A stretch of 25,853 nucleotides of DNA from a virus (taxonomy: Duplodnaviria; Caudoviricetes). The DNA is taken from positions 1 through 25,853 of the IMG/VR virus record IMGVR_UViG_3300020349_000029. One strand, 5' to 3'. Both the position numbers and the translations under genes were made by a program. The notes below the pieces were generated by a model. That model searched no databases and had not been told where the DNA came from. It saw only the letters and a program-made list of their open reading frames with translations. Below are positions 1 to 25,853 of this stretch, one piece after another (positions within the stretch are counted from its first letter, which is position 1; each line of letters starts with the position of its first letter).

Positions 1-16
1 ATGTTTAGACTTGATT

Positions 17-76
17 GTCTAGGACTAGGGTAAATTAATACCCTAGTTTCGGTTAATTAAACCTCATCAGCTAGAC
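17..76 (-). ncRNA. Type I hammerhead ribozyme (HHR-A); predicted cleavage between + positions 23 and 22
   Basis: Minus strand reads GUCUAG-CUGAUGA-GGUU(UAAUU)AACC-GAAA-CUAGGGUA(UUAAUU)UACCCUAG-UC-CUAGAC: full conserved core (CUGANGA, GAAA, GUC) and three perfectly paired stems. Confidence 0.95.
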
Positions 77-208
77 TGATTTTTTGTACCACCTGTGAGT
101 TACCTCATCAAAGTAAACATTCTTTAAAGGTCTACTATTGCCACCTGTATGCGACACTTTTTTGCCTTTGCTTTCTTTATTCTTACCTTTAATTAATTCT
201 TTAGCCAT
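71..208 (-). CDS. Small basic hypothetical protein, 45 aa (MAKELIKGKNKESKGKKVSHTGGNSRPLKNVYFDEVTHRWYKKSV)
   Basis: Not in the ORF track. GGAGGAA SD overlaps the end of the upstream gene, ATG is 2 nt after its stop, and the TAG stop abuts the hammerhead core. Confidence 0.75.
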   Translation of the reverse strand: MAKELIKGKNKESKGKKVSHTGGNSRPLKNVYFDEVTHRWYKKSV

Positions 209-210
209 TA

Positions 211-741
211 TTATTCCTCCTCTATATCTGATAATTGATGAAAGTAGGCATCTTGTTTTAGTTGATGCTCGGCACTTTGAATTTGCATTTTAAGGGCCGC
301 TCTAAAGTAATACCCTAGATTGTTTAATATTTCTTTTTTGGAACTACCCTCTAGAAAATCATTGGACTTAAAACTAAGGTTTTTGTCCTCGTCATATTGT
401 GTCCTATAGTAATTATCCAAATAGTCAAAATTGTCCTCATCTTGATTACTACTAAAGCCAGACCTTTTAAAGGTTTGAAAGTTTATTTCCATTTTGAAAA
501 CTTCGGTATGATATTCGGTGAATTTAATATTATATAAATATTCAATATCACCATGCCGGCCAGTTGTTACCTCATAAGCATCATCATTAATTAATTTGGT
601 AATAAACTCATTGGCGCTTTTAACATTTACCAGCTTTGTGGCTAGGTCTTTGCCTGTCTCTGCAGGATAACCGTCCCAATGCCTGTAAATCCAAAGTGTG
701 GTATCACCAGTTTCGATTGCTATATTACATCTAGTTCCCAT
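211..741 (-). CDS. Conserved phage hypothetical protein (N-terminal MGTR...IYxHWDGYP..G..L motif)
   Basis: 176-aa ORF with AAGGAGG SD; the N-terminal motif is typical of a widespread uncharacterised phage early-protein family. Confidence 0.85.
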   Translation of the reverse strand: MGTRCNIAIETGDTTLWIYRHWDGYPAETGKDLATKLVNVKSANEFITKLINDDAYEVTTGRHGDIEYLYNIKFTEYHTEVFKMEINFQTFKRSGFSSNQDEDNFDYLDNYYRTQYDEDKNLSFKSNDFLEGSSKKEILNNLGYYFRAALKMQIQSAEHQLKQDAYFHQLSDIEEE

Positions 742-742
742 C

Positions 743-889
743 TTAAAAATCCTCCTTTGTTAGTGATTTATAAAATTCTGCCTTGTTGTCGAATTGCTCC
801 AAAGTTGGTTGAGCCATCCAGTATGCTAATGCTGAAACTCCAGCAAATATTAGACTTATTATTAAACTTATGAAAATTGCATCATTCAT
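743..889 (-). CDS. Small single-pass membrane protein, 48 aa (MNDAIFISLIISLIFAGVSALAYWMAQPTLEQFDNKAEFYKSLTKEDF)
   Basis: Not in the ORF track. AAAGGAG SD, N-terminal hydrophobic stretch, stop 1 nt before the next ATG. Confidence 0.8.
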   Translation of the reverse strand: MNDAIFISLIISLIFAGVSALAYWMAQPTLEQFDNKAEFYKSLTKEDF

Positions 890-923
890 AATGTTTCTCC
901 TTTATGTTGTTATAGACTTTATT

Positions 924-981
924 GCCTAAGACTAGGTCAATTAAGACCTAGTTTCGGATATATAATCCTCGTCAGTTAGGC
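924..981 (-). ncRNA. Type I hammerhead ribozyme (HHR-B); predicted cleavage between + positions 930 and 929
   Basis: Minus strand reads GCCUAA-CUGACGA-GGAU(UAUAU)AUCC-GAAA-CUAGGUC(UUAAUU)GACCUAG-UC-UUAGGC: full core, three perfect stems, compensatory changes relative to HHR-A. Confidence 0.95.
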
Positions 982-1950
982 TGACTTTGATACCTCCTCT
1001 TCCTGTTGTTCTGCTAGGCATGAATTGTCCATGATAAATTGACAGGCTTTCGAGGCTTTGCTGATAGCCTTGACAATGTATCGGCTGTCCTCGTGATACC
1101 TTTTATTCCAGCTTTTAATATAACTCGCATGGTTCATTGGTGGACTGACCGCTAAACCTGTATGGGCTGACATGAACACGGCCGTAAATTCTGCTATTAA
1201 CTCCTCAAAGGCATAATCATCATCGCCGAACATATTGGATATGTTTCTTTTAAGCCTTGAGTCGTGACCTGTACTGTGGCCAATCTCATGTAATAGCGTG
1301 GATTTATAACTATGTTCTGCCGTTACACCATTATCAAAAAATGAGGACTTTTTAGGCATACCAATAAAATCTTGGCTAGGACTGTAATACGCTCTATTGC
1401 CACCTTCTTTTAACTCTATGTCTTGGCTTGTAAGATATGAGTCAATAACCTTTTGAGTTAAGTCCATGGTAAATTGAACCTCGGCAGGTCTTTTCATCAT
1501 GTAAGGCTCGCAATTACTTGCCAACTTACCTTGCTCATTTTGAACTTGGTGTGCATTAAAAACGCTATAAACCTTATATAACCAAAATTTAGGTCTTTGT
1601 TTGGTGTTGCCGTCTTTGTCCTCGTAATCCTCTAATACTGGTGATGAAAAGATAATTGCCGTTGATGATTCGCCTTTCTTAACTGAAAAGCCTTTGGATT
1701 TCCAATTCTTGAAAGTACCCCAAAAATCGGACTTGTAACCCATATCATATTTAACCCAAGGTAATATTAAGGCATTGTAACCTCTATAAGGTGTGCCGTC
1801 TTGGTTCATAGCTGAATTGGTTGACCAATTCTTGGACCAGTGATTTGAGCCTGGTTGGTTCATCATTTCTAGAATATTGGCTGACATAGTGTCCTCAATC
1901 TCTTTTTTGACTGCTGAACCTTTAAGACCTTTGATATTTAATTTTTTCAT
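976..1950 (-). CDS. ardC: ArdC-family anti-restriction ssDNA-binding protein with C-terminal zincin-like (MPTase) domain
   Basis: YRGYN, WGTFxxW...VKKGE, VFNAxQV (DUF1738/ArdC-N); AYYSPSQDFIGMP, LLHEIGHSTGHxSRLxR and YAFEELIAE (ArdC C-terminal metalloprotease-like domain). Confidence 0.92.
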   Translation of the reverse strand: MKKLNIKGLKGSAVKKEIEDTMSANILEMMNQPGSNHWSKNWSTNSAMNQDGTPYRGYNALILPWVKYDMGYKSDFWGTFKNWKSKGFSVKKGESSTAIIFSSPVLEDYEDKDGNTKQRPKFWLYKVYSVFNAHQVQNEQGKLASNCEPYMMKRPAEVQFTMDLTQKVIDSYLTSQDIELKEGGNRAYYSPSQDFIGMPKKSSFFDNGVTAEHSYKSTLLHEIGHSTGHDSRLKRNISNMFGDDDYAFEELIAEFTAVFMSAHTGLAVSPPMNHASYIKSWNKRYHEDSRYIVKAISKASKACQFIMDNSCLAEQQEEEVSKSA

Positions 1951-1973
1951 AATGTTTTCCTTTTTAGTTGTTG

Positions 1974-1997
1974 GGGGTCAGCGGAATTGCCAACCCC
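1974..1997 (-). other. GC-rich intergenic RNA hairpin upstream of the ardC RBS
   Basis: Minus strand GGGGUUGGC-AAUUCC-GCUGACCCC, 9 bp including two G-U pairs; no U-tract follows. Confidence 0.6.
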
Positions 1998-2009
1998 AGA
2001 TTAATAAAA

Positions 2010-2228
2010 TTATCCTGTAAAATATTGAATTGATGTATCATCTTGATTGTGATGATTGTCAAAATTAGATAATTTTTCATATAAACTTTCAATCAAATTA
2101 TCATTTTCTTTTTGTTGATATTTTATTAAATGATTGCAGATTATTTCTATTTCTTTTGCGTTTAATTCTACAAAGAAATCTGTCCAATCTCTTACATCAT
2201 CTGGGTTTTTATATTTTGTTATGTTCAT
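2010..2228 (-). CDS. Hypothetical protein, first gene of the leftward early operon
   Basis: 72-aa ORF with AAGGAG SD, directly downstream of a sigma70-like promoter. Confidence 0.75.
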   Translation of the reverse strand: MNITKYKNPDDVRDWTDFFVELNAKEIEIICNHLIKYQQKENDNLIESLYEKLSNFDNHHNQDDTSIQYFTG

Positions 2229-2272
2229 AATGTTACTCCTTAATTGATTAATAAAATTTACTTATGGGTATT

Positions 2273-2301
2273 TAATTACCATAGTAGTAAAACCTTGTCA
2301 A
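2273..2301 (-). promoter_or_regulatory. Sigma70-like early promoter
   Basis: TTGACA-17 bp-TAATTA on the minus strand (perfect -35, imperfect -10). Confidence 0.6.
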
Positions 2302-2339
2302 CATCATTTTAAACAAATTTACAAAATAATTAAATTAGT

Positions 2340-2359
2340 TGTTAATAAGTTGTGAATAA
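2340..2359. promoter_or_regulatory. Tandem DnaA-box-like pair
   Basis: TGTTAATAA-gt-TGTGAATAA; the reverse complement TTATTCACA fits TTWTNCACA. A near-identical copy lies at 24218-24237. Confidence 0.6.
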
Positions 2360-2455
2360 CTTTTGAGATTGCATCTATAAAATAGGTAAATGCAACATTT
2401 ATTTTAATGATTGCATTATTGCAAATCATCACAAGCATTTTTATTTATGTAATTA

Positions 2456-2468
2456 AATCAATAACTTA
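2456..2468 (+). promoter_or_regulatory. IHF consensus site
   Basis: AATCAATAACTTA matches WATCAANNNNTTR; the core TCAATAACTT recurs at 3195-3204 and 3338-3347. Confidence 0.55.
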
Positions 2469-2543
2469 AACGATTGCAAGATTGCATTTAATAACTTTTA
2501 TACTTTTAAACGCTCTTAAGGATTGCAAGATTGCATACTTTCA

Positions 2544-2563
2544 ATAGCGTATATATACGCTAT
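2544..2563. repeat. Perfect 20-bp palindrome
   Basis: ATAGCGTATATATACGCTAT is its own reverse complement; it extends imperfectly to TTGCA...TGCAA (2531-2572). Confidence 0.9.
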
Positions 2564-2592
2564 GAAATGCAATTTGCTATTTGAGTCAGTAA

Positions 2593-2621
2593 TTGAATCT
2601 TTTATTAAATAATATTATATT
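2593..2621 (+). promoter_or_regulatory. Sigma70-like promoter for terS
   Basis: TTGAAT-17 bp-TATATT upstream of the GAGGA SD; the AT-rich context lowers specificity. Confidence 0.45.
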
Positions 2622-2655
2622 ATGAATCTAATTAATTACATGAGGACGAATCAAA

Positions 2656-3144
2656 ATGGCAGGACAACCAATAACAAGGAAAGCATTAAATCATTTAAAA
2701 GAAATAGGACTTGAGTCTTTAGATGCTAGATTATTAGAAGCATTGGCGGAAGGGTATTCTTTTAATCAAATTATTAAAGGTAAATGTCCTTTACTACCTG
2801 ACTTCACCAGACCAAATAAGGATAGTTTAACTTGGTCAGTATTTTATAAGTATTTGGACTTACCTCGTGATTCTTTTAAAGGGGACTTTAAAGGAGAAGT
2901 TATGCGGGTGAGAGAGGTGGCACAAAAGGAAATGGCACATAAAACAATGGAAGAGGCTATAGAAATAGCCGACGGCGTGGATTTGGATAGCGATTCAATA
3001 AACAAAGCCAAACTCCAGATAGATACTAGGAAATGGAAGGCAGGGTCTTATAATTCACAGTTCAAGGCTGGTGGTGGCAATGATGTAAAGGTTAATATAT
3101 CGACTCAAGATTTACACCTTGAGGCATTAAAGATTAATAAATAA
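2656..3144 (+). CDS. terS: Terminase small subunit (Sf6/P22-like)
   Basis: LAEGxS HTH start, EEAIEIAD and KAKLQIDTRKW motifs typical of Sf6-type TerS; lies upstream of the portal. Confidence 0.85.
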   Translation: MAGQPITRKALNHLKEIGLESLDARLLEALAEGYSFNQIIKGKCPLLPDFTRPNKDSLTWSVFYKYLDLPRDSFKGDFKGEVMRVREVAQKEMAHKTMEEAIEIADGVDLDSDSINKAKLQIDTRKWKAGSYNSQFKAGGGNDVKVNISTQDLHLEALKINK

Positions 3145-3349
3145 TTGTCTATTTGCTACAGCAAACTTACAAGAATAAATAAAAGTCAATTAATTCAATA
3201 ACTTAACCTTTGTTTAAAATCAGCGAAAAAGCCCCCCCTTCGTTTAAGTGATAGTGCATGATATAGCTTAGATACTCACACACTAACTTGAGTATATTTC
3301 CTATATTAGAGAGACCCCCCTCTTTACTACAAGTATTTCAATAACTTCT

Positions 3350-3378
3350 TTGCGAAAAATTTTCAGAATCATTATAAT
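3350..3378 (+). promoter_or_regulatory. Sigma70-like promoter of the structural operon
   Basis: TTGCGA-17 bp-TATAAT. Confidence 0.7.
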
Positions 3379-3425
3379 AAACAGTAGAAACGCTATATAT
3401 ATAGTGTCAGAATAAGGAATCCTAC

Positions 3426-3545
3426 ATGGTTACGAGATATGATGCTCAACATGATGTTCAGGAATTATTGAACAGAAACGAACCTAAGAAAGAAACCAAA
3501 AAGACCAAAGTTTCAAAAAAAGAGAAGAAAACAAATGAAGTATGA
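3426..3545 (+). CDS. Small Lys-rich hypothetical protein, 39 aa (MVTRYDAQHDVQELLNRNEPKKETKKTKVSKKEKKTNEV)
   Basis: Not in the ORF track. TAAGGA SD; overlaps the portal start. Confidence 0.6.
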   Translation: MVTRYDAQHDVQELLNRNEPKKETKKTKVSKKEKKTNEV

Positions 3546-5745
3546 CGAAACTTACGAAGCCCAAGATGTAGGTGATATGTCAGGCGAAGCTACTGGAGAG
3601 TTTAACAATGAAGGACCGTCAGAAGAGGAACTACAAGGCATTGTGGGCTCTGCTCTTGATGACGCTGTTGATTTCATTGACAACACAATTTCACCATTAC
3701 GGGCTACGAGCATTGACTACTATCAGGGTAAACCATTTGGAAACGAAGAAGATGGGCGAAGCCAAGTTATCTCACTTGATGTTCACGACACAATCGCAGA
3801 CATATTACCTAGTATTATGCGAATATTCTTCTCAAGCGAAAATGTAGTTGAGTTTGTACCTTTTGGTAAAGAAGATATTAAACTAGCTGAACAGGCTACA
3901 GATTACATAAACAGAATTGTACTACAACAAGACAACGATGGTTTTCCAATTTTCTATAATGCTTTTAAAGATGCTTTGTTATGTAAGAACGGAATCTTAA
4001 AATATTACTGGGACACAACTTATCATGCTGAATATTACGAATATTCACGAATAAGCGACAACGAACTTGCAGTATTAGAAGCAGATGACGAAGTAGAAGT
4101 AACAGAAGTTATTTCATATCCTGACCCTGCGTTTCCAAAAGCTGAAGCAGTTGTTGAAACAGAAGAACAAATTGAAGAAGTTATACCTGAGTTAATGCAA
4201 CAAAGCATGATGACACCACAATTACATGATGTGAAAGTTACAAGAAAGAAAGAACATGGTTGCGTAAGGGTTGAGTCAGTACCACCAGAAGAATTTTTGA
4301 TTGATAGAGATGCTACTTCAATGAAAGATGCTTATTGCATTGCTCACAGAAGATACCTAACTGTTTCTGATTTAGTGGAAATGGGATATGATTATGACGA
4401 AGTTCAGAAGTTTGCTACACCTTATGAAACACAATTAGACGATAACGCAGAATATCAAGCAAGAAACACTTACTCAGATGCAGGTATTAATCCTGTAGAA
4501 GATGACGCTAACTTAAAAGTTCAATATGTCGAAGCGTATATGAAGATAGATATGACAGGCGATGGCATAGCAGAACTAAGAAGATTATGTTGTGTAGGTG
4601 ATAATTACGAAATTAAAAAGAATTTAAAATGCGACCAGATACCTTTCGTTTCTTTCTGCCCTGACCCTGAGCCACATACTTTCTTTGGACTTAGTATTGC
4701 AGATATAACTGAAGATATACAAAAAGTTAAATCAATGGTTATGCGTTCTATGTTAGATAGTCTTGCATTAAGTGTTCACCCTAGAGTTGCAGTTGTTGAA
4801 GGACAAGCAAACATAGAAGATGTTATGAATACAGAAGTTGGTGGTATTATTCGTCAACGAAATGCAGGTGCAGTACAACCTTTTAATATGCCATTTGTTG
4901 GTAAAGATTGTTTTCCTATGTTGAATTACTTAGATGAAGTAAAAGAAAACAGAACTGGAATTTCTAAAGCGTCAATGGGATTAGACCCTGATGCGTTACA
5001 ATCTGCTACAGCTTCAGCCGTTCAAGCAACTGTTCAAGGCGGACAACAACATATAGAATTAATAGCTAGAATATTTGCTGAAACAGGCATGAAACCTTTA
5101 TTCAAAGGTATTTACGAATTACTTGCTAGACACCAAGATAAAGAAAGAACAGTTCGATTACGCAATGAATGGATTCCTATTGACCCTAGAGTTTGGCAAA
5201 CAGGAATGGATTGCGTAGTTAATGTAGGTCTCGGTAATGGAACTGCACAAGAGCGTATGCAATATCTAGGTCAAATAGCGTCAAAACAAGAACAGATACT
5301 ACAAACATTAGGCGCTTCTAATCCTTTAGTTGAAATGACACAGTACAGAAATACTATGGCAAAAATGGTAGAACTTGCTGGATTTAAAGATGCGTCTATG
5401 TTCTTTAAAGAAGTTCCTGAAATGACACCTGAACAAAGACAATCTATGATGCAAAAGAAACCTGATGTTTCAGAACAGTTAATTCAAGTACAAATTCAAG
5501 AAATTAAAGCTAATATGATGAAAGCTAATGCAAAAATAGAGTTAGAAACTGAAGAAATGAAGCGTAGAGATGATTTAGACAGAGATAAACTAGATGCTGA
5601 AATCATGCTAAAGGCCGCAGAAATTGAGGCAAAATATGGAACTCAAGTTGAAACTACTGTTATTAGAGCATTAGTTGAAAGAGATAGAGAACAGATGAAA
5701 GCACAAACAAAATTAGTTAGTGATATGGCAAGAGTTAGACAATGA
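3535..5745 (+). CDS. Portal protein (P22-like)
   Basis: 736 aa; YYxGxPFGNEEDGRSQV, EQATDYIN, FKDALLxKNG and VPPEEFLI motifs; C-terminal coiled coil; first gene of the head module. Confidence 0.9.
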   Translation: MKYDETYEAQDVGDMSGEATGEFNNEGPSEEELQGIVGSALDDAVDFIDNTISPLRATSIDYYQGKPFGNEEDGRSQVISLDVHDTIADILPSIMRIFFSSENVVEFVPFGKEDIKLAEQATDYINRIVLQQDNDGFPIFYNAFKDALLCKNGILKYYWDTTYHAEYYEYSRISDNELAVLEADDEVEVTEVISYPDPAFPKAEAVVETEEQIEEVIPELMQQSMMTPQLHDVKVTRKKEHGCVRVESVPPEEFLIDRDATSMKDAYCIAHRRYLTVSDLVEMGYDYDEVQKFATPYETQLDDNAEYQARNTYSDAGINPVEDDANLKVQYVEAYMKIDMTGDGIAELRRLCCVGDNYEIKKNLKCDQIPFVSFCPDPEPHTFFGLSIADITEDIQKVKSMVMRSMLDSLALSVHPRVAVVEGQANIEDVMNTEVGGIIRQRNAGAVQPFNMPFVGKDCFPMLNYLDEVKENRTGISKASMGLDPDALQSATASAVQATVQGGQQHIELIARIFAETGMKPLFKGIYELLARHQDKERTVRLRNEWIPIDPRVWQTGMDCVVNVGLGNGTAQERMQYLGQIASKQEQILQTLGASNPLVEMTQYRNTMAKMVELAGFKDASMFFKEVPEMTPEQRQSMMQKKPDVSEQLIQVQIQEIKANMMKANAKIELETEEMKRRDDLDRDKLDAEIMLKAAEIEAKYGTQVETTVIRALVERDREQMKAQTKLVSDMARVRQ

Positions 5746-6023
5746 GTAACAATGGCCATATAGACGATTTAATAATTTTCGGAAAAAATGCAAAACGCAT
5801 TTTAGACGATACTACTTTTCAAGCAGTCATGGAAAGTGTTAAGCAAGATGTCCATGTTTCATGGTCTCAAACTTCACCTCATGCTACTCAAGAGAGAGAA
5901 CAATATTTTCATCTTTTGAAAGCAGTTGACTTACTGGAAGAAAAACTATGGGCTGTTGCAGACAACGCCCATATTTTAAAAATAAAGGCAGATAATATTA
6001 CAAAAAACAAAAAAGGAGTTTAA
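5742..6023 (+). CDS. Small conserved protein between portal and scaffold
   Basis: 93 aa, ATGA overlap with the portal, W...ERE pattern; conserved position in this type of module. Confidence 0.75.
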   Translation: MSNNGHIDDLIIFGKNAKRILDDTTFQAVMESVKQDVHVSWSQTSPHATQEREQYFHLLKAVDLLEEKLWAVADNAHILKIKADNITKNKKGV

Positions 6024-6024
6024 T

Positions 6025-7068
6025 ATGAACCAAGCGACAAACCCAGTTGAGGAATCGCCTGAATTAAAATCTAGCGTTGAACAAATTACTGACATTCTGA
6101 CTCGCCCTAGCGATAAAGCAGAAGTAAGTAATGAAACAGAGTCAGAACAACCGCCTATAGAAGATGTTGATTCTGGCGAGGAATATATAGACGAACCTTC
6201 TGAGGAAATTTCTGAAGAATATGAAGAAGTCCTAGAAGATGAGGAAGATTCCGAACTGTTTGCAGATGAACAAACCGACATTAATGAAAATGAAGATTTG
6301 CAAGAACAATTAATTGAAGTGAAGATTGACGGAAAATTAGAGCAAGTATCTTTAGATGAATTAAGAAATGGATATTCAAGGCAACAGCATTTTACTAGAC
6401 AAAGCCAAAAACTTGCTGATGAAAAGAAGCAGTTTGAATCTGAATCTAGACAAGTTCAAGAGGAGCGTAATCAATATGCACAACTCTTAGGGAACTTAGA
6501 AAGTCAAATACTAGAACTAGGCAAAGAGCCTGAACCAGATTGGAATACAATGTATGAACAAGACCCAATCGAAGCTGGTAGAAAACAACATGAGTGGAAT
6601 TCCTATCAACAGCAGAAAGTTGAAAAACTACAAGCTGTCAAAATGGAACAACAAAGAGTAGCACAGCTAGAACAAAGAGACCAGTTAGAACAGTATAAAA
6701 CTATGCTAACTGAAGAATCTCAAAAACTAACTAAAGCTATTCCTTCATGGAAAGACGAAACTATTGCTACAAAAGAAAAAGCTGAATTAAAAGACTTTCT
6801 TTTAAAGAAAGGTGTTACTGAAGAAGAAGTTTCTGCTTTAGTAAAAGCTAATCATGTTAGCGTTTTAAGAGATGCTATGCTTTACAACAAAGGTAAACGC
6901 AAAGTAGTTAAAAGAGCAAACAACACTAACGGAACAAAAGTTCTGAGAAGTGGTAGCAAAAAAGCCCCTAAGAAAACTGATGCCTATAAAAACACGACCT
7001 CAAGATTAAAGAAAAACGGAAAATGGCAAGATGCACAATCAGCCATTTCCATGTTGTTAAACGATTAA
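6025..7068 (+). CDS. Capsid scaffolding protein
   Basis: Acidic N-terminus, VKIDG...VSLDELRNGYSRQ..FTRQSQ.LA motif, coiled coil; precedes the capsid gene; AAGGAG SD. Confidence 0.85.
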   Translation: MNQATNPVEESPELKSSVEQITDILTRPSDKAEVSNETESEQPPIEDVDSGEEYIDEPSEEISEEYEEVLEDEEDSELFADEQTDINENEDLQEQLIEVKIDGKLEQVSLDELRNGYSRQQHFTRQSQKLADEKKQFESESRQVQEERNQYAQLLGNLESQILELGKEPEPDWNTMYEQDPIEAGRKQHEWNSYQQQKVEKLQAVKMEQQRVAQLEQRDQLEQYKTMLTEESQKLTKAIPSWKDETIATKEKAELKDFLLKKGVTEEEVSALVKANHVSVLRDAMLYNKGKRKVVKRANNTNGTKVLRSGSKKAPKKTDAYKNTTSRLKKNGKWQDAQSAISMLLND

Positions 7069-7085
7069 TTTAAGAGGATAATACA

Positions 7086-8057
7086 ATGGCAATTATTGCA
7101 AATACTTTTACAAGGTATTCAGCGGTTGGTATTCGTGAAGAATTATCTAATATCATTTATAACATTTCTCCTGAAGAAACACCATTTATGTCGAACGGTG
7201 GCAGAGAAACAGTCAGAAACACTTTCTTTGAGTGGCAAACTGACTCTCTTGCTAACGCTTCTACAAACTATCAAATAGATGGTGATGATATTGGTACTTT
7301 TCCAGCGACAGTGGCTACTGCTAGAATAGGAAACTATACAAACATTTCAAGAAAACTTGTTGTCTTAGCTGACAACTTAGAAGTTATTAACGAGGCAGGT
7401 AGAACTTCAGAACTTGCCTATCAAATAACTAAACTTGGACAAGAACTTAAAAGAGACCAAGAAGCTACACTTTTGGCAAATAGTGCAGGTGTAGGTGGTG
7501 GAACTGGTACTGCTAGACAAACAGCAGGACTTCCAGCATGGCTTAAAACAAACTCAAGCAGAGGCACTGGCGGAACTAATCCAACAGTAGCTGGTGGTAT
7601 TGTTAATAATGCGGCTGGTGATTCAACCAATGCTAACAAAAGAGCTTTCACCTTAGGCTTACTTGATGATGTTATCGAAAAAGTATGGTCTCAAGGCGGA
7701 ACACCTAAGATGCTTATGGTTGGTCCACACAATAAAACAGTAGTATCTGGATTCTCAGGTATCGCCGCTAACAGGTATGAAGTTAAAAAACCTGAAGCTG
7801 GTGTTATTATTGGAGCCGCTGATATTTATGTATCAGACTTTGGAGCAGTTAATATTGTTCCTAATAGATTCCAAAGAGAAAGAGATGCTTATGTCTTAGA
7901 TGCTGAGTTTTACTCAACTTGCTTCTTACGACCTGTAGAAGTTGTTGATTTAGCTAAAACTGGTGATGCTGAGAAACGCATGATACTTGTAGAATATGGA
8001 CTTAAAGTTAAAAATGAAGCCGCACTTGGTGTGGTTGCTGATTTAACAGATTCATAA
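7086..8057 (+). CDS. Major capsid protein (SU10-like/DUF5309)
   Basis: REELSNIIYNISPEETPF, FEWQTDSL, NYTNISRK, ELKRDxE and LAKTGD motifs. Confidence 0.92.
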   Translation: MAIIANTFTRYSAVGIREELSNIIYNISPEETPFMSNGGRETVRNTFFEWQTDSLANASTNYQIDGDDIGTFPATVATARIGNYTNISRKLVVLADNLEVINEAGRTSELAYQITKLGQELKRDQEATLLANSAGVGGGTGTARQTAGLPAWLKTNSSRGTGGTNPTVAGGIVNNAAGDSTNANKRAFTLGLLDDVIEKVWSQGGTPKMLMVGPHNKTVVSGFSGIAANRYEVKKPEAGVIIGAADIYVSDFGAVNIVPNRFQRERDAYVLDAEFYSTCFLRPVEVVDLAKTGDAEKRMILVEYGLKVKNEAALGVVADLTDS

Positions 8058-8071
8058 ATCACATAGGAAAT

Positions 8072-8098
8072 GGGGTAGTTAGCGATTGCGACTACCCC
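8072..8098 (+). terminator. Hairpin after the capsid gene (weak terminator or mRNA stabiliser)
   Basis: GGGGTAGTT...GACTACCCC stem; lacks a U-tract. Confidence 0.5.
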
Positions 8099-8110
8099 TA
8101 AACTAAACAA

Positions 8111-8440
8111 ATGAACAAAAAAAGATTAATAAATTTCGACAACGAAACAAAAATTTCAAATAACTTTACCTTTGAAGAAGATATTTCAGGCAAAGGAGAG
8201 CATAATTTTGTTTTAAGTAGAGAACAAGATGTAACGCAAATAATAAAAGATAATAAAGAACAATTTAATTTAAGCGATAAAAGAGACCCTTATGGTCATT
8301 GGAATAAAGTAGCTTCAATACCAATGGTTCTTTATTACGATTTAAAAGCTAAAGGTATTTTAGATGACCCTAAGGCTTTAAAAAAATGGTTAAACGACCC
8401 AGATAATAAATACTTTAGAACAAGAGAAGGAACTGTTTAA
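8111..8440 (+). CDS. Conserved phage hypothetical protein
   Basis: 109 aa; QDV..I, VASIP and WLNDPDN..FRT motifs seen after the capsid gene in related podoviruses. Confidence 0.8.
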   Translation: MNKKRLINFDNETKISNNFTFEEDISGKGEHNFVLSREQDVTQIIKDNKEQFNLSDKRDPYGHWNKVASIPMVLYYDLKAKGILDDPKALKKWLNDPDNKYFRTREGTV

Positions 8441-9063
8441 TGGCTTTAGTAAATTATTCAGATTTAAAAACAAGTGTAGCAGACTGGCTTAATAGAACTG
8501 ATTTAACTACAACTATACCAGATTTTATTACTTTAGCTGAAGCTGGTTTTAATAAAGAAATACGAAATAGAAAAATGATTAAAAGAGCAACAGCAACGAT
8601 TGATTCTCAATATAGTGCTGTACCAGCCGATTGGTTACAAACAGTTGACTTTGTAATAGAGTCAAATCCTATTGTAACTTTAGAATTTACAACAAATGAA
8701 CAGCTTGATAAATTAAGAGAAACTTACACCTCAGGTGGTACACCAAAATTTTACACAATAGTAGGTCAAGAACTAGAAGTTTTACCTGTTCCTGATTCAG
8801 CAACGCTGACAGGAGAAGTAACTTACTATAGTAAAATCCCTAACTTAACTGACACTAACCCAACTAATTGGTTAATGAATAGCAGTCCTGATATATATTT
8901 ATACGGAACTCTGCTACAATCAGCACCATATCTAGTAGATGATTCAAGAATAGCAGTATGGTCTAGTTTGTATCAGAAATTAGTTAAGGACTTAGAAATC
9001 GCAGACCAAAAGGCAAGAGTAGGCGATTCAACTTTAAGAATAAAAGCACCCGCATTACAATAA
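8440..9063 (+). CDS. Head-tail adaptor protein
   Basis: YSDLKTSVADWLNRxDL..IPDFITLAEA, TNWL...PDIYLYG.L.SAPYL motifs; position after the capsid gene. Confidence 0.8.
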   Translation: MALVNYSDLKTSVADWLNRTDLTTTIPDFITLAEAGFNKEIRNRKMIKRATATIDSQYSAVPADWLQTVDFVIESNPIVTLEFTTNEQLDKLRETYTSGGTPKFYTIVGQELEVLPVPDSATLTGEVTYYSKIPNLTDTNPTNWLMNSSPDIYLYGTLLQSAPYLVDDSRIAVWSSLYQKLVKDLEIADQKARVGDSTLRIKAPALQ

Positions 9064-9075
9064 GGAGATTAAAAA

Positions 9076-9465
9076 ATGAGTTTTAGCGATTATTTAGAAA
9101 ACAAAATTCTTGCCCACACTTTTTCAGGAACAACTTTTACTCCCGCTGGAACACTTTATTTGGCGTTATATACTGTAGCACCAGGTGATGACGGAACAGG
9201 CGGAACTGAGGTTTCAACTTCTGGAACAGGGTATGCAAGACAAACAGTTACTTTTACTACAACTTTAAGTCAGTCAAGTAACACGGCCGCTGTTGAATAT
9301 TCTACAGCAACAGCAAGTTACGGAACAGTCGTAGCGGTTGGTGTATTAGATGCTTCAACAAGTGGTAATTTATATGCAGTAGGAACTTTAGCTACACAAA
9401 AACCAATATCAACTGGTGATGTGTTTAGAGTACCCGCTGGTGATTTAGATATTGATTTAACATAA
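9076..9465 (+). CDS. Small virion structural protein (tail/fibre associated)
   Basis: SDYLENKIL, YLALYT..P, EVS..GYARQ motifs; beta-rich; TAAGGAG SD. Confidence 0.75.
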   Translation: MSFSDYLENKILAHTFSGTTFTPAGTLYLALYTVAPGDDGTGGTEVSTSGTGYARQTVTFTTTLSQSSNTAAVEYSTATASYGTVVAVGVLDASTSGNLYAVGTLATQKPISTGDVFRVPAGDLDIDLT

Positions 9466-9473
9466 GGAATTAA

Positions 9474-10133
9474 ATGTCTGGAACTAGAGATTATGGACAA
9501 GGTGGATATTCTTCCAATGTGTATGGCGAATGGGGTTACTCAGATGCTTCATGCACAATAACAGCCTCATCTAGCTTTACAAATAGAGCCTTTAGAGGTT
9601 ATGGAAGAGGTGGCTACAGTTCTAATCTTTACGGAGTTTGGGGATATACCGATAGCGGTCAAATATCTTCAACTTCATCATCAAGTTTAAGTTTATCTGC
9701 GGCTCACCCTGTAGATACTTATTCTTCTGGTGAATATGGTTATGGTAATTATTCTGCTGGAACAATTAGAGATGCAAGTGCTACAGTTAATGCTGTTGCA
9801 ACTATCTCTGCTGTTGGCGGATATGTAGCATCACCACAAATAACAGTTAATGCTGTAGCAACTGTTTCGTTATTAGGACAAGTAGTAAGTGGCGGTATAA
9901 TACCTGCACAAGCTACTTCATCATTGAGTGTAATAGGAACTGTTACATTTAGTGGTAATCCATATCCTATTAACGGAGTTTCTACAGTTACGGCTGTATG
10001 CAATAGAATAGTGTTTATAGATGTTTCAAATATATCAGCCCAATCATCTACAAACTTTAGTGCAAGATTAAAATGGGTTGACGAACCAAATGCTTCTACA
10101 ACATGGACTGAAGTCTATAAAGTAGCGGCCTAA
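9474..10133 (+). CDS. Ser/Gly/Tyr-rich virion structural protein
   Basis: Repeated YGxGGYSSNxYGxWGYxD motif; C-terminal KW...WT; lies in the tail region. Confidence 0.7.
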   Translation: MSGTRDYGQGGYSSNVYGEWGYSDASCTITASSSFTNRAFRGYGRGGYSSNLYGVWGYTDSGQISSTSSSSLSLSAAHPVDTYSSGEYGYGNYSAGTIRDASATVNAVATISAVGGYVASPQITVNAVATVSLLGQVVSGGIIPAQATSSLSVIGTVTFSGNPYPINGVSTVTAVCNRIVFIDVSNISAQSSTNFSARLKWVDEPNASTTWTEVYKVAA

Positions 10134-10151
10134 TTATAAGGAGTAAATGCG

Positions 10152-10976
10152 ATGGCAGATACAACAACAACAAATCTGAATCTGACTAAGCCAGAAGTCG
10201 GTGCTTCTACGGACACTTGGGGAACTAAATTAAATACTGATTTAGATTCTCTTGATGCTCTTTTCGCCGCCGCTGGTTCAGGAACTTCAGTTGGACTGCA
10301 AGTCGGTTCAGGAAAAACTTTAAGTGTAGGTGGAACTCTAGTAGGTAGCGGAACTGTTACACTTGATTCTGCGGCCATATCAGCCGCTAGTGCAACCATT
10401 TCTGATTTAGGAACTGTAACAACAGTTGACTTAAATGGTGGTACGATTGACGGAGTAACTATTGGTGCAACTACAGCCGGGGCTATTACAGCCACAAATT
10501 TAACAGGCACAGGCACAATTAATTTTAATGGTGCTACTGTTAGTGATTTAGGTTCTGTAACTACAGTTGACTTAAATGGTGGAACTATTGACGGAACAGT
10601 AATAGGTGGTTCTGTAGCAAGTACAGTTACAGCTACAATTTTAAAATCAACAAGTACAAGAGAAACAAGTAGCAATGTTACACAATCTACAGGAACATTA
10701 ACTTTAGATTGCTCTACAGGAAATGCTTTTTCTTTTACACCTACACAAAACATAACAACATTAACAATTAACAATATACCAGCTTCAGGAGATGCTTACA
10801 GCATGGTCTTAAAAATAGGTGGTTCATCATATACTATTGCATGGGGCGCCGCTGTTAAGTGGGCAGGTGGTCAAGCACCAGCTTTATCAAGTTCAAACCA
10901 TGATGTAATTGTTTTAATGACAGTTGATGGCGGAACTAATTGGTATGGATTTATTTCTGCTCAAGATATGTCATAA
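10152..10976 (+). CDS. Tail fibre protein
   Basis: N-terminal [28 protein letters not shown] anchor; duplicated [18 protein letters not shown]; C-terminal W...VKWAGGxAP...DGGTNWYG domain. Confidence 0.85.
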
Positions 10977-10989
10977 TTAGGAGATAAAA

Positions 10990-12474
10990 ATGAGTTTAGG
11001 CAACAACATGATTCTGGCTTCAGGTGCAGTTATTGAACCTGAAAATGTAAGTATTCCAGTTCTTACGCCAAGAGATGAAACTTTTACAATAACAGTCGTT
11101 AATTCTGGCGGTAATAAGTTTTATGCAAACGGACAAAATAGTTTGTATGTACAACTATATCAAGGTTTTACATATAAATTTGACCAATCAGACGCAAGTA
11201 ATTCAGGACACCCTTTAGTGTTTAGTACAACAGAAGATGGTTCAAATTATACTACTGGCGTGTCAAGTTCTGGAACACCAGGTCAAGCTGGTGCTTATAC
11301 TCAAATTATCGTGGCTAATTCTGCTCCAGCAACTTTATGGATAAAATGTAACAATCATTCTGGTATGGGTTTCTCAACTCCAGTTAATGCTTTCAACAAT
11401 ATTCTATATACTACAGACGGAGCTTGGAATACTTCTGGTGATTTCACTTATCAATGGCAAAGAGGAGGAGGAGGTTCTTTCTCTGATATAGGTTCAGCAA
11501 CAAGTAATTCTTATACTTTAACAGGTAGTGATGATGGACAGTATGTAAGATGTGCTGTAACATTAACTAATGATGCTGGAACAGCCACAGCTTATACTAA
11601 TCTTTCAAATGTAAAAGCTGGTCAATATGAGTATACAGGAACTAGCGGTACTGTCGGTTGGACTTGTCCTGCTGGAGTTACATCTGTATCTATAATGGCT
11701 ATAGGTAAAGGTGGAAGTGGTTACTCTGTTTGTAATAATGTTACTTCTGGCACAGGCGGTAAAGGTGGAGCATTATCTTATAAAAACAATTACACAGTAA
11801 CTCCTGGAACAACTTATTATCTTCACATGAACTCGTATATAAGTGCGCCTCATTATGCAAATGTGGCTGGATTTAGTACAAGTAGTGGCACAAGTAGTAT
11901 TAGTAACTTTATTGTTGCCGCACAGCCAGGGGAAAATGGAACTAGTGGTGGTGATGCCAGTAAAGGCGTAGGTGATGTTAAAAGAAATGGCGGTAATGCT
12001 TACGGAAATCTAGGCTCTGGTGCTGGAGCGGCCGGTTATTCTGGTGATGGTGGTAGTATGAACAACAGTTCTAATCAATCTGGTAATGCTGGTTCTGGCG
12101 GTGGCGGTGGTGCTGGTGCTTCTGTTCCATCTTATGCAAGTGGTGGTGCCGGGTCTGGTGCTGGTGGCGGTGGAACTGGTAGATATGGAGAAGGTACAAG
12201 TGGAGCTGGTGGTGTTTATGATTCAAGTGTTAGTACAAATAGATACGGTGGCGGTGGCGGTGGCTCTGGCGCTGATGATGCCTTAGGTGTTGACTATCAA
12301 TATACTGGAGGTGGTAGAAGTGGTACTGATTACGGCGGTGGCGGAGCTGGTGGCGGTGCTTGGTATGGTTGGGGTCCATGTTCAGGAGCAGGTAGTGGCG
12401 CAAAAGCTGTCGTAAGAATTTTATTCCCAGGTAACACTAGGTCATATCCAACTACAAACACGGAGAATTTGTAA
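10990..12474 (+). CDS. Gly-rich tail fibre/adhesin with Ig-like and cupredoxin-like domains
   Basis: HP...CxxHSGMG domain, TYQWQR...YTLTxxDxGxxVRCxVT Ig-like domain, WTCPAGVTSVSI..IG.GG Gly-rich C-terminal domain. Confidence 0.8.
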   Translation: MSLGNNMILASGAVIEPENVSIPVLTPRDETFTITVVNSGGNKFYANGQNSLYVQLYQGFTYKFDQSDASNSGHPLVFSTTEDGSNYTTGVSSSGTPGQAGAYTQIIVANSAPATLWIKCNNHSGMGFSTPVNAFNNILYTTDGAWNTSGDFTYQWQRGGGGSFSDIGSATSNSYTLTGSDDGQYVRCAVTLTNDAGTATAYTNLSNVKAGQYEYTGTSGTVGWTCPAGVTSVSIMAIGKGGSGYSVCNNVTSGTGGKGGALSYKNNYTVTPGTTYYLHMNSYISAPHYANVAGFSTSSGTSSISNFIVAAQPGENGTSGGDASKGVGDVKRNGGNAYGNLGSGAGAAGYSGDGGSMNNSSNQSGNAGSGGGGGAGASVPSYASGGAGSGAGGGGTGRYGEGTSGAGGVYDSSVSTNRYGGGGGGSGADDALGVDYQYTGGGRSGTDYGGGGAGGGAWYGWGPCSGAGSGAKAVVRILFPGNTRSYPTTNTENL

Positions 12475-12986
12475 TGAGTGAATTAAGAGATATAAATGCT
12501 ATCTATTATATTAGAGTTGAAAATGATGAAGCTGTTGGTTTTCCACAAGAAAAAGAAAACATTATTAATGCTTTAAATGAAAATCCTGATGACCCTAATA
12601 ATAACTGGGAACTAATAGATTGTTCAGCAGATTTTAATAACGATTTTGAGTGGACACTTTTACCTTATGAACAACTTGCTCCTGATACTTATGAAAAAAT
12701 TAATGAAGTTTGGACTGTAGTTGAAAACAAAGAAGATATGTCTGGTCCAGTTTTAGTTCAAAAACAAGAGTTTATAAAACAAGAATTAGAATCAGGTAGA
12801 GATTTTCAACTTGCTTTAGCAATAGAAGATAAAGGTAAAGAAACAGACCCAGAAAAAATTGCTTTATGGGAAGGTTTTATTATTGAATTAGAAGATTGGG
12901 TTTTTGACCCTAATGACCCTAATCCTACTTTACCACCTTTACCTGCACCTTTATATCCACCAGAAGAAGAAGTTATACTTAATTAA
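12474..12986 (+). CDS. Acidic protein, putative tail fibre assembly chaperone
   Basis: 170 aa, translationally coupled to the fibre gene; ends W...L.D..Pro-rich, like fibre-assembly proteins. Confidence 0.55.
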   Translation: MSELRDINAIYYIRVENDEAVGFPQEKENIINALNENPDDPNNNWELIDCSADFNNDFEWTLLPYEQLAPDTYEKINEVWTVVENKEDMSGPVLVQKQEFIKQELESGRDFQLALAIEDKGKETDPEKIALWEGFIIELEDWVFDPNDPNPTLPPLPAPLYPPEEEVILN

Positions 12987-12997
12987 AAGGAGTTCTT

Positions 12998-13174
12998 ATG
13001 ACTACATTATTATTAATATTAACAAGCATAGTTACTTTATCATCTTTGATATGTAGCTTTGTTCCTACAAATATATTACCTGAAAAATTTAAAAAAATAA
13101 TAAAAATTTTAGCTTTGAATTTTAACAATGTGCATTACGACTGCAATCACAAGAAGAAGAAAAAGAGCAGTTAA
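12998..13174 (+). CDS. Small holin-like membrane protein, 58 aa (MTTLLLILTSIVTLSSLICSFVPT...ILALNF...)
   Basis: Not in the ORF track. AAGGAG SD, N-terminal TM, PT...LALN motif, basic tail. Confidence 0.7.
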   Translation: MTTLLLILTSIVTLSSLICSFVPTNILPEKFKKIIKILALNFNNVHYDCNHKKKKKSS

Positions 13175-13378
13175 ATGAGTGGTCTTTCAGAACTTGAACA
13201 AGGTAAATTAATAGAAGCAGTTGAAAGTCTTGAAAAACAAGTAACGAGATTAAACACAAGACTTGATTCTCTTGAAGGACAAATGAAATCAGGAAAAGGA
13301 GTTGTTATAGGAATATTTTTAACAGCAAGTGGTATATCTGCGACCGTTGTTGGTTTGTTTGGAAAAATGTTTGGGTAA
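13175..13378 (+). CDS. Coiled-coil plus C-terminal TM protein (XhlA/holin-like)
   Basis: 67 aa; heptad pattern followed by a hydrophobic segment. Confidence 0.65.
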   Translation: MSGLSELEQGKLIEAVESLEKQVTRLNTRLDSLEGQMKSGKGVVIGIFLTASGISATVVGLFGKMFG

Positions 13379-13784
13379 TAACAACAAGCAGTTAGGCAGA
13401 GTTGGTGAATTAATGGTTTGTTTTGAATTAGAAAAACTTGGTTATAATACCTCTTTAGTTGATGCTGAAGGTTATGACATTGTAGTTAATGTTTTAAATA
13501 AACCTTTAAGACTTCAAGTTAAATCTTCTAGCACAACAGATAAAAAATCAGCAAAAGGTGGTAAACCTAGATACAATTTTTCAACTTCAGTAGGTAGAGT
13601 AAAAAGAAAACTTACAAAAGAAGATACTGATATTGTTGCTTTAGCATCAATAAGACAACAAAGAATACTTTTTAAAAATGTTTCTGAAATTACAGGTCCT
13701 ACAACTAAAATTAGTGAAGCTCATTTTTATAAACCAAATATTACAAAAGAATCTTTTGAGAGGTGTTTATCATGTTTGGATTAA
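13371..13784 (+). CDS. PD-(D/E)XK endonuclease (PDDEXK_5-like); probable TTG start at 13371
   Basis: GRVGEL...LEKLGY...YDIVV...RLQVKS...DIVAL motif order. Confidence 0.8.
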   Translation: MGNNNKQLGRVGELMVCFELEKLGYNTSLVDAEGYDIVVNVLNKPLRLQVKSSSTTDKKSAKGGKPRYNFSTSVGRVKRKLTKEDTDIVALASIRQQRILFKNVSEITGPTTKISEAHFYKPNITKESFERCLSCLD

Positions 13785-14209
13785 TAGGTAGTTTATTAGG
13801 TTTTGCTAGTTCAGGTTTACCTGCTGTTCTTGACCATTTTAAACAAAAGAGTAATCAAAAACATGAATTAGCTGTAATGGAAATGGCCGCTAAACATAAG
13901 ATTACTGTAGCTAAAGCTAGAGCAGATGAAGCCGAAATTTCAGGTGTGTATCAACACAGTCAAACAATTCAAAACAATGCTAGTAAATGGATAGTTAATT
14001 TAAGTGGTCTTGTAAGACCTACAGTTACTTTTGCAATATTAGGTTTATACTTAACTGCAAAAACTTTAGCAGTAGTTCAAATATATCAAAATGGTGGTGA
14101 TTTACATGAGTTTTTACCAGAGATATATTCTGATACAGATGTTGGTATTTTAAGTTCAGTTGTATGTTTTTGGTTCTCAAGTAGAGCAATAGAGAAAATG
14201 AGAAAATGA
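13772..14209 (+). CDS. Holin, 3TM (GTA-holin-like)
   Basis: GAGAGG SD before ATG 13772; LLGF..S.LP, HEL, WI.NL..LVRPTVT and FWFSSRAIEK motifs. Confidence 0.75.
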   Translation: MFGLIGSLLGFASSGLPAVLDHFKQKSNQKHELAVMEMAAKHKITVAKARADEAEISGVYQHSQTIQNNASKWIVNLSGLVRPTVTFAILGLYLTAKTLAVVQIYQNGGDLHEFLPEIYSDTDVGILSSVVCFWFSSRAIEKMRK

Positions 14210-14769
14210 ATAATATTATAGAAGCAATAAAAAGCATTATATCACCAGAACAAAGCTGGTCAGCTTTTGTTATGAAGATTACAAGTCTTATCATTGTAGC
14301 TATAATTGGTTATATAGGTTTTCAACAATATCTAAATCTTGGTGTTGAAGAAGATAATGAAATACCAATAATAGAGGTGTATGAAAAAGACCCTGAGAAA
14401 AAAGTTAAAGTAGAAGATTTAATTACTAAACTTTTAAGGTCAAACAGAGATATTGAATCAGTTTGGTTATACGATTGGATAGATGCACGAAATATAGTTC
14501 CTTTGTATAATGAACCTAGAAATAGTGAAGATTTATTACCAACAGGCTATTTTATGGAAGGTGATGAATATGTGATTGGTCATTTTGTTTTAAGTCAATG
14601 TACTTCTTTAGATAGAGATATACTTAATACAGCTTGTCCTATAATGAGTTCAGAAGATGCGTGGGGTGTTTTATTAGTTACTTATCGAAACGACACAACA
14701 CCAGATTTAAAGACTACTAAAGCAACAGCTATGAAGATAAGTGAAGTATTGTACTTAATTGAGAGATAA
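14206..14769 (+). CDS. Single-TM protein with GAF-like soluble domain, T4 holin T-like
   Basis: Amphipathic N-terminus, one TM, then DEYVIGH...ACPIM...WGVLLVTYRND, resembling the C-terminal domain of T4 T as I recall it. Confidence 0.5.
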   Translation: MNNIIEAIKSIISPEQSWSAFVMKITSLIIVAIIGYIGFQQYLNLGVEEDNEIPIIEVYEKDPEKKVKVEDLITKLLRSNRDIESVWLYDWIDARNIVPLYNEPRNSEDLLPTGYFMEGDEYVIGHFVLSQCTSLDRDILNTACPIMSSEDAWGVLLVTYRNDTTPDLKTTKATAMKISEVLYLIER

Positions 14770-14774
14770 AAATA

Positions 14775-16271
14775 ATGCCTTATGTTGAATTAAAAATACC
14801 AAGTGGAGTTTATAAGAACGGAACAGAATTGCAGTCAAAAGGCCGTTGGCATGATTGTAATTTAGTTCGTTGGGATAATAATGCTATGCAACCAGTAAAA
14901 GGTTGGACTCAATTAGGTAGTTCTACAGTAACAGGCAAAGCTAGAAAAATAGTTAGTTGGACTGATAACAATAGAAACAGAAGATTAGGCGTAGGTACTT
15001 CTAGTAAATTATATTATTATACTATTGAAGGTCAACAATACGACATAACTCCAACAGGATTTACCACAGGAAATGATGACGCTGTCGAAAATGTTTCTTA
15101 TGGTAGTTATATATATGGAACAGGAAACTATGGTACACAAAGACCTGACCATGGTATATGGACACCTTGCACAACTTGGTCTTTAGATAATTGGGGGCAA
15201 TATTTAGTTGGTTGTAGCACAACAGACGGAAAAGTTTATGAGTGGCAATTAATTAACGGAACTGTTGCTCAACAAATTGCTAATTGCCCAACAAGTAATC
15301 AAGGTATAATTGTTACAGAAGAAAGAGCATTAATGCTTTTAGGTGCTGGTGGCGACCCAAAAAAAATACAATGGTCAGACTTAGAAGATAACACAGATTG
15401 GACACCAGGTGGCACAAATCAAGCTGGTAGTTTTAATCTTAATGGTAATGGGAAAGTAATAACAGCAATAAGAACTAAAGGTCAAATACTTATACTTTCA
15501 ACTATTGATGCTTATACTTCAACTTATGTAGGCTTACCTTTTGTATATTCTTTTGAAAGAGTTGGCTCTAATTGTGGAGTTATTTCAGCAAACTCAGTTG
15601 TTGCTACTGATACTTTTGCAGTTTGGATGGGTAATGGTCAGTTCTTTATGTATGATGGGCTTGTCAAATCATTACCATGTGAAGTTAGCGATTATGTCTT
15701 TAGCGATATGAATGTTAGTCAAAAAAGTAAAGTATATGCTTTTAATAATTCTCAATTCTCAGAAATATGGTGGTTTTATCCTAGTTCTGATAGCACAGAA
15801 AACAATAGATATGTTGCTTGGAACTATAAAGAAAATCATTGGACAATAGGTAACTTAGCTAGAACTTGTGCAGAAGATGAAGGTATATTTTTAAATCCTA
15901 TTATGATTGGTGCTGACTATAAACTTTATGAACACGAAACTGGATATTCATATTCAGGCGAATCAACGAGTGTTTTTGCTGAATCAGGACCTTATCAACT
16001 TGACCAACCAAGTGGTAAGTTGATGAATGTGTTACAAATAATACCAGACGAAAAAACATTAGGTGATGTTTCTGCTAAATTTAAAGTTAGAAACTACCCT
16101 ACAGGCACAGAAACAACTCACCCAAGTAGTGGTTCTTTTGCTTTAGCCAATCCTACAGATGTAAGATTTACTGCTAGAGAAGTTAAATTTAGAGTTGAAA
16201 CAGCAAGAAATTCTGATTGGAGAGTTGGCAATATGCAGATATTCGTAAGAGCTGGTGGAGGTAGAGGATAA
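14775..16271 (+). CDS. Tail tubular/DNA stabilisation protein (P22 gp10-like beta-propeller)
   Basis: 498 aa; W.DCNLVRW, WSLDNWG, IQWSD.ED.TDW, NCG.I and EIWWFYPS motifs. Confidence 0.8.
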   Translation: MPYVELKIPSGVYKNGTELQSKGRWHDCNLVRWDNNAMQPVKGWTQLGSSTVTGKARKIVSWTDNNRNRRLGVGTSSKLYYYTIEGQQYDITPTGFTTGNDDAVENVSYGSYIYGTGNYGTQRPDHGIWTPCTTWSLDNWGQYLVGCSTTDGKVYEWQLINGTVAQQIANCPTSNQGIIVTEERALMLLGAGGDPKKIQWSDLEDNTDWTPGGTNQAGSFNLNGNGKVITAIRTKGQILILSTIDAYTSTYVGLPFVYSFERVGSNCGVISANSVVATDTFAVWMGNGQFFMYDGLVKSLPCEVSDYVFSDMNVSQKSKVYAFNNSQFSEIWWFYPSSDSTENNRYVAWNYKENHWTIGNLARTCAEDEGIFLNPIMIGADYKLYEHETGYSYSGESTSVFAESGPYQLDQPSGKLMNVLQIIPDEKTLGDVSAKFKVRNYPTGTETTHPSSGSFALANPTDVRFTAREVKFRVETARNSDWRVGNMQIFVRAGGGRG

Positions 16272-16477
16272 TGAGATTACCTTTACCAATGCAAGAATAT
16301 AGTTCTAGTGTTACTCAACAGACAAATAATACTTTAGAGCAAGAAGATAAAAAAAACTTTAAGAAAGATACAGATATAAACATTAATGACGGAAGATTAA
16401 TATTAAAATCACCTAACGGAACTAGATATAATATTACAGTAGATAATTCAGGTAACATAACAGCGAGTACAATATGA
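16271..16477 (+). CDS. Small virion protein
   Basis: 68 aa; LILKSPNGTRYxITVDNSG motif; coupled overlaps at both ends. Confidence 0.75.
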   Translation: MRLPLPMQEYSSSVTQQTNNTLEQEDKKNFKKDTDININDGRLILKSPNGTRYNITVDNSGNITASTI

Positions 16478-16836
16478 CAATAGAAAATTTTGAAAAATGT
16501 TGCGAAAGCATACAGAAAGCGTTAGATTATGGAAAGAACAGTCATACTATTGATGATGTAAGACAAAGTATAGCCAAAGGTGAAATGTTTTTTCATTCTT
16601 TAGGAAACTCCTTCATTATTACTGAAGTTCATGTATTTCCACAGTATTATAATTTACACGGTGTTTTAGCTGGTGGTCATACAGAAGAAATAAAAAAAAT
16701 AATGCCTATGTTAGAAAACAAAGCAAGAGAAGTAGGTTGCAAATACACAACTTTAACAGGAAGAAAAGGTTGGCAAAGAGAGTTTAAAGATGTTGGTTAT
16801 AAACCAACTTTCTTTACATTAGATAAGGAGTTATAG
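16474..16836 (+). CDS. GNAT-like virion-assembly protein
   Basis: LAGG...AREVGC...GRKGW motif; position just before the ejection proteins. Confidence 0.75.
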   Translation: MTIENFEKCCESIQKALDYGKNSHTIDDVRQSIAKGEMFFHSLGNSFIITEVHVFPQYYNLHGVLAGGHTEEIKKIMPMLENKAREVGCKYTTLTGRKGWQREFKDVGYKPTFFTLDKEL

Positions 16837-16838
16837 AA

Positions 16839-18356
16839 ATGGCTAAATCAAAAGGTAGTAATAGTTCAGAACTAGACCCCGCCATTAAAGCAATGATGCA
16901 AGAAACCTTTAACATTGGTAAAGGTGCTGTAATGGAATCAGTCGATACAGGTCGTAGAGATATGTATGGTCAACCTATTATGGAACAAAGATTAAAAGAT
17001 TATGAAGCGTATCAAGACCCAAGATTTGCTGAAGCAGATACTTATACAACAATCGGTGAAAGAGAAGCATTAAAATTTTTAGGCGGTAATCAGTTTGCAG
17101 AAACAGATAGGATGAACGACTTATATGGTAGAATGTCGAATGTTGCTAATTACACACCTGACCAAGTATCTTCAAGAGATGTATCTTCAAGAGATGTTGC
17201 CGCTGGTACTATTGATTTACCAAGTGAAATAGCTAGAACAATGGTATCTTCAAGAGATGTAACAGGCGAAAGAGTTGCAGACCCAAATGACATTTCAGCA
17301 AGAGAAGTTTTAGAAAGAGGTTTTGATATTGAGAGAATTAGTCAGCCTGGCTTAATAAACCCTCAAACTTTAGCAAATACTTCTTTGGACCCGTATATGA
17401 ACCCTTATAACGAAATGGTTAGAGATGTAACTATTAATGAAATTTTAGAAGGTAGAGATAAATCATTATCACAATTACAAGATAGGGCCATTCAAGCAGG
17501 TGCATTTGGAGGTACTAGAGAGGGTGTAGAAGCTGGTCTTATACAAAACAAAGCATTATCAGAAATAGCTAAACAAAGTGCATTATTAGGTCAACAAGGT
17601 TTTAACACAGCTTCACAATTAGCTTCTCAAGACATAGGTTTATTAAATCAAGCACAAAGAGATAACATTACAAATCAAATGGAATCACAAAGATTAAATC
17701 AAGCAACTGATTTAGCGGCCGAACAATCAATGTTAGATGCGGCCATGGAAGCACAAAGATTAAATCAATCTAGGGATTTATCACTAGGTCAATTTAATAC
17801 AGAAATGATGCAACAATCTGCTTTAGCAAATCAAGCCAACGCAAGAGAAATTGATTTAGCAAATGCTACTAGAGATTTACAAGCACAAGGCATGAATCAA
17901 GAAGATGCGTTTAGAGTCGCACAATCAAATGTCGATAATAAATATAGAGCCCAAGCACAGAATGTAGCTAATCAACTTGAAGCAGATTTAGCCAATCAAT
18001 CATCATCATTACAAGCAGATTTAGCCAATCAATCATCATCATTACAGGCAGGTATGGCTAATCAAGGTGCTGGTCTTGAAGCTAACGCATTGAATCAACA
18101 AGGCTTACTATCAGCGGCCGATTTAGCTTCTGGTGTTACAGATTCAGCTTTAGGCCAATTTGGTGCTATGACAGATATAGGCGATAGAAGAATGGCGAGA
18201 GACCAACAACAATTAGATTTTGATTATCAACAGTTCTTAGAAGGACAAGAATATCAAATGATGTTAGCGCAATATTTAGGTGGTATATTACAAGGATTCC
18301 CAACACCTATGAAATCAACAGGAAAACAAAGCAGTTTCTCAACATTATTTGGATAA
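16839..18356 (+). CDS. Internal virion/DNA ejection (pilot) protein
   Basis: PYMNPY, AGAFGGTR, Q/A-rich ANQ repeats, DFDYQQFLE..YQ motif. Confidence 0.75.
   Translation: MAKSKGSNSSELDPAIKAMMQETFNIGKGAVMESVDTGRRDMYGQPIMEQRLKDYEAYQDPRFAEADTYTTIGEREALKFLGGNQFAETDRMNDLYGRMSNVANYTPDQVSSRDVSSRDVAAGTIDLPSEIARTMVSSRDVTGERVADPNDISAREVLERGFDIERISQPGLINPQTLANTSLDPYMNPYNEMVRDVTINEILEGRDKSLSQLQDRAIQAGAFGGTREGVEAGLIQNKALSEIAKQSALLGQQGFNTASQLASQDIGLLNQAQRDNITNQMESQRLNQATDLAAEQSMLDAAMEAQRLNQSRDLSLGQFNTEMMQQSALANQANAREIDLANATRDLQAQGMNQEDAFRVAQSNVDNKYRAQAQNVANQLEADLANQSSSLQADLANQSSSLQAGMANQGAGLEANALNQQGLLSAADLASGVTDSALGQFGAMTDIGDRRMARDQQQLDFDYQQFLEGQEYQMMLAQYLGGILQGFPTPMKSTGKQSSFSTLFG
17166..17260 (+). repeat. 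15-bp in-frame repeat GTATCTTCAAGAGAT (VSSRD)
   Basis: Tandem copies at 17166-17180 and 17181-17195, third copy at 17244. Confidence 0.9.
17980..18045 (+). repeat. Perfect 33-bp in-frame tandem duplication (ADLANQSSSLQ)
   Basis: AAGCAGATTTAGCCAATCAATCATCATCATTAC twice. Confidence 0.9.
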
Positions 18357-18366
18357 GAGGTAAAAA

Positions 18367-19674
18367 ATGGTTATAGATAGAAGAAGAAAATTTTTAGAAG
18401 ATTTAAACTTAATACAGCTAAGTAAACCTAGTAGCAATAATAACGCAGGAATGCCTAACCCTAATATTGGTTTTTCACCTTCAACAACTCAAGGGGTTGA
18501 CCCTTCTAAAGTTGAAGGGCCAAGTATTCTTGATATTGGTGATATAGCCAGAGGTGCAATATCACAAAAAATAGGCATAGTAGGTCCTGACGACATATTT
18601 AGTGCAGAAGTTAAAGCTGGACAAAAAGATACACTAGACGAAACTGTAAGTATTATTGATGATACAGGCAGAGTAGTCCATACAGGAGAAAGAAGTTATG
18701 TTGGTTTAAGTAGTAAACTAAGGGAGTTACAAGAAAAAAATCAAGAAACAAGATACAGAGTTATTAATGATGTAGATGTTCCTAATTTTCTTGATAGATT
18801 TAGAAGTTTAGACGCAAACCAAAAGAGAATAATACAACCATTAAATATGGTAGATAAAGACCCTGATATTTTTAAAAGAGTTACTTCTGGTGTTACTGAA
18901 GATGTTTTCAATCAATCTATTGTAGATAAAATTAAAGATGTAAGATTTGATAGCAGAAATAAAAGTGAAGGTGGTAAACCAACAATTAGAAATTTTGATT
19001 ACTATAATAACAAATATGAATTAGATTTACCTAATGTGCCTTTTAGTGCTTACGGTCAAGGTGAAAGACCTTTACAATTTTTTGGTGGAAATTATGCAGA
19101 TTTTAGAGGCTATACTGAAACAGGTTCTGATAACCCTATTTTATCAAGAATGTTTCCTAAATCAAAAATAGCTGGAAACATTATAGATAAAGTATATTTA
19201 CCACTAACTTCTTTTGTTAAAAGAAAAATAACAGGTAGTGAAAATCAAAGAATATCAAAAGCATTTATTGATGAAAATGTTGCGCCTAGAATACCAGGCA
19301 CACAAAAAACAGATTTAGAAAATGTAAATGATATGTTGTTTTGGGAAGGTGAATTAGTAAAACAACTTGAGTCTGCTATAAACATGAGAGATAAATTAAT
19401 TAATTCACCATCACCTACAAATGAAGACCAACAGGAAGTAAATAATTCAGAACTTGTGGCATACAATAATAGAATCGCTGAATTACCAGGTATTATTATG
19501 GCAAATAGAGCCATGTTGGCAAAAGCGTATGAAACTGGTGACCCTACAATTCAAGATAAAATAAATATAGTTCAATCAGATTCAAGTTCTCAAGACCTTA
19601 TAGAAGGTTTAGAAAATTTAAACACAAGAAGAAAAAAAAATAGTAACAGATTTAATTTACAACGAAGAAACTAA
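18367..19674 (+). CDS. Putative internal virion protein
   Basis: 435-aa ORF with GAGG SD; assigned by position only. Confidence 0.6.
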   Translation: MVIDRRRKFLEDLNLIQLSKPSSNNNAGMPNPNIGFSPSTTQGVDPSKVEGPSILDIGDIARGAISQKIGIVGPDDIFSAEVKAGQKDTLDETVSIIDDTGRVVHTGERSYVGLSSKLRELQEKNQETRYRVINDVDVPNFLDRFRSLDANQKRIIQPLNMVDKDPDIFKRVTSGVTEDVFNQSIVDKIKDVRFDSRNKSEGGKPTIRNFDYYNNKYELDLPNVPFSAYGQGERPLQFFGGNYADFRGYTETGSDNPILSRMFPKSKIAGNIIDKVYLPLTSFVKRKITGSENQRISKAFIDENVAPRIPGTQKTDLENVNDMLFWEGELVKQLESAINMRDKLINSPSPTNEDQQEVNNSELVAYNNRIAELPGIIMANRAMLAKAYETGDPTIQDKINIVQSDSSSQDLIEGLENLNTRRKKNSNRFNLQRRN

Positions 19675-19686
19675 GAGCAATAAATA

Positions 19687-22600
19687 ATGGCATTATCAGA
19701 AACAGATAAGAAAAGAAAATTAGGGCAAATATATAAATATCTTGATATGGAACCAAATATTGATGGTAGTTATGGTGGTGGGTATGATATATACAACCAA
19801 GATGAAAAAACTACTGTAAGTGATTATAACAATATAGTTGGTATATTAGATAATTCTAATGAACTAGGTCTTAACGAAGAAACGCAAGAAGCATTATTTG
19901 GTATTGGAAACAACTTAAATCAAAGAATAGATAATCAACAGTCAACTGTAAAACCACTTAGAAGTTTTAATCAAAATCTTTTAGACAAAGTTGGTGGTGT
20001 TTTAGATTTTGGTCAATCAGCACCTAATTTAATTCAAAGAGATTTAAACAAAATTTTTAATACTGATTATTTTGATTTAGATGACCAAGGCGCACCTTGG
20101 AGTGGTAGATTAAAAGATTTTGCTTTTGATAAAGGAAATATTGGTTATGGTAATGTTGACGAAAGAACATTGCCTACTAATTTTTCTTCAAGAGCTGGTG
20201 ATTTTGCTGGAGATGTTGTACCTTATGCTTTTGCATTTAATAGATTTATTATGAACCCTACAAATCCTTTTGCAAAAACTTTACCTGTTTCAAGTGGGTA
20301 TAAACCACCAGTTGCGTTTAAAAATTCAAACAGAAATGTTACTCAAGGCAGAGATAGTTATTTAACAGATATTACAGAGCCTATGAGAAGATATACTGCT
20401 ATGAACCCTAAAACAGCAGGATTAACAGAGATTACTTCTGGATTAGGTTATGCTGGAGGAATGGCATTGAGAGAAGATGCTCTTGAAAATACAAATATTG
20501 CTAACCCTGAAACAGTACCTGATTACATTACAAGAGGTTTTGTTGAAGCATTACCTTTAGCTACCACATTATTTACAGGTGTTGCTCCTGAATTAACTAA
20601 ACAAGGTGCAGGTGGTATTTCAAGGGCTTTACAGAGAAGTTTAGGAACAGGTGATGCAGGTCTTATAGGTAGAACAATTAGAGGTCTTGATACTGCCATG
20701 CAAGGCAACGATAGTTTCTTTAAAGAGTTTAGAAAAGGTTTTTCAGGCAAAGGCATGGAAAGTAAGGCTCTTTCTGAAACTGATATAGTCGGCTCTAAGC
20801 AAAAATTTGTTGGTGGTGTTATGGGTTATTTAAAAAACACTTCACAAAATATAGCCTTACATCTAAGAAGTAACTCTAAATTAAAAGGTATAAGTGGCAA
20901 AACAGATGAAGAAATACAAGCGTTAGCTGAAGAATATGCTTATAAACAATTAGAAAGAGCCTTGTTAATTGCTAAAGAGGACCCAGCAGAATTATTAAAA
21001 AACATAAAAGCTAGTAACGAAAGAATTGCAAAATTATCAACAAATGAAATAGATGATGAAATTGGTCAGTTATCTTTTATAGCGAGTCAAAGAGGTGATG
21101 TGCCTGAAAGTCAAAGTCCAACCTTAATGGCTCTCACAAACTGGGAAGCAAAAAACAATGAAGCGTTTTTAAAAAGATTTGCACAAAATCAATCTACAAG
21201 AGAAAAAAATATGAATCAAAGGATTCAAGACATTCTTGGTAATAGTGAAGCAGAGTTTACTGGTATGAGTTATGCTGAAGCGGTAGAACAAGCATTAGCA
21301 GAAGAAAGTGGTAACATAACAAAAACTATAGACGATTTTATTACTGCAAGTTTTAATAGTTTAAAAGATGAGTTTAAATTAACAGATAAAGAAGCATCAA
21401 CTAGAACTACACAAGTAATTAGAACAATATATGATGATGTTAAATCACAAGAAAAAGCATTATGGAAATCAACAGAAAACAATTTTGAAACTACAACAAA
21501 ACAACCTTTTATAAAATTAGAGGAAGCTAAAAACTCAGCAATTAATTCTAACCCAAGTGATACTTTATATAATAACTCATTAAGAAAACCTATAAACACA
21601 GTTATAAATAAACTAAATGAGGGTGAAACTATAACTTACAAAGAAGCGTATAATTTAAAAAAATCTATTGATGCAGAAATTAATAAAGAATTACAAAAAG
21701 GACCAGATTTATTTCAACCAAAATTAAATGAACTGTATAATTTAAGAGTTGCTTTAAATGACGATATTGGTAAAGGTTTTGCTTTTGCAAAAGAAGCCGT
21801 TGCTCAAACTAAAGGTAAACATGATGCGTTTACTCGAAACGAAACTATTTATAATATTATAAACAAAACAAGTAGAAATACTTTTCAACAAGAAGAATCA
21901 CAATTAGCTGAAATATTATTGGAGCAAGGTGTAGCTAAATATGACAAAACACCATTTGCATTAAATCAAGTACAAGAAGGTTTAAAAACTGCTATACCTT
22001 TAACAGGTAAAAATTTAAAACAACAACAAGCACTTATAGACGAAAGTGAAAAAGGTGTTCAAGGTATGTTAGCTTTAATGGTTGATGATGTTTTTGACCC
22101 TGGCACAGGAACCTTTAACCCAACTTCAATTACAAAATGGATTGCTGAAAATCAAAAAACTATTAACAAATATCCTGAGTTTAAAAAACTTGTTGATAAT
22201 TATAAAAATGATGTTGGTACTTTAGCTAAATTACTTGAAGAAAATGCTTTTGAATTAAATACAATTATTAAAGACCCATTTACTAATAAAATTAAATTAA
22301 CTCGTAAACCAAATACACAAGAAGTTAATTATTTTAGTCAATTAATTAATAGTGAAAATCCAAGTGTTGTTTTAGAAAAAGTTTTACTAGACCAAGAAAA
22401 TGGCGCAGGTCAGCTTATGAATATTATCAACAATACAAAGAAATTTAAAAATTCTAAAGATGCTATAAAAGGTTTAAAAAGTTCTGTTGTCGAAGCTATT
22501 TCAAGAATGGGCTTTGAAACTTCTGATAAAACACCAGGCGTTTTAGTTTCTTCTAATTTTTCAAGTATATTAAGTAAACCTCATGGTGCAAATAAAACGC

Positions 22601-23154
22601 TAAGAGAAACTTTGCAAAAATCAGGTTTATTTACAAAAAAGGAATTAGACAATCTTGATACTGCTTTAAAAGTATATGACCAAGATTTAGGTGCTTTAAA
22701 CAACCCTGATTTGTTTAGAGCATTAAAAGAAATAGACCCGACAAATGGTATGATTGATACTTTTGTTCGAGTTGCGGCCGCTAACTTCTCAACAAACTTT
22801 TCAACTGGTGCTGGTGCTGGTCTTGTTATTGCTGGTAGATTTACTAAACTAGCAACTGCTATGTTGCAAAATTTAAAGAACGACCAAATAAAAAGAATTA
22901 TTGAAGATGCTTTGTTAGATAGTAAAAAAATGGAAAGATTATTAACAATAGGTCAAAACTTAAATACAGATGTTTCCTCTCTTGGATTACCAAAAAATAA
23001 AGCTGAAGCATTTTCTAAATTTAAAAGTTTTCTCTTAGCATACGGTGTTGAGTTAACTTACCCTGAGTTTGAAAAATCATGGAATGAAATGACTGCTGAA
23101 GAAAAATTAAATAAAAGTATATTAGACGCTAGAAATGTGCCTATTATACCTTAG
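19687..23154 (+). CDS. Large putative internal virion/ejection protein
   Basis: 1155 aa, mostly helical; last large gene of the podovirus virion module; assigned by size and position. Confidence 0.65.
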   Translation: MALSETDKKRKLGQIYKYLDMEPNIDGSYGGGYDIYNQDEKTTVSDYNNIVGILDNSNELGLNEETQEALFGIGNNLNQRIDNQQSTVKPLRSFNQNLLDKVGGVLDFGQSAPNLIQRDLNKIFNTDYFDLDDQGAPWSGRLKDFAFDKGNIGYGNVDERTLPTNFSSRAGDFAGDVVPYAFAFNRFIMNPTNPFAKTLPVSSGYKPPVAFKNSNRNVTQGRDSYLTDITEPMRRYTAMNPKTAGLTEITSGLGYAGGMALREDALENTNIANPETVPDYITRGFVEALPLATTLFTGVAPELTKQGAGGISRALQRSLGTGDAGLIGRTIRGLDTAMQGNDSFFKEFRKGFSGKGMESKALSETDIVGSKQKFVGGVMGYLKNTSQNIALHLRSNSKLKGISGKTDEEIQALAEEYAYKQLERALLIAKEDPAELLKNIKASNERIAKLSTNEIDDEIGQLSFIASQRGDVPESQSPTLMALTNWEAKNNEAFLKRFAQNQSTREKNMNQRIQDILGNSEAEFTGMSYAEAVEQALAEESGNITKTIDDFITASFNSLKDEFKLTDKEASTRTTQVIRTIYDDVKSQEKALWKSTENNFETTTKQPFIKLEEAKNSAINSNPSDTLYNNSLRKPINTVINKLNEGETITYKEAYNLKKSIDAEINKELQKGPDLFQPKLNELYNLRVALNDDIGKGFAFAKEAVAQTKGKHDAFTRNETIYNIINKTSRNTFQQEESQLAEILLEQGVAKYDKTPFALNQVQEGLKTAIPLTGKNLKQQQALIDESEKGVQGMLALMVDDVFDPGTGTFNPTSITKWIAENQKTINKYPEFKKLVDNYKNDVGTLAKLLEENAFELNTIIKDPFTNKIKLTRKPNTQEVNYFSQLINSENPSVVLEKVLLDQENGAGQLMNIINNTKKFKNSKDAIKGLKSSVVEAISRMGFETSDKTPGVLVSSNFSSILSKPHGANKTLRETLQKSGLFTKKELDNLDTALKVYDQDLGALNNPDLFRALKEIDPTNGMIDTFVRVAAANFSTNFSTGAGAGLVIAGRFTKLATAMLQNLKNDQIKRIIEDALLDSKKMERLLTIGQNLNTDVSSLGLPKNKAEAFSKFKSFLLAYGVELTYPEFEKSWNEMTAEEKLNKSILDARNVPIIP

Positions 23155-23169
23155 TAAAAGGAGCAAAAA

Positions 23170-23304
23170 ATGAAAAAATTATTATTAATACTACCTATTT
23201 TATTAGTAGTTGGTTGTGCATCAGGTCATGTAAATGTATCTACACAAATGCCAAGCAATACTGATTTAGAAATAGTAATTAAATCTAAACCAAACGGAGA
23301 ATAA
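23170..23304 (+). CDS. Small lipoprotein, 44 aa (MKKLLLILPILLVVG|CASGHVNVSTQMPSNTDLEIVIKSKPNGE)
   Basis: Not in the ORF track. AAGGAG SD, MKK + hydrophobic core + VVGC lipobox. Confidence 0.8.
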   Translation: MKKLLLILPILLVVGCASGHVNVSTQMPSNTDLEIVIKSKPNGE

Positions 23305-23306
23305 TT

Positions 23307-23879
23307 ATGGCAAAAGCCGCAGGGTCTGCCGCCGCCTCAGGAAGCATGAATAGTATAATGAAAGCGGCCGTTCAAAAAAGAATGGCTGATAAATTTGGTG
23401 GTGATGGTAGTTTAGTGGAATCTAGTAACAATCTTATGAACTCTCCTGAAATTATTAGAAAAGGTATAACTGATAAAGTTGCAAGTCTATCAGACCCAAA
23501 AACTTATAGAGATGCTGTGAGTGTTTCTTTAGAGCCTGTTAGACTAACTGAAAATTTATTTAATAAAGATGATAGAACTTTTGGTGAAAGAGGTTACGAC
23601 TTATATCAAAATAGATTAGAAGAAAAATTTGGTGCTGACAGAAGTCCTTTTGCAGACATGGCTGACAATAGAAATACAATTTCAAAAAATCAATCACAAG
23701 AGGATATGATTCTTGATTCTATAAAAAATCAATTTGATGAAAATAAAGATTATTTTAGAACACCTATCAAAACTATTGATGCTTTAGGTTTAAATAATGC
23801 ACAATCAAATCTTGCTCAAGAAGAAATAAAAAAAGCTAACAGAAAGTATAAATTAAAAAAGCGTGGTATATTTGGTTAA
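23307..23879 (+). CDS. Hypothetical protein
   Basis: 190-aa ORF with GGAG SD. Confidence 0.7.
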   Translation: MAKAAGSAAASGSMNSIMKAAVQKRMADKFGGDGSLVESSNNLMNSPEIIRKGITDKVASLSDPKTYRDAVSVSLEPVRLTENLFNKDDRTFGERGYDLYQNRLEEKFGADRSPFADMADNRNTISKNQSQEDMILDSIKNQFDENKDYFRTPIKTIDALGLNNAQSNLAQEEIKKANRKYKLKKRGIFG

Positions 23880-23921
23880 TTTTCACCAAACAAAAATAAA
23901 ACTATACAAGTAATAATAAAC

Positions 23922-24143
23922 TCAAGTACGCTTTTCATATCCATTTTCCAATAAAAAATTATAATGCTCTAGTTGTTCGTTAATTAATTTAATACCATGT
24001 TTTAACTTATCAAACTCTTTTTCAGTTTCTTTTGTAAAAGGTGTTGTTACTGATAAATCTTCTAAGCGTTCAAGTGCGTTTCTATGAACAATACTTAGCC
24101 CTAATGAAATGTTTGTATAAACTATTGTATCTTCTATATTCAT
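23922..24143 (-). CDS. Hypothetical protein
   Basis: 73-aa ORF with AAGGA SD and its own promoter. Confidence 0.7.
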   Translation of the reverse strand: MNIEDTIVYTNISLGLSIVHRNALERLEDLSVTTPFTKETEKEFDKLKHGIKLINEQLEHYNFLLENGYEKRT

Positions 24144-24170
24144 AATATTTTCCTTTCCTTAATTAAGGTC

Positions 24171-24198
24171 ATATTACTTCGATTCGAAATTGTGTCTA
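24171..24198 (-). promoter_or_regulatory. Sigma70-like promoter
   Basis: TAGACA-16 bp-TAATAT on the minus strand. Confidence 0.55.
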
Positions 24199-24217
24199 GA
24201 TTGTGATTGAAATTTGT

Positions 24218-24237
24218 TGTTGATAAGTTGTGAATAA
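24218..24237. promoter_or_regulatory. Tandem DnaA-box-like pair (second copy)
   Basis: TGTTGATAA-gt-TGTGAATAA. Confidence 0.6.
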
Positions 24238-24262
24238 AGTAAGGGGCTATTAACCCCTTACT
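24238..24262 (-). terminator. Intrinsic terminator, possibly bidirectional
   Basis: AGTAAGGGG...CCCCTTACT inverted repeat with T-rich runs following on both strands, 12 nt after the GHKL gene stop. Confidence 0.75.
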
Positions 24263-24274
24263 GTTTCCTTTTTG

Positions 24275-25762
24275 TTATACTTTAAGTATTATTAACTTTG
24301 CACCTATTTTACATAAGCCGTCATAGTAATTTCTACTAAGGTGGTCAGCAGAATAGTAATGGCCAAACTCATGTATTAACAGTTCAAGTATCTCTTGTTT
24401 GTTTGTATCTAAATCAAACCATTGACGACCAAGAACATTAAAGAACAACTGCAAGTTTCCACGACCATAACTTGCAAGAGCCCCTGTCCCGTCATGTACT
24501 GTAACTGATAAACTTCCAAAGCCTAATTGTTGATGTAAGAACTTTGCATAGTCAACTACTTCTTGCATTTTATCATCAACAGGAACTTCTTCTGCTCCAC
24601 CAGTAAATTCAGGTTTTGCATACTTACCAATTTGTCCAGACGGCAAAGCAAAATCAGAATATTCTTCTCTTGCTTCTTTTACTTTAGACCATGCTTCTTT
24701 AGAAAGTTGGCTACCTGAGATAACTTGTCTTTCATCTGCAAACGCTTTCTTGTTTGCTTCAATATCAGACATATCATATACAACTGCATCTTCACCAAAC
24801 TTAGCATCAATAACAGACTTAACTGCTTCAGCAGTAGCTTCTTTTTGCTCTAAGGCCTCTTGTGCAAAAGTTGTTTGCAATTCATCTTCTGATAAATCAG
24901 TATGAGTTTGATTTAATACAAATGCTTTTAACTTTTTAAGATAAGTTGGTTTTACATTGTCTCTATCTTTAGAAAGAGGAACTTTCTGATTAACATTTAT
25001 TGTAAAAGGTATATCAGTTTCAACAACTGGTATTCCTAATTCACAAATATAATTTTTATCTAAAGACTTAAACAATTCAACTTCAGTTAGTCTTGAAGTA
25101 GGTGTAAAATTACCTGATTCATCAACAGTTACAGTTGGTAAAGTTTCTGTAAAGACTGAGTGATTGTTTGCTCTTTTTAATAAAACATTGTTAATCAAAA
25201 ACTCAACATTTTTTGGTGGTATTATAGTTTTAGATAAGTTTAATATTTCTTCATATTCACTTTTCTTTAACTTAATTACACCTTCAAAAATTGAACCTTT
25301 TTCAGTTTTAGTTGAGGTCTTAGTTCTAGTGCCATTAGATTTAAAAAGTATAGTTCCTTTTGTGCTAACTATCTTTGCTTCTTTAAACATAGCTAAAGAA
25401 GATTTAGTGCCGTAGGAAAATCTACCTCTCTTTGAAGTATCACTAGCTTTGTAACTTTCATTAAATAATGTATAAGCATCAGCTAATTTTTTAAATCCTT
25501 CAGAACTATCATCAACAACTTTAATTGTTGAACCATTACTATCCCAAGAAACAGTAACTTCGCATTTAGAAATATCTTCATCAAAAGCATTAGAAACTAA
25601 TTCTTTAATAATAAAGATTTTGTTTTTATCAGATTGATTCTTTTTAAGACCAATATGATTTACACTAAACCATTTATTATTTAAACGAGAAGGTTTTGTC
25701 TGCATATCGCTAGAGTCTACCTTACCAACTTTAGTTGGATTTTTTTGTGAAAGTAAATTCAT
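24275..25762 (-). CDS. GHKL (HATPase_c) ATPase fused to a C-terminal zincin HExxH domain
   Basis: IIKELVSNAFD (N box), VVDDSSEGF (G1), RGRFSYGTK (G2); C-terminal ELLIHEFGH. Confidence 0.85.
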   Translation of the reverse strand: MNLLSQKNPTKVGKVDSSDMQTKPSRLNNKWFSVNHIGLKKNQSDKNKIFIIKELVSNAFDEDISKCEVTVSWDSNGSTIKVVDDSSEGFKKLADAYTLFNESYKASDTSKRGRFSYGTKSSLAMFKEAKIVSTKGTILFKSNGTRTKTSTKTEKGSIFEGVIKLKKSEYEEILNLSKTIIPPKNVEFLINNVLLKRANNHSVFTETLPTVTVDESGNFTPTSRLTEVELFKSLDKNYICELGIPVVETDIPFTINVNQKVPLSKDRDNVKPTYLKKLKAFVLNQTHTDLSEDELQTTFAQEALEQKEATAEAVKSVIDAKFGEDAVVYDMSDIEANKKAFADERQVISGSQLSKEAWSKVKEAREEYSDFALPSGQIGKYAKPEFTGGAEEVPVDDKMQEVVDYAKFLHQQLGFGSLSVTVHDGTGALASYGRGNLQLFFNVLGRQWFDLDTNKQEILELLIHEFGHYYSADHLSRNYYDGLCKIGAKLIILKV

Positions 25763-25771
25763 AATGTAACC

Positions 25772-25800
25772 ATATTAGATGATGCGAACATTACTGTCAA
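25772..25800 (-). promoter_or_regulatory. Sigma70-like promoter giving a (near-)leaderless transcript
   Basis: TTGACA-17 bp-TAATAT, with the -10 only 9 nt from the ATG and no SD. Confidence 0.7.
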
Positions 25801-25853
25801 GTTCAAAATTAAAACGCTTACATTCTGCGATTTTTAAAAAGTAACTTTTTTAA

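Follow-up and report, generated by a model that had tools for sequence, protein, structure and literature searches.

Two type I hammerhead ribozymes bracket a three-gene block in a marine phage and may divide its polycistronic mRNA

Introduction

The polycistronic early transcript of bacteriophage T7 is cut between its cistrons by RNase III, a processing that depends on this host protein, acts on double-stranded hairpins and leaves structured 3′ ends. The idea that phage mRNA can be processed without protein has already been published: Perreault et al. (2011; PMC3088659) described prophages in which multiple hammerhead ribozymes flank a single gene or a short block of genes, proposed that these ribozymes process long phage transcripts, and reported in vitro cleavage for three arrangements, one of which flanks the anti-restriction gene ardA. 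In a 2019 review the role of genomic hammerheads in bacteria and phages was still called unresolved (PMC6765202). RiboJ is an engineered insulator in which the sTRSV hammerhead is followed by a 23-nt hairpin; it raises expression 2–10 fold, and its authors give the terminal hairpin as one possible cause (PMC6206723). Short repeated intergenic cassettes that flank small variable genes, the PeSL (promoter-terminator stem-loops) of T4-type phages, have been linked to gene gain and loss between close relatives (PMC2839356, PMC4122927).

The window analysed here is a stretch of 25,853 nt from a virus record (IMGVR_UViG_3300020349_000029) that carries phage structural genes. Its two hammerheads resemble those of the prophages in being co-oriented, in lying at phage gene junctions and in flanking genes or short blocks, and the role proposed for the prophage copies, the conversion of long phage transcripts into gene-length mRNAs, matches the one favoured below. 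The anti-restriction gene is ardA in the prophage arrangement and ArdC-like in the window. The three arrangements tested in vitro are reportedly type II; the window copies belong to type I, and their stem I is open and short (5–7 bp in their family). A stop codon within stem I, a reused stem I 3′ strand and a repeat that includes the untranslated region (UTR) go beyond the account in the available text of Perreault et al. (2011), and a search among openly accessible papers listed none that deals with a reused stem I strand or with stop codons within phage hammerheads.

As in RiboJ, a hammerhead stands just 5′ of a hairpin and a ribosome-binding site, a layout that would give a defined mRNA 5′ end with a terminal hairpin. 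RiboJ is synthetic, however, and derives from a type III ribozyme, most of which is retained by the downstream RNA, whereas in the window the ribozyme would remain on the upstream RNA and the hairpin would be built from the released stem I strand. In contrast to T7 RNA, the window RNA would cut itself, leaving 2′,3′-cyclic phosphate and 5′-OH ends. The likeness to PeSL lies in the short repeated cassettes beside small variable genes and in their association with gene gain and loss, although PeSL are not ribozymes.

Results

Both elements lie on the minus strand: HH-B at 924..981 (read 981→924), with a predicted cut between C930 and U929, and HH-A at 17..76 (read 76→17), with a predicted cut between C23 and C22. 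Each follows the type I order of stem I 5′ strand, core, stem II hairpin, GAAA, stem III hairpin, UC and stem I 3′ strand; stem I is open, holding the 5′ and 3′ ends, and stems II and III are closed by loops. HH-B comprises stem I GCCUAA/UUAGGC, the core stretch CUGACGA, stem II GGAU/AUCC with loop UAUAU, then GAAA, stem III CUAGGUC/GACCUAG with loop UUAAUU, U16.1, and C17 at position 930. The corresponding elements of HH-A are stem I GUCUAG/CUAGAC, core CUGAUGA, stem II GGUU/AACC with loop UAAUU, GAAA, and stem III CUAGGGUA/UACCCUAG, again with loop UUAAUU, and C17 at position 23. The conserved core C3-U4-G5-A6-N7-G8-A9 ... G12-A13-A14 is complete in both, the cleavage triplet preceding the stem I 3′ strand is GUC (in keeping with NUH, H not G), and all three helices are perfect, with 6 bp in stem I, 4 bp in stem II and 7–9 bp in stem III of a 58–60 nt motif. 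The original prediction of two complete minus-strand type I hammerheads is borne out by these features, and the stem and loop sequences that it listed, like the new 5′ ends that it placed at 929 and 22, agree throughout with the sequence.

The minimum free energy (MFE) fold of each element is the hammerhead fold (−22.0 kcal/mol for HH-B and −22.5 kcal/mol for HH-A), with z-scores of −5.07 for HH-B and −4.38 for HH-A and none of 200 shuffles equally good. A strict descriptor (core, stem I of at least 5, stem II of at least 3 and stem III of at least 4 pairs, A15.1-U16.1, H17) matched only HH-A and HH-B when applied to both strands of the window, and matched nothing in 300 dinucleotide shuffles of it. 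A covariance model built from the hammerhead family (R1) scored HH-B at 71.6 bits and HH-A at 68.9 bits, both copies being part of its training set. With filters off, R1 returned no credible third copy in the window; its next best match (16.5 bits, 6408-6458 on the plus strand) lies inside a structural gene, has neither GAAA nor C17, and was rejected. Variants in environmental DNA are confined to loop III in HH-B (941, 942 and an insertion after 944) and to loop II in HH-A (56 and 58), whereas the coding DNA flanking both ribozymes carries many changes.

The check suggested with the original prediction, a search of the window with the Rfam hammerhead models, gave no match at gathering thresholds. 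RF00163 had no match in the window even at E ≤ 10, and the best score came from RF03152 (RAGATH-1 hammerhead), which reached 26.1 bits against a threshold of 56.3, for HH-A only, aligning it end to end over core and stem III. Twenty loci of the family likewise gave no hammerhead match at gathering thresholds. The window copies share with RF00163 and RF03152 the catalytic core, the three-helix junction and the open-stem-I topology; In RAGATH-1, however, stem II is nearly missing and a hairpin lies upstream, whereas stem II of the window copies has 4 bp and the upstream hairpin is absent.

The core pattern matches about 140 IMG/VR stretches. This search pattern fixes G10.1-C11.1 and A15.1-U16.1 and includes no stem I pairing; a contiguous stem I of 5–7 bp is present in 87 of 88 distinct copies, compared with about 12% when partners are shuffled, and is formed by 34 different sequences. 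Across the 87 aligned copies, 95.7% of the cells at paired positions are paired (66.9% in shuffles), the covariation score is 0.685 (0.136 in shuffles, with 0/500 as high), and double changes occur at 11 of 17 pairs. Pairing is 100% at the five inner positions of stem I, each of which shows 4–5 pair types. Covariation, originally claimed from a comparison of HH-A with HH-B, holds across the family. Core position 7, which is free, is U in 39, C in 25, A in 19 and G in 5 of the 88 copies.

Natural hammerheads need a tertiary contact between stem I and loop II for fast cleavage at cellular Mg2+. Inspection by eye of copies with the short (6 bp) open stem I revealed no Watson-Crick pseudoknot between stem I and loop II, and the only candidate for a tertiary contact is an unpaired A at −7, 5′ of stem I, which is conserved in 73 of the 88 copies. 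Loop II falls into two classes in the family, a 5-nt U-rich loop and a UGAGAUU-like loop. The fixed stem I length, the unpaired A and the loop II classes are compatible with a docking site.

HH-B and HH-A, which are 905 nt apart on one strand, bracket three small ORFs. As had been proposed, both stand at gene junctions on the sense strand. In each case the stop codon of the preceding gene lies inside stem I. Upstream of HH-B is an ArdC-like anti-restriction gene of 324 aa (976..1950, minus strand, read 1950→976), identified from the ORF table and profile matches (Pfam ArdcN 9e-21 and MPTase-PolyVal 2.5e-36; phrog_7245 anti-restriction protein 1.7e-70); its stop codon TAA (978-976) and last codons UCA GCC (Ser-Ala) lie on the stem I 5′ strand of HH-B. 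The block between the ribozymes opens with a 48-aa hydrophobic ORF (743..889, minus), which has only a sub-threshold Pfam match (DUF6341) and is conserved in the relative G004. The second gene, a 176-aa ORF of unknown function (211..741, minus; phrog_1987 1.3e-08), starts 1 nt after the stop of the 48-aa ORF, and its homologues sit behind hammerheads in the relatives G003 and G004. The third, a 45-aa lysine-rich ORF (71..208, minus, read 208→71), has its stop codon UAG (73-71) inside HH-A stem I; no family match was found for it in Pfam or PHROG, and a 47-aa paralogue is present in G001. The latter, a 99% identical and 97% complete record used for the sequence beyond HH-A, contains only the same two hammerheads, and the next gene after HH-A, read in G001, is a 150-aa ORF that starts 35 nt past the cut.

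Genes within the three-ORF block are spaced by 1–2 nt, and no terminator-like site was found on the minus strand at positions 1–2800; together these observations suggest that the minus-strand genes may be co-transcribed. A promoter scan of positions 1–2800 found 10 candidates, compared with 13 expected from shuffles. That the cluster may be expressed early is suggested only by the ArdC-like anti-restriction gene. Among the sequencing runs listed as matching positions 1–2300, none was of RNA.

To judge from the sequence, each copy is part of a compact junction cassette of stop codon, ribozyme, 5′ hairpin and ribosome-binding site. The 3′ product of HH-B is predicted to begin with a hairpin (913..928, minus; UAGGC, loop AAUAAA, GUCUA) whose UAGGC is the stem I 3′ strand reused; the fold of 929→887 has an energy of −5.6 kcal/mol and a z-score of −4.13, with 0/200 shuffles equally good. 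The Shine-Dalgarno sequence AAGGAG (902-897) and the ATG (889-887) of the 48-aa ORF (together 887..902, minus) follow, the ATG standing 40 nt past the cut. The predicted 5′-terminal hairpin of the HH-A 3′ product (6..21, minus; UAGAC, loop AAUCAA, GUCUA) is weaker than that of HH-B: the identical stretch in G001 (L130 56-93) gives −4.6 kcal/mol and a z-score of −2.0, with 10 of 200 shuffles equally good. At the two junctions the distance from the cut to the Shine-Dalgarno/ATG is 35–40 nt. Terminal hairpins occur in 18 of 53 sequence clusters of the family, against 6.6 ± 2.2 with shuffled downstream sequence, and are thus limited to about one-third of it.

The placement of the ribozymes relative to genes recurs across the family. 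An upstream ORF of at least 40 codons is present for 81 of the 88 copies and ends −15 to +14 nt from the CUGA box in 80 of these 81; in 66 of the 81 copies, stop codon and ribozyme overlap (offset −8 to +14). A next ORF with a Shine-Dalgarno-like site follows in 74 of 86 copies, with a median of 41 nt from cut to start. At least two copies occur in 19 of 116 viral contigs. G002, G003 and G004 have three each, and the two or three cassettes of each relative stand behind unrelated genes. The nearest named phages have at most 46% portal identity, and R1 had matches in none of the five records searched (Pelagibacter phage HTVC106P, Methylophilales phage Venkman, Sinorhizobium phage phiM5, phage C72C1 and one Manatee Spring record). 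A blastn search with HH-B and its UTR gave no match among 50,697 phage records. In the one-genome-per-species GTDB the strict pattern matched only 6 contigs, all of them MAGs, and these provided no host lead.

Discussion

The motif, its covariation throughout the family and the placement of stop and start codons at the junctions are most economically read, in our model and as the best explanation of the locus, as self-processing of a polycistronic transcript: the two sense-strand type I hammerheads probably cut the mRNA of the leftward gene cluster, without protein, after C930 and C23. The motif at each junction would fold as RNA polymerase passes and then cleave itself. Given the type I topology, the entire ribozyme would be left on the upstream RNA, which would retain its stop codon in stem I and end in two stable hairpins and a 2′,3′-cyclic phosphate. 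The downstream RNA would begin with a 5′-OH and only six nucleotides of stem I, which could re-pair with a GUCUA located 6 nt further on to form the 5′-terminal hairpin, and would carry its Shine-Dalgarno sequence and ATG 35–40 nt past the cut. If the cluster is co-transcribed and cleavage takes place in vivo, three messages would result, one with a 72-aa ORF and the ArdC-like gene, one with the 48/176/45-aa block (907 nt) and one with the downstream genes, and the stability and translation of each would become independent of the others. The cassette would then act like RiboJ, with its hammerhead and hairpin, and like the RNase III cuts in T7 early RNA. Several observations weigh against this model: the Rfam scores below threshold, the short open stem I in which no contact with loop II was identified, the alternative fold that HH-B may adopt with its flanks, the restriction of terminal hairpins to about one-third of the family, the weakness of the hairpin at HH-A, and a stop-ribozyme spacing that genome compaction alone may explain.

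It is scarcely credible that the motifs resemble hammerheads by chance or are decayed remnants devoid of RNA function: the Rfam families all score below threshold, but every core position is canonical, none of the 300 window shuffles gives a descriptor match, strain-level variants are limited to loops, and compensatory changes extend over the 87 copies. It is also unlikely, though far less so, that the ribozymes are active but belong to a unit of about 95 nt (last codons and stop, hammerhead, hairpin, Shine-Dalgarno sequence) that is chiefly a portable junction cassette, RNA cutting being secondary or neutral and the repeats providing homology for swapping small genes between phages, for which PeSL are a precedent (PMC2839356, PMC4122927). 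Copies of hammerhead plus UTR within one genome are 81–93% identical over about 75–115 nt behind unrelated genes, and the genomes with three copies and the contigs with at least two fit the same picture. All seven proteins (7/7) that precede GCCUAA/GCUUAA-type copies end in Ser-Ala and the four that precede GUCUAG-type copies end in Val; the protein ends follow the copy type, so the cassette extends into coding sequence. Between its 48-aa and 170-aa genes G004 carries an additional 65-aa ORF and hammerhead that are missing at this place in the window, and one DNA contig is without the 45-aa ORF beside HH-A, as might be expected if recombination occurs at hammerhead cassettes. However, compensatory changes have preserved the core and helices through 34 types of stem I, which argues for selection on the RNA fold beyond DNA homology alone. 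Portability and mRNA processing are mutually compatible.

Marginally less likely than a primarily portable unit is cleavage that is gated by translation or alternative folding, such that the cut fraction reports ribosome traffic on the upstream gene. A terminating ribosome would melt stem I, which contains the stop codon, and cover the core; in HH-B, the CUGAC box and the 3′ strand of stem I could become tied up in flanking hairpins. When HH-B is folded with its flanks, the thermodynamic model favours by 3.3 kcal/mol an alternative (−25.3 versus −22.0 kcal/mol) in which the CUGAC box and both strands of stem I are masked, and HH-A and HH-B each have an upstream UCAG whose pairing with CUGA would include A-U (HH-A) or G-C (HH-B) at N7. 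Over the family, however, real and shuffled flanks impose nearly the same energy penalty on the hammerhead (1.01 and 0.98 kcal/mol respectively; Wilcoxon p 0.76), which gives no support to a family-wide competing-flank switch, and the stop-ribozyme overlap, which would suit gating, is equally expected from simple genome compaction, which alone may account for the close spacing. Very improbable, finally, is that the 907-nt block (929→23), released with a 5′-OH and a 2′,3′-cyclic phosphate, is circularised, or that the RNAs flanking it are spliced, by a reverse hammerhead reaction or a host RtcB-type ligase. Such ends are the substrate chemistry of RtcB. All six positions of the HH-A stem I 5′ strand (GUCUAG) can pair with the HH-B 3′ strand (UUAGGC), two of them through G.U, so the ends of the excised block could rebuild a hammerhead, and the opposite combination of stem I strands has two A.C mismatches; given two transition differences, however, a compatible direction is a 1-in-2 outcome, and Perreault et al., who examined clustered prophage hammerheads for splicing or circularisation, detected no such products (PMC3088659). 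If formed, the circle would be an exonuclease-proof mRNA for three small early proteins, the equivalent in a DNA phage of viroid-like and retrozyme circles.

The arrangement has been known in phages since 2011 and the locus brings no new principle. It provides a clean and compact case, a marine phage of about 37 kb in which exactly two ribozymes bracket one three-gene block beside an anti-restriction gene, and the design of the cassette predicts 5′-OH ends at 929 and 22 as well as effects of ribozyme and hairpin on downstream expression. At curated thresholds no Rfam model recovers this family, which has well over a hundred viral copies, and virome annotation therefore under-counts ribozymes. 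Stop codons in all three frames precede the cut in HH-A, HH-B and 60 of the 88 family copies, a count that is descriptive only, as TGA and two TAGs belong to the pattern itself and most of the random-window control consists of coding DNA.

Two Complete Type I Hammerheads on the Minus Strand

The minus strand of the window carries two complete type I hammerheads with an open stem I and capped stems II and III, HH-B (981 to 924) and HH-A (76 to 17). HH-B reads GCCUAA / CUGACGA / GGAU-UAUAU-AUCC / GAAA, followed by CUAGGUC-UUAAUU-GACCUAG / UC / UUAGGC, and HH-A reads GUCUAG / CUGAUGA / GGUU-UAAUU-AACC / GAAA, followed by CUAGGGUA-UUAAUU-UACCCUAG / UC / CUAGAC. The core is canonical in both, including A15.1-U16.1, G10.1-C11.1, and the GUC cleavage site. 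C17 lies at 930 (HH-B) and 23 (HH-A), so the new 5′ ends are predicted at 929 and 22, matching those of the original prediction.

The hammerhead fold is the minimum-energy fold of each element (−22.0 kcal/mol, z −5.07, and −22.5 kcal/mol, z −4.38), and none of 200 shuffles of either folded as well. A custom descriptor (core, stem I of at least 5, stem II of at least 3, and stem III of at least 4 pairs, A15.1-U16.1, H17) matched HH-A and HH-B and nowhere else on either strand of the window (25,853 b), and gave no match in 300 dinucleotide-preserving shuffles of it. Sequence reading, folding, and descriptor search together bear out the original claim of two co-oriented, complete hammerheads. Strain variants support constraint on the RNA: in contigs assembled from four marine runs, which belong to four studies, those within the ribozymes are confined to loop II of HH-A (56, 58) and loop III of HH-B (941, 942, and a T inserted after 944). 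The adjoining coding DNA carries many substitutions.

A Viral Hammerhead Family Uncaptured by Rfam

No Rfam family reached its gathering score in the window, so the Rfam check proposed with the original prediction came back empty. In a permissive search of positions 1–1200, HH-A matched the RAGATH-1 hammerhead (RF03152) only weakly, with 26.1 bits where the threshold is 56.3 (E 0.08), and RF00163 was absent; the sole match to HH-B, to a snoRNA, is spurious. Gathering thresholds likewise gave no hammerhead match among 20 family loci. The window locus belongs to a hammerhead sub-family that Rfam does not capture.

An IMG/VR search with a pattern fixing only the core, the G-C pair closing stem II, and the first four stem III pairs matched about 140 stored stretches, with at least 125 loci on at least 116 contigs among the matches listed. 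Although stem I was not requested, 87 of 88 distinct copies, a set that contains HH-A and HH-B, have 5–7 contiguous complementary flank bases; with partners shuffled among copies, a stem I of at least 5 arises in ∼12%. The 88 copies hold 34 distinct stem I, 54 stem II, and 69 stem III sequences. In an alignment of 87 rows, from which the sole copy without stem I was excluded, 95.7% of cells are paired versus 66.9% in shuffles, and the covariation score is 0.685 versus 0.136, values reached by none of 500 shuffles; sliding the partner by 1–3 columns lowers pairing to 27%–37%. None of the 87 rows breaks any of the five inner stem I pairs, and each of these pairs occurs as four or five types of base pair. 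The covariation originally noted between the two elements holds family-wide. A covariance model built from this alignment scores HH-B at 71.6 and HH-A at 68.9 bits, both being training rows, and its next-best place in the window (16.5 bits) lacks GAAA and C17. Counting against the processing proposed below, no stem I/loop II tertiary contact could be identified in the family copies; the sole candidates are a conserved unpaired A at −7 (73/88 copies) and a division of loop II into two classes.

The sub-family is essentially viral: among genomes of 185,579 prokaryotic species, the pattern occurs on only 6 contigs, all from MAGs. Within the DNA stretches examined, 19 of the 116 viral contigs listed carry two or three copies. 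The copy without stem I (L006:1501–1543, plus strand) has a strong 10-bp hairpin in its 3′ flank (−16.2 kcal/mol) and another CUGAUGAGG box ∼23 nt later, and may have a different, perhaps tandem, architecture. Two different self-cleaving classes share one short gene run on another viral contig, where a type-P5 twister ribozyme (RF02684; L067:463–521, plus strand; 51.5 bits, which exceeds the threshold) precedes a family hammerhead (871–922, same strand) by ∼350 nt. On a 38.7-kb viral contig, three tRNA genes (L076:2090–2502, plus strand) lie 500–900 nt downstream of a family hammerhead.

Stop Codon, Ribozyme, and Predicted Product Hairpin in a Repeated Junction Unit

The window ORFs upstream of HH-B and HH-A terminate within the stem I 5′ strand (UCA GCC UAA and UCA GUC UAG). 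An upstream open frame of at least 40 codons ends near the ribozyme in 81 of 88 family copies; in 80 of these 81, the frame's stop codon begins at −15 to +14 relative to the CUGA box, and in 66 it overlaps the ribozyme, frequently just before or within stem I, at the core UGA (11 copies), or in loop II. The next ORF with an SD-like site follows at a median of 41 nt past the cut (74/86 copies). Placement at gene junctions, as originally proposed, is thus upheld both in the window and across the family.

Three close relatives (G002, G003, and G004) have three copies each, behind non-homologous genes. All seven proteins ahead of GCCUAA/GCUUAA-type copies end in Ser-Ala. Val is the last residue of the four ahead of GUCUAG-type copies; three of these proteins stop in loop II, having crossed stem I and the core in a different frame (…ADEV). 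The repeat begins in the last upstream codons, takes in the ribozyme, and ends at the next start codon (81%–93% identity over ∼75–115 nt). Presence of this cassette differs between relatives: in G004 the 48-aa and 170-aa genes are separated by a further 65-aa ORF with its ribozyme, at a place that is a 1-nt junction in the window. In an environmental DNA contig (run X3), 77 is followed by 205, which leaves no 45-aa ORF. The third copy in G004 (L142:2542–2603, minus strand) scores only 52.1 bits, has A and A in place of the stem II-closing G10.1-C11.1, and is possibly weakened or decaying.

The first nucleotides of the 3′ product, from the stem I 3′ strand, are predicted to re-pair with a copy-like GUCUA six nucleotides downstream, giving UAGGC-AAUAAA-GUCUA for HH-B (−5.6 kcal/mol for the fold of 929 to 887, z −4.1) and UAGAC-AAUCAA-GUCUA for HH-A (z −2.0). 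Other sub-families can form a comparable hairpin from quite different sequences, and in another an independent hairpin abuts stem I. This 5′-terminal hairpin is real but not universal, since it occurs in 18 of 53 sequence clusters versus 6.6 ± 2.2, and never more than 12, when the downstream sequence was shuffled 100 times. Searches of open-access main text found no paper describing such reuse of a stem I strand.

Gene Neighborhood and Proposed Transcript Processing

The minus-strand cluster (2228 to 1) diverges from the plus-strand structural genes, which run from 2656 onward (small terminase, SU10-type portal, scaffold, major head protein, tail genes). It comprises, in order, a 72-aa ORF; a 324-aa ArdC-like anti-restriction protein (Pfam ArdcN, 9e-21; zincin MPTase-PolyVal, 2.5e-36; phrog_7245, 1.7e-70); HH-B; a hydrophobic 48-aa ORF; a 176-aa ORF (phrog_1987, unknown function); a lysine-rich 45-aa ORF (71–208); and HH-A. 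The three ORFs between the ribozymes are spaced by 1–2 nt. No terminator-like site was seen on the minus strand of 1–2800, and a promoter scan there was uninformative (10 found versus 13 expected). That this is an early operon can reasonably be inferred from the anti-restriction gene and divergent layout but is not a result.

From the motif and its placement, which are observed, we infer the following working. The leftward transcript would fold and self-cleave co-transcriptionally after C930 and after C23. Owing to type I topology, the entire ribozyme would stay on the upstream fragment, which would retain its stop codon and acquire a 3′ end that is structured and bears a cyclic phosphate; the RNA downstream of the cut would begin with a 5′-OH and six nucleotides folding as a terminal hairpin before a standard SD-ATG. 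Three messages would result, with decay and translation uncoupled: the 72-aa ORF and ArdC-like gene, a 907-nt block (48/176/45-aa ORFs), and the downstream genes.

The predicted folding of HH-B in its flanks counts against this scheme. There the hammerhead (−22.0 kcal/mol) is less favorable in the energy model than a rival structure (−25.3 kcal/mol) that binds the CUGAC box to GUCAG and already contains the 3′ hairpin ahead of the cut; we claim no folding switch, because a family-wide test for flanks competing with stem I was negative (1.01 versus 0.98 kcal/mol, p 0.76). The boldest reading, circularization of the excised block, whose ends would be hammerhead-compatible (GUCUAG and UUAGGC, with two G·U pairs), is very improbable; for phage hammerheads, the accessible text of Perreault et al. 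(PMC3088659) states that spliced or circular products were sought and none detected.

Self-processing of the phage transcript, as originally interpreted, is the best available reading and a plausible one. RNase III cuts T7 early RNA, and the likening of the junctions to those cuts is apt as an analogy. In substance the idea is already published: the accessible text of Perreault et al. (PMC3088659) proposes that long phage transcripts are cut into gene-length mRNAs, demonstrates in vitro cleavage for three arrangements, and places one triple arrangement around ardA, an anti-restriction gene. As far as their accessible texts go, a 2019 review (PMC6765202) still calls the purpose of such hammerheads unresolved, and a 2026 paper (PMC13725137) describes type I hammerheads as usual in bacteria and bacteriophages. 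What we add on the junction unit is modest: its repeat takes in the stop codon and final codons of the upstream gene, its 3′ product has a predicted terminal hairpin, and relatives differ by gain and loss of the unit. The closest engineered analogue of the window junctions is RiboJ, a hammerhead followed by a hairpin, for which the text available reports expression raised 2–10 fold, with the terminal hairpin as one possible cause (PMC6206723).

Related Genomes

IMG/VR lists the window as linear and an estimated 68% complete. A 36,754-b record, G001 (97% complete), is 99% identical to it, and its first bases run on beyond the window's end, placing AAGGAG and the ATG of a 150-aa ORF 35 nt after the HH-A cut; the covariance model finds only the same two ribozymes there. 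G001 is likewise called linear, and window positions 78–562 are missing where its end would join its start. The window and G001 are incomplete records of one circular or permuted genome, cut at different places. A 47-aa paralogue of the 45-aa ORF lies ∼1.1 kb further down the G001 operon (L130:1115–1258, plus strand), with no ribozyme behind it. A 495-aa ORF on the minus strand of the window (24275–25762) has no PHROG match and a weak domain of the GHKL-type ATPase class (HATPase_c_3, 1.8e-05, at threshold); in a circular genome it would share the strand of the ribozyme operon. DNA of the window was found in marine metagenome runs of 8 studies, and its portal is at most 46% identical to those of the nearest named phages, including Sinorhizobium phiM5, Pelagibacter HTVC106P, and Methylophilales Venkman.
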